Shown here: positions 1-64,000 of the stretch, piece by piece | How the letters are laid out: every line of letters begins with the position of its first letter | How positions within the stretch are numbered: position 1 is the first letter of the stretch | DNA from: Eledone cirrhosa | Lineage: Eukaryota | DNA length: 64,000 nt | Assembly (NCBI GenBank): GCA_964016885.1 | Contig: OZ024744.1 | Span: 67,270,001-67,334,000 of the forward strand | Direction of reading: 5' to 3' | Program-made: the position numbers and the translations under genes | Notes under the pieces: generated by a model | Seen by the model: only the letters and a program-made list of their open reading frames with translations | Told to the model about the DNA's origin: nothing | Databases searched by the model: none

Positions 1-2580
1 CTGATGTTGGATAGCTTTCTCAGTAAAATGTTGTGATCAAAGGCCTTGCTGAAATCAAGGTAGATGACATCAGTGTTGGAGCCTCTCCCAAAGCTCTCAA
101 AATGTCATAAAAGTTATGTAGTAGCTGTGTTAGGCAATCCCTTCCATTACGGAACCCATGTTGGTTGGAGTTCAGGAGATTGTTGCTTTCGAGAAAGTGA
201 GTTATTCGTGATCTCAACACCTTCTCAAATACCTTAATGATATGAGAGGTGAGTGAGATTGGACGGTAATTCACGGCAAGGGATTTGTTTCCCTTTTTGA
301 AAACTGGGACAACAGACTGGGATAGTAAGTTTTCTAGTATATATCCAGCACCCAGTGAGTTCCTTCACAGATTAGCAAGAGGAGATGCACGTTGGTATCG
401 ACACACCTTCAGGACACAAAAAAGGAACCTATCGGGACCTACTGCTGAATTGTGTTTAGTTTCTTTTATTGTCGTTAAGACATCAGGGCGCCAAAGGTTA
501 TGTCCGATATAGTATGTTAAAGATTAACATCACTGATACAGCCCAGATCAACCATATCAGGATTGCTGAAAACAAAGCATATTGTTTCCGCAGTATCTCG
601 CCCATGTTTTTAGCATTATCTTGGAGAGTGCCATTTTCATCAATTAGAGGGCCAACAGTAGAGCCAGTGATTTTGTGTTTTTTCGCAAATGAAAATAATA
701 CTTTGGTATTGAGTTTGATTTTCTCAATGGCCCGGGCCTTTTCAGCGGCTCTTTGATTGTTGACATCATGCTGTTTTGGAGGTTGTGCTTTTTCAATTCT
801 GGTGATGTTATTCAAGTCTGGGTGTGTTGCTGCTGGCAGTTTTTCAGTTTGTTGATTTTTTTGTTTATTCTTTTAATTTTTCTTATAAGTGTCCTTTTAT
901 TTCTAGGGATTCTGTTCTTAGATTTGTTTACAGATCTTAATAGGGTATGTTTTACACATATATTTGTTACAGTGTCTACAAATGTCTGCCAGGACTTTTT
1001 GATGTTAGTGGGTGTGTGAGTGTGAGTGAAAGACTAATCGACATGTTCAAGATCATGATTGATCGCTTCCCAGTTTGTATTATGAACATCCATGGTGTCA
1101 AATGAATGAACAGGAGAGATGTCATTGGGTTTGCGTTTTGGAATCTCAGATCACAGAGAACCATGTCTTGGTCTGAGAGTAGAGGTTTTTCCACTGCAAT
1201 ATTGTGGATAGTGTCAGTGTGGTTTGAAGTTCCCCATCATTAAGATGTTGCCAGGGTTCGATGAAACACTTTATGCTGTTGAGGCATACCTTGAAGCATA
1301 GTAGAGGCTTTTGAGGTGGCCTTTTGAGCCCAACTACTATTAAGTTGTTGGTTTACTGTACACAGTGACGGCTTCACGGTATCCATTGGAAAATATGTTC
1401 TTAGCATCTGTCGAAAAAGAATCATGTACAAAAATGGCAGTCCCACCCTTCTTCTGCCAGCACGATCTGCACGGATAGCTTTAAAATTCTTCACTTACAC
1501 CTCGGCTTCCGAGTGGAGGGGATTGAGATGAGTTTCGGTTAGGATGGTCATAAGCCCAATCCTCAAGAATTTGATCTTCCATTTTTTAGTATTGGTGGAA
1601 GGGCTGATGCCTTGAGCATTAAGCACAAATGTTGAGGCTGGAGTGGTGGTTGATTTTAGTTGACGTTGGGGGTTGTTTGCGAATGACAGCAATGGGAGTG
1701 TGTGCAATGGGGTGGTAGTGGAGGGTGGTGTTGGGTGATGGCTAGAAAGTTTTTTGTAGTTATTTTGCTAGATTCATAGTGGTTAAAAAGGAGGAGGAGG
1801 TTTCTTGTTTAGGGAACTGTAAGTGACTGTAATTGTGGGTATTGAATTGTTTAGGATTTTTATTGTTATTTTTATTTGTGCGTCGGGTCCCCGGAAGATG
1901 GGTAAAAGGATAATCCCGTTGTAGACATAATCTGTCTCGCTGGGAATAGCGGCAGATTTTGGGATTCCGTGTTTTAGCATTTGGTGAAGTTATTGGTGGT
2001 TGTGGTGTTGTTATTTTTGAATATGTGTTTTGGTGTCGGCTGTTGTTGTTTGTAGGGACTGAGCGTTTGTTTTGTCCCGGGTAAATTAATGAATTTGCAG
2101 TACCTGGCAGTACAAAACCTATTACGTAAAGAATACCGGCAAATGATGCGGTTTCATAGGAGTGTGTAAGTGTGTGTTGTAAGAGGAATAGATGATAATT
2201 TGTGTAGGTTTGGGTGTCCTGTGTGAGCTGAGAGAGGTAAATTCCATGAGATAGTAGGAGGTAAAGATGTTGTTTTGGGGTTGATAGTAGTAGGCGGAGG
2301 AGATGTTGACAGTGATGATGATGATGATGGGTTGTTGCTTGAATGAACTATCGGGGCAGTCAGAGGAAGTGATTTTTCGGTTTCCTGCTGTGAACAGCTG
2401 GGATCTGAGAGGTTGATGGTTTCATTTAGTAAGTCATCCATTGTGGTTGAATTGAGGAGTGATTGAAGCTGTTGTTATTCAGATTGAGCAATATTTGAAC
2501 AAACTTGTTGGTGTTGTTGTTGTTGTGGTGGTGGTGGTGGTGGTGGTGGTGGAAGAAATAAATAATGAGAAATGAGATAG
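1..2580 (-). mobile_element. Degenerate CR1/Jockey-group LINE (ORF1 remnant + APE endonuclease + start of RT), running off the window start
   Basis: Minus ORFs give NYRPISLTSHIIKVFEKV..NQHGFRNGRDCLTQLL (RT N-terminus) and VLNAQGI..ILTETHL, IRADR, LSDQDMV (APE motifs), with many frameshifts. Same family as 17040-20040. The 5' boundary is approximate. Confidence 0.85.
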
Positions 2581-2679
2581 ATTGAAGGGACGTGGGGGGG
2601 GGGGGGGTGGAATTGGCAAAAATGTTTCTAAAGAAAAATAACAGGTCCATATATATATAAGTAAAAAGAAATTCAAGTA

Positions 2680-3072
2680 AAAAGAAATTCAAACACTCAT
2701 ATATGAAAAAAACAACCTGTGACAACCCCCCCCCCTTCTTATTTGAAGAACTATTGTAAAGCGAATTGGCGCGAAATTTATTATAATTATTGACAAACCA
2801 ATCAAATTACTTCTCGAAAAACCTGGCATTTCGAGCCACTTTTTCCATATAAAACAAGTAACATTCAGAGACCAACCAGATGTGAGAAAAACCACAGACC
2901 CTCCATCTCAACTCACCTTTTAAAAAGCAGAAGAACTGCGAAACCGGTAAAGGAACCAAATAAATATATATGTTTTTTTTTTAAATAAGACTCCAGTTGC
3001 ATTTTCGATTTCATCTCTTTTTCTTTATACTTTCACTCGTGTAGGACACCGGTTATTTTTCAATTTGTAAAA
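2680..3072 (+). repeat. Unclassified ~390-bp interspersed repeat
   Basis: Reverse-complement copy at ~4325-4735 and a partial copy at ~58595-58800. Confidence 0.7.
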
Positions 3073-3074
3073 AG

Positions 3075-3947
3075 AAACATGGTTTCCGAATAGAACAACA
3101 TGGAGAATGCCTTTAGTCATCAGGAAGTCAATTCTCAGCTAAGTTCCCAGGCGATGCGTCGACACAGGGAACTTATACAAAAATAATTCATGTTGTTCCA
3201 TTCGGAAACCATGTTTATTCCCTTTCAGAAACTAATTAGTTGGAGTGAAATTTTAGTAAGTAAGTTAATTTTTATAATTTTCTTATTTTACGTCTTTCAT
3301 ATAATTGTTCTGCATCCCCTTGCATTGAACCACAAAGTTACTAAGACAAAACCTATATATTTGCTAGCATAGGTACGCATCTGTATATATATGTTGGTAG
3401 ATATACTAATTCTTTATAATTATCTCCAAATTATTTTGTTGAGCAAAAATTTGCCAAAACTGCTACTATAGTTCATAGTAATAGTTCGGCTACTGTCTTC
3501 TTAATACCCCACTCCTCACTGATTAACCTCGTTGTCACGTGTTTGATTCTTTTGAATTTGCCACCGACCAAGAAGGCAGTGATTTTTTCAATGTCTTGGA
3601 ATTTAGTCCTCGCTTGCTTTTTTCCATCCACTGAATTATTTTTGTATAAGTTCCCTATGTCCACGCATCGCCTGGGAACTTAGCTGAGAATTGACTTCCT
3701 GATGACGAAAGGCATTCTCCATGTTGTTCCATTCGAAAACCATGTTTATTCCCTTTCAGAAACTAATTAGTTCGAGTGAAATTTTAGTAAGTAAGTTAAT
3801 TTTTATAATTTTCTTATTTTACGTCTTTCATATAATTGTTCTGCATCCCCTTGCATTGAACCACAAAGTTACTAAGACAAAACCTATATATTTGCTAGCA
3901 TAAGTATGCATCTGTATATATATGTTGGTAGATATACTAATTCTTTA
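3075..3947 (+). repeat. ~531-bp HHR-bearing tandem unit (family A): inverted fragment 3075-3189 followed by ~1.4 direct units
   Basis: Sequence at 3190 recurs at 3721 (period 531). 3075-3189 is the reverse complement of part of the unit. Other copies at 39333-39930 and 63577-63960. Confidence 0.8.
3694..3777 (+). ncRNA. Type I hammerhead ribozyme-like motif (family A; stem I first pair mutated)
   Basis: acttc CTGATGA c gaaagg..cctttc a GAAA ctaattag TT cgagt. Confidence 0.5.
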
Positions 3948-4024
3948 TATATATATATATATATAAATGAAAGGTATAGAAAATATTGTAGCAAAAAGCC
4001 AACAGTATTCCATATATATACATA

Positions 4025-4093
<69 letters not shown>

Positions 4094-4109
4094 TAAAATA
4101 ACAGATTAA

Positions 4110-4160
4110 AGTTTAAGCAAAGAATCGCTGCTTTCACCCTTAACGGGATCTTCTGAAACT
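4110..4160 (-). ncRNA. Type I hammerhead-like motif with U4A core (family B)
   Basis: Reverse complement: agttt CAGAAGA t ccc gttaa ggg t GAAA gca..tgc TT aaact, with distal stem I acagatt/aatctgt. Second copy at ~20457-20507 (+). Confidence 0.5.
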
Positions 4161-4245
4161 AACAAAGCCAATCTGTAAACGCAGTTTGATATATATTTAT
4201 CCTTATCGAGCCCTCTTTGGATTTTAGTCTTGAAATTTATTATTA

Positions 4246-4326
<81 letters not shown>

Positions 4327-4966
4327 AGAAAGTGAGGTTTTTTTACAAAATGAAAAATAACCGAGGTGTCCTACACGAGTGAAAGTATAAAGAAAAATAG
4401 ATGAAATCGAAAATGCAACTGGAGTCTTATTTTTTAAAAAATATATATATTTATTTGGTTCCTTTACCGGTTTCGTAGTTCTTCTGCTTTTCAACAGTAG
4501 AGTTGATATGGAGTGTCTGTGGTTTTCTTACATCTGGTTGGTCTTTGAATGTTATTTGTTTTATATGGAAAAAAGTGGCTCGAAATGCCAGGTTTTCAGA
4601 GAAGTAATTTGACTGGTTGGTCAATAAGTATAATAAATTTCGCGCCAGTTCGCGTTGCAAAGTTCTTCAAACAGGGGGGGGGGGGGCTCAGGTTGTTTTT
4701 TCATATATGAGTGTTTGAATTTCTTTTTATTTAAAAGGGGGGGGAGGCTCACGAAGACTTTTTTAAAAAAATGTAATTTGATTGGTTATAAATGAAATTA
4801 TGGTTGTCACGTGAACAAGTTTTCATTAAATTTCATGCCCGTATTTGGGAATTTATTTTGTAGCTTTTTAGAGAATTTTATGACAATAAAAAAAAGTGGC
4901 TCACGAAGGGTTTTTTTAAATACCTTCCATATACTGTACCGATTGTGTTGTTATTTCTGTTTTACC

Positions 4967-5217
<251 letters not shown>

Positions 5218-5221
5218 TATG

Positions 5222-5252
<31 letters not shown>

Positions 5253-5261
5253 TTTTTTTAG

Positions 5262-6002
5262 CAAGATTCTTTATCTGAAAACGTGTGTTGAAACCGATAT
5301 TGTTATACTTTGGAAGAGTCATATTGCCAATAAGAAACACACGCACCAGTTGCTTTCACTTCAATTTATTATAAATTAAATTTATAAATTTAAGAATTTA
5401 TAAATTTCCGGTTGATTGGTTGGTTCCACAACCAGATGATTGTTCATATATTGTCAAAGTTCTTTCGTCACGCATTCTGTGACCTCTTCAGTGACTGGGG
5501 ATTCTTTTCTTTGTTTTTGTGCCTCTCCTTTGTTCTGTCCTACGCCATCTTGTTTTTTGTGTGTTTTGTGTGCTTAGTTTGCGCATGTGTTACATCCGGG
5601 TGTCTGTGTGTGTTTATATTTGTTTATTTATTTGTTTATTTGCATGTTACTGGTTGCTTGTTTGTTCTATGTGTGTGTGTGTTTTCATTTTGTCCTTAAT
5701 TGTAAGTTGTGATGTTGCTGTTCCATTCATGTTTTCTATTCAATTTTGGTTGGAGTTCATTTATGTTTATTGCCTCTGTGATTTGTCTAAACATTGCGTC
5801 TTTTCTGTGTGTAGATTCTATTTTTATTTCTATGTTCTCTAATTTACCCTTATGTTCTATTTTAGCATGTTGGTGGAGTACTGATGACTCTTTTCTATCT
5901 TGAAGCTCTCGCCAGTGTGCATTTATCCGTTCTCCTATACTACGAGCTGTCTCACCTATGTACACTATATTCTTATCTCTACATTGTCCTTCAGTACATC
6001 TT
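5262..6002 (-). mobile_element. Penelope-like element 3' fragment (GIY-YIG C-terminus + 3' UTR/pLTR)
   Basis: 5696-6002 translates CTEGQCRDKNIVYIGETARSIGERINAHW..SVLHQH..RQITEAININELQPKLN. Homologous copy at 51960-52585. Confidence 0.85.
5453..5495 (-). ncRNA. Minimal type I hammerhead ribozyme in PLE 3' region (family C)
   Basis: Reverse complement: gtca CTGAAGA g gtcac agaatgc gtgac GAAA gaac TT tgac. Confidence 0.7.
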
Positions 6003-6012
6003 ATATATATAT

Positions 6013-6153
6013 AACGAAGGAAGTGTGGTAAGGAACCAGGTGGACCATAACGCACCAGAGTACTCGATACTTTGATAAGTAGAGTAGGTAATAGGAAAAG
6101 AGTCAGGACCCCGACGGCAGAGCTCGAGCCGTTTCGACGGCTATTTCTGGACT
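6013..6153 (-). repeat. Solo terminal fragment of the family G PLE pLTR
   Basis: Matches 39952-40090. Further copies at 25060-25275, 32384-32590 and 39200-39330. Confidence 0.8.
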
Positions 6154-6878
6154 GGTATTCCGATGATTTGATCAGAGACACACACTGTATTTAAGGTCGA
6201 GCGACACAATTTCGAGTGATTATCGGCTTTGAGGCTCATTTGATCAATGAAACAATTGTTAATACTGTAAATAAAACCCTTTTTGTACAGCCGACCATCT
6301 TATTCTTCACTCTTTCACTACTATTACTCCAAGAATGATCTGCATGGGAATTCTCGCAAACTTCCCACCTAACTAAGGAAACCTCTTGTTGAGTCAAACA
6401 ACGCCGTACGTTAAAACTATCCATCGTACAGTGTACTCACAACCGCTCACTGTATTACCTAAAACGATAACTTGTTATCCCAATTATATATATATTTATA
6501 AACCGAAATCTTAGTGATTTCCAGAAGTTAACTGAGCAGATGTTTTTCCCTTATTTTTTTCTCCATTGTCTTTGTTATGTGCAACCCCCACCCCCATTTT
6601 GAATATATATATATTTCTTAATTGTACTTTGTCGTTTACTTTCTTACATCTGTTTACTTTTTACACACACTCAGACACGCATAATATAATTCTTTAGCAC
6701 AAGCCCAACAATTTGAAGGAAGAGGGAAATTGACTGCATTAACACCAGTATTTAACTGGTACTTTATTTTAAAGACCCAGAAGGTGAAAAGAAAAGTTGA
6801 CGTTGGCAGAATTTGATCTCAGAAAGTAAAAGACGGAAGAAAGAACACTTAAGCTGAAACACGTGTGTGTGTGTATGT

Positions 6879-6921
<43 letters not shown>

Positions 6922-6928
6922 TGCATGC

Positions 6929-6991
<63 letters not shown>

Positions 6992-7105
6992 TTTGTATGA
7001 ACGTAACATGATTATTGTATGTGCCTGTATGTTGTAAACGAAAGTTAAAAAGTAATTCTGTATAGAATTATGACGTCTTTCTCTCCCTCTCCCTGTATCT
7101 ACCCT

Positions 7106-7139
<34 letters not shown>

Positions 7140-7342
7140 ATGACGTAATAATAGCAAATGTAATTATATCTTTCATTGGCGAATTCTGTTCTCTAACGTT
7201 TAAAAGTGTGTTCTGCATCTTACAAATCCTCCATTTGTGTAACTAACTGATCAAAGATTTATTTATCTTTGCTGATAGCTTATTTGCTTGTATAACTTTT
7301 CAGCTATATATATATATCTGTATATTGATACATCTATATCTA

Positions 7343-7377
<35 letters not shown>

Positions 7378-7386
7378 ATATATATA

Positions 7387-7426
<40 letters not shown>

Positions 7427-7486
7427 CATACATACACACATATATATATATAATAGAGAGAGAGAGAGAAAGAGAGGGGGAGAGAG

Positions 7487-7544
<58 letters not shown>

Positions 7545-7684
7545 GATAGAGAGAGAGAGAGATAGAGATAGATAGAGAGGGAGATAAATATATATATATA
7601 ATATATATTATATATCATCGTTTAATTACTTGTTTGTTTCCTTGCTTGCTTGTTTATTTGTTACTTATTAAAGTTCATTTAAAA

Positions 7685-7829
7685 ATGTCTGAAACTACTC
7701 CGAATACTCCGAAAACCCGATACGGCCCTGACAAATGCGTAGCAGGAGTTCACCGTTGTCTACAGTTCTTGGTCCTCTGCGTTCGACCGCAAATGGATGA
7801 GGATGAATATGTGGGCCGCAAAAAACGAC
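7685..7829 (+). CDS. Uncharacterised host gene, first visible coding exon (MSETTPNTPK..VGRKKR)
   Basis: Pyrimidine-rich acceptor ending AAG at 7673, ATG at 7685, donor GTAAGC at 7830, phase 1. Confidence 0.7.
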
Positions 7830-7907
7830 GTAAGCTAAAATGAAACTACTTTCTAAAATATATTGTTGCTGTTGGTGGTCATCTTCTTCTTCTTCTTATG
7901 ATGGTCA

Positions 7908-8108
7908 TGGCGGCAGAGTCCTTCCACACGTCTTCTTGAGAGTTCATCCTATCGAAAGCCAACCATCTCCAAATGATCCGGTTGAATCCCATCACCTAAG
8001 CGAAACCCTCGGTTAGCTTCGCTTGGGGATCCAACCAGGATATTTGGGAATGGTTACTTTTGATAGGACGGACTCTCTAAGAAGACGTGTCAAAAGACTC
8101 TGTCGCCA
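7908..8108. repeat. ~200-bp imperfect foldback filling intron 1 (head-to-head LINE-like 3' ends with (GAA)n tails)
   Basis: tggcggcagagtc..acacgtcttctt.. pairs with ..aagaagacgtgt..gactctgtcgcca; flanked by (CTT)n and (GAA)n. Confidence 0.8.
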
Positions 8109-8185
8109 CTACGACCCTCCCAGGAAGGAAAAGATTATTATGAAGAAGAAAAACGATAGGAACAACATTTTTTATATTTTTCCAG

Positions 8186-8260
8186 ACTCGCCTCCTTTAC
8201 ACTCTGATGAGGAATCTGGGAGTGACAATACAAAAGCTCTACAGGCTAAAGTTATAGCGG
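8186..8260 (+). CDS. Host gene coding exon 2 (HSPPLHSDEESGSDNTKALQAKVIA)
   Basis: tttttccag acceptor, GTAAGT donor, 75 nt, phase 1-1, open frame. Confidence 0.75.
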
Positions 8261-8324
8261 GTAAGTTGTAATAAACACTTTCTAGTATTTATTTATTTAA
8301 CACGCCAAACTAGTATTATATTGT

Positions 8325-8488
8325 TCCGGTCGGACGCCATGCTTTGTAGCATAGTTACGGCCCTTTACGGTCTGAGTTCAAATCCCGCCGAGGTTAACTT
8401 TGCCTTTCATCTTTGCGGAGTCGATAAAATAAAGTACCAGTAATGAACTGGGGTAATTTCTGGCCTTGTGCCAAGAGTTGAAACATTA
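8325..8488 (+). mobile_element. tRNA-derived SINE (Meta-domain-like), 5' truncated
   Basis: B-box gagttcaaatcc followed by ctttgcctttcatc..gtcgataaaataaagtaccag; multicopy in this window. Confidence 0.75.
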
Positions 8489-8662
8489 TATTGTTCCTTT
8501 TTTTTTTAAATATGTTATTAGGGATATGTATGTATGAATGTATATATATGTGTGTGGCTATATGTGAATGTGCATACCTAAACAGACATACCCATACATA
8601 CACACACACCACGCATATAAACGAAGTATTAATTTTATTCTTTGATTTTTTTTTGTATTCAG

Positions 8663-8722
8663 TAACGTCTGATCCAGGGTCCTCTATGGGGAGTGCACAT
8701 ACCAGGCACCCATCAATATTTA
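8663..8722 (+). CDS. Host gene coding exon 3 (VTSDPGSSMGSAHTRHPSIF)
   Basis: ttttttgtattcag acceptor, GTAAGT donor, 60 nt, phase 1-1. Confidence 0.75.
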
Positions 8723-8797
8723 GTAAGTTGAGCTTATTGTATTGTTTTGTTGTTCCATTTGCATTTATATATCATATATACACACACACACACACTC

Positions 8798-8864
<67 letters not shown>

Positions 8865-8927
8865 TACACACACACACACACACACGCACATACACACGCA
8901 CACATACATACACACATGTATATATAA

Positions 8928-9222
8928 ATATTGACAATATTAATAAATGGAAAATATATTTATAATACCATATTTATTTTATACGTATTTCAAGAACACT
9001 AAATTTTAGTGTGCTTTCATCAGATAAAATATAATATTTAGTGTTAAGATATTGACATACCTTACCGAAAACTTACTAGTATAAGACCGCTATCGGCAGT
9101 ATCTTAACACCAAATATTATTTATCAGATGAAAGCATACTAATATTTAGTGTCCTTGAAATACGCATAATGAAATAAATATGGTATAATAAAGATATTTT
9201 CCATATATTAATATTGTTAATA
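8928..9222. repeat. Inverted repeat (~125-bp arms), each arm carrying a degenerate hammerhead (family D)
   Basis: Left arm reverse complement: CTGATGA aagcacactaa aat ttagtgttctt GAAA tacgta TA. The right arm has CAGATGA. Confidence 0.65.
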
Positions 9223-9336
9223 TTAATAATACTCTAGAAACATTTTGTAGAGTGCTTCAAATCTGTTATAAAATTTAACTGTTGAATAATCAACAAACCA
9301 TAATAACTCATTGTTTATATATATATGATATTACTG

Positions 9337-9609
<273 letters not shown>

Positions 9610-9645
9610 TATATGTATACATTTTTCATTTTCTTTTATATTCAG

Positions 9646-9672
9646 CCACGGGTCCTAGAAAAAGTTCACGGT
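9646..9672 (+). CDS. Host gene coding micro-exon 4 (TTGPRKSSR)
   Basis: ttttcttttatattcag acceptor, GTAAGT donor, 27 nt, phase 1-1. Confidence 0.7.
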
Positions 9673-9694
9673 GTAAGTTAAAATTTAAACATCC

Positions 9695-9915
9695 ATTGTA
9701 GGGCGTTGGATTTACGATCATAATGTCGTGGGTTCGATTCCTGGGTTGTGTTACTGAGCAAAACACTTCATTTCACGTTGCTCCAGTATTCTCAGATGAA
9801 AATGAGTACCAGTAATAGCTGGGCGTTTAACTCTACTCTCAGTTGCTCACGCCATGAAACCGGGATAAGCACCGGCCTAATGAGACTTCTGGCTTAAGAC
9901 AGACTTTAGACTTTT
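9695..9915 (+). mobile_element. tRNA-derived SINE (second family)
   Basis: tRNA-like head with B-box ggttcgattcc, body tgagcaaaacacttcatttcacgttgctccag, short (agacttt) tail. Confidence 0.6.
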
Positions 9916-10109
9916 AGATATATATATACACACTAATATACTTACACACATACTTACTCATGAATCCTCTGTTCGTCATGGAATACCACGAGCGGGCCTG
10001 TTACGTAAGTCGGATATTTGATTTCGGATGAGTGCTTTGCTAACTCATTCATATTGTAGGTCGACTTTTGCTTGCTCGCAGCCAAAGCTTCGATTTTACT
10101 AAGCTTCCA

Positions 10110-10217
<108 letters not shown>

Positions 10218-10682
10218 ATGTGTGTGTGTGTCTGGAAGCTTAGTAAAATATATATATATATATATAGCTTCTACATGACTAGAACTGTTTCATTGGAATG
10301 AAATCATTAGGCTTCCTTGATTTCCTTCGAATGAAACAGTTCTAGTCTTGTAGAAGCCATTCTATATTAAATATTTATACTCTGTTATGTATTATTCCTC
10401 TATATTTTCTTTGATTTTTTTCTTTTTATATATAGTGATACCCCCATCAGTGACCTTTGCTGTTAATTCGCCACAGGGCAATATGCCTTCCGTAGAATAA
10501 TATATATATATATATATATATATCTACACATCCATACAGGGTAAGTTATAATTGAAAAAATGTCTTTTTTTTTTTTTATGAATATGTTAACTATATCATT
10601 ATGTTCCTCGTGTTTTGTTTGTAGTTTGTTTTTTTGTGTGACTTATTTTATATATTGAATTTTATTTTTGGTTACCCTTTAG

Positions 10683-10801
10683 CTGACTTTTACTCTACTG
10701 GAAGTGATAATGTTGAATATAATTCAACTGATAGTGATGCTGATGTGTATGAGAATCCATGTCCCCCCCTCCCCACCCTTCCCCGAAAAAGTATACTCTA
10801 A
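10683..10801 (+). CDS. Host gene last coding exon (SDFYSTGSDNVEYNSTDSDADVYENPCPPLPTLPRKSIL*)
   Basis: ccctttag acceptor, phase 1, TAA at 10799-10801. The exon continues as UTR to donor GTAAGT at 10901. Confidence 0.6.
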
Positions 10802-10956
10802 TCCTTGGAGTTAAAATTAATCCTCGCTGCCCAGATTCACTTTTCTCCCAAGTTGGAAAAGTTTCGATAGATGTCACCGTGGGATAATATTTGGCATCGG
10901 GTAAGTTATAAATTACGTTGTTTTTAAATACCACATTAAACCAATATAGTTTTCTA

Positions 10957-11382
10957 TATACGCAGTTGATCGCTCGGACTTTTACGAAGCGCTGGGAGGA
11001 AGTTAATATAGTGTTGTATATACGGAGTCGATCTCTCGGACTTTTACGAAATGCTGGAAGAGGGGGGGGTTATACTGTATACGGAGCCGATCTCTCGGAC
11101 TTTTACGAAGCGCTGGGGGGGGGGGGGGGGTTAATATAGTTTACTGTATACGGAGTCGATCTCTCGGACTTTTACGAAGCGCTGGGGGGGGGGGGAGTTA
11201 ATATAGTTTACTGTATACGGAGTAGATCTCTCGGACTTTTACGAAGCGCTGGGGGGAATAAAGTATAATTTTCTATATACGGAGTCGATGTCTCGGACTT
11301 TTACGAAGCGCTGGGGGTAAGTTATACTGTATACGGAGTCGATCTCTCGGACTTTTACGAAGCGCTGGGAGGAAGTTAATAT
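10957..11382. repeat. Minisatellite, 7 units of ~52-69 bp with variable G-runs
   Basis: Core tatacggagtcgatctctcggacttttacgaagcgctggg repeated 7 times. Confidence 0.9.
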
Positions 11383-11442
11383 GAGATTGGTGTGCTCATG
11401 CGCGGAGATGCTACACTTTAGCATCCGCATATGAGCACACTA

Positions 11443-11592
11443 AGTTCTGAGATCAAATCTCACCGAGATTAGCTTTGCCTTTCATCCACTACGGGGTCGA
11501 TAAATAAAGCACCAGTAATGCATTGGGGGTCGATTTAATCGACTTTTCCATCCCCTTCAAATTGCTGGCCTTATGTCTAAAATAGAAACAAT
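11443..11592 (+). mobile_element. Meta-like SINE fragment
   Basis: ctttgcctttcatcc..ggggtcgataaataaagcaccag. Confidence 0.65.
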
Positions 11593-11676
11593 TATAGTTT
11601 TGTTTTCACTTCATCGATATATGTGTTATATTGTATATGTATATAAATTTAGAATCGTTTTTATCTTTGCTTTCAG

Positions 11677-11800
11677 ACATGTGAAACCAGTTGAAGATAA
11701 TTTTAGTCAAGAGATGGGCGATTAAAACATCATTCTGCCTTAAGACATATCAAGGCCGAAAGAATGGGCACAATAAAAATTGATTATTGACGAAATATTA
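11677..11800 (+). other. Putative 3' UTR terminal exon of the host gene
   Basis: tttatctttgctttcag acceptor, AATAAA at ~11772; the end is uncertain. Confidence 0.35.
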
Positions 11801-12097
11801 GCCAACCAGCTAAATCGATATCAGTATTTAAGTTTGATGACTGCATTTTGGAAGGGGCGACGAAATGCAGACATCGAAGTCAAATTGGCTATATACCTTT
11901 CAAACTGTACGATATTTCGTCAATGCTAATATCAATAATCAATTTTTGTTGTGCCCATTCTTTGCGGAAGACTCAAATACAACAGTTGACCGCGAGAGAA
12001 ATTTGAACTCAAAGAACTAAAGCATATGTCAGCCGAACTAATAAAGCTTCTGAGAATCCACCGCCATCAAGTTATCTAAGCATTAACTATTATTTAG

Positions 12098-12374
12098 ATC
12101 TTGACTCAATTGATTAATAAATATAAAAATCAAGATATGAGGGTCTATTCGAATGTTTTATCAACCCTTCGTAAATATCTCATCTCTCTCTCTCTTTCTC
12201 GCTCTTTGTCAAACATTTCTAAGACCCACTCTCTGTCCACCCTCTCTCTCTATCTTTCTGTTCCCTCTCTCTTTCTCCCCCCCCCCCTCATCTTGACTCA
12301 ATTGATTAATAAATATAAAAATCAAGATATGAGGCTCTATTCGAATGTTTTATCAACCCTTCGTAAATATCTCA

Positions 12375-12405
<31 letters not shown>

Positions 12406-12440
12406 CTCGCTCTCTGTCAAGCATTTCTAAGACCCACTGA
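12098..12440. repeat. Local tandem duplication (~191-bp period)
   Basis: atcttgactcaattgattaataaatataaaaatcaagatatgagg.. occurs at 12098 and 12289. Confidence 0.85.
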
Positions 12441-12549
12441 AATGCCAGGATGAACCCACAGTCTAAGGTCTACCGTGACATCCCAACGACTGCCTGGAAC
12501 TTGATTGGTTTAATACAAAAGAAAACAAACTTGCATTGAAAAAAGCAAA

Positions 12550-12886
12550 TACTGGAGCTGGTCCTACCGCTTTCTCTTTGCACCGTTTGCCGGTCGGATC
12601 GATAGTATCCCGTCTGAGGAAGGTGTCACGGGAGGTGGGGTGGTTGTGGCAGCGTGTTTCGCTGGCCATTGTCCGCGAAAATGCCTTTGCCATTTTGTCC
12701 GTGGGGCGCAGTCGAAACACTGCTCTGACCTAGGTGTAGAATCTGTCGCCCTCTCCGTTTCTCCTTTCTTTCTACCTTTGTCTAATAGTCCTTGCTCTTC
12801 TCTCCATTTTCCTCCATTTATGGCATTTATAGTCCTTTCCGATACTGCATTCGTTTTTTATATGTTTAACAAAATAAAAAAAAAAT
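12550..12886 (+). mobile_element. CRE-like (RLE-type) non-LTR retrotransposon 3' fragment with A-rich tail
   Basis: GAGPTA..REVGWLWQRVSLAIVRENAFAILS resembles the CRE C-terminal QR.S.AI.R.NA..IL motif; A-tail at ~12869-12886. Confidence 0.55.
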
Positions 12887-12911
12887 TGATGCTTTTATCT
12901 AATTAAAAAGG

Positions 12912-13528
12912 GTGCGGTGGGATGTGAATTGGCAGTCGTTAGAACGTCGGCTAGAGTAATTTGTGGTTTTCGTTCCGGCAAGTTCAAATTCTGCTTAGGT
13001 CAACTTCGCTTTTTTATCTTTTAGATGTCGATGAAATAAAAAACAAAATTCCAGTCAGTACTAGGGTCGATCCTTCCTCTATATCCTTTTGTTACTTCCT
13101 CTCTCTCTCTCTCCTTCGCTCTTTGCTTTGATAGTGATGATGATGTTTAAAAAAATCCGTTAAAAAAATTAGATGTGCTCAGACTTGAAAAGAGATGGCT
13201 TCGGTCAGATTTAAAATCCCCACCCAATACATACCGTATATCTATATGACGCTCCTACAACCCCATTAAGAGTTACAGGTAAATACATGCATATCTACAA
13301 ACGACACTTGGAGATATGTGGGTAGATACATTCATACACTCTTAATGCAACGCGAGGCGACGAATTGGCAGAGTCAATAAAACGTTGGATAGAATGTTTT
13401 GTGGTATTTGTTCCGAATATCTGCGCTTTCTGAGTTCAAATCACGCCGAAGCCATCTTTGTCGTGGCGTCGATACGTAATGTACCACTCCAGTACTGGGT
13501 TCTATTCTTCCTCTAAGTCTCTTTCTTA

Positions 13529-13567
<39 letters not shown>

Positions 13568-13690
13568 ATCCTTCTCTGGAAGAAATCTGCTGTATTCAGA
13601 CATGGAGTGTGATCGGCTCCACCAGGTTTAAAATGTCCAAAAGTCACCATATTTCACTACGGTGCCCTTGCGACCCCACCAGAAGTTACG
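12912..13690 (+). repeat. Two diverged SINE + (CT)n + unique blocks (old ~440-bp duplication)
   Basis: SINE heads at ~12912 and ~13356, each followed by a CT tract and similar cagac..ttaaaat..acccca..agttac sequence. Confidence 0.45.
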
Positions 13691-13724
<34 letters not shown>

Positions 13725-14099
13725 CAATGTAAAGTATTTACATTAACTGAGCATTCATTATCATAGTAAAGTCGTTTAAAAGTAAATTAAAGGCAAATGT
13801 ATATGTGTGTGTAGGGGGCAATAGTAACAGCACCGACTAGCCGATGATATGTAGCACCCCCCTCCCCCGGGTGTATGCCACCTCTTGGTTTCAGTTGACA
13901 GAACAGAGAAAACATAATTCGGAGGATGGGAGAGAGATGCATTGAAATAGCCATTACGACCCGCAGGGAACATTCTATGATTGACCAACTTAATCCCCGC
14001 TTGCAACGAGTAGGGACGCTGTTCGGGGCCCCAGAATGCCAAGCACCGTCAAATTGATATTTACAACTCCCACAGAATGAAAGCTTGCATGTATGCATG

Positions 14100-14131
<32 letters not shown>

Positions 14132-14194
14132 ATTATAAAATAAAGTACCAGTAATACACTGGGTAATTGCTGGCCTTGTGCCTAACGGAGAAAC

Positions 14195-14238
<44 letters not shown>

Positions 14239-14360
14239 CGTGTATGCGAGTGTGTGTGTGAGTGTGTGAGTGTGTTTGCGTGCGCGCACGCGTGTGTGTA
14301 TATGTATACATAAGTGTGTGCTTGCATGCGCATAAGTATATATATGCATATATATATATA

Positions 14361-14405
<45 letters not shown>

Positions 14406-14469
14406 TATATGCATATATACTTATGCGCATGCGCGCACGTAAACGCACTCACACACACTCGCACACGTA

Positions 14470-14517
<48 letters not shown>

Positions 14518-14950
14518 TACATACATCTTATAAATAGGATTGTGTGGTATGTTCTGTTTGTTTGGAATAGATTAATCCTTAAAAGGAATTAATCGGCACG
14601 CTGCTCTGCTGTATCCTAATCTGAACTGTTGCCAGTATTACCATCACCAGACAAGTAGGAAGTAGTTACGATGGTGACCTATTACACCGTAACCTTTATC
14701 TCCGCTCAATCACTCCCTGTATAGATGTCACCTCCGTTACACTCCTTCATTGCGAAGTTTTACTTCCTCTTTTTCACATGGTAAGTTTAATTCACAATGC
14801 AACAACAATAGATATTTGACACTTCCTTTCTGAAAAGAAGATTTTAACATCCTCAAATTAGTCAATAAACCACCTTTATAATTCAGCAGCAGCAGCAGCA
14901 ACAACAAAATACAGATGCAGCTTATCTCATGAAAGCACACTCGCAACGCT

Positions 14951-15011
<61 letters not shown>

Positions 15012-15029
15012 TATATATGTGTGTGTGTG

Positions 15030-15213
15030 TGTGTAGGAGGTGATTTTTATTGTAGTACAATAAAGCAATGCAGATATCGGATAAGTAGCACTCTACAGTT
15101 TGTATGTTGATTTAAAACTGCACTATTCACAAGTGTGTTTTAACCTTCATATCATGTCTCCCTATTTTATCTGACGAAAACGCAAATGTTATTGCATGAT
15201 GATATTTGTTTTT
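15030..15213 (+). repeat. Truncated copy of the family D' HHR element
   Basis: tattttat CTGACGA + stem II present but cut before GAAA; homologous to 54205-54310 and, inverted, to 54380-54453. Confidence 0.7.
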
Positions 15214-15659
15214 GGCTTTCCACCACCACCACTAATAATTATATTTTCCTCCCCAAACTACCAAAACATATTTATATATACGCTACAATTTATGTACATG
15301 TTATGTTTATTGCATATCAAAGTTTTTTTTTATAATCTTGGTTGATATTTGATAATAACAGTTAAACTAAATTGACCAAATTTGCCACACCACTCCAATT
15401 CAGAAATGCTTCCACTGCCCCTAATATATATTGAAAAAATATGTACTGGAGTCAACATGGTCGACTAAATTAAAGCAGTGTTCCAGCATGGTCGCAATCT
15501 AATAAATGAAATCAGTAAATGAATAAGAATATAGAAAATGTCCGCAACTTATTTTATCGATCTATTTTTTTTTGGGGGGGGGGGGCAGATACTAACAGAA
15601 ACTCACACATACACAAACACACGCACGCACAAACACACATACACGCACGCGCACGCAAG

Positions 15660-15699
<40 letters not shown>

Positions 15700-15888
15700 A
15701 CAAAAATGGCAACAGAAGTAAAAAGCTATGGTCAACGTCTATCGAAATAGACGTGCAGAGTTTCAATCCCCATCGGCCGTATTGCTGGCCTATTTGAGGT
15801 CACAGTCTCTGACAAGATAATATATTTACTAGATGAAATCGAAGGACAACTTATGTTAAATTAAATGGCAAGGACAAAATAGTATATA

Positions 15889-16040
15889 ATTGTTTCTACT
15901 TTTGGCACAAGTGTATTACTGGTACTTTATTTTATCGACCCCGTAAGGATGAAAGCAAAGTTAACCTCGGCAGGATTTGAACTCAGACTGAAAAGGGACG
16001 TAACTCTTTGCGTCAAAAGCATGGCGTCCGACTGATACTA
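15889..16040 (-). mobile_element. Meta-like SINE
   Basis: ctggtactttattttatcgaccccgtaaggatgaaagcaaagttaacctcggcaggatttgaactc. Confidence 0.75.
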
Positions 16041-16174
16041 TTAAACACTGTTTTTGTGTGTATATATATAAACAACCATCCGGTTATTGAACCAGCCAAC
16101 CGGAAATTTATAATAAATTGAAGTGAAAACAACAGGTGCGTGTTTTTATTGGCAGTATGACCCTCCCAAAGTAT

Positions 16175-16860
16175 ACCGATCATTTCTACGCATTTTTCCA
16201 CAGCAAAATCAACATTAGTGACTGGGTATAAGGACACTACATCCATGCTACCTATTGTACAGCCTGTTAGGTCCCTAGACATGTTGTATTCGCGAGGTCC
16301 TTCGTGCTGTCACATATGTCTGGGGACATTTCAATTACGGGGTGTATGAGCAGGGAGAGGAAGTAGGAGAGCCTGTAGCTGCTAGCAATGTTAGCTCTAC
16401 AAACTGACCGTGTAAGTGGTCCTTTGCCTGAGTCACTATTTGCCGTGTAGTCTTGCGAAGCCCATGCATCGTTGGTACGTCTGTTCCAGGTCTGGAAGTT
16501 GTTGGTAATCCGTTCATTAGGTTGCATTATGCTAGTCCAAATCATCATATGAGCGTTTAGGGTTTTCTCCCTTTCCTCATGCTTTTGTGGTGTTACCTCT
16601 CTTGTGTTGTTGATGTAGTTTGGCAGGCTGTCAACTGACAATCTGCCAGACTTGTCTGTTGAAAAGCATACAATCTCTCCATTTCGTGAGTGCTGAATGA
16701 GCTTACATAAGAGCATGAAGAATATATACATCGGGTGATATGTTGGTGTAATGGTAGCACAGTGGTCTGGATAACCAAAGATGTGGGTTCGACTCCCATG
16801 TACATCAATACTCAACTTTTCCATTTCTTTGAGGTTTCTATTGAGGTTTCTAAGCCCCAC
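16175..16860 (-). pseudogene. Penelope-like reverse transcriptase remnant
   Basis: STDKSGRLSVD, PLTRSVC..SYRLSYFLSLLIHPV and GSMDVVSLYP (PLE RT S.DV.SLY motif); abuts a family C pLTR-end fragment at 16070-16175. Confidence 0.7.
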
Positions 16861-16954
16861 TATCAGGCTAAAAAAGTTTTAGCCGAAAATACAGCAAAAG
16901 CTTCTATTTCTAACTTAAAACTCGCTCGCTGTTTCAAAAACATACTTACCTGTC

Positions 16955-16987
<33 letters not shown>

Positions 16988-17039
16988 TAGATACATACAC
17001 ACACACACACACGTATATATATATATATAGAACCTGGCA

Positions 17040-20000
17040 AAAGAGATACAGAAATACTTTTTAGCCATCACCCAACACCATCCTTTGACATTACCCCAGT
17101 TCACCAACCCCTCACATTGCTGTCGCTAACACACAATCTCAAAACAAGCCGCCTGCAACAGTCAAAACCAGCCACTACACTAGCCTCCATATTTCTACTC
17201 AATGCACAAGGTGTCAGCCCATCCATCAATGCGCAGAAATGGAAGATCCAATTCATTGAGGATTGGGTTGGTAACCATCCACTCCACATTCCTTTCTTCA
17301 TTCTTACTGAAACCCACCTTCACAACTTCCACTTGGAGGCCGAAGTAAAAGTGAGGAATTTCACAACTATCCGCGCGGATCGTGTTGACAGAGGGAAGGG
17401 TGGAACTGCCATTTTCCTGCATGATTCCTTTACGGAAGATGGAAATATCACATTCTCCAATGGCTACTGTGAATCAGTCACAACAAAGCCAATGACCTGA
17501 TAGTAGTTGGGCTCTATAGGCGACCACAAACACCTATAATGCACTTCAAAGAATGCCTCAACAACATTAAGTGCTTTATTCAACAGTGCCATTCTAGTGA
17601 CATACTTTTGGGAGACTTTAATCTACCCTGTGTCGATTGGTCTACAAACAGTTTGAAACCAGGCACTCCCACCTCCACCACTGAAAGAAGCAGTCGAGTC
17701 ATTTCTCGACTTTATGAATGAGTTTTTCTTGTCCCAACTTGTCCTTGCACCAACAAGGCATCAGAAGAACATTTTGGACCTAGTGTTTAGTAACCACACT
17801 AACACTATACATACTATTACAGTGGAACAACCCTTCTTTCAGACCATGATATGGTTCTTTGTAAACTGAGATTCCACCAGCCGAAAGCTAATCCTAGTGA
17901 CCTCTCTCCAGCCCACCCTTTTGATAACATGGATCTCTATAATGCCAACTGGGATGCAAACATGAACGAGCTATCACATGTTGATTGGTGTTTTACACAC
18001 GTACTCATTTCCACCAACATCAAAACATCTTGGCAGATCTTTGTAGACACTCCCGCAAATATGTGTACAAAATACACCCACCAAAACCTGTGAACAAAAC
18101 TAAGTGCAGTATCCCTAAAACAGAAAAACTATTATCAGAAAAATAAAAAGAACAAACAAAACAATTAACACACTAAAATACTGCCAACAACACACACATT
18201 CGACGGCTATCGCACTGCTTGAATCAACTAAATATAACCTCCAATAATGCATGATGACCATCATCAATAACCAAAGAACAGCTGAGGAGAATTGGGCCAT
18301 TGACAAAATCAAACTCGACCCCTAAGTGTTCTGTTCATTTTCAAAAAAACACAAGGTCTCTGTCTCCACTATTGGACCTCTAGTTGATGAAAATAGCACA
18401 CTCCAAGATAATGCCAAAACCATGGGTGAGATACTGCAGAAACAATACTGCTCTGTTTTCAGCAATCCTGATATGGCCGATCTGGGCTGTATCAGTGATG
18501 TTAATCCCCAACACACTATATTGGACATAACGTTTGGCGCCCCTGATGTCTTAGCGGCAATAAACGAAATTAAACACAATTCAGCAGTAGGCCCCGATAG
18601 GTTCCCTGCTAGTGTCCTGAAGGTGTGTCGACACCAACTTGCATCTCCTCTCGCTAATCTGTGGAGAAACTCACTGGACGCTGGCTATATTCCTGAAAAC
18701 TTTCTGTCCCAGTTTTTAAAAAGAGAAATAAGTCCCTTGCAGGGAACTACCGTCCGATCTTACTCACCTCTCATATCATCAAGGTGTTTGAGAGGGTGGT
18801 GAGATCACTGAATTCCAACTAACATGGGTTCCGTAATGGAAGAGACTTCCTAACGCAGCTCCTGCATCACTTTGATGATATTTTGAGAGCTTTGGGAGAG
18901 GGCTCCAACACTGATGTCATCTACCTTGATTTCAGCAAGGCCTTTGACTGTATTGATCATAAGATTCTATTGAACAAACTATCCAATATTGGTGTCTCTG
19001 GAAAGTTACTACAGTAGATCAAGTGTTTCCCGACAGACAGAGTCCAACATGTTGTAGTCGAAGGAGCAAATTCAAGCCCAGCCAATGTCAGCAGTGGCGT
19101 CCCGCAAGGTACTGTGTTGAGCCCACTTCTTTTCATCATCTACATTAATGACATTACTGACATCATCAAGCACAGCAACATCAGAATCTTTGCAGATGAT
19201 CCCAAGCTCCAGAAGGTCATCAATGAGGTGGGTGACCGGACTTGCCTTCAGTCAGACCTACTGGCCGTTATCCAATGGGCGGAAAAGAATAATATGCTGC
19301 TAAATGAGGATAAATTCGAGTTAATCCACTTTGGAAAAGAGCATGCCCTGAAACTCCTATTCTCTCTTCCTTCAGATGAAACTTTATTGGCATCCAACAA
19401 CATCGGAGACTTGGGAGTAACAACATAAGCTGGGCCACTCATATAAACAGCAAAGTTGACATGGTTCGCAGAATGTGTTCCTGGATTCTCAGAAACTTCT
19501 AGTCGAGAGATATCCACGTTGTTATCCTTCTCTTCTCTATTTTACCCGACCCCACCTTGAATACTGTTGTCCACTGAGGTCTCCGCACACGAAACAAGTG
19601 TATCATGAAAGTGGAAGCACATCAAAGGTCAATTAAAAAAAGATAGATGGCATGACAGGCCTTGACTATTGGAGTCGATTAGAAAAACTCAACCTTTATT
19701 CTCTCCAACGTCACCGAGAGCGTTACATTATCTGCATGATGTGGAAAATATTCCATCAGCATTGCCCAAATGATGTTGGCATCACCTTTAAGGCACACCC
19801 AGGCTTGGGCCCCGTGCTATCCGCCCACAACAAAAATCTCACTCGCATCTCATAACAACAATACGGCACAATTATTTCACCTCAATTGGCCCCGCTCTTT
19901 TTAACATTACACCAAAACACATTAAAACGGAAACAGACCCCATAAAATTCAAGAAGTCTTTGGACAAATTACACCCGGATATGTCTCCGTAAACCATAAC

Positions 20001-20040
20001 TCTCTACTTGAGTGGGCCATGGTGTCCAAATCCTAGTCGA
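17040..20040 (+). mobile_element. Degenerate CR1-like LINE ORF2 (APE + RT)
   Basis: LLNAQGV, ILTETHL, LGDFNLP, YLDFSKAFD, SGVPQGTVLSPLLF, IFADD, LDYWSRLEKLNLYSLQRHRER; many stops and frameshifts. Confidence 0.9.
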
Positions 20041-20058
20041 AACCTATATATATATCTA

Positions 20059-21430
20059 TCTATACATATATATAAAACTGTAGTTGTCTGTGTGTGTGTC
20101 CTCATTTTGCAAAGTCTATACAAATCCACATTTCTACTACGATTGACTTCAAACTTGCATTTATATATTCCTTGCGGTCTAAAGATATTAACTGCAGCTT
20201 TTATTTTTCAATTTTCTGTTGTTAAAGGGGTGTTAGGCGCCGGTTATCTATCTCCGCCGCACCCTTATACTATCTGTCTGTATGCCTGGCTGTCTGCATT
20301 ACGACATTATGCCAAACATTGATGACGTATTATGTTCGCTATTTTCCGTTCATTGCCAGGGAACGTCTTCACGAACCAAAGTATCGTCTTCCTGTTTTCC
20401 TTCGGTTGCAACATTTTTCGAAATATTTACTTCTGCGTTCACAGATTGATGTTTTTATTTTCAGAAGATCCCGTTAAGGGTGAAAGCAGCGATTATTTAC
20501 TTAAACTTTAATCTGTTATTTTAGTATATAATATAAGCTAGGCAAGCCAGCTCGGTTGCCACTTCTTGCCAATAAACATTAACCCTTTATGCGCCATTCA
20601 TCTAACTGTAGACCAACAAATACCAACTAAATGGAGCCTTGACAAGAACGATGGCGAATGAATCTTAGAGGTAAACAGTTTCCTCCCGAGCTGTTACTTC
20701 ACGCGGGATTCTCTGCTGCACCTTTTCGTAATAATTGTTTCTACTTTTGGCACAAGGCCAGCAATTATCCCAGTGTATTACTGGTACTTTATTTTATCGA
20801 CCCGTAAGGATGAAAGGCAAAGTTAAACTCGGCGGGATTTGAACACAGACCATAAAGGGCCGTAACTCTTTGCTGCAAAGCAGGGCCTCCGACTCTCTAC
20901 CGATACTGCCAATCCACTGCCCCTTTTCGTAATAATACCGAACAACATACTGCTGGTCACTCCTTCCTCAAAAAGCCGTACAAAGCGGTCATGTGCATCG
21001 ATCAGATGGATCGGGTGCAAATCTACACCAGGCCTACGCGAGAAATTCGCAAGAGACTGCACCGAGAGGGATAGAGAGAAAGAGTAACTTAGTGGAAAGC
21101 GTGCGAATGAACGTTTGAGGTAAGTAGCCTACGCCTTACTGCTATGACACTGGAACCTTCTGCCAACTTAACCTGTGACTTTCTCTTTCACATTTATTCC
21201 AATAAGCCAAAACAGAGGAGTATGAAAAGAAGGGGCTCAACAATATTTCTATGAACAATGCACGTAGACAGCTAAACTGTACTTTCAAATTCTTAATTTT
21301 CTCCAAATAAAACAAGTTTCCTGTCGGTATATTTTCGTGAGATTTTAACAGGCACTCACAAATAAGCGTTTCTCATTGGAGGTGTTATTACCAATGTTCT
21401 TACCCGTGTAACGCCGGGATACACTGCTAG
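20059..21430 (+). mobile_element. Non-autonomous Helitron-like element (contains a SINE at 20733-20922, minus strand)
   Basis: 5' A|TC tatacatatatataaaac; 3' hairpin cccg tgtaacgc cggg, then CTAG|T. Confidence 0.7.
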
Positions 21431-21761
21431 TATATATATATATGGTTGAGATGCAATTTAGGCAGTATTAGGCCGCGCTTTCTAGCAACCAGCCCACTCG
21501 CCGTAAGGCACCAATCACATTATTTCTGACTTGACCACTGCCACGTCACAGTTCTTAGCCATTTTGAATTCGTTTCTAGCGAGGATCATGTAAGAAAAAT
21601 CTTCGTCCAAGTGAGTTTGTTTCCTGATGATTTCGAAACTCGTGAATTTATCCTGATTGGATATTTCCAAATAGCGAATGAAACCTCAGGGGTAGAAACA
21701 TAATTTTGGTGTGCTTATATACAATTTTTCTTCTAATTTTGGACAGAGTGGGCGGTCCAGT

Positions 21762-21806
<45 letters not shown>

Positions 21807-22138
21807 GAAATATCCACGGTTAGTTGTGGGGTCTAGTCTGCATGAAGAACTCAATGTATTCCATATGTTGAAAATGTTGTAGGTTAAAATAAATCCCGGA
21901 AAACGATAAAACATCAAAAGGAAAACAGAGTCATGATATAAGTTAAAACAATGAAATAAAAATTCAAGTCATTAGAAATATACTTCACTGCTTTACGATC
22001 GATTCTAGGTGATAATAATACATCGTACGCATATTTCGTTATCGATCTATGTAGGGTTAGTTACAAAATCTCAAATAAGGAATATATTTACCTACATGCC
22101 AGAAACAACAGAGGACACCACACCCGAGGCATTAACAC

Positions 22139-22606
22139 GTGCTTCCTGAAGCTCCCACAACAGCCATCCGCAGAGCTATCAGACGAGAGGGACTAGATAT
22201 CCAGCTAGCCCTCTCAGGATGTTCTCTACGCGGACAGCTAACAAAAAGACACTCCACCAAACATGACAGCCGTTGCAGCCTAGCCAACTGCCTCATCAAC
22301 GACACAGACCTATGCTACCAAGCTTACGTCGTATACAGATTAGAGTGCGACAAATGCAGCAATTTCTACATAGGTAGCACCACCAGACCACTTCACATTA
22401 GAATAAAAGAACAGCCCAACACTAACGCTTCCTCATTTAAGAAACACCTAATGAAATGCAAAAACACCGACAAAAACATAATAGTTAGGATAGAAGCTAA
22501 GGAAAAAAACCTCGGCAATCTTAGAATTAAAGAAGCACTAATTATAGACAAAACACGACCACCAATCAATAACAGACTAGAATTCAACACACAATGTTTA
22601 ACATGA
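22139..22606 (+). mobile_element. Penelope-like element GIY-YIG endonuclease fragment
   Basis: CSLANCLINDTDLCYQAYVVYRLECDKCSNFYIGSTTRPLHIRIKE..LRIKEALIIDKTRPPINNR. Confidence 0.85.
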
Positions 22607-22829
22607 TAGAGCAGCTAGCCCCACACTTACACATCCACGTACCATCTCACACACACACACGCACGCTTACACCACTTATTCTCTCACACACATACACACA
22701 CATATAGACCAGTTTTAACATGATAGAGCATCTAGCCCCCACATTTACATATAAACATATCCTCTCACACTCACACACACACACGCACACACACACACAC
22801 GCATGCTTACACCTTCACGTATTCTCCCT

Positions 22830-24385
22830 CCACAGCCCAGAACACTGGGGAGATCAGGGGGCTGTTTGAGGAACTGGATATTGAGACAGGGCCCTTCACC
22901 AGAGAGGAGCTTCAGAGAGCCAAGAAGAAGAGCAAGGAGAGCAAGGATGATGGAGAAGATGGAGTGGCATCCTAGGTGATGAAGAGGTGTGATTTTGGTG
23001 ATATCATCCTGGGGTTCTGTAACCAGGCACTGGAGAAAGGAGTTGCTCCGAATCAGTAACATCGTCCCAGTGCCAAAGAAGGGAGATCTCTCTAGCACCA
23101 ACAACTACAGGGGGATCTCACTGACGTCACTTGTGTCAAAGACCCTCAACAGGATGATTCTTAACAGGACCCAGCCCGAGATGGAAAAGAAGCTCAGGGA
23201 CAACCAGAACGGCTTCAGAGAGGGAAGATCAACCACCAGTCACATCATGCTGCTGAGGAGGATATTAGAGGGAGCTAGAGCAAAGTGCCTTCCTGCGGTC
23301 ATGGTTTTCATTGACTTTAGAAAGGCCTTTGATTCTGTGGACCGTCACTGCCTGATGAAGATCTTACAGGCTTATGGAATCCCCAAGAAGATAGTGGACA
23401 TGATATCACTGCTCTACACAAACACCAAAGCTCAAGTCATTACACCTAATGGGATGACAGAGTTCTTTGAGATACTAGCTGGAGTGCTCCAGGAACATAC
23501 ATTGGCTCCCTACCTTTTTATCATCGCAGTGGACTATTATATGCGTCTTGCACTGGAGAAACACCAAGACTCTGGCTTTACTGTAGCACCGGCTCAGAGC
23601 AGGAGAGTTAAGACGAAAAAGATATTAGATGCTGAATTTGCCGGCGACTTAGTTTTGGTGACAAACACAGTGAAGAAGGCAGAAGATTTGATGCAGGAGG
23701 TTGAGACTGTATCGATGAGTGTGGGCTGAGAATGAATGAGATTAAGACGAAATATCTGGTAGAGAATGATGAGAAGCCAGAGAGGATCACTAATGTAGGC
23801 GAGAAGCCGCTAGAATTGGTTGAGGACTTCCTGTATTTGCGAGCAAAGATTGGGAATATGGAAGATGATGTGGTTGAGAGAAAGAGCAAAGCCTGGGCGA
23901 CGTGCCACAGTTTGGGATCGGTGTGGAAGTCGGACCTTCGTAAAGACCTGAAGATCCGCCTCTTCGTTGCTGGAGTGGCGTCTGTGCTGCTGTACGCGTC
24001 TGAGACTTGGACACTGACCAAGAAACTCACTCAGATGGTGGATGGGTGCTACACGAGAATGCTGAGGATGGCTCTGAACATTAATCAGTATACACTGAGG
24101 ATGAAAAACTCAGAGCTGTCTGGAAGCCTCCCAAAAGTCAGCTCAAAAGTGACAAAGAGGAGACTGAGGTTAGCCGGACGTGCTCACCGACATCCAGAGT
24201 TGACACTGCACTCGCTGCTCCTGTGGGAACCCCTACATGGACAAGCTGGAAGAGGAAAACCGAGGTTAACATATGTTGATGCCCTAAGGACAGACACTCT
24301 TGGAGACGTAGGACATGTCAGCGATAATGAGGGACATGGACCGCTGGAGAGAACTCGTCCATGGATCTCGGGAATTTTACCCGCG
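22830..24385 (+). mobile_element. RTE-group LINE, 5'-truncated RT pseudogene
   Basis: PVPKKGDLS..NYRGISLTS, QNGFREGRST, FIDFRKAFDSV, GVLQ..TLAPYLF, LLYASETWTL, RRLRLAGRAHRH. Confidence 0.88.
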
Positions 24386-24396
24386 CTCTCTCTCTC

Positions 24397-24475
<79 letters not shown>

Positions 24476-24478
24476 ATA

Positions 24479-24564
<86 letters not shown>

Positions 24565-24783
24565 CAATTAGAAATTGATTGACATATATATATATCTAAA
24601 TAAACATGAAACAATCACAGGGGATAATCTGTAAAAGTGTGTAAGCACACACAGCTATGAGGGTAACTAATTAAAGTTTAACTAGAACTTCAAAAATGGC
24701 GCATGTCCCTCTGACATGAAACCCTTAATTTAATTTAAATTTTGGATATATATATATATATATACATATATGCAGGTGTATAC

Positions 24784-24825
<42 letters not shown>

Positions 24826-25536
24826 ATGTGTGTGTGTGTGTGCGCGTGTGCGTGTGTATATATATGTGTCTGTGTGTGTGTTTGCTAGAGATAATTTTCT
24901 TCGAATTACTTGCTTTGTTCGCTTGTCTTGTAAACTATACACATTGAACACACTAACCCTCTTTCTACTGGCTTGTAATATTCTTAGCTAATCACTTATC
25001 TCTCCTCTATGATTGGTTTGCTTGCTTAATATTTGATATGAATATATATATATATATAGGCTGAGCTCAAGCCGTTTCGACGGCTAATTCTGGACTAAAC
25101 GAAAATGTTTATCCTGGTATATAACATTTTTCATTTAGTCCAGAATTAGCCGTCGAAACGGCTTGAGCTCAGCCGTCGGGGTCCTACTCATTCCTATTAC
25201 CAACTCTACTACCCTAAGTATTGAGTACTTTGGTGCGTTATGGTCCACCTGGTTCCTTACCACATTTCCTTCGTTATATATATATATATATATATATATA
25301 TGCAAAAGGCAACAAGTAATAACAAAGCGAACGTCACGGTATAATGAAGAAATATATTATTAGTTTTACGCTTGATATAGTAGGAAAAGAGTCTTAACGT
25401 TTCCCTTCATCACAATGAGAATTTAAAGAATAGAAAGATTGACGAGACGGGCAGTGGCAGAGTGGCAGAAACGAAAGAATTTTTTTAGAGAAAAATCCCC
25501 CAGATCTATTCAAGTCACCATTGAGAGAGGGAGAGG

Positions 25537-25679
<143 letters not shown>

Positions 25680-25699
25680 TAGAAAGTAATAGAGAAGGG

Positions 25700-25860
25700 G
25701 AGATTGATAGAGATAGATACCAAGGGCTACTACAGTTTCCGTATATCAAATTCCATTCACACGACATTGATCAACATTGAAGCTGTACTAGAAAAGACAT
25801 GTTTAAGTTGCCTTGCAACGGGACCGAACCCAGAACAACAGGGTTTCGATGCGAACTCCT
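25700..25860 (-). mobile_element. Degenerate tRNA-derived SINE (third family)
   Basis: Reverse complement has B-box-like gggttcggtccc and ends ..gaatttgatatacggaaactgtagtagccc. Confidence 0.5.
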
Positions 25861-26192
25861 TATATGTACGTTACATATAGTTTTTTTCCTTTTTTTATTT
25901 AATTTACCTAGTAATACACTAAATACCCAATTCAAAATATCTTATTGAAACAAATTTATAAAAAATGGATTTAATTATTAAAAATACTAGTAGAAAAACC
26001 ACCCTCGGGTGGTTTTCTGCTAGCATGTGTAGTGTGTATATTGATATTATACGCAAGTATATATATACATGTAGATATGATACATCAAATAAAATCGTAA
26101 TTGACAATATACACAGAAATTTAACGGAGACTATGTTACACTGTCTTATGTAATCAGTAACGTAATCCCTGATATATTAAAAAAAGACGTTA

Positions 26193-26792
26193 TCTAATAT
26201 ATATTTGTGAAATGGGTGGTGGTTGAAATTCAGATGTGCACGGTTAAATGGTAATAGCCGTGGTCGGACTCACATGGAAATTTACACACCTATGTAAAAA
26301 GTGCCAAGGAAGCAAATAAACGAGATTTCAAATCTCTAACTTGAAAAATGTGGTCCCTGGGGCCTCAAAACTATCGCGTTCGGTGAGTTATTTGCCTCTG
26401 TTCTAATACTTTTGTCTTATTTACAATTTCATACAAATAAAGCAGTAAATAAAGGAGTATGAGTTCATGCAATTGACTTGTTTCGTCACTATATATATAT
26501 ATATATATATTGGTAAACGGAATAGAAAATGCTGACAAATTGTTCACAGTTGAAAAATGGTTTAATTAGGAATAAAAGAGTATTAGTGATTGTATGGGTT
26601 AGTATTCAGTTGTGGTTTTAAGTTTTTAAGTTTTTACCGGTTGCGCATTTCTAAATGCTTTTCAAAAATAATTTTGAGATAGAGTGTCCGTGCTGTTTGC
26701 TCTGATCTGATTAGTTTTGGGAATTCTACCTGTTTTTATGTTAAAAAAGTGGCTCCAATTTGCAAAAGAAGAAGAAGAAGAAGAAGAAGAAG

Positions 26793-26823
<31 letters not shown>

Positions 26824-28011
26824 GAGCTGGAGTCCTATCAAATATGTAGGTTGTGTCTTAAATTGAAGGTTTAGTAGAAACAATTCATGTATAGTTTTGT
26901 ACTTTTCTTTTTGTCATTCATATATAAACAAATCTACTATATAAATTGGAAGTGGTCGGACATTGTATATGTAGGTGTAGTCGGATAAACGTTGAAACGG
27001 CTTGGTGGAATGCAGCGAAAATTTACACATTTATGCAGAATGACCCGAGGAGGCGTTGGGTCGACTTTCAAGCGACAAGCTTCCATGGTTACGGAGAAAA
27101 TCGATGAAACAGGAATTTCCCATTCAAATTGAACTGAGAGCAATCGGTGAACGGAGAAGTAATTATTTCGAGAAACGTTGCAACCGAACGAAAACAGGAA
27201 GATGATATTTTGGTTCGTGAAGACGTTCCCTGGCAATGAACGGGAAAAAGGCGAAGATAATACGTCGTTATGTGGAGCGTGAAGAACAATTTCATGCAAA
27301 GACAAGACCAATTTTATGGTATAAATGGAGTCGCTAGACTAATATTCTATTTAAAATAACCGAATGATTTCCAGCCCCGGAGTTTAAGAATGATGTAAAT
27401 AAAATTGAAAACGAAAATGACAGAAGTTATTAAAATAGTAAAAGTAAATAGTGAAGATTTAGGCCAGTACATACGTATGCGCCGACGGACATACACATAC
27501 ATACGCACACAGAAATACATACACACCCACACCCACAAACACACACACACACACGCACACACACGAACGCACGCGCGTATGTATAAACCTTATACATTTC
27601 TACCAAACTTAAGACATAGGTTACTTATGTACTCCGGATGGTCATGGGCACTGTCATTTTTCCAGATATTGATTATAGGGCCCCCGGCAGATAACCCCGT
27701 TTAACCACTTCCTTGGAGTCGACTGAAGAACTGCAGTGCAATGCAACAAAACGTCATAACTTCTGGAGTTCGCCACCGATTTTCACAAAACTTGACACAC
27801 GGGCTACGTTTGTCCTACAGATGAATGTGAACTTTTAGAATTGGCACATATTGGGTAGGGGACCCCTGGGGGCAGGAACCCCCTTTTGGAAAAAGCGGAT
27901 GATTTTGCAAAAGCGGATGATTTTGTAAAAGTATAGTTTTCGAAGCAGCACTGAAGTATTGACATAAATGGTATACACAACTGCTATTTAATATCCGGGT
28001 ACCTCTGCTAG
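26193..28011 (+). mobile_element. Non-autonomous Helitron-like element, copy 1 (3' hairpin deleted)
   Basis: A|TC taatatatatttgtgaaatggg start; ends atatccgggtacctctg CTAG. Confidence 0.7.
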
Positions 28012-29339
28012 TCTAATATATATTTGTGAAATGGGCGGTGGTTGAAATTCAGATGTGCATGGTTAAATGGTAGTAGACGTGGTCGGACGGACATGAAAAT
28101 TTACACACCTATGTAAAAAGTGCCAAGGAAGCAAATAGACGAGGTCTCAAACTCTAACTTGAAAAATGTGGCCCCTAGGGCCCGAAAACTATCGCGTTCG
28201 GTGAGTTATTTGCCCCTGTTCTAATACTTTTGTCTAAAAAAACATATCAAAGACAACGTTATTTCGCTGTTAATAAACTTTTGACTACTACAGTACGTTT
28301 CATTTTCATTTTTAAAATACCATTGCTCTATATTAAATTTAAATAATTCTATAACCATCATACAGTACTGTTTTATGAAATCGATTCTGCAGTAGAATTT
28401 TACGAAATGCCAAAACGAAAAAGGTAACTGTTTTCTAACAAAAGAAATAAAACCCTTACATTGCGAACCCCCTGTTCTAATACTGGGGTTAGTTATTTCG
28501 CCCTCTTCTAATAAATATCTAATATATAGAGGCCCCTCTTGCTGACCAGGGCAATCAAAGTGTAAACTATCATACAGTACCGTTTTATGAAATCAATTCT
28601 GCAGTACCATTTTACGAAATGCCAAACTGAAAACAGTCAATTTTTTCCATCAAAAGAAATAAAACCCTTAAATTGCGAAGAAGGGAGTCATGTTCTCAAG
28701 TACGTTTTTTCAGATATCATTTTCATTTTATTTCTAATACATGTTAACCACCACTAACAGTAAGTAGTATTTTTCAATTCATTGTCTTATTTAAAATAAC
28801 ATATCAAAGACAACGTTATTTCGCTGTTAATAAACTTTTGGCTACTACAAGCTTCCATGGTTACGGAGAAAATTGATCAAACAGGAATTTCCCATTCAAA
28901 TTGAACTGAGAGTAATCTGTGAACGCAGAAGTAATTATTTCGAGAAACGTTGCAACCGAACGAAAACAGGAAGACGATATTTTGGTTCGTGAAGACGTTC
29001 CCTGGCAATGAACGGGAAAAAAGCGAGGATAATACATCGTTATGTGGAGCGTGAAGAACAATTTCATGCAAAGACAAGACCAAGTTTATGGTATAAATGG
29101 AGTCGTTAGACTAATATTCTATTTAAAATAACCGAATGATTTCCAGCCCCAGAGTTTAAGAATGATGTAAATAAAATTGAAAACGAAAATGACAGAGGTT
29201 ATTAAAATAGTAAAAGTAAATAGTGAAGAGTTAGGCCAGTACATACGTATGCCCCGACGGACATACACATACATACGCACACACAAATACACACAAACAC
29301 ACACACAAACACATACACACACACACACACACACACACG

Positions 29340-29420
<81 letters not shown>

Positions 29421-29859
29421 ACGCACGCGCATATGTATAAACCTTATGCATTTCTACAGTATTTTCACCAAACTTAAGACATAGGTTACTTATGTACTCC
29501 GGATGGTCATGGGCACTGTCATTTTTCCAGATATTGATTATAGGGCCTCTGATTATTTAACCACTTCCTTGGAGTCGACTGAAGCACTGCAGTGCAATGC
29601 AACAAAACGTCATAACTTCTGGAGTTCGCAACTGATTTTCACAAAACTTGACACATGGACTACGTTTGTCCTACAGATGAATGTGAACTCTTAGAATTGG
29701 CACATATTCAGTAGGGGACCCCTGGGGGCAGGAACCCCCTTTTGGAAAAAGCGGATGATTTTGTAAAAGTATAGTTTTCGAAGCAGCTCTGAAGTATTGA
29801 CATAAATGGTATACACAACTGCTATTTAATATCCGAGCAACGCCGGGTACCTCTGCTAG
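28012..29859 (+). mobile_element. Non-autonomous Helitron-like element, copy 2, head-to-tail with copy 1
   Basis: Same 5' TC end directly after CTAG; 3' ccgagcaacgccgggtacctctg CTAG; different internal segment. Confidence 0.75.
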
Positions 29860-30186
29860 CTATATATAAACTGCACCAGGAGAAAATTAGTGACAGAAAA
29901 TTAATATGTTTATTTAAACGATCGCTAATCGGGTGTGTTGACATTTGAAAATTTTAAAGAAGTTAATATTTAAATAAGTAATAAAATATATTTAATGAAC
30001 AGCCACGAAATTTAGTAGATAAATTAAGTAATATTCATTCATCATTTATTCAAAGTAATCCAACTTATTTTACTAAGGGGATAAAAAATTATAAACCGTA
30101 CACAGTCCCGTGCTTGTTACTATATTATAGTTTAGATTTCTGTTGCTCAACAAAAGCCATATTTAAACTTTTAACTTTATATAACA

Positions 30187-30494
30187 CTAGACTTTTTTTC
30201 AACACGCTGACGCGTATATGTGTATATGTGTATGCGTGTGTATATGTGCATATACATTTATATGTATGAGTATATAAATATAAACTCGAAAACACAGGCA
30301 TACATACAAAAATACACAAACACACACATACATTCACGCAAACACACACATACATTTTCACAAACACACAGCGTAGCAAATGATACGCCAGCCGCTGGTT
30401 TGCTATAGTTTTCCCACCGTCTCCTTCTTTCCATTTACACACACATACATTCACATTGTGTGACGGACCGATGTCGCTAAAATTAATATATAGA
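30187..30494 (-). mobile_element. Small Helitron-like element
   Basis: Reverse complement A|TCtatatatt..acgcgtcagcgtgt..CTAG|T; related copy at 53549-~53935. Confidence 0.55.
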
Positions 30495-30625
30495 TATTGT
30501 ATACAACGAGCCAATGATGGAGCTTCTGAGTGGTCACCAAGCTTGCTTGAAAGAACAGCCAAATCTTCATCACACCGTACCATACCGTTTCTTAAAGAAG
30601 AATATTGGATTCATAGTAATAGAAT

Positions 30626-30816
30626 AATTGTTTCTACTTTTGGCACAAGGCCAGCAATTATCCCAGTGTATTACTGGTACTTTATTTTAATGACCCCATA
30701 AGGATGAAAGGCAAAATTGACCTCGGCGGGATTTGAACTCAGACAATAAAGGGCCGTAACTCTTTGCTTGCAAAGGATGGTGTCTGACCCTCTACCCATA
30801 CTGCCAATCCACCGCT
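30626..30816 (-). mobile_element. Meta-like SINE, near full length
   Basis: Reverse complement starts gagcggtggattggcagtat (A-box), contains gagttcaaatcc, ends gtagaaacaatt. Confidence 0.8.
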
Positions 30817-31145
30817 CATAGTAATAGAATAATGTTTCTAATTTTGGCACAAGGCCAGCAATTACCCCAGTGTATTACTAGTACTTTATTTTATAGTAAT
30901 ACAACAACAGAGTGTCATTCGGCATATGAAGAGTGATTCTAACTGAATATGTTGACCACCACTGTGTGTAAAGAAAATAAAAAATATAAAAATATATTTA
31001 AAAAGCAGCAAAATGAATATATGAAAAGTAAGTAAAAGGAAATAAAAGAATTCACTACGCCTGCGTTTGCCTGGAGTGATTCATATTTCTCATGCTCAAT
31101 TATAATTATAATATTAAAGAAAGCAGTATATATATATATATATAT

Positions 31146-31194
<49 letters not shown>

Positions 31195-31211
31195 ATTTTT
31201 TATTTTATAGG

Positions 31212-31262
31212 AGCTTCTACAGGACTAGTACTGTTTCATTCAGATGAAATCTTCAGGAAGCT
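31212..31262 (-). ncRNA. Type I hammerhead ribozyme (family E)
   Basis: Reverse complement: agcttc CTGAAGA t ttc atct gaa t GAAA cag tactagtc ctg TA gaagct; part of repeat 31200-31790. Confidence 0.75.
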
Positions 31263-31521
31263 GGGTGTCATATTAAGTTCTGGTATTTATACATTTAGGT
31301 AGTGGTAAGGGAGGAGTGGTGGCTGGGGGGGGGGGGGGGGGATTTTTTTTTGGGGGGGGGGGGGGTAGGATGGTATTTAGATACACAGGACCACAACATG
31401 GCACAGGCCGTTTTTTCTTTGGGGAGTGGTCAATTAACCAGAGTGCTTTTTTTAAATAAATAAATAAGTAAATAAATAAATAAATGAATAAATAGATAAA
31501 TGAATAAATAAATAAATAAAA

Positions 31522-31552
<31 letters not shown>

Positions 31553-32083
31553 AAACCCAAGAATAGTAATTCAACAGATATATAGTAGGGAATTTTTTTA
31601 GGTGAGTTGGTAATAGAAATTAAACATTAAACAAGACAGAATCATGGCACAGACTGGGATGAGTGGTCAAGTTAACATACAAGCCACAGGTGGCCAGAGT
31701 GTTTTTGTAGAATGGAAAGAATAAAATATATTTACATACTCACAACCACATACAAAAACACTTACACACACACATATATATATATATGTATATATAGAGA
31801 AAATTGAGGTTGGTAATGGCACATGAAATATATAAGAGACAGAATAGTTTTTTGTGAAAAAACATATAATTTTATAAGGTAAGGAAATAATAAAGGGTAT
31901 ATTTTTTATACCCTTTATTATTTCCTTACCTTATAAAATTATATGTTTTTTCACAAAAAACTATTCTGTCTCTTGTATATTCCATGTGCCATTACCAACC
32001 TCAATTTTCTCTATAACCTTCGTTTTGTGTAGTAAATTACACTTTTCATATATATATATATATATATGTGCATACCTACACAT

Positions 32084-32140
<57 letters not shown>

Positions 32141-32318
32141 TGTGTGTGTGTATACACATATATATACATATACACACACATACATATACACACACACACA
32201 TACATACATACACATATATACATATATACACAAGAAAAAACACAAACACACAAATATACACACACACATACACATACACACACATATATATATCTACACA
32301 TACACACGTGCGCATACA

Positions 32319-32383
<65 letters not shown>

Positions 32384-32385
<2 letters not shown>

Positions 32386-32583
32386 CGAAGGAAATGTGGT
32401 AAGGAACCAGGTGGACCATAGCGCACCAAAGTACTCAATACTTGGGGTAGTAGAGTGGGTAATAGGAACCAGTAAGACCCCGACGGCTGAGCTCGAGCCG
32501 TTTCGACGGCTAATTCTGGACTAATTTAGTCCAGAATTAGCCGTCGAAACGGCTTGAGCTCAGCCGTCGGGGTCTTACTAGTT

Positions 32584-32590
<7 letters not shown>
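32384..32590. repeat. Foldback of family G pLTR ends in (TA)n
   Basis: Near-perfect palindrome centred at ~32524 (ggactaa|tttagtcc). Confidence 0.85.
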
Positions 32591-32653
<63 letters not shown>

Positions 32654-32808
32654 CCTACATGTATGTATGTCTCTCGGTATAAACTATACTATACATACAC
32701 ATACATACATATGCGCACACATACATACACATACATACACACACACACAAACACATACATTCACACATATATACATATATACATATACACACACACATAC
32801 ATATATAA

Positions 32809-34007
32809 TCTATATATATAAAACTGAGGTTGTCTGTCTGTCTATCGATTTTTGGCACACATCTCCTCTTAGAATCTCTCACGGAATAGCACCGAAATTG
32901 CTATACTTGTACATTGAGCCCTAGCGAAGACATCGGGAAAAAAATATTTCAAATTGACCCGCCCTATCTGACGAAATCGAATATAATGTATCGATTTTTG
33001 AGCGTAAGTGATCAGTTATTTCCCTTTGTTCTGTTTACATTCAGCGTAGCGTCTTACGTTCTCTTTACATTTTCTGCGTGCAAAAATTAAAAAAATTACG
33101 CTGGCAAAAATTAAAAAAATTACGCTGGCTTTCTCAGCGTTTAAAATGACATTAACACAATACACGAACAGTTGTCGAGCCAGCAAAATTTTGACCTGCA
33201 AAATTCATCAGTTCGAACACTAAGCTTCCGTTTTGCTTCATTTCCATTTAAAAGCCTTTTAAAACAATATTTTTACTTGAAAACAAGTCTATTTAAAGAC
33301 TACGTAAAACAAGCAAATATTTCGTTAAAAAAAGCAAAAATTATATAAGTTTATTTAAAATATATGTATCTGTAAATTTCGTTAGGCGTGCAGACAGACA
33401 GTCGTGCAGACAGACAGTCGTGCAGAGAGGTGATATACGCGTGCAGACAGATAGTCGTGCAGAGAGGTGATATAGGCGTGCAGACAGATAGTCATGCAGA
33501 GAGGTGATATAGGCGTGCAGACAGACAGTCATGCAGAGAGGTGATATAGGCGATTATTTCCCTTTTATGGAATGAGCAGACGATTAGCGAATGTGCATAC
33601 GATTAAGTAAATCTTTAGTAGAGTGAATTGGAATCTCCAGTTTGTTTAATAGCTTCATTTGCACTGTACTGCCTTTGTATGCTACAACGCTTTAAAAGTT
33701 CGGCGAGTTCATTACTTCGTAAGTTATTGATATTTATTTTTTTATTACGACGGTTAGCAAACTTTCCCTATTAAACGTTTAAATTAATTTTACGGTCTTA
33801 TAAGGCTGAATTTACTTTAATTCGGGTTATCGTTATGTTTTCTTAACTTCATAAGGCATATTGTTGGTTGAGGGAATATTAATCAAAAACACCACATGCA
33901 AGTCTGCACAGTAGACACTACAGTTTTTAAGCCAAAAAAGAAACTTAACATTGTAACTTTAACACAGCTACTGAGCGACCCCGAGCAACGCCGGGCTTTA
34001 CTGCTAG
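32809..34007 (+). mobile_element. Non-autonomous Helitron-like element with internal ~37-bp tandem repeats (33385-33552)
   Basis: A|TC tatatatataaaactgagg start; cccgagcaacgccggg hairpin, then CTAG|T. Confidence 0.75.
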
Positions 34008-34128
<121 letters not shown>

Positions 34129-34539
34129 CATATATACATACACACACATACACATATACAAGCACACACGCCTACATACACATACATACATACAAATAAG
34201 TACACATAAACGCATATGCACAAACACGCACTCGTTCGCACTCATACATGTGTCTATAATATAATGGTAGTGGGACAAATTTTAAATTTTAAATTTTAAA
34301 TTTTAAACTGGGCCTGATAGAGGATTAAAATAATTAATATCACTACTAAGTTATTAATATTATCATCAAGTAATTAATTACTATTTATTATTTACTATTT
34401 ACCATTCACTATTCGTTACCTATCTTTTATCTTTTATCTATTCATTACCTAATCATTCACTCATAAATTAATAAATAAATGAATGAGTTAACTAACAAAC
34501 AAACAAACAAACAGATAAACAAATAAACCAGTAAATAAG

Positions 34540-34574
<35 letters not shown>

Positions 34575-34608
34575 ATAGATAAATAAATAAATAAGTAAAT
34601 AAAGTAAC

Positions 34609-34643
<35 letters not shown>

Positions 34644-34919
34644 ATATACAGATAAATAGATAAATAAATCACGAACGTGTGCGTGCAGCAGTCCATAACT
34701 GCACGTATGCAAACATGAGCAGGTATATACATAAATTTGTGTGTGCGGCCACGGAACTTTACTCAGAGGCATACAACACAATATATAAGACCTGGAGGGG
34801 AGGAAAGAAGGTAATAATGAGAGATAGAGGGGGAGGAGAGAGGGTAATAATGAGAGATGGAGGGACGGAATTGGGATGGGGGACGGGGGTGGGGTGGTGA
34901 TAGGGGGGGGGGTCAGTCG

Positions 34920-35530
34920 GGGGGGCCGGGGGGGTCTGTAGTTTTTGTAATTTGCATAGTTCTTGTGCATGCAATTAGGGGAGTGTTCCGAGATCTTGTT
35001 GAGGAGAGGGCCTTTGGCGAATAGAATCTCATAGCTCTCGGAGATACAGAGGTCACAGCAATTATAGCCTCCCGTGTAGGATCGCGCTCTCTGGAGTAGT
35101 CTCCATTGGGTCTTGAAGGGGATGGAGTTCCTTTTAAGATGCCAGATGTGGGCGGCGAGTGTAGTTTGGTTAGATTTGTCTGGGCGCCGGAACGAATGTG
35201 TGTGGGCGTACCAGCGAGTCTTAAAACTATTAGAAGTCATCCCGATGTACGAGTTTCTTTTTTCATCGGGGCCTGAGAGTACATCGCATATATAGACGAG
35301 ATCTTTTTTTAGACAGTTGTTGTTGAGAGGGCAGGTCGTCTTATCAGGGCAATTGCAGTTGCTATCGTTTGCTGGATGGGCTTCGGAAAAAGTAGACTTA
35401 TTTAGCTTCTTGGTGTTATTGTTGGCTAAGTTCCTAGCTAGATTAGGTGTGGTAGAGTAAGAGAGTCTAATGGTATTCTTATTAAGGATAGTATAGTACC
35501 TATGTTGGGTGGGGAAGTGTTTTTGTAGGT
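34920..35530 (-). mobile_element. Penelope-like element linker + GIY-YIG fragment
   Basis: KHFPTQHRYYTILNKNTIRLSYSTTPN..CNCPDKTTCPLNNNC..YIGMTSNSFKTRWYAH..CDLCISE..LLNK; homologous to 41028-41711. Confidence 0.85.
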
Positions 35531-36545
35531 ATGCACATATTCTGTTTTTTTTTCTCTCTCTCTCTCTCTTACTGCTCCCTCGCTCTCTCTGTTTCTCCTA
35601 CTTTCTTTCGCCCCCTCTGTCATGTCAGTTAACTCTTCCTCACACTTCCACTCACTCACTGTTTCTCCTCTTCTCACTTCACCCCGTTCGCGACGAAATC
35701 ATTTTCTCTCTTTCTCACATTTGAATTCGCTCCTGAAAGGTCTTTTTTCTAAGCGCTCATATATTCACCTAGCTTATGCTAACAGAATAACTATGAAGCT
35801 TGTTCCCTTCCTTCTACGGTTAGCTATCATCTTTGTTGTTATCTTGTTTCACTCGCTTTACGTGTTTTAATTGTCCTAATAACTTAATTTAGTTATTATT
35901 GCACCGACGTGAGGTATATGATTTTTAATGCAATGAAATATCTATGATCGTCGGCAAATCACTGATGAGGGACTTATTTTATTACATGTTATCCATGTGC
36001 AACCAGCAGTATTCTTCTCCCCATTTTTTCACACACATATATATATATATATATATGTGTGTGTGTAAGTGTTTTTGTATGTGGTTGTGAGTATGTAAAT
36101 ATATTTTATTCTTTCCATTCTACAAAAACACTCTGGCCACCTGTGGCTTGTATGTTAACTTGACCACTCACCTCAGTCTGTGCCATGATTCGGTCTTGTT
36201 TAATGTTTAATTTCTATTACCAACTCACCTAAACAAATTTCCTACTATATATCTGTTGAATTACTATTCTTGGGTTTTTATTTCTTTCTTTTTTTTTTTT
36301 TATTTATTTTATTTATTTATTTATTCATTAATCTATTTATTCATTTATTTATTTATTTACTTATTTATTTATTTCAAAAAAGCACTCTGTTTAATTGACC
36401 ACTCACCAAAGAAAAAACGGCCTGTGCCATGTTGTGGTCCTGTGTATCTAAATACCATCCTACCCCAAAAAATCCCACCCCCCAGCCACCACCCCTCCCT
36501 TACCACTACCTAAATGTATAAATACCAGAACTTAATATGACACCC

Positions 36546-36596
36546 AGCTTCCTGAAGATTTCATCTGAATGAAACAGTACTAGTCCTGTAGAAGCT
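36546..36596 (+). ncRNA. Type I hammerhead ribozyme (family E)
   Basis: Same fold as 31212-31262; GUA cleavage triplet ending at 36590; within repeat 36040-36685. Confidence 0.75.
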
Positions 36597-36682
36597 CCTT
36601 CTATAAAATAAAAAAAATTTACTCTGCCATGTATTGAGTACCTTACTTACTGTGGTTATCCCCGACTCAACCCGGGACCTAC

Positions 36683-38200
<1,518 letters not shown>

Positions 38201-38249
38201 GTATATATATATGTATGTATATATATATGTGTGTATATATATATATATA

Positions 38250-39200
38250 TAAAACATGAGAAGAAAGAGTAATACTGCGTGGTTGCACATGGGTTACATA
38301 TTATGAAATTTAGTCCCTCGTCAGTGATTTGCCAACCATCATTGGTATTTCATCGCATTAAAAATCAGATACCTCAGGTTGTTGCGAGCAATAACTAAAA
38401 AAAGCTATTGGGACAAGTGAGTCGCGTAAAGCGAGTGAGACAAGTAAACAACATAGAAGGATAAAAGCAAACCGAAGATAGGAAAAAAAACAAGCAACAT
38501 GGTTATCCGGTCAGCATAAGCTGGGTGAATTTCATGAGCGTTCAGAATACAGACCGTCCGACGTGAATGAGATGTGAGCAAGAAAGGACCCCACTACCAA
38601 CGAAACGGGAGGAAGTGAGAAGGGGAGAAAGAGAGAGTGAGTAAGTGGAAGTGCGAGGAAGAGGTCAGTCGAGAGAAAGTGTAACTGACAGAGGGGGCGA
38701 AAGAAGGTGAGAGAAACAGAGAGAACGGTGGAGCAGTAAGAGAGAAAGAGAGAAACAGACAAACGCAGCCGAGGTAAATATGTATAAAAAACATGAGAAG
38801 AAAGAGGAATACTGCGTGGTTGCACATGGGTTACATATTATGAAATTAGTCCCTCGTCAGTGATTTGCAAACCATCATTGGTATTTCATCGCATTAAAAA
38901 TCATATACCTCAGGTTGGTACGAGCAATAACTAAAAAAGCTATTGGGACAAGTGAGTCGCGTAAAGCGAGTGAGACAAGTAAACAACATGGAAGGATAAA
39001 AGCAAACCGAAGATAGGAATAAAAACAAGCAACATTGTTATCCGGTCAGCATAAGCTGGGTGAATTTCATGAGCGTTCAGAATACAGACCGTCCGACGTG
39101 AATGAGATGTGAGCAAGAAAGGACCCCACTACCAACGAAACGCGAGGAAGTGAGAAGGGGAGAAACAGAGAGTGAGTGGAAGTGCGAGGAAGAGGTCAGA
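38250..39200 (-). repeat. ~538-bp tandem repeat (~1.8 units), related to 35540-36030
   Basis: aaacatgagaagaaagag at 38251 and 38789. Confidence 0.85.
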
Positions 39201-39332
39201 ACGAAGGAAATGTGATAAGGAACCAGATGGACCATAACGCACCAAAGTACTCAATACTTCGAGTAGTAGCATGGGTAATAGGAACGAGTAGGACCCCGAC
39301 GGCTGAGCTCAAGCCGTTTCGACGGCTAATAC

Positions 39333-39930
39333 AATTAGTTGGAGTGAAATTTTAGTAAGTAAGTTAATTTTTATAATTTTCTTATTTTACGTCTTTCATA
39401 TTATTGTTCTGCATCCCCATGCATTGAACCACAAAGTTACTAAGACAAAACCTATATATTTGCTAGCATAGGTATGCATCTGTATATATATGTTAGTAGA
39501 TATACTAATTCTTTATAATTATCTCCAAATTATTTTGTCGAGCCAAAATTGGCCAAAACTGCTACTATAGTTCATAGTAACGGTTCGGCTGCTGTCTTCT
39601 TAACAAACCGCTCCTCACTGATTAACCTCGATGTCACGTGATTGATTCTTTTGAATTTGCCACCGACGCAGTAGGCAGTAATTTTTTCAATGGCTTGGAA
39701 CTTAGTCCACGCTTTGCTTTTTTCAATCCACTGAATTATTTTTGTATAAGTTCCCTGTGTCCACGCATTGCCTGGAAACTTAGCTGAGAATAGACTTCCC
39801 TGATAACGAAAGGCTTCTCCGTACGTTTCTTCGGAAACTATGTTTTTTCCCTTTCAGAAACTAATTAGTTGGAGTGAAATTTTAGTAAGTAAGTTAATTT
39901 TTATAATTTTCTTATTTTACGTCTTTCATA
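39333..39930 (+). repeat. Family A unit (~530-bp period) with mutated HHR core (CTGATAA) at 39794-39875
   Basis: aattagttggagtg at 39333 and 39863; homologous to 3190-3947. Confidence 0.8.
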
Positions 39931-40044
39931 TATATATATATATATATATATAACGAAGGAAATGTGGTAAGGAACCAGGTGGACCATAACGCACCAAAGT
40001 ACTCAATACTTGAGGTAGTAGAGTGGGTAATAGGAACCAGTAAG

Positions 40045-40138
40045 ACCCCGACAGCTGAGCTCAAGCCGTTTCGACGGCTAATTCTGGACTAAATGAAAAT
40101 TTATCCTGGTATTTAAATAGCCGATCTTCTCAAGGGGT
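40045..40138 (-). ncRNA. Type I hammerhead with U3-A8 core (family G), inverted pLTR copy
   Basis: Reverse complement of 42822-42915. Confidence 0.75.
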
Positions 40139-41027
40139 AATTCCATATATGGTCAAAGTGATTGTCAAAAATCAGTAGTAATTCTGTGGTTGCAAATTAG
40201 TAGGGGAGATGGTGGCTAAACCTGCCAGTAGGAGAAAGAGGGGAGGGGGTGGAGTAGACCCAATCAAGCGTTGGTAGTGCCAGCTACAGCTGGGCATGAG
40301 GTCAAAGAAGATACAGGGGAGGGGGAGGGGGAGGAAGTCGGAACGGTAGGTAGAACAATGGGGGGTAGAAATAGGAAAGAAAAAATACTGAGAGTGAAGA
40401 AAAGCAAATAAGTGTAAAGAAAAAAGTAAAGTAAATTAAATTCTACGACCTAGGTGTCAGGCTATTGTTAGGCTAGAATAAAATAAAGAAAGAAAGAAAG
40501 AAGTAAATAAATAAATAAATAAAGAAATAACGAAATAAGTAAAAGAACTAGGTGGGACGAAATAGGCAAGGACCCTTTTAAGAGGTATAAGTACGTAAAT
40601 GATACGGTGAAGGGTCAACAAAAGGGGCCAAAATACTAAAGAGACTACCACGAAATAAACAATAAAGGCTTCCATCCCGGGCCAGCAACGACCCAGTGCA
40701 GCAAAGTGAACTTGTACGAGATAATAATTCTGAGTCCCGAGAAAAATATATACTAATGCTAACTCTAAAAGATCTAAAACAAGCTACATGAAGGTTCGTA
40801 CGAAATAAAGGTAGAATACGGAGAAATAAATTCAGAATCCACCCCGCCCAGAAGAAAAGCGAAGCAAGAAATACTGAAACGAAAAAATAAGGCATAAGTG
40901 CCACTAAGAAATATAGAGGGCACAGAGAATAGTGGGAGCGGTCGGAAAAAGGGGGCAAGTATCCGGGGTCTAAGCCAACTGCTATAAAGGGCGGAGTCCG
41001 CCAAATCTATCATAGACTAGGGGAGGG

Positions 41028-41711
41028 GTGGTGGGGGTACCTCCCCACAACGCAGAGGTGACTACTCCCATCGGGAAACTATTCTTTAGGCTCATTGAAA
41101 AACACTTCCCATTACAACACCGCTACCACAACATAATTAACAAAAATACCATCAAACTCTCTTACAGCACTACACCAAACTTCGCACAAAACATCGTCTC
41201 CTCTAACAACAAAAAACTCAACCCCGATGGCAGAAATAACCTAAATAGCAGTGGAGAACCGACCAGGAGGTGTAACTGCCCGGATAGATCTATTTGCCCA
41301 CTCGACAATAGATGCAGAGACCGTAATGTGATCTACCAGTGCAACGTGGGGACGGATACCTCCAACAAAGCCTATATAGGACTTACCGCATGTGACTTCA
41401 AGACCCGGCTATACCAACATAGACATACCTTCCGAAACCCGGCCCGGCGTCACGCCACTGCACTTTCGGGCCACATATGGGACCTCAAGGACAACAACAT
41501 CACCTATGATCTCACTTGGAGATTACTGTCCAGAGCCAATTCTTACACGGGAGGACGCCGTCCGTGCAATTTATGCTCGGAGGAAACTTTACAAATGCTG
41601 TTTTCGACGGACCAACTCCTAAACAAGAAAGATGAACTGGTTACTGCATGTAAACATAGATTGCGTAGGACTTACCTCGCCCTCAAACCCCATAATGACC
41701 CGGGGGGGTAG
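41028..41711 (+). CDS. PLE ORF C-terminus (Cys-rich linker + GIY-YIG endonuclease), 5'-truncated
   Basis: KHFP..NKNTIKLSYS..CNCPDRSICPLDNRC..VIYQC..YIGLT..FKTRLYQH..CNLCSEE..LLNKKDE..CKH; the annotated start lies in the inverted arm. Confidence 0.8.
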   Translation: MVGVPPHNAEVTTPIGKLFFRLIEKHFPLQHRYHNIINKNTIKLSYSTTPNFAQNIVSSNNKKLNPDGRNNLNSSGEPTRRCNCPDRSICPLDNRCRDRNVIYQCNVGTDTSNKAYIGLTACDFKTRLYQHRHTFRNPARRHATALSGHIWDLKDNNITYDLTWRLLSRANSYTGGRRPCNLCSEETLQMLFSTDQLLNKKDELVTACKHRLRRTYLALKPHNDPGG

Positions 41712-42821
41712 ACTAGGGCTATAACACCCCACTTGCCGATTTTGCAATGGGTAACCCCTGCTTGCCAAGGAAGACGTAAGATCTTCTTTGTATTCTTTTA
41801 TCGCTTCGTTTATTTCCTTCCCCCCCTCTCTCCTTTGTCCTTCTACCCCAGCTCTTCTCCTTTGTCGGCGTCTTTTCTCGCCCACCCGAGGCTGCCCTTT
41901 GGCCCCATGTAGCCTTAGTACCCCCACCACCCCCTCCCCTAGTCTATGATAGATTTGGCGGACTCCGCCCTTTATAGCAGTTGGCTTAGACCCCAGATAC
42001 TTGCCCCCTTTTTCCGACCGCTCCCACTATTCTCTGTGCCCTCTATATTTCTTAGTGGCACTTATGCCTTATTTTTTCGTTTCAGTATTTCTTGCTTCGC
42101 TTTTCTTCTGGGCGGGGTGGATTCTGAATTTATTTCTCCGTATTCTACCTTTATTTCGTACGAACCTTCATGTAGCTTGTTTTAGATCTTTTAGAGTTAG
42201 CATTAGTATATATTTTTCTCGGGACTCAGAATTATTATCTCGTACAAGTTCACTTTGCTGCACTGGGTCGTTGCTGGCCCGGGATGGAAGCCTTTATTGT
42301 TTATTTCGTGGTAGTCTCTTTAGTATTTTGGCCCCTTTTGTTGACCCGTCACCGTATCATTTACGTACTTATACCTCTTAAAAGGGTCCTTGCCTATTTC
42401 GTCCCACCTAGTTCTTTTACTTATTTCGTTATTTATTTATTTATTTATTTATTTACTTCTTTCTTTCTTTCTTTATTTTATTCTAGCCTAACAATAGCCT
42501 GACACCTAGGTCGTAGAATTTAATTTACTTTACTTTTTTCTTTACACTTATTTGCTTTTCTTCACTCTCAGTATTTTTTCTTTCCTATTTCTACCCCCCA
42601 TTGTTCTACCTACCGTTCCGACTTCCTCCCCCTCCCCCTCCCCTGTATCTTCTTTGACCTCATGCCCAGCTGTAGCTGGCACTACCAACGCTTGATTGGG
42701 TCTACTCCACCCCCTCCCCTCTTTCTCCTACTGGCAGGTTTAGCCACCATCTCCCCCTACTAATTTGCAACCACAGAATTACTACTGATTTTTGACAATC
42801 ACTTTGACCATATATGGAATT

Positions 42822-42915
42822 ACCCCTTGAGAAGATCGGCTATTTAAATACCAGGATAAATTTTCATTTAGTCCAGAATTAGCCGTCGAAACGGCTTGAG
42901 CTCAGCTGTCGGGGT
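42822..42915 (+). ncRNA. Type I hammerhead with U3-A8 core and large loop II (family G)
   Basis: acccc TTGAGAA ga(t)cggcta..tagccgtc GAAA cggct tgagctc agctg TC ggggt; GUC triplet ending at 42910. Confidence 0.75.
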
Positions 42916-42925
42916 CTTACTGGTT

Positions 42926-42977
<52 letters not shown>

Positions 42978-43024
42978 ACCATGTCAGTAGAATGAACCCT
43001 TCATTATTGCTCTTGTGTTGGCAT

Positions 43025-43095
43025 GTGAACAGAACTGCCGACATTAATGTAATGTTTCTGGGAGTCACTCTTCATCAGTACAGTTCACTGTTCAC
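43025..43095 (-). ncRNA. Type I hammerhead ribozyme (family H)
   Basis: Reverse complement: gtgaacagtgaactgta CTGATGA a gag tga ctc cca GAAA catta cat taatg TC ggcagttctgttcac; long stems I and III, distorted stem II. Confidence 0.65.
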
Positions 43096-43497
43096 CTGCC
43101 AAACTGTCAGAGTTAATTAAAATATATGCTGTTTTCAAAAATACACACTGACTGATCGGCCTGATTTGCATAATAGCTGACGGGCTGATCAACCAGATTG
43201 GCATATCAGCAGATCCCCTGATCAGTCAGATTTGCATATCAGCAGACTGGCCAGTCAGTTTCCTGTATACGAGCGATAAATGGCCGGCTTTGCCAAATTC
43301 AAATAAAAATAAAATTTTCGCTCTACATGGCTGAATACAATAAATGTAATCTGAGTTTTTCGAATATTAATAATAACATTCGATTCGTTTGCAATTATGC
43401 AAACAAGCCTCAATTTTATAGCCATTGCTCACAAGAGGAAAATGAAGGGTTCATTCTACTGACTTGGCTATAAAACTGAGGCTTGTTTGCATAATTG

Positions 43498-43645
43498 CCA
43501 GTGTATTACTGGTACTTTATTTTATCGACCCCGTAAGGATGAAAGGCAAAGTTAACCTCGGCGGGATTTGAACTCGGAATGGAAAGAGCCGTAACTGTGC
43601 GTCAAAGCATGGCAACCGACCCTCTACCGATACTGCCGATCTACC
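43498..43645 (-). mobile_element. Meta-like SINE
   Basis: Same family as 30626-30816. Confidence 0.8.
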
Positions 43646-43795
43646 ATATAATAATAATATATATATATATGTATATATACATATACATATATATATATAT
43701 GTATGTATGTAAAAGGTAAACAGAAATAACAACACAATTGATACAGTATATGGAAGGGGTGTATTTGGTTAACGCTTGATATAGCAGGAAGAGGG

Positions 43796-43831
43796 TCTTA
43801 ACGTTTCGGACGCTAGTCCTTCATCAGAAGA
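43796..43831 (-). ncRNA. Minimal type I hammerhead ribozyme (family I)
   Basis: Reverse complement: tctt CTGATGA a ggac tagc gtcc GAAA cg TT aaga; palindromic AACGTT stem III. Confidence 0.75.
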
Positions 43832-44130
43832 AAGAATGAGAAATAAGATAGATTGAGGGCACGGGCGGGTTGGACGGAGTGGTTAGATTAAAATAACACG
43901 TCGATTCATGTTGACATCTCCTGCAAAATTGTTGGTGCTGGCGTTTTGTGTATGATTTATTTTTTAGAAAAATGGATGATGGAGCGCGTCTATACATACC
44001 TACCTACCTGCCTACCTACCTACCTACCTACCTACCTACCTACCTACCTACCTACCTACCTACCTACCTACCTACCTACCTACCTACCTACCTACCTACC
44101 TACCTATTTACCTATTTACCTACCTACCTA

Positions 44131-44745
44131 CATACATAGATGGTGGCTGCCAACTCGTTTTCGAGTACGGCCACTACTTTATATCCATGTAGGAGAACCC
44201 CTACCAATGCGAGTGTGACTTTTTAGTCCAGCCAGCGACTTGAAAACTCTGGTACAAACACTACACTTGTGACAATTATTGACACATAGTGCTGGGCCCA
44301 TGGCACCATGTGACGACAAGTGCAGAGAGATCTCCAGATATAAAGCAATGCCTGTGCCGTGAAGCTTTTATAGTGAGCAAAGGCACTGCACAAAGCCATT
44401 CCCATTCTCTTAACCAAGATGATATTTACCAAAACGAAGAACAAGTCAACATCATTGGATACCATCAGGGTTGCAGGTGTTATATCAGAGTTTTCCTTCT
44501 CCTAGAATTCTGCCTTGACAAAGGCTAAGGGGTCATCTCTCCCGGTGATTTTGGATGGCCATTGACTCTTAAGAGCTCCTTTGCCCTTTGACAGGTTTTG
44601 TTTTTAGTCCTGCAGGATGTCCAAAGTCACCCTCCTCACCAAGAAACCTTGGTGGGGTTGCGAGTTTAGTCGCCAACGACCCGACCACGAGACAGGTTGT
44701 ACTGGGATACATGTTACCAGTAGCACCAACTGGTGACCTGACATA
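44131..44745 (-). mobile_element. Internally deleted (bipartite) RTE-derived element
   Basis: Reverse complement: RTE-like 5' UTR motif ctaggagaaggaaaactc joined to C-terminal CSVCTRVFKSLAGLKSHTR and a (TATG)/(TAGG)n tail. Confidence 0.55.
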
Positions 44746-45519
44746 ATACATACATACATACATACATACATACATACATACATACATACATACATACATA
44801 CATACATACATACATAACATAGTCAACGCTATCAGTCGCATATTTTGGCGTGGGAGACTATTTATTAAATTTAAGATGAATACTATCTCCGACAGTAATG
44901 CCACAACTACAGTCATAGTGAATAACTGGTTATTCTTCTAACTATATCTTCTGAAGACACCTTTTATTCGAATTCGTAGAGATATCCGACTAAATACATA
45001 ATTCATTTTACAAGGATTTGCTACAAACAGCATAGCTAAACACAACATCAACAAAAAAATTAAAGAAGTATCGAAGACAAACAACGAGAAAGGTAAACAA
45101 AATTTATTCAGTTGTAGCTACAGAAGAAACCGAAATTATATATCTCATTTCTCATGGAGTTGCGAACTTAATGATGATTTATTTAATTGTTATAAAATGA
45201 CAAAAAACAATCCCTCCATTGTCTATATGAACAGAATGAAGCTACACTGGGACGAAATGCACCCAGAGTTAAATTATTTCACAGCGAAACAATTACGCCA
45301 ACAAGCGACGTTTGTTGAACGTAAAAATAAGATAAATATTATTAATTGTATGTCCCCCCAGAACAAATATGGGATCAACAACACGTGCTACAGGTCGCCA
45401 TGCTACTAGACTTCCTAGCAGTCAGGTCGAACAGTGCCTTGAAACAACTATACATGTAAGAAACTTGACACCACCTGTACCATCTAAGTCTACCTCGAAT
45501 GCTGGGGAAAACACTATCG

Positions 45520-45598
<79 letters not shown>

Positions 45599-45599
<1 letters not shown>

Positions 45600-47769
45600 T
45601 CTTAAGGGGCAAGCCAAAAAACTAACCAACTGGAAATCACCAGGCCCAGATGGTGTGCAGGGGTATTGGATTAAACATTTAACATCCCTCCACCCGAAGC
45701 TGACGGGCATGTTCAATGACTGCTTGGTGTCGGGTGAGGTGCCAGAGTGGTTGACAAAAGGTACCACAGTTCTGATAATGAAAGACCGAATCAAGGGTAA
45801 TGATGTTACCAACTATAGACCTATCACATGTCTGCCCGTAATGTGGAAACTGTTGACGAGCATTGTGTCTGAGGAAATCTACCATCACCTCCACACAAAC
45901 AACTTGTTACCGGACGAACAGAAAGGATGCCGAAAGAAGTCACGTGGTACAAAGGACCAGTTGCTTATTGATAAGATGGTAATGGGGAATTGCAGGAGGA
46001 GACACACTGATCTTGCCATGGGATGGATAGACTACAGAAAGGCATTTGACATGGTGCCTCATTCCTGGATCACCAAAAGCCTGGAGATCTTCAGGGTGGC
46101 AGATAACATCAGACAGTTGCTGGGCAGGAGTATGGGGTCCTGGGAGACAGAGTTGACATCAACTGGAGTATCCTTGGGAAGCGTGAAGATCAAGAGAGGT
46201 ATCTTCCAGGGAGATAGCCTGTCCCCTCTGTTGTTTGTCCTTGCCCTGATGCCCTTGACCATTATGCTGCGAAAAGTGAGAGCAGGATACAAGTTGGGAA
46301 GGGGAGAGCTTACCATCAATCACCTCCTCTTCATGGACGATCTTAAGCTCTTCGGGAAAAGTGAGAAGGAGTTGGATGTGCTTGTTGACACTGTCCGTAT
46401 TTTCAGCAGTGATATATGTATGCAGTTTGGTATTGGTAAATGTGGAGTCATTGTGATGAAGAGGGGTAGGTTGAGCAGAAGTAACGGGATCCAGATACCA
46501 ACAGGTGAGATGATAAAGGAAATTGACTCTGAGGAAGGATACAAATATTTGGGCGTTCTGGAGGCTGATGGCATAAAGAACAAAAAAATGAAGGAATTGT
46601 TAAGAACTGAATACATTCGGAGAGTAAGGAGCGTATTGAAGTCACATCTGAACAGCAGAAATGCCATAAGCGCAGTAAATTCCCGAGCTGTGTCTATTAT
46701 TAGGTACAGTGCGGGAATTCTGAGATGGAATGTTGCTGAACAAAAAGAAATGGATAGGAAGACTAGGAAGCTATTGACTATCTACAACATGTTCCACAAG
46801 AGGAGTGATGTCGATAGACTCTACCTAAGGAGATCTGAGGGTGGAAGAGGTCTTATCAGCATAGAGGACTGTGTTCAGATGGAGAAAAACAACCTATACA
46901 AATACGTGACCTATAGTAAGGAGCCAATGCTCAGAACTGTACTGAAGGAGGGGACAGTAGGCCAGGGGATGTCCAAGGAGGAAATAACATCAAGGAGGAA
47001 GAGCAGCCTTAAGGGAAAATCCCTTCATAGTACCTTCTTTGAGAAAACTCAATTTAGAGATCCACAGACATGGAACTGGTTGAGAAGAGGAGACCTCAAA
47101 AAGGCTACAGAAGGAATGCTAATGGTTGCGCAGGAGCAGGCCCTCAAAACGAAGTGGTTGAAGCACCATATCTACAAGGAGGAGGCTAGCCCACTGTGCA
47201 GGATCTGTGGAGAGAGAGAGGAGACTGTGGCTCACATTGTGTCCGAGTGTAAACACCTAGCCCAGACCCACTATAAGGGCTGGAGACACGATGTGATGGG
47301 CAGGGTGATCCACTGGCACCTGTGCAAAGTAAACAATCTACCACATTCTGAGAAATGGTATGAGCATAGGCCAGAGGCGGTGATGGAGAACAGTCAGGTG
47401 AAGGTGCTGTGGGATTTTAGGATACAGACGGACAAAAAACTGGAACACAATAGACCTGACCTGGTGGTTGTGGACAAAGAAAAAAGATCGTGCCTGATTG
47501 TGGATGTGGCCTGCCCGTTCGACACGAGAGTGCAAGAGAAGGAGAGGGAGAAAATTAACCGATACCAGGACCTAAAGTGGGAGGTGAAAAGGATTTGGAA
47601 CTGCCATGAAGTCAAAGTGATCCCGATTGTCATAGGCGCACTGGGGACTATCTCCAAAGGTTTCCAGGGATGGTTAAAGAAAATCGGCCCCTTCACGCTT
47701 TTTGGAACGCTTCAAAAGGCATGCTTGCTTGGAACAGCAAGAACCCTCCGATACGTCCTGAATATCTGA
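45599..47769 (+). CDS. R4/Dong-like non-LTR ORF (RT + CCHC finger + PD-(D/E)xK restriction-like endonuclease), 5'-truncated but uninterrupted
   Basis: WKSPGPDGV, NYRPITCL, IDYRKAFDMVPH, GIFQGDSLSP, LFMDD, CRICGEREETVAHIVSEC, RHD, RPDLVVVD..IVDVACP; flanked by (TAA)n; element ends at ~47843. Confidence 0.92.
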
Positions 47770-47873
47770 GGCTGCAGGTAGTGGCTTGATATTCAATCCA
47801 ACGGACTTTCCAGTTAACCAACATCAATGACTGAGATTCAAGGAATAACAATAACAATAATAATAATAATAAT

Positions 47874-48366
47874 AGAAATGGTATGAGCATAGGCCAGAGG
47901 CGGTGATGGAGAACAATCAGGTGAAGGTGCTGTGGGATTTTAGGATACAGACGGACAAAAAACTGGAACACAATAGACCTGACCTGGTGGTTGTGGACAA
48001 AGAAAAAAGATCGTGTCTGATTGTGGATGTGGCCTGCCCTTTCGACACGAGAGTGCAAGAGAAGGAGAGGGAGAAAATTAACCGATACCAGGACCTAAAG
48101 TGGGAGGTGAAAAGGATTTGGAACTGCCATGAAGTCAAAGTGATCCCGATTGTCATAGGCGCACTGGGGACTATCTCCAAAAGTTTCCAGGGATGGTTAA
48201 AGAAAATCGGCCCCTTCACGCTTTTTGGAACGCTTCAAAAGGCATGCTTGCTGGGAACAGCAAGAACCCTCCGATACGTCCTGAATATCTGAGGCAGCAG
48301 GTAGTGGCTTGATATTCATTCCAACGGACTTTCCAGTTAACCAACATCAATGACTGAGATTCAAGG
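47874..48366 (+). mobile_element. Second, ~490-bp 5'-truncated copy of the same Dong-like element
   Basis: Near-identical to 47352-47843; (TAA)n on both sides. Confidence 0.9.
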
Positions 48367-48375
48367 AATAACAAC

Positions 48376-48411
<36 letters not shown>

Positions 48412-48507
48412 CAAAGAAATAATAATAATAATCGAACAAATTTTACACCACGTGCACCATCCGAGTCTACCTCGACTGTTGTGGAAAATACTATCGATAA
48501 TGATAAT

Positions 48508-48688
48508 AATTGTTTCTAGTTTTGGCACAAGGCCAGCAATTATCCAGTGCATTACTGGTACTTTATTTTATCGACCCCGTAAGGATGAAATGCAAAATTA
48601 ACCTCGACGGGATTTGAACTCAGAATGGCAAGGGCCGTAGCTCTATGCGTCAAAGAATGGCGTCCGACCCTCTACCGATACTGCCAAT
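48508..48688 (-). mobile_element. Meta-like SINE inserted in the R4-like element
   Basis: Same SINE consensus. Confidence 0.8.
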
Positions 48689-51600
48689 CAAAAGTATAAA
48701 CAATTGAAAATTTCCCTCAACGAAATCTTCCAGAGAGAAATTAATTGATGTATAAACATTTCTCTTGCTGAACGTATTAAAACGACATTATTTAATAAAA
48801 AAACAAATAATGAAATATTACTTGCTATTGACGAAATAGGGAATGAATATTTACGACGGATAAAAACCCCAACATCTTGGCAAATCAACACCTGTTTATA
48901 TGCCTTAGCAACGATAGTGAAGCACTATCTTGGTAACAACAGAGATATTAACAAGAACAAAATACCACCAAAAATACCATCATATATAACTAAAATAGAA
49001 AAAAAGATTGCTGACCTACGAAAAACCATAGGATATGTGACAATGCTCCTTACATGCAAACAAACACAAAAAAGCCTCACTCCTCACCAACAAAGAATGA
49101 AAAATAAAATAGAGACGATGTTTGGTAACAGTAGAACCAGAACTCTCCAATATAAGCTGATCACCCTCAAACAAGAATTGAGAGCTGTTAGCGAAAAACG
49201 CCGACACCTGAAGAAGGTAGATGAGAGAAAAGTGCTTAATAAAAGATTCAGACGAAACAAAACATCAGTCTATAGAGATATGAAGGGCAAAATAATAAGT
49301 GTCACTGAGGCCCCATCCCAGAAAGACATAGATTCCTTTCGGAGCAAAATATGGGGTGAAAAGAAGAATTTCAACCAAGATGCAGTGTGGCTAAAAGAAA
49401 TCCGAAAGAACTATTGCTCCTACACTACAACAAAAACACACGAAATAAGTGAGGGTACCTTTGAGACTGTGATAGGAAAACTCCAAGATAAGAAAACACC
49501 AGGAAGAGACATGATTGTCGGCTACTGGTACAAAAAACTGATATTCTATCGGAGGTATCTTGCTGACCTCTACCAACAAGTTGTTAAGTGAAATACACTT
49601 ATACCAGAATGGTTGACATTAGCACAAACATTACTGGTCCCCAAGAAAAAAGACACCCACTTGGCAAAAAACTACCGACCCATTGCATGCCAGAACCTGA
49701 TGTATAAGATGTATACAGCCTGCCTGAACCTATTCCTCCAAGATCACTGTGAAAATAATAACATCATCACAGATGAACAATCAGCTGGAAAGAAAGGGGT
49801 TTGGGGATATGCTGAACAACTCCTAATCAACAAAACTGCGATGTCGGAAGTGCAACAACTTAGGAGAAATATGGCTGCAGTCTTCCTGGACTACAGGAAA
49901 GCTTTCGATTCTGTTCCTCACTCTTGGATGATAGAGGCCCGCCAACTTGCTAAAGCCCCAAACATTATTATCAGAGCCATAGAGAAGCTGTCTTCTTCTT
50001 GGGCTACTATGCTAAGGTTAAAGACTCTATTTTCACTGATAAAATAAAATATCGCAGGGGTATATTTCAGGGAGACAGTCTCTCTGTGATATTGTTCATC
50101 TTGTCATTAAACCCCTTGTTCTTTCTGCTCAAGAAATGTGAAGGATACATCATTGGCTCACAGGAGGACAGAAATACGAACCTAACCCATAATTTCTTTG
50201 TGGATGATCTGAAACTCTATGCCAAGAACATGGATGGAATGAAGAAAAATCTTGACCTGGTTACAACGTTCTCAAAGGATATAGGAATGGAGTTTGGCCA
50301 AGATAAATGCTCATAAATGACTGTAAAGCGGGGAAAAAAAACAACCCAATCTAGCAACATTGTCATCAATGGCCTAATTTGTTCACCGATATCTGATGAG
50401 GACTGCTACAGATACCTGGGGATATATGAGAACATATCCTATAATGGTATCTGTAATAAGGAACGCATAACCAAGGAATACTACACCCGATTAAGAAAGA
50501 TTTGGTCATCGGAGCTCTTTGCGCAAAACAAAACAGTGGCTCACAACGTGTTTGCTGTGCCTGTCCTAACACCAACGTTTGGAGGACTCAATTGGACGAT
50601 AGACTAAATCCGAGCAGTTGATGTTGTAACTCGAAAAATACTAAACAACACCGGAAACTTCCACATCAACAGTAACATAGACCGCTGTTACTTGAAACGT
50701 AAGCATGGAGGCAGAGGCCTAACATCAGTCTAGACAGCATTTGAATGTCGCATCATATCCCTCCGACATCTACGAACCTCGAAGCGTAGGAGCCCGTCGT
50801 CTCTCGAGCAAGTCTATCTGCATGAAACAGATAAGATCATGAGAGTTGGGAAGGAACTCCTTGAGAGATATTCTCCGTGTGATAATCAAAAACTCACACC
50901 CAGGGAAGTCGCTCAGCAGAATCGCAGGGAATCCATGAATGAAAAACTGCATGCTTATCAGCAAAAAATCATGCATGGATATGTTGACAGGAAGCTCCAG
51001 TTTATCTTGGACCAACAACCGCTATATTGGCTCCCACTTTGAAGGATACGCTTATGCAATCCAAGAACAGGAAATTAACACGAAATACCCGATTCACAAA
51101 AGAGATAGGGATGCAGGTAAAACACTGAGATGTGATAACAAGTGCATACTCTGCAGAACCAGCATCGAAGATATCACCCATGTCATCAGCAGCTGTCCAA
51201 AGATGTCATCGCGGTACTATCTACCTATGAGGCATGATGTAGTGGCCAAAACACTGTACAATGCAATTCGTAAAAAAGATAGCCCCGATAATAAACACAT
51301 TAAAAGCTACAGCAATGTGGAAGACATACATATACATAATATGAAAGAGTACTGGTAGAATGTTCCAGTAAAAACCCCAATAAAATGCAGGCATAACAGA
51401 CCAGATATTATGATATAGGACAGGGAGAAGAAAGCATGCATAGTGGATATTAGCTGCCCAGCAGATGCCAATATAATATCAAAGATTAGCGAAAAGGAGA
51501 ATATTTATGCAGAACTGATGAGAAATCTGCAGATACTCCACCCTGATTACACCTTCAGATGTATGCCTGTGATTATTGGGGTACCGGGGTATGTTAGTAA

Positions 51601-51959
51601 CTGCCTCAATACAAATTTTGAGAAGCTAGGCTTCACAGGAACAGAAAGAACACAACTAGTTAGGAAATTACAAGTACAATCCATTAATGGAACGGTAAAA
51701 ATTTGTAAAACATTCCAAAAATTTTGGAATACAAACCATATACACATGCACACATAAAACTCAAAACATCCACATCCACGCATACAATAACATCCATATC
51801 TACACGTGCAGACATGCATACATGCATACATATCTATCTAGGTGATGCTGTGTAAATTCCAATGAGAGAGTCTTGTGTCTTTGTTAGAAACCGACTCTCT
51901 CTCTATTGGGAAAAATTTGTGACATTATAAAACCAGAACATACATACATGTACGTATTT

Positions 51960-52585
51960 GTTTTGCAAGATTGTTGATCTGAAATCGTGTGTTGAGACGG
52001 ATATTGATACATTTGGGGATGGTCATGTTGCCAGTATTGCCTATAAAAAGAAACACTCGCACCATAAGATTTTCACTTTATCTTTATTGCTCGTTATACA
52101 TTAGTTCGCTCGTCAAAGTTCTTTCGTCACACATTCTGTGACCTCATCAATGACTACCTGTTCTCTTTTGTGCCTCCTCTTCTTTCTGTTGTTTTTGTGG
52201 TGTGTTTTTCGTGATTCATGTATGCGCATGTGCAACATACATTTGTGCCATCGCTTGTGTGTGTGTGTGTCTTTTGTTTTTCATTTCTAGGTGCGCATTA
52301 TGTGTACGTATGTAGGTGGGACTTTGTAACTTTCGCTGTTTCTATATATATATATTTTTCTATTTTGTCTCCAAGTGGTTAAGTTCCGGGCTGTTACTAT
52401 TCCACTTGTGTTTTCTGCGACTATCTTCTAATTATGTATGTCGCCTCCGTAATTTGCCTGAGTTTTGCGTCAGTTTTATGTGTGGATAGGATCTTTACTT
52501 CTATTATATCTATTGAGTTTAGTGCGTTGGTATAGCACTGATGAGCTTTTCTCCTCCTTAAGTTCTCGCCAGTGTTCATCAATGC
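51960..52585 (-). mobile_element. PLE 3' fragment (family C) with HHR at 52112-52154 (TTGATGA core)
   Basis: Reverse complement: IDEHWRELKEEKSSSVLYQ..LRQITEAT; gtca TTGATGA g gtcac..gtgac GAAA gaac TT tgac. Confidence 0.8.
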
Positions 52586-52933
52586 TAAACTAATACGCTA
52601 AACTGGAAATAAACATGTGTGTGTGTCTTTGTGTGTGTGTGTGGGGGGTCTTTGTGTTTGTCATGTCTATGTCCATATATTAGAAATAGTCCAGAAAGAC
52701 GATACAGTTATGGCTTCAGTACTTTGACCAGACCAGAGGTCTGCTCAATCAGAGCTAGTCAGTCCGATCATAAACACCAACAACAATAGCCTTCAGCAAA
52801 ATATTCTAAATTATGAATATTAGAATTCAGCTTCAATAAGTTCCGTTTTCTTTTTGAGGTATTTTGTTGGTTTCTTTTTTAACTTCTGTTGTCTGTGTAA
52901 CAATGTAATACATAACAATGTAATACATATCAC

Positions 52934-53227
52934 CAGGGCCGGCGCAACCATATAAGCAAACTAGGCAGCCGCCTAGGGCATTGATCTCAGGGGCAGCATT
53001 TCTCCAAATCAACAAACATTTTGAAAAATGAGTAAATAAATTTAATTTTTAATGAGGGTCGTTTTTTATCCTTGTTTATTTCATACAGGGGAAAATAAAT
53101 ATTGAAATTTTTTTTTTTAATCTATTGTTTATAAATTTTGAAATTGATATTTTCCTGAGATGGAGGGTGCGTTGGGAGCCAGAATCTATCCTTGCCTAAG
53201 GTGCCAAATAGTCTGGCGCTGGTCCTG
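52934..53227. mobile_element. hAT-type MITE
   Basis: Imperfect TIRs cagggccggcgc / gcgctggtcctg and a perfect 8-bp TSD catatcac. Confidence 0.85.
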
Positions 53228-53929
53228 CATATCACACTGCATTGTGAAATATCCTATATATAGTGTAACGTGTGAAATGTGTAGTATATTTTACATAATC
53301 AAAATATTATGGACCCACAACACGAGACGAAGCCCAAATAAGAGGGGCAGCAACAAACTCCCTTTTGCATCAATGGCCAACCAGGGAAGACTGGCTATAG
53401 AAAGTGTAGCATCGGTAGTGGTTGTTCAGCATGGCCTCAGCCCCCCGACTGGAACACATACTAGAATAATAGAATATGTAACAATGTAATACATATGACC
53501 CTACTCTGTGAAATCTGCTCTATGTTGTATAACGTGAAGTATCATATACTAGAATTTGATTCAACCCGCTGACGTGTATGTGTATATGTGTGGGCATATG
53601 TGTATGTGCATATGCATACATTTATATGTATGAGTATATAAATATAAACGTGCAAACACAGACACACTTGCAAAAATACGCACTCACACACATACATTCA
53701 CACAAACATACATACACACACATACATTTACACAACCACAAACGTACACATATACTCACACACAGCGTAGCAAATGGAACACCAACCGCCGTTTCACGAT
53801 AGTTTTTTTCACCATCCCCTTCTTTCCTATTACACATACACACACAGACACACGCACGCACGCACGCACGCACACGCACTCACACACACACACACATTGT
53901 GTGACGAACTGACAGAATACGCTCAAATT

Positions 53930-54037
<108 letters not shown>

Positions 54038-54065
54038 ATCAAAAGATGGTTAAAAGAGTTCCATG

Positions 54066-54136
54066 TATTTTATTATGCGCATTTCAAAAACAAATATCAT
54101 CATTCAATAACATTTGTGTTTTCATCAGATAAAATA
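54066..54136 (-). ncRNA. Type I hammerhead ribozyme (family D') in the left arm of the 54032-54362 palindrome
   Basis: Reverse complement: tattttat CTGATGA [long stem II] GAAA tgcgca TA ataaaata. The right-arm copy 54257-54327 has CAAA instead of GAAA. Confidence 0.8.
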
Positions 54137-54508
54137 GGAAGACATGACATGAAGGTTAAAAAACACTTGTGGATAGTGCAGTTTTAAATCAACATATATG
54201 GTGATTTAAAACTGCACTATCCACAAGTGTTTTTTAACCTTCATATCATGTCTTCCTATTTTATCTGATGAAAACACAAATGTTATTGCATGATGATATT
54301 TGTTTTTCAAATGCGCATAATAAAATACATGGAACTCTTTTAACCATCTTTCGATCTTATATAATATGTATACTCCAGTCCTACAAACTGTAGAGTGCTT
54401 CTTATCCGATATCTGCATTGCTTTATTGTACTACAATAAAACTCACCTCCTACATATATATATATATATATATATTAAACAACACACGCATATATATATA
54501 AATATATA

Positions 54509-54576
<68 letters not shown>

Positions 54577-54752
54577 TGTGTTGTTTAATATGTTAAAACA
54601 AACATTTATATAACAATGTAACACATATCACACTACATAATGAAGTACGATATAGTGATATAGTATTAATATTTCAGTACATTTATACTACACTAACCAT
54701 TGGAACAAGCTGTTCCAATGGTTATCTCATATTAATTAAGGTTTCTATATAA

Positions 54753-54940
54753 GGGCGGTGAATCGGCAGTATCGGTAGAGAGAAGGGTGCCATGCTTTCT
54801 AGCATATTTACGCCCCTTTACGGTCTGAGTTCAAATCCCGTCAAGGTTAACTTTATCTTTCATCCTTACGGGGTCGATAAAATAAAGTACCAGTAATGCA
54901 CTGAGTAATTGCTGGCCTTGGGCCAACAGTAGAAACAATT
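54753..54940 (+). mobile_element. Meta-like SINE, full length
   Basis: ggcggtgaatcggcag..gagttcaaatcc..gtagaaacaatt; flanked by direct repeat attaattaaggtttctatataa (TSD). Confidence 0.85.
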
Positions 54941-55249
54941 AATTAAGGTTTCTATATAATATTCAAGGGAAGTTTGTTCAGCTGTGTTGGTGTAGGTTTT
55001 ATGGAGACTATTTGTTTCTTCAAAGTATTTACTCATTGCGGTACTTAAACTGGAAGGCCATGGCTATTGTTATAAGCATATAACCGCTAATTTGTTATTG
55101 CCATGGTTACTATAATAAAACAGAACGTTATCAAGCTTTGTAGTCAAATCCATCTTAACCACTAACTGGAAAATCCCAGCTCCATAAAATAAAACGTTAA
55201 TAACAAAACACCAATTAATAATTATACATGCACACACACACACACACAG

Positions 55250-55332
<83 letters not shown>

Positions 55333-55761
55333 CATATATGTATATATAAATATGTGTGTGTGTGTATATATATATATGTGTGTGTGTGTGTACGTATGTA
55401 CGTATGGATATATATATATTAAAAATACATATATGTGTATATATCTACACACACACATATAAATATATACATATACGCACACATATATATATATTTATAT
55501 ATAAGTGTATATATATATATATATAAGTATGCATGTATACGTACATACATATATGTATACAGACGTACAGTAGCATGCACATATATATATATATATACAT
55601 ATATATATACATATGCATACAGGTACACATACATATATGCACGTATCAGTTTAGCGGCGCTAACGTCGCTTTGTTCGTTTGTAAACAAACTGAACAGCCT
55701 GAATTTATGCCATACGGTGTTAAGGCAACCACGTCACCTTTTTGTTCAACACTGACACAGG

Positions 55762-55806
55762 AACGATGTACTAGTTTCAAGCTTGTTAGCTATCATCAGC
55801 ACCGTT
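55762..55806 (-). ncRNA. Minimal type I hammerhead (family J), inverted copy
   Basis: Reverse complement of 56319-56363. Confidence 0.8.
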
Positions 55807-56318
55807 TACCCATCTGCCAGATAGTTGAACGTTCGAAAGTATATACTTTCCTTATGAAAATTAACGGCTGAGCAGCCTAATTTGCATATTGAGTGAGTTA
55901 AATCGGTCAGGCATACCGAAAACGATAAATTGAAACAAAATGAAAACGAAATTTCATTTCTCACTCTTAGTATGGCACTTACGAACAAAGCGACGTTAGC
56001 GCCGCTAAACTGATACGTGCATATATGTATGTGTACCTGTATGCATATGTATATATATATGTATATATATATATATATGTGCATGCTACTGTACGTCTGT
56101 ATACATATATGTATGTACGTATACATGCATACTTACATTTAAGTAAGTGCCATACTAAGAGTGAGAAATGAAATTTCGTTTTCATTTTGTTTCAATTTAT
56201 CGTTTTCGGTATGCCTGACCGATTTAACTCACTCAATATGCAAATTAGGCTGCTCAGCCGTTAATTTTCATAAGGAAAGTATATACTTTCGAACGTTCAA
56301 CTATCTGGCAGATGGGTA

Positions 56319-56363
56319 AACGGTGCTGATGATAGCTAACAAGCTTGAAACTAGTACATCGTT
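56319..56363 (+). ncRNA. Minimal type I hammerhead (family J)
   Basis: aacggtg CTGATGA t agct aaca agct t GAAA ctag TA catcgtt. Confidence 0.8.
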
Positions 56364-56784
56364 CCTGTGTCAGTGTTGAACAAAAAGGTGACGTGGTTGC
56401 CTTAACACCGTATGGCATAAATTCAGGCTGTTCAGTTTGTTTACAAACGAACAAAGCGACGTTAGCGCCGCTAAACTGATACGTGCATATATGTATGTGT
56501 ACCTGTATGCATATGTATATATATATGTATATATATATATATATGTGCATGCTACTGTACGTCTGTATACATATATGTATGTACGTATACATGCATACTT
56601 ACATTTAAGTAAGTGCCATACTAAGAGTGAGAAATGAAATTTCGTTTTCATTTTGTTTCAATTTATCGTTTTCGGTATGCCTGACCGATTTAACTCACTC
56701 AATATGCAAATTAGGCTGCTCAGCCGTTAATTTTCATAAGGAAAGTATATACTTTCGAACGTTCAACTATCTGGCAGATGGGTA

Positions 56785-56829
56785 AACGGTGCTGATGATA
56801 GCTAACAAGCTTGAAACTAGTACATCGTT
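56785..56829 (+). ncRNA. Minimal type I hammerhead (family J)
   Basis: Identical to 56319-56363, 466 bp downstream. Confidence 0.8.
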
Positions 56830-57125
56830 CCTGTGTCAGTGTTGAACAAAAAGGTGACGTGGTTGCCTTAACACCGTATGGCATAAATTCAGGCTGTTCA
56901 GTTTGTTTACAAACGAACAAAGCGACGTTAGCGCCGCTAAACTGATACGTGCATATATGTATGTGTACCTGTATGCATATGTATATATATATGTATATAT
57001 ATATATATATGTGCATGCTACTGTACGTCTGTATACATATATGTATGTACGTATACATGCATACTTACATTTAAGTAAGTGCCATACTAAGAGTGAGAAA
57101 TGAAATTTCGTTTTCATTTTGTTTC

Positions 57126-57193
<68 letters not shown>

Positions 57194-57460
57194 AGATATA
57201 TATATACATATATTATATATATATAAATATTGAAGCTTCCGTTGAAAATATTTTATTTTTATATATCTCTTGCATTACTTTTATTTATATATATTATTTT
57301 TTTTGTCCGTTAAACTTTTGTCTCTCTTCAGGAGATTTTTCAAATATTTCACTATGTTTTAAATTGCCTTGTCCGACGAACGAATGAGGACGTTTCTTGT
57401 ATTCGTCTTATTCGGGAAAGCTCTGGTAATGAGGTAATTATATTGTATTGTTTATTATAC

Positions 57461-57537
<77 letters not shown>

Positions 57538-57716
57538 GGATATGTGTTCCTACACGCACAAAGCGCTAAGGGACACATGTATTGTCCAACCATATGCCAA
57601 TGTGGTTCAATGGCAGGTTAATAAATTAACGAGCCAGAACATATATAATCAGGTTTAGCAAATAATGAAAAAGTTTCAAAATAAATTTTAAAAAATTGAC
57701 TTTACGTACTATAGTT

Positions 57717-57800
57717 ACCTTTACCGAATCGGTTTCGAATCTCAAAAATAAACGGAGACCATACGGCCTTCGTTGCAAAGAAAGATTCTCGTCAGAAGGT
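57717..57800 (-). ncRNA. Type I hammerhead ribozyme (family K), inverted copy
   Basis: Reverse complement of the 58356-58439 fold. Confidence 0.85.
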
Positions 57801-58355
57801 TCTTTTCATTCGAAGAATATAAAATTCTTGAATATAATTACGAACTAGCGCTATCCAAAACTGTTCCCGAGATGAGAGTAAATAAAGTGGAATCAATTTT
57901 TTCAAGGGCCGAAAGTAAAGATAGAGGCAGAGGGAGGTAGGTCAAACGGCCACCACTATCACTAGCAGCAGTCGTAACTATAGTAAGTAAAGTCAATTTT
58001 TTAAAATTTATTTTGAAACTTTTTCATTATTTGCTAAACGTGATTATATATGTTCTGGCTCGTTAATTTATTAACCTGCCATTGAACCACATTGGCATAT
58101 GGTTGGACAATACATGTGTCCCTTAGCGCTTTGTGCGTGTAGGAACACATATCCTATTATTACTATTCTCCTCTATGTTGAGAAAAAATTTGGTCGTTCC
58201 GACTGCTGCTTGACCTACCTCCCTCTGCCTCTATCTTTACTTTCGGCCCTGGAAAAAATTGATTCCACTTCATTTACTCTCATCTCGGGAACAGTTTTGG
58301 ATAGCGCTAGTTCGTAATTTAAATTCAAGAATTTTATATTCTTCGAATGAAAAGA

Positions 58356-58439
58356 ACCTTCTGACGAGAATCTTTCTTTGCAATGAAGGCCGTATGGTCT
58401 CCGTTTATTTTTGAGATTCGAAACCGATTCGGTAAAGGT
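58356..58439 (+). ncRNA. Canonical type I hammerhead ribozyme (family K)
   Basis: acctt CTGACGA gaatct..agattc GAAA ccg att cgg TA aaggt. Confidence 0.88.
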
Positions 58440-58506
58440 AACTATAGTAAGTAAAGTCAATTTTTTAAAATTTATTTTGAAACTTTTTCATTATTTGCTA
58501 AACCTG

Positions 58507-58596
<90 letters not shown>

Positions 58597-58829
58597 TGTG
58601 AGTTTTTTTTTACAAAATTAAAAATAACTGAGGTGTTCTACACGATTGAAAGTATAAAGTAAAAAAGATGAAATCGAAAATGCAACTGGAGTCTTATTTT
58701 AAAAAATATATATATATATTTATTTGTTTCCTTTACCCGTTTCGCAGTTCTTCTGCTTTTCAAAAGTAGAGTTGAGATGGAGGGTCTGTTGTTGTTCTCA
58801 CATCTATCTATATATATATATATATATAT

Positions 58830-59542
58830 AATAAGCTTGAAACTAGTGCAGCGTTCCTTTGTCAGTGTTGAACAAACGAGCAACGATGGTTGCTAGACAC
58901 TACGGCTTAATACGGGATGTTTGTTTACAAACACACCGTGCATTATAATAAATGTTCGGTGAATCCATACGTACATATATATATGTGTGCATGTATGTAT
59001 ATATATATACATACTACTGTACCTCTGTATACATATATGTATGTACGTGTACATACTTATATTTAAGTAACAGCCGTACTAAGAGTGGGAAATGAAATTT
59101 CGTTTTATTTTTTCCGTTTATCCTTTTCGGTGCACCCGGCCGATTAACCCACTCGATATGCAAATTGGGCTACTCAGCCGTTAATATGCATCAGGTAAGT
59201 ATATACGTTCAACAATCTGGCAGGGAAGTATACGTTGCCGACGATAGCTAATAAGCTTGAAACTAGTAGAGCGTTCCTTTGTCAGTGTTGAACAATCGAG
59301 CAACGATGGTTGCTAGACACTACGGCCTAATAGGGGATGTTTGTTTACAAACACACCGAGCATTATAATAAATGTTCGGTGAATCCATACGTACATATAT
59401 ATATGTGTGCATGTATGTATATATATATACATACTACTGTACGTCTGTATACATATATGTATGTACGTGTACATACTTATATTTAAGTAACAGCCGTACT
59501 AAGAGTGGGAAATGAAATTTCGTTTCATTTTTTTCCGTTTAT
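58830..59542 (+). repeat. 420-bp tandem relative of family J with degenerate HHR (CCGACGA core at ~59238)
   Basis: aagcttgaaactagt at 58833 and 59253; octamer retained at 59158. Confidence 0.8.
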
Positions 59543-59884
59543 ATATATATTTATATATTTATATATATTTATATATATATATAAATATATACAAATGTAT
59601 ATACATGTATATGTATGTAGATATATGTATATATAGATACAATTAATAATTAAAACATAGAAATCATTTTCCCTGCTCTACTCCACTGTACCATTGTTTT
59701 TTGAGGTTTTTTTTCGCCTTAATCCTGCATAAAACTAACATTTAGGTTTGTATTTAATGACTACAATGTCTAATATAGTGTATTTTTACGTTTTTACTCA
59801 AATGGCAAGGCAATATCAGCTTTTAAAGCTACAAGGTATAATTATCGTACGACTAATAACAGCTGCTTCGAGTATTACAGAAAA

Positions 59885-60203
59885 ATGTGCCAGTTATTTC
59901 TGCGTATATATGTATATATGAATATATGTATATATGTATGTATATGTATGTATGTGTATGTATGTATGTGTGAATATGTGTATGTATGTATGTATGTATG
60001 TATGTATGTATGTATGTATGTATGTATGTATGTATGTATGTATGTGTATGTATGTATGTATGTATGTGTATGTATGTGTGAATTACAGTTATTTCTGCGT
60101 ATATATATATATGAATATATGTATATATGTATGTATATGTATGTATGTGTATGTGTATGTATGTATGTGTGAATATGTGTATGTATGTATGTATGTATGT
60201 ATG

Positions 60204-60234
<31 letters not shown>

Positions 60235-61637
60235 GTATGTATGTATGTGTATGTATGTGTGAATTATGTGTATGTATGTATGTATGTATGTATGTATGTA
60301 TGTATGTATGTATGTGTATGTATGTATGTGTATGTATGTATGTATGTATGTATGTATGTATGTATGTATGTATGTATGTATGTATGTATGTATGTATGTA
60401 TGTATGAATAAATATGTGTATGTATGTATGTATGTATGTATGTATGAATATGTGTATGTATGAATATGTATATGTATGTGCGTGCATGTATGTATGTATA
60501 TGTGTATATATGTGTGTATGTATGTGTGTGTATATATGTATGTATGTGTGTATGTGAGTGTATGTATATATGTATGTATATGCGTGCATGTATGTATGTA
60601 CGTGTGTATGTGTGTGTATGTAAGTGTGTATGTATGTGTGTATGTATGTATGTATGTATGTATTTATGTATGTATGCATGTATGTATGTATATGTGAATG
60701 TATGTATGCACGTATGTATGTATACATGTAGATATGTATGCATATGTATGTATGTATATATGTATGTATGCATGTATGTATATATGTATTTATGTATATA
60801 TTTATTTATGTATATATGTATGAATGAACATGTGTATGTATGTATATATGTATTATGAATATGTGTAGGTATGTATGTGTGTTTGTGTGTGTATATATGT
60901 ATGTATGTGCGTTTATGTATGTATGTATATATCTGTGTATGTGTGTGTATGCATGTATTTATGTTTGTATGTATGTATATATGTATGTAAGCATGAATAT
61001 ATGTATTTATGTATGTATGTATATATGTATGCACGTATGTATGTATGTATATATGTATTTATGTATATAAGTATTTATGTATGTACATGTATGTATGTAT
61101 ATATATGTATCAATGTGTTTATGTATGCATGTATGTATATATGTATTTATGTATGTACATGTATGTATGTATATATATGTATCTATGTGTTTATGTATGC
61201 ATGTATGTATATATGTATTTATGTATATATGTATGTCTGTATATATTTTGTATTCATGAATGCATGTATGTATTATGTATGTATTATGTATATATGTATG
61301 TATGTGTGTATGTGTGTATGTGTGTATGTGTGCATGTGTGTGGATGTATGTAAGTATATATGTATGTATATGTATGTATGTATATATGTATGTTTGTATG
61401 TATGTATATATGTATTTATGTATGTATGAATACATATATACATTCATGCATACATACATATATACATACATACATATATACATACTCACATACATACATA
61501 TATACATACATACATAAGTATGTAAGCTTGAATGTATGTATGTATGTATATATGCATGTATGTCTGTAAGTATGTAAGGAAGAATGTATGTATGTAAGTA
61601 TGTATGTGTATACGTATTTTGTATGTATGTAAGAATG

Positions 61638-61725
<88 letters not shown>
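59885..61725. repeat. Complex (TATG)/(TG)/(TA) microsatellite field
   Basis: Direct inspection; includes a short inverted (CATA)n block at ~61430-61517. Confidence 0.95.
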
Positions 61726-61960
61726 CATATATATATGCAGCTTGGCTTGTAGTTAGCAATAATATTTTCTTTTTCTAACTCCACAATGTATCTAAAGCAT
61801 TCATTGATATATCATGGCTTAATTATAAATACAAATTTAGAAAGAAATACACACACACACAGACACACACACACACGCACACACACACGTATATATATAT
61901 ATCTGTCTGTGTGTATAGAAAGAGATAGAGATAGATACATATGTATATATGATTATACAT

Positions 61961-62069
<109 letters not shown>

Positions 62070-62082
62070 CATATATACATAA

Positions 62083-62145
<63 letters not shown>

Positions 62146-62549
62146 CATATATAAATGAATGCATATGCATGTGCATGTACATATATAAGTGAATGCATAT
62201 ATTTATGTAATATATGCATTCATTTATATATATATGTATGCATATTTAAAAGAAAATATGTTTTCTGCAAGTTAACTGATAACACAAGAAACAAACTAGA
62301 GTGCTTTTAACGATGTAAGTAAAGAGCTTCACATCTTTACTTCAAATGCTCGTAAACAGTTTTAAGACTTTTTTCCCCATCTTTCTTTGATCTGAAATAT
62401 ATAAACATTCTTCATTGATACACACAGGCACATACAAACCCACACACACATGCACACACACACACGTACACACACGTACACATACAGACACACGCATGCA
62501 CACACGCACACCCACACACGCACATGCACACGCGCACAGACACACACAT

Positions 62550-62623
<74 letters not shown>

Positions 62624-62746
62624 TGTAGCTATAGATTTATGGTGGTTCGCTTTGAGCACAATGAAATATTTATGAGTATGTATAATTTATACGTGCAGAT
62701 ATTACAATTCTCCATGTGTGTGTTTGTGCATAAGTGCGTGTATATG

Positions 62747-62842
<96 letters not shown>

Positions 62843-62855
62843 AGTGCGTGCGTGC

Positions 62856-62926
<71 letters not shown>

Positions 62927-63199
62927 TGTGTGTTTGTGGACGTGCATGTAAGCGTTCGTATATGCTCAACTGATTGCACGAATATGTTTTTTTAAGACAA
63001 AGCATATGCAGATAAAATCGCTCTGTGGTTCTAATTTACGTAATATGTGTTATAATTGGGTATCGATGAAATAACTTCCCAGTCTATTTTGATGGATTGA
63101 TAGAGCTGTTGGAGCCTCAAAATGCCTTGCGGGGTATTTATTCCCGTGCTTTATCTTCTGAGTTAAAAAAACCACCCGGATCCTTGTTTCCTTTATCCT

Positions 63200-63535
63200 T
63201 CCGAAGACCAACAAAATGAAGTACCAAGGACACATGCAAGAAAGAGACACGAAAGCCTGCATCACCCCTTCTTCCGGCTGGGAAATGTAGGCTGGAGACC
63301 GCGATACCTGGCGTTAGACTGTCCGCAGGGACATTGCAAGTGCAGATGCGAAGAGAGGTCAACTTACAGCTGAAAAGAAGGTCCGAAAACAGCGCATTGC
63401 AGAAATACCAACAACCTTGGATTCCACATGTATCTGCACCAAGTGCAACGAAGTCTGTCACACACGCATCGTTCTGCACAGTCACAGCAGACGATGTCAG
63501 TAACTAGACATGCCTTCAGACGCATGGTCTTCTAT
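63200..63535 (+). mobile_element. RTE (BovB-like) 3' fragment
   Basis: AGDRDTWR*TVR..CICTKCNEVCHTRIVLHSHSRRC. Confidence 0.7.
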
Positions 63536-63824
63536 AATATGATATGATATGATATAATATATATATATATATATTAAAAAATTTGCCAAAATTGCTACTA
63601 TACTTCATAGTAATAGCTTGGCTACTGTCTTTTTAACACCCCACTCCTCACTGATTAACCTCGATGTCACGTGATTGATTCTTTTGAATTTGCCACCGAC
63701 CAAGTGGCAGTGATTTTTTCAATGTCTTGGAATTTAGTCCACGCTTGCTTTTTTCCATCCACTGAATTATTTTTGTATAAGTTCCCTGTGTCCACGCATC
63801 GCCAGGTATCTTAGCGGAGAACAG

Positions 63825-63906
63825 ACTTCCTGATGACGAAAGGCTTCTCCATGCTTTCCATTTGGAAACCATGTTTATTCCCTTTCAGAAACTAATTAGT
63901 TGGAGT
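63825..63906 (+). ncRNA. Type I hammerhead-like motif (family A, best-preserved copy) within repeat 63577-63960
   Basis: acttc CTGATGA c gaaagg..catg c tttcca tt tggaaa c catg..cctttc a GAAA ctaattag TT ggagt. Confidence 0.6.
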
Positions 63907-63955
63907 GAAATTTTAGTAAGTAAGTTAATTTTTATAATTTTCTTATTTTACGTCA

Positions 63956-64000
<45 letters not shown>

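What the first reader, a model, noticed from the sequence alone, without database searches (positions are those of the whole stretch)
57533..58511. 464-bp HHR element whose direct arm begins at the ribozyme cleavage site
Seen: a canonical HHR (GUA^aaggtaac, cut after 58434) with a ~40-nt loop II containing an extra hairpin. The forward arm starts at gtaac (57974), about 3 nt downstream of the equivalent cut site, and runs slightly more than one unit. An inverted monomer precedes it. Inference: the cDNA ended at the 5' end of a self-cleaved RNA, a genomic footprint of in vivo cleavage followed by retrotransposition.
Basis: partly seen in the sequence, partly recalled or inferred. Interest (0 to 1): 0.75.

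Follow-up and report, generated by a model that had tools for sequence, protein, structure and literature searches.

The report
Retrozyme copies ending at ribozyme cut
This is one copy of a 483-base non-coding repeat with a hammerhead ribozyme fold; its genomic copies end three to four times more often than chance just after the predicted cut site, which likely records self-cut RNA being reverse-transcribed by a Penelope-type transposon enzyme, although most copies read straight through that site.

Summary
The hammerhead is real: type I, predicted cut after 58434, fold backed by compensatory changes in relatives. The forward arm starts at +4. Two corrections: the family unit is about 483 bp (464 comes from a private 19-bp deletion), and the inverted arm is 35 nt short of a monomer. 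The locus belongs to a dispersed non-LTR retrozyme family whose arms end at two fixed points (+81, +190) fused to (TA)n, the same footprint as an intact Penelope-like element in this genome. So breakpoints are not uniform, but 137 of 190 arms read through the cut; cut RNA is at most a minority template (about 10-14% of passages). About 70% chance that this arm belongs to the excess. No RNA data were found; stalling at an intact junction is not excluded. The scan reported this 483-nt family (e1-8811452) and such cut marks (e1-10329974) before on other DNA.

The parts
57463..57534 (.). (TA)n target tract, left side
57532..57974 (-). Inverted arm, family positions +226 round through the cut to +190 (447 nt); 3' end fused to (TA)n at the second fixed end point
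57717..57800 (-). Type I hammerhead of the inverted arm, predicted cut between 57722 and 57721
57946..57964 (-). 19-bp segment normal for the family, kept in the inverted arm and missing from the forward arm
57970..57978 (.). Head-to-head junction of the two arms with short imperfect microhomology; forward arm starts at +4 (to +8) after the cut
57974..58515 (+). Forward arm, +4 through one unit to +81 (542 nt); 3' end fused to (TA)n at the first fixed end point
58052..58160 (+). 109-nt 'tail' between the two fixed 3' end points (+81 and +190), seen here as an internal part of the arm
58209..58210 (+). Site of the private 19-bp deletion that shortens this unit to 464 bp
58356..58439 (+). Type I hammerhead: stem I 58356-58360/58435-58439, CUGACGA 58361-58367, stem II 58368-58374/58413-58419 with 38-nt loop and inner hairpin, GAAA 58420-58423, palindromic stem III, cut after 58434
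58509..58591 (.). (TA)n target tract, right side

Best explanation
This is a young insertion of a non-coding 483-bp hammerhead repeat (non-LTR retrozyme) that was likely copied from RNA by a Penelope-type reverse transcriptase, and its forward arm likely stopped at +4 because the enzyme ran off the 5' end of an RNA that the ribozyme is predicted to have cut. Shown: the hammerhead fold with covariation; two fixed 3' ends (+81, +190) fused to (TA)n; back-to-back arms; a 3-4-fold excess of 5' ends just after the cut and a shortage just before it. Inferred: a Penelope endonuclease cuts both strands of a (TA)n tract, each DNA end primes reverse transcription at one of two internal RNA sites 109 nt apart, and the two cDNAs are joined head to head by microhomology. 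The usual template is uncut across the ribozyme site (circle or multimer), so most arms read through. In about 10-14% of passages the template is cut there, the enzyme runs off, and a few bases are trimmed at joining.
For: 3' ends: of 233 arms in 157 events, 138 end near +81 and 81 near +190, and 218 of these 219 run into TA repeat; 57 of the 134 junction-selected events have one arm of each kind. A young intact Penelope-like element here (784-aa open frame, RVT_1 and GIY-YIG above Pfam cut-offs) has the same layout with two ends 41 nt apart. Frangieh et al. 2024 (PMC11167929, parts 1-3 of 4 read) showed in vitro that a Penelope-like protein cuts and extends both strands of AT-rich DNA and starts at two internal RNA sites that bound the tail. 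5' ends: 24 of 190 in a 14-nt window at the cut vs 6.9 at flat hazard, P 3e-7; 23 of 188 without this locus; 14 vs 4.2 among inversion junctions alone; 7 of 26 second-lap passages in the +81 class. Length-jitter nulls give 7.0-9.6, 0 of 4000 reaching 24 in each of three. With allele- and microhomology-aware ends: 17.3 vs 5.4 in +1..+10, the top 10-nt window; 40 in +1..+30 vs 9 in -29..0, P 5e-5; best step positions -4..-1; AT-matched background 2.2 vs 9.6 per 1000. The excess appears in both subfamilies, 19 vs 4.7 and 4 vs 1.5, and the 7 long cut-start arms are only slightly closer to each other (0.033) than to other arms (0.039). Arms of one insertion are closer to each other (median 0.017) than to other loci (0.037) in 41 pairs, and two loci have nearly identical laps sharing 26-29 non-majority bases, as expected from one template.
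Against: 137 of 190 arms cross the cut at least once and 24 twice or more. Only 9 of 190 reach -2..+2; the excess trails to +45 (30 vs 17.7 in +12..+45) over an AT-rich hairpin that could favour joining by itself. With the strictest end-calling the peak is 15.5 vs 5.3, and 78 of 2000 simulations give some window as extreme. The +190 class alone is not significant (5 vs 2.2, P 0.07). The neighbouring 420-bp family shows no significant peak (6 of 92 passages vs 3.7 expected, P 0.17) and the 466-bp family 0 of 25; the contrast between the 483 and 420 families is itself not significant (P 0.15). In whole-arm folds hammerhead stem I has probability 0.0-0.19. No A>G editing bias marks an RNA stage. 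No sequence link to the 50 Penelope loci tested. PMC11167929 found hammerhead cleavage dispensable for insertion in vitro and no RNA-seq ends at the cut in Anolis.
Confidence: 0.6

Rival explanations
1. Same element and enzyme, but the reverse transcriptase stalls on an intact RNA at the folded ribozyme, at a bound protein or at the ligation junction of a circle, so the peak marks an obstacle and not a free 5' end.
For: Most of the excess lies at +4..+12, the 3' edge of stem I; most arms read through; the cut junction has no indel excess.
Against: Stem I is only 5 bp and rarely formed in whole-arm folds; no other 14-nt window in the unit, including those at longer hairpins, comes close (next best P 1e-3, the adjacent +14..+27); four arms begin exactly at +1 and one at +2.
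Confidence: 0.2
2. The excess comes from sequence-driven joining: the AT-rich stretch and hairpin at about +5..+69 anneal easily to (TA)n or to the partner cDNA, and the closeness to the cut is incidental.
For: Three solo arms start at TATAG (+9) with 4-nt TA microhomology; the most AT-rich positions have a higher stop rate, 4.0 vs 2.5 per 1000; both arms start near the cut in 7 of 56 pairs (P 0.10).
Against: The excess holds for inversion junctions alone, 14 vs 4.2; the AT-matched background is 2.2 vs 9.6 per 1000; the density step sits at the cut, not at the hairpin edge.
Confidence: 0.1
3. The RNA 5' end at this position is a transcription start or the edge of a few source loci, not a ribozyme product.
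For: A start site would give the same one-sided profile; no promoter or RNA data were available.
Against: The step coincides with the predicted cut to within a few bases; the cut-start arms span two subfamilies and are not a tight group.
Confidence: 0.07
4. The locus arose at DNA level (satellite rearrangement, fold-back repair or an assembly artefact) with no RNA step.
For: Both arms lie in TA tracts that are prone to rearrangement; no editing scars.
Against: Two fixed 3' ends recur in 219 of 233 arms at dispersed loci, the same layout occurs in an intact RT-encoding element, and contigs of public runs show the +81 end joined to TA repeat.
Confidence: 0.03

Closest known systems
Metazoan non-LTR retrozymes (Cervera and de la Pena 2020, PMC7229834: abstract, passages and Discussion read; Li, Clavereau and Pollet 2026, 10.64898/2026.07.22.740005: parts 1-3 of 5 read)
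   Same: Non-coding, low-GC unit of a few hundred bases with one type I hammerhead per unit, in dispersed and tandem copies; mobilisation by Penelope-like elements proposed in both papers.
   Different: The parts read do not describe two-armed insertions with two fixed ends or a pile-up of 5' ends at the cut. Loop II here is 38 nt with an inner hairpin. Expression and circularisation are untested here.
EN+ Penelope-like elements (Craig et al. 2021, PMC8557442: passages read; Frangieh et al. 2024, PMC11167929: parts 1-3 of 4 read; Cervera and de la Pena 2014, PMC4209133: passages read)
   Same: Inverted 5'-truncated arm, partial tandems, a tail on one arm only, (TA)n targets, type I hammerhead with palindromic helix III.
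   Different: No RT or endonuclease frame; the tail is 109 nt, not 30-40; no sequence match to the two Penelope families sampled; in the Anolis element no RNA ends were seen at the cut and cleavage was not needed in vitro.
R2 retrotransposons with HDV-like ribozyme (Eickbush et al. 2013, PMC3774820: abstract only)
   Same: Self-cleavage sets the RNA 5' end and shapes genomic 5' junctions, which vary through chance microhomology.
   Different: Other ribozyme class, autonomous, rDNA-specific; there the cut is at or just upstream of the element's 5' end, here it stops only a minority of passages.

Membership tests
Metazoan non-LTR retrozyme | Type I hammerhead with intact core in each unit | tested here: met
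   core positions vary less (0.012) than the unit mean (0.039, median 0.017)
Metazoan non-LTR retrozyme | Short tandem unit in multiple genomic copies | tested here: met
   481-484 bp units; arms up to 3.5 units; 200 exact matches of a 35-base core; 2353 first-look candidates, 40 scored. 483 bp is above the 150-450 of PMC7229834 and inside the 51-972 of the 2026 preprint
Metazoan non-LTR retrozyme | Non-coding and GC below 50% | tested here: met
   longest ATG frame 53 aa in a two-unit ruler, GC 36%
Metazoan non-LTR retrozyme | [quoted passage not shown] | tested here: not met
   each arm here has one ribozyme; other family loci meet it
Metazoan non-LTR retrozyme | Self-cleavage in vitro | not testable with these tools
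   needs a bench assay
Metazoan non-LTR retrozyme | Expressed as linear and circular RNA | not testable with these tools
   no RNA holder listed
Metazoan non-LTR retrozyme | No LTR, PBS or PPT; long target-site duplication when present | tested here: inconclusive
   no LTR-type layout in 157 events; PBS and PPT not searched; a duplication cannot be read inside (TA)n
Autonomous Penelope-like element | ORF with RT and GIY-YIG endonuclease | tested here: not met
   no Penelope-type frame joined to the unit in 14 longer stretches around family copies (the frame in L238 belongs to a separate insertion)
Penelope-mobilised element | Two fixed 3' ends (tail), inverted 5'-truncated arm, microsatellite target | tested here: met
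   same layout in the intact element
Penelope-mobilised element | Sequence homology to the pLTR of an autonomous element | tested here: inconclusive
   no match in 50 loci of two Penelope families, drawn from 150 scored of 8581 candidates; other families not sampled

The most novel reading that the evidence does not exclude
Genomic copies of this retrozyme are a quantitative record of its RNA pool in the germ line: about one passage in eight meets a ribozyme-cut end and the rest run round an intact circle, so the share of copies that stop at the cut reads out hammerhead activity in vivo family by family (clear in this family, whose stem III can close in a monomer; weak or absent in the minimal-hammerhead neighbours).
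Probability: 0.3. Interest if true: 0.7.

Novelty: new member of a known kind. Interest (0 to 1): 0.48.

Why it matters
[quoted passage not shown] A one-sided excess of genomic 5' ends at the predicted cut, in insertions that carry the Penelope two-start footprint, links these steps and gives numbers that a primer-extension or 5'-OH capture experiment can test. The element class itself is known and the effect is modest.

Tried and rejected
Rfam does not recognise this hammerhead; the miRNA hits there lie on TA repeats. The first duplicate-merging rule over-merged through shared flanking repeats and was replaced. The first microhomology-aware end caller misplaced subfamily arms; it was redone allele-aware and both results are reported. 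RNA: no RNA holder listed; 4 runs of unknown kind, one study, contigs only; 3 of them laid gave nothing on RNA ends. A>G editing bias, a lead from note e1-8803865: not seen in this family. Autonomous partner by sequence: none joined to the unit in the flanks of copies with non-TA ends and none in 50 Penelope loci. A DNA search with the 466-bp neighbour returned no candidates (that search skips very common words, so this shows nothing). My hammerhead scan found none inside the young intact Penelope element in 4 loci. PMC5850863 is not held, so it was not read. Literature searches listed no paper reporting genomic 5' ends piled at a retrozyme or Penelope hammerhead cut; subscription papers and all supplements were not seen and may bear on this. 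The organism was not determined.

Full report
Observation. The stretch 57532-58515 sits inside a TA microsatellite and consists of two back-to-back arms of one repeat. A descriptor scan of the whole window returned 5 candidate hammerheads; the two with three good stems are the mirror pair in this element, cut after 58434 on the plus strand and after 57722 on the minus strand. The motif has a 5-bp stem I, CUGACGA, a 7-bp stem II with a 38-nt loop holding an inner hairpin, GAAA, a short palindromic stem III and GUA at the cut. Rfam does not score it. The fold is supported by relatives: on 14 hand-picked variants from the loci held, 93% of cells pair and 12 of 25 pairs change on both sides, 6 of 7 in stem II. 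These variants were found with a pairing filter, which favours the structure. Numbering +1 as the first base after the cut, the forward arm starts at +4 and ends at +81 of the next unit; the inverted arm runs from +226 round to +190. The family unit is about 483 bp; this forward arm has lost 19 bp.

Family and sample. The window lies in a 3.0-Gb genome. A DNA search gave 2353 first-look candidates, 40 scored, and a 35-base core matched exactly 200 times. To avoid choosing copies by arm length I searched for the two 3' junctions with TA repeat: 70, 64 and 101 overlapping matches. Nearly all distinct places were fetched; left out were 2 presumed duplicates on one contig, 2 members of one duplicated array and 1 unlisted match. 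233 loci collapsed to 157 events after merging identical places and segmental duplicates. 134 events carry a junction pattern; the 23 found only by ribozyme-spanning queries were set aside for the main test. Arms with another 3' end, with no TA run, or of 25 nt or less were dropped, leaving 190. The sample is limited to copies with intact junctions, so mostly young ones.

Insertion footprint. Of 233 arms, 138 end near +81 and 81 near +190, all but one of these running into TA repeat; 57 of 134 events pair one arm of each kind head to head. Junction overlaps are mostly 0-2 bases. A young intact Penelope-like element in the same genome, with a 784-aa open frame carrying RVT_1 and GIY-YIG, shows the same layout with its two ends 41 nt apart. 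In vitro a Penelope-like protein cuts and extends both strands of AT-rich DNA and starts at two internal RNA sites that bound the tail (PMC11167929, parts 1-3 of 4 read). I infer that Penelope machinery moves this repeat. Which family does so is not shown: no sequence match was found in 50 Penelope loci.

Each arm was treated as a run from its 3' end back to its 5' end, and stops were counted per passage. 24 of 190 arms stop in the 14 positions around the cut against 6.9 at a flat rate (P 3e-7), the best window in the unit; 23 without this locus; 14 vs 4.2 for inversion junctions alone; 7 vs 1.7 for solo arms in TA. Shifting arm lengths at random by up to 60, 120 or 240 nt gives 9.6, 8.5 and 7.0, never 24 in 4000 trials each. 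With ends re-called allowing subfamily alleles and microhomology, +1..+10 holds 17.3 vs 5.4, +1..+30 holds 40 against 9 in -29..0, and the strongest step in the unit lies at -4..-1. The strictest calling gives 15.5 vs 5.3, with 78 of 2000 simulations reaching that level somewhere in the unit. The excess is about 18 of 189 passages in the narrow window and about 30 of 219 out to +45. For this locus the ratio of 3.75 gives about 0.7 that its +4 start belongs to the excess.

Limits. 137 of 190 arms cross the cut, and the crossing is clean: 3 indel events over 10 positions at about 213 passages, below the unit mean. The main template is therefore intact across the site. Arms and laps of one insertion are closer to each other than to other loci, and in L097 and L098 laps differ at 0 of 888 and 1 of 874 sites while sharing 26 and 29 non-majority bases. 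This fits a circle copied round, but also a homogeneous tandem source. Only 9 arms reach -2..+2; the rest of the excess needs trimming at joining, or a stall. In 88 events of the neighbouring 420-bp minimal-hammerhead family (90 loci fetched of 215 matches) 6 of 92 passages stop at the cut vs 3.7 expected, and in 13 loci of the 466-bp family 0 of 25; the contrast with this family is not significant. No editing bias was seen, and no RNA run was listed.

Comparison and verdict. The element meets the sequence criteria for a metazoan non-LTR retrozyme; activity and expression could not be tested. It works like a non-autonomous Penelope element but is not an autonomous one. A ribozyme setting the 5' junction has a precedent in R2 (PMC3774820, abstract). 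Six literature searches listed no report of this pile-up for retrozymes or Penelope elements; subscription papers and supplements were not seen. Earlier notes of this scan describe the same 483-nt family and the same kind of cut marks on other DNA; they were read after the main result and are not counted as support.

Noticed in passing
window 55518-57129: Two-armed insertion of a 466-bp unit with a minimal hammerhead; 2.5 forward units and the inverted arm are 100% identical; arms end at +251 and +307 of its own cut; forward arm starts at +91, not at the cut.
   Followed up: partly
window 58824-59539: Solo 1.7-unit arm of a related 420-bp family; the complete ribozyme copy has CCGACGA in place of CUGANGA; family ends at +217 and +273.
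   Followed up: partly
L237:7251-9150: Chimeric insertion: three 483-bp units joined directly to a unit of the 420-bp family, which suggests a template switch between families.
   Followed up: no
L282:2686-5037 and L279-L298: Young intact Penelope-like family (RT, CxxC linker, C-terminal GIY-YIG) with many near-identical copies, two 3' ends 41 nt apart in (TA)n; no hammerhead found inside it by my scan in 4 loci.
   Followed up: partly
L238:175-3180: Degraded Penelope-like copy of a second family with a hammerhead-like motif near 3010-3056, read by eye.
   Followed up: no
L031:1189-1274: Sister family with the same large loop II design, changed stem I and II sequences and a GUC cut triplet.
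   Followed up: partly
L234-L236: A block containing 483-bp arms has itself been duplicated about ten times in tandem over 22 kb.
   Followed up: no
window 5699-6190, 22136-22603, 45601-47766: GIY-YIG fragments (one above, one below the Pfam cut-off) and a LINE-type RT frame elsewhere in the window.
   Followed up: no
window 16737-16807: Single tRNA-like match above the Rfam gathering score, with several mispairs.
   Followed up: no
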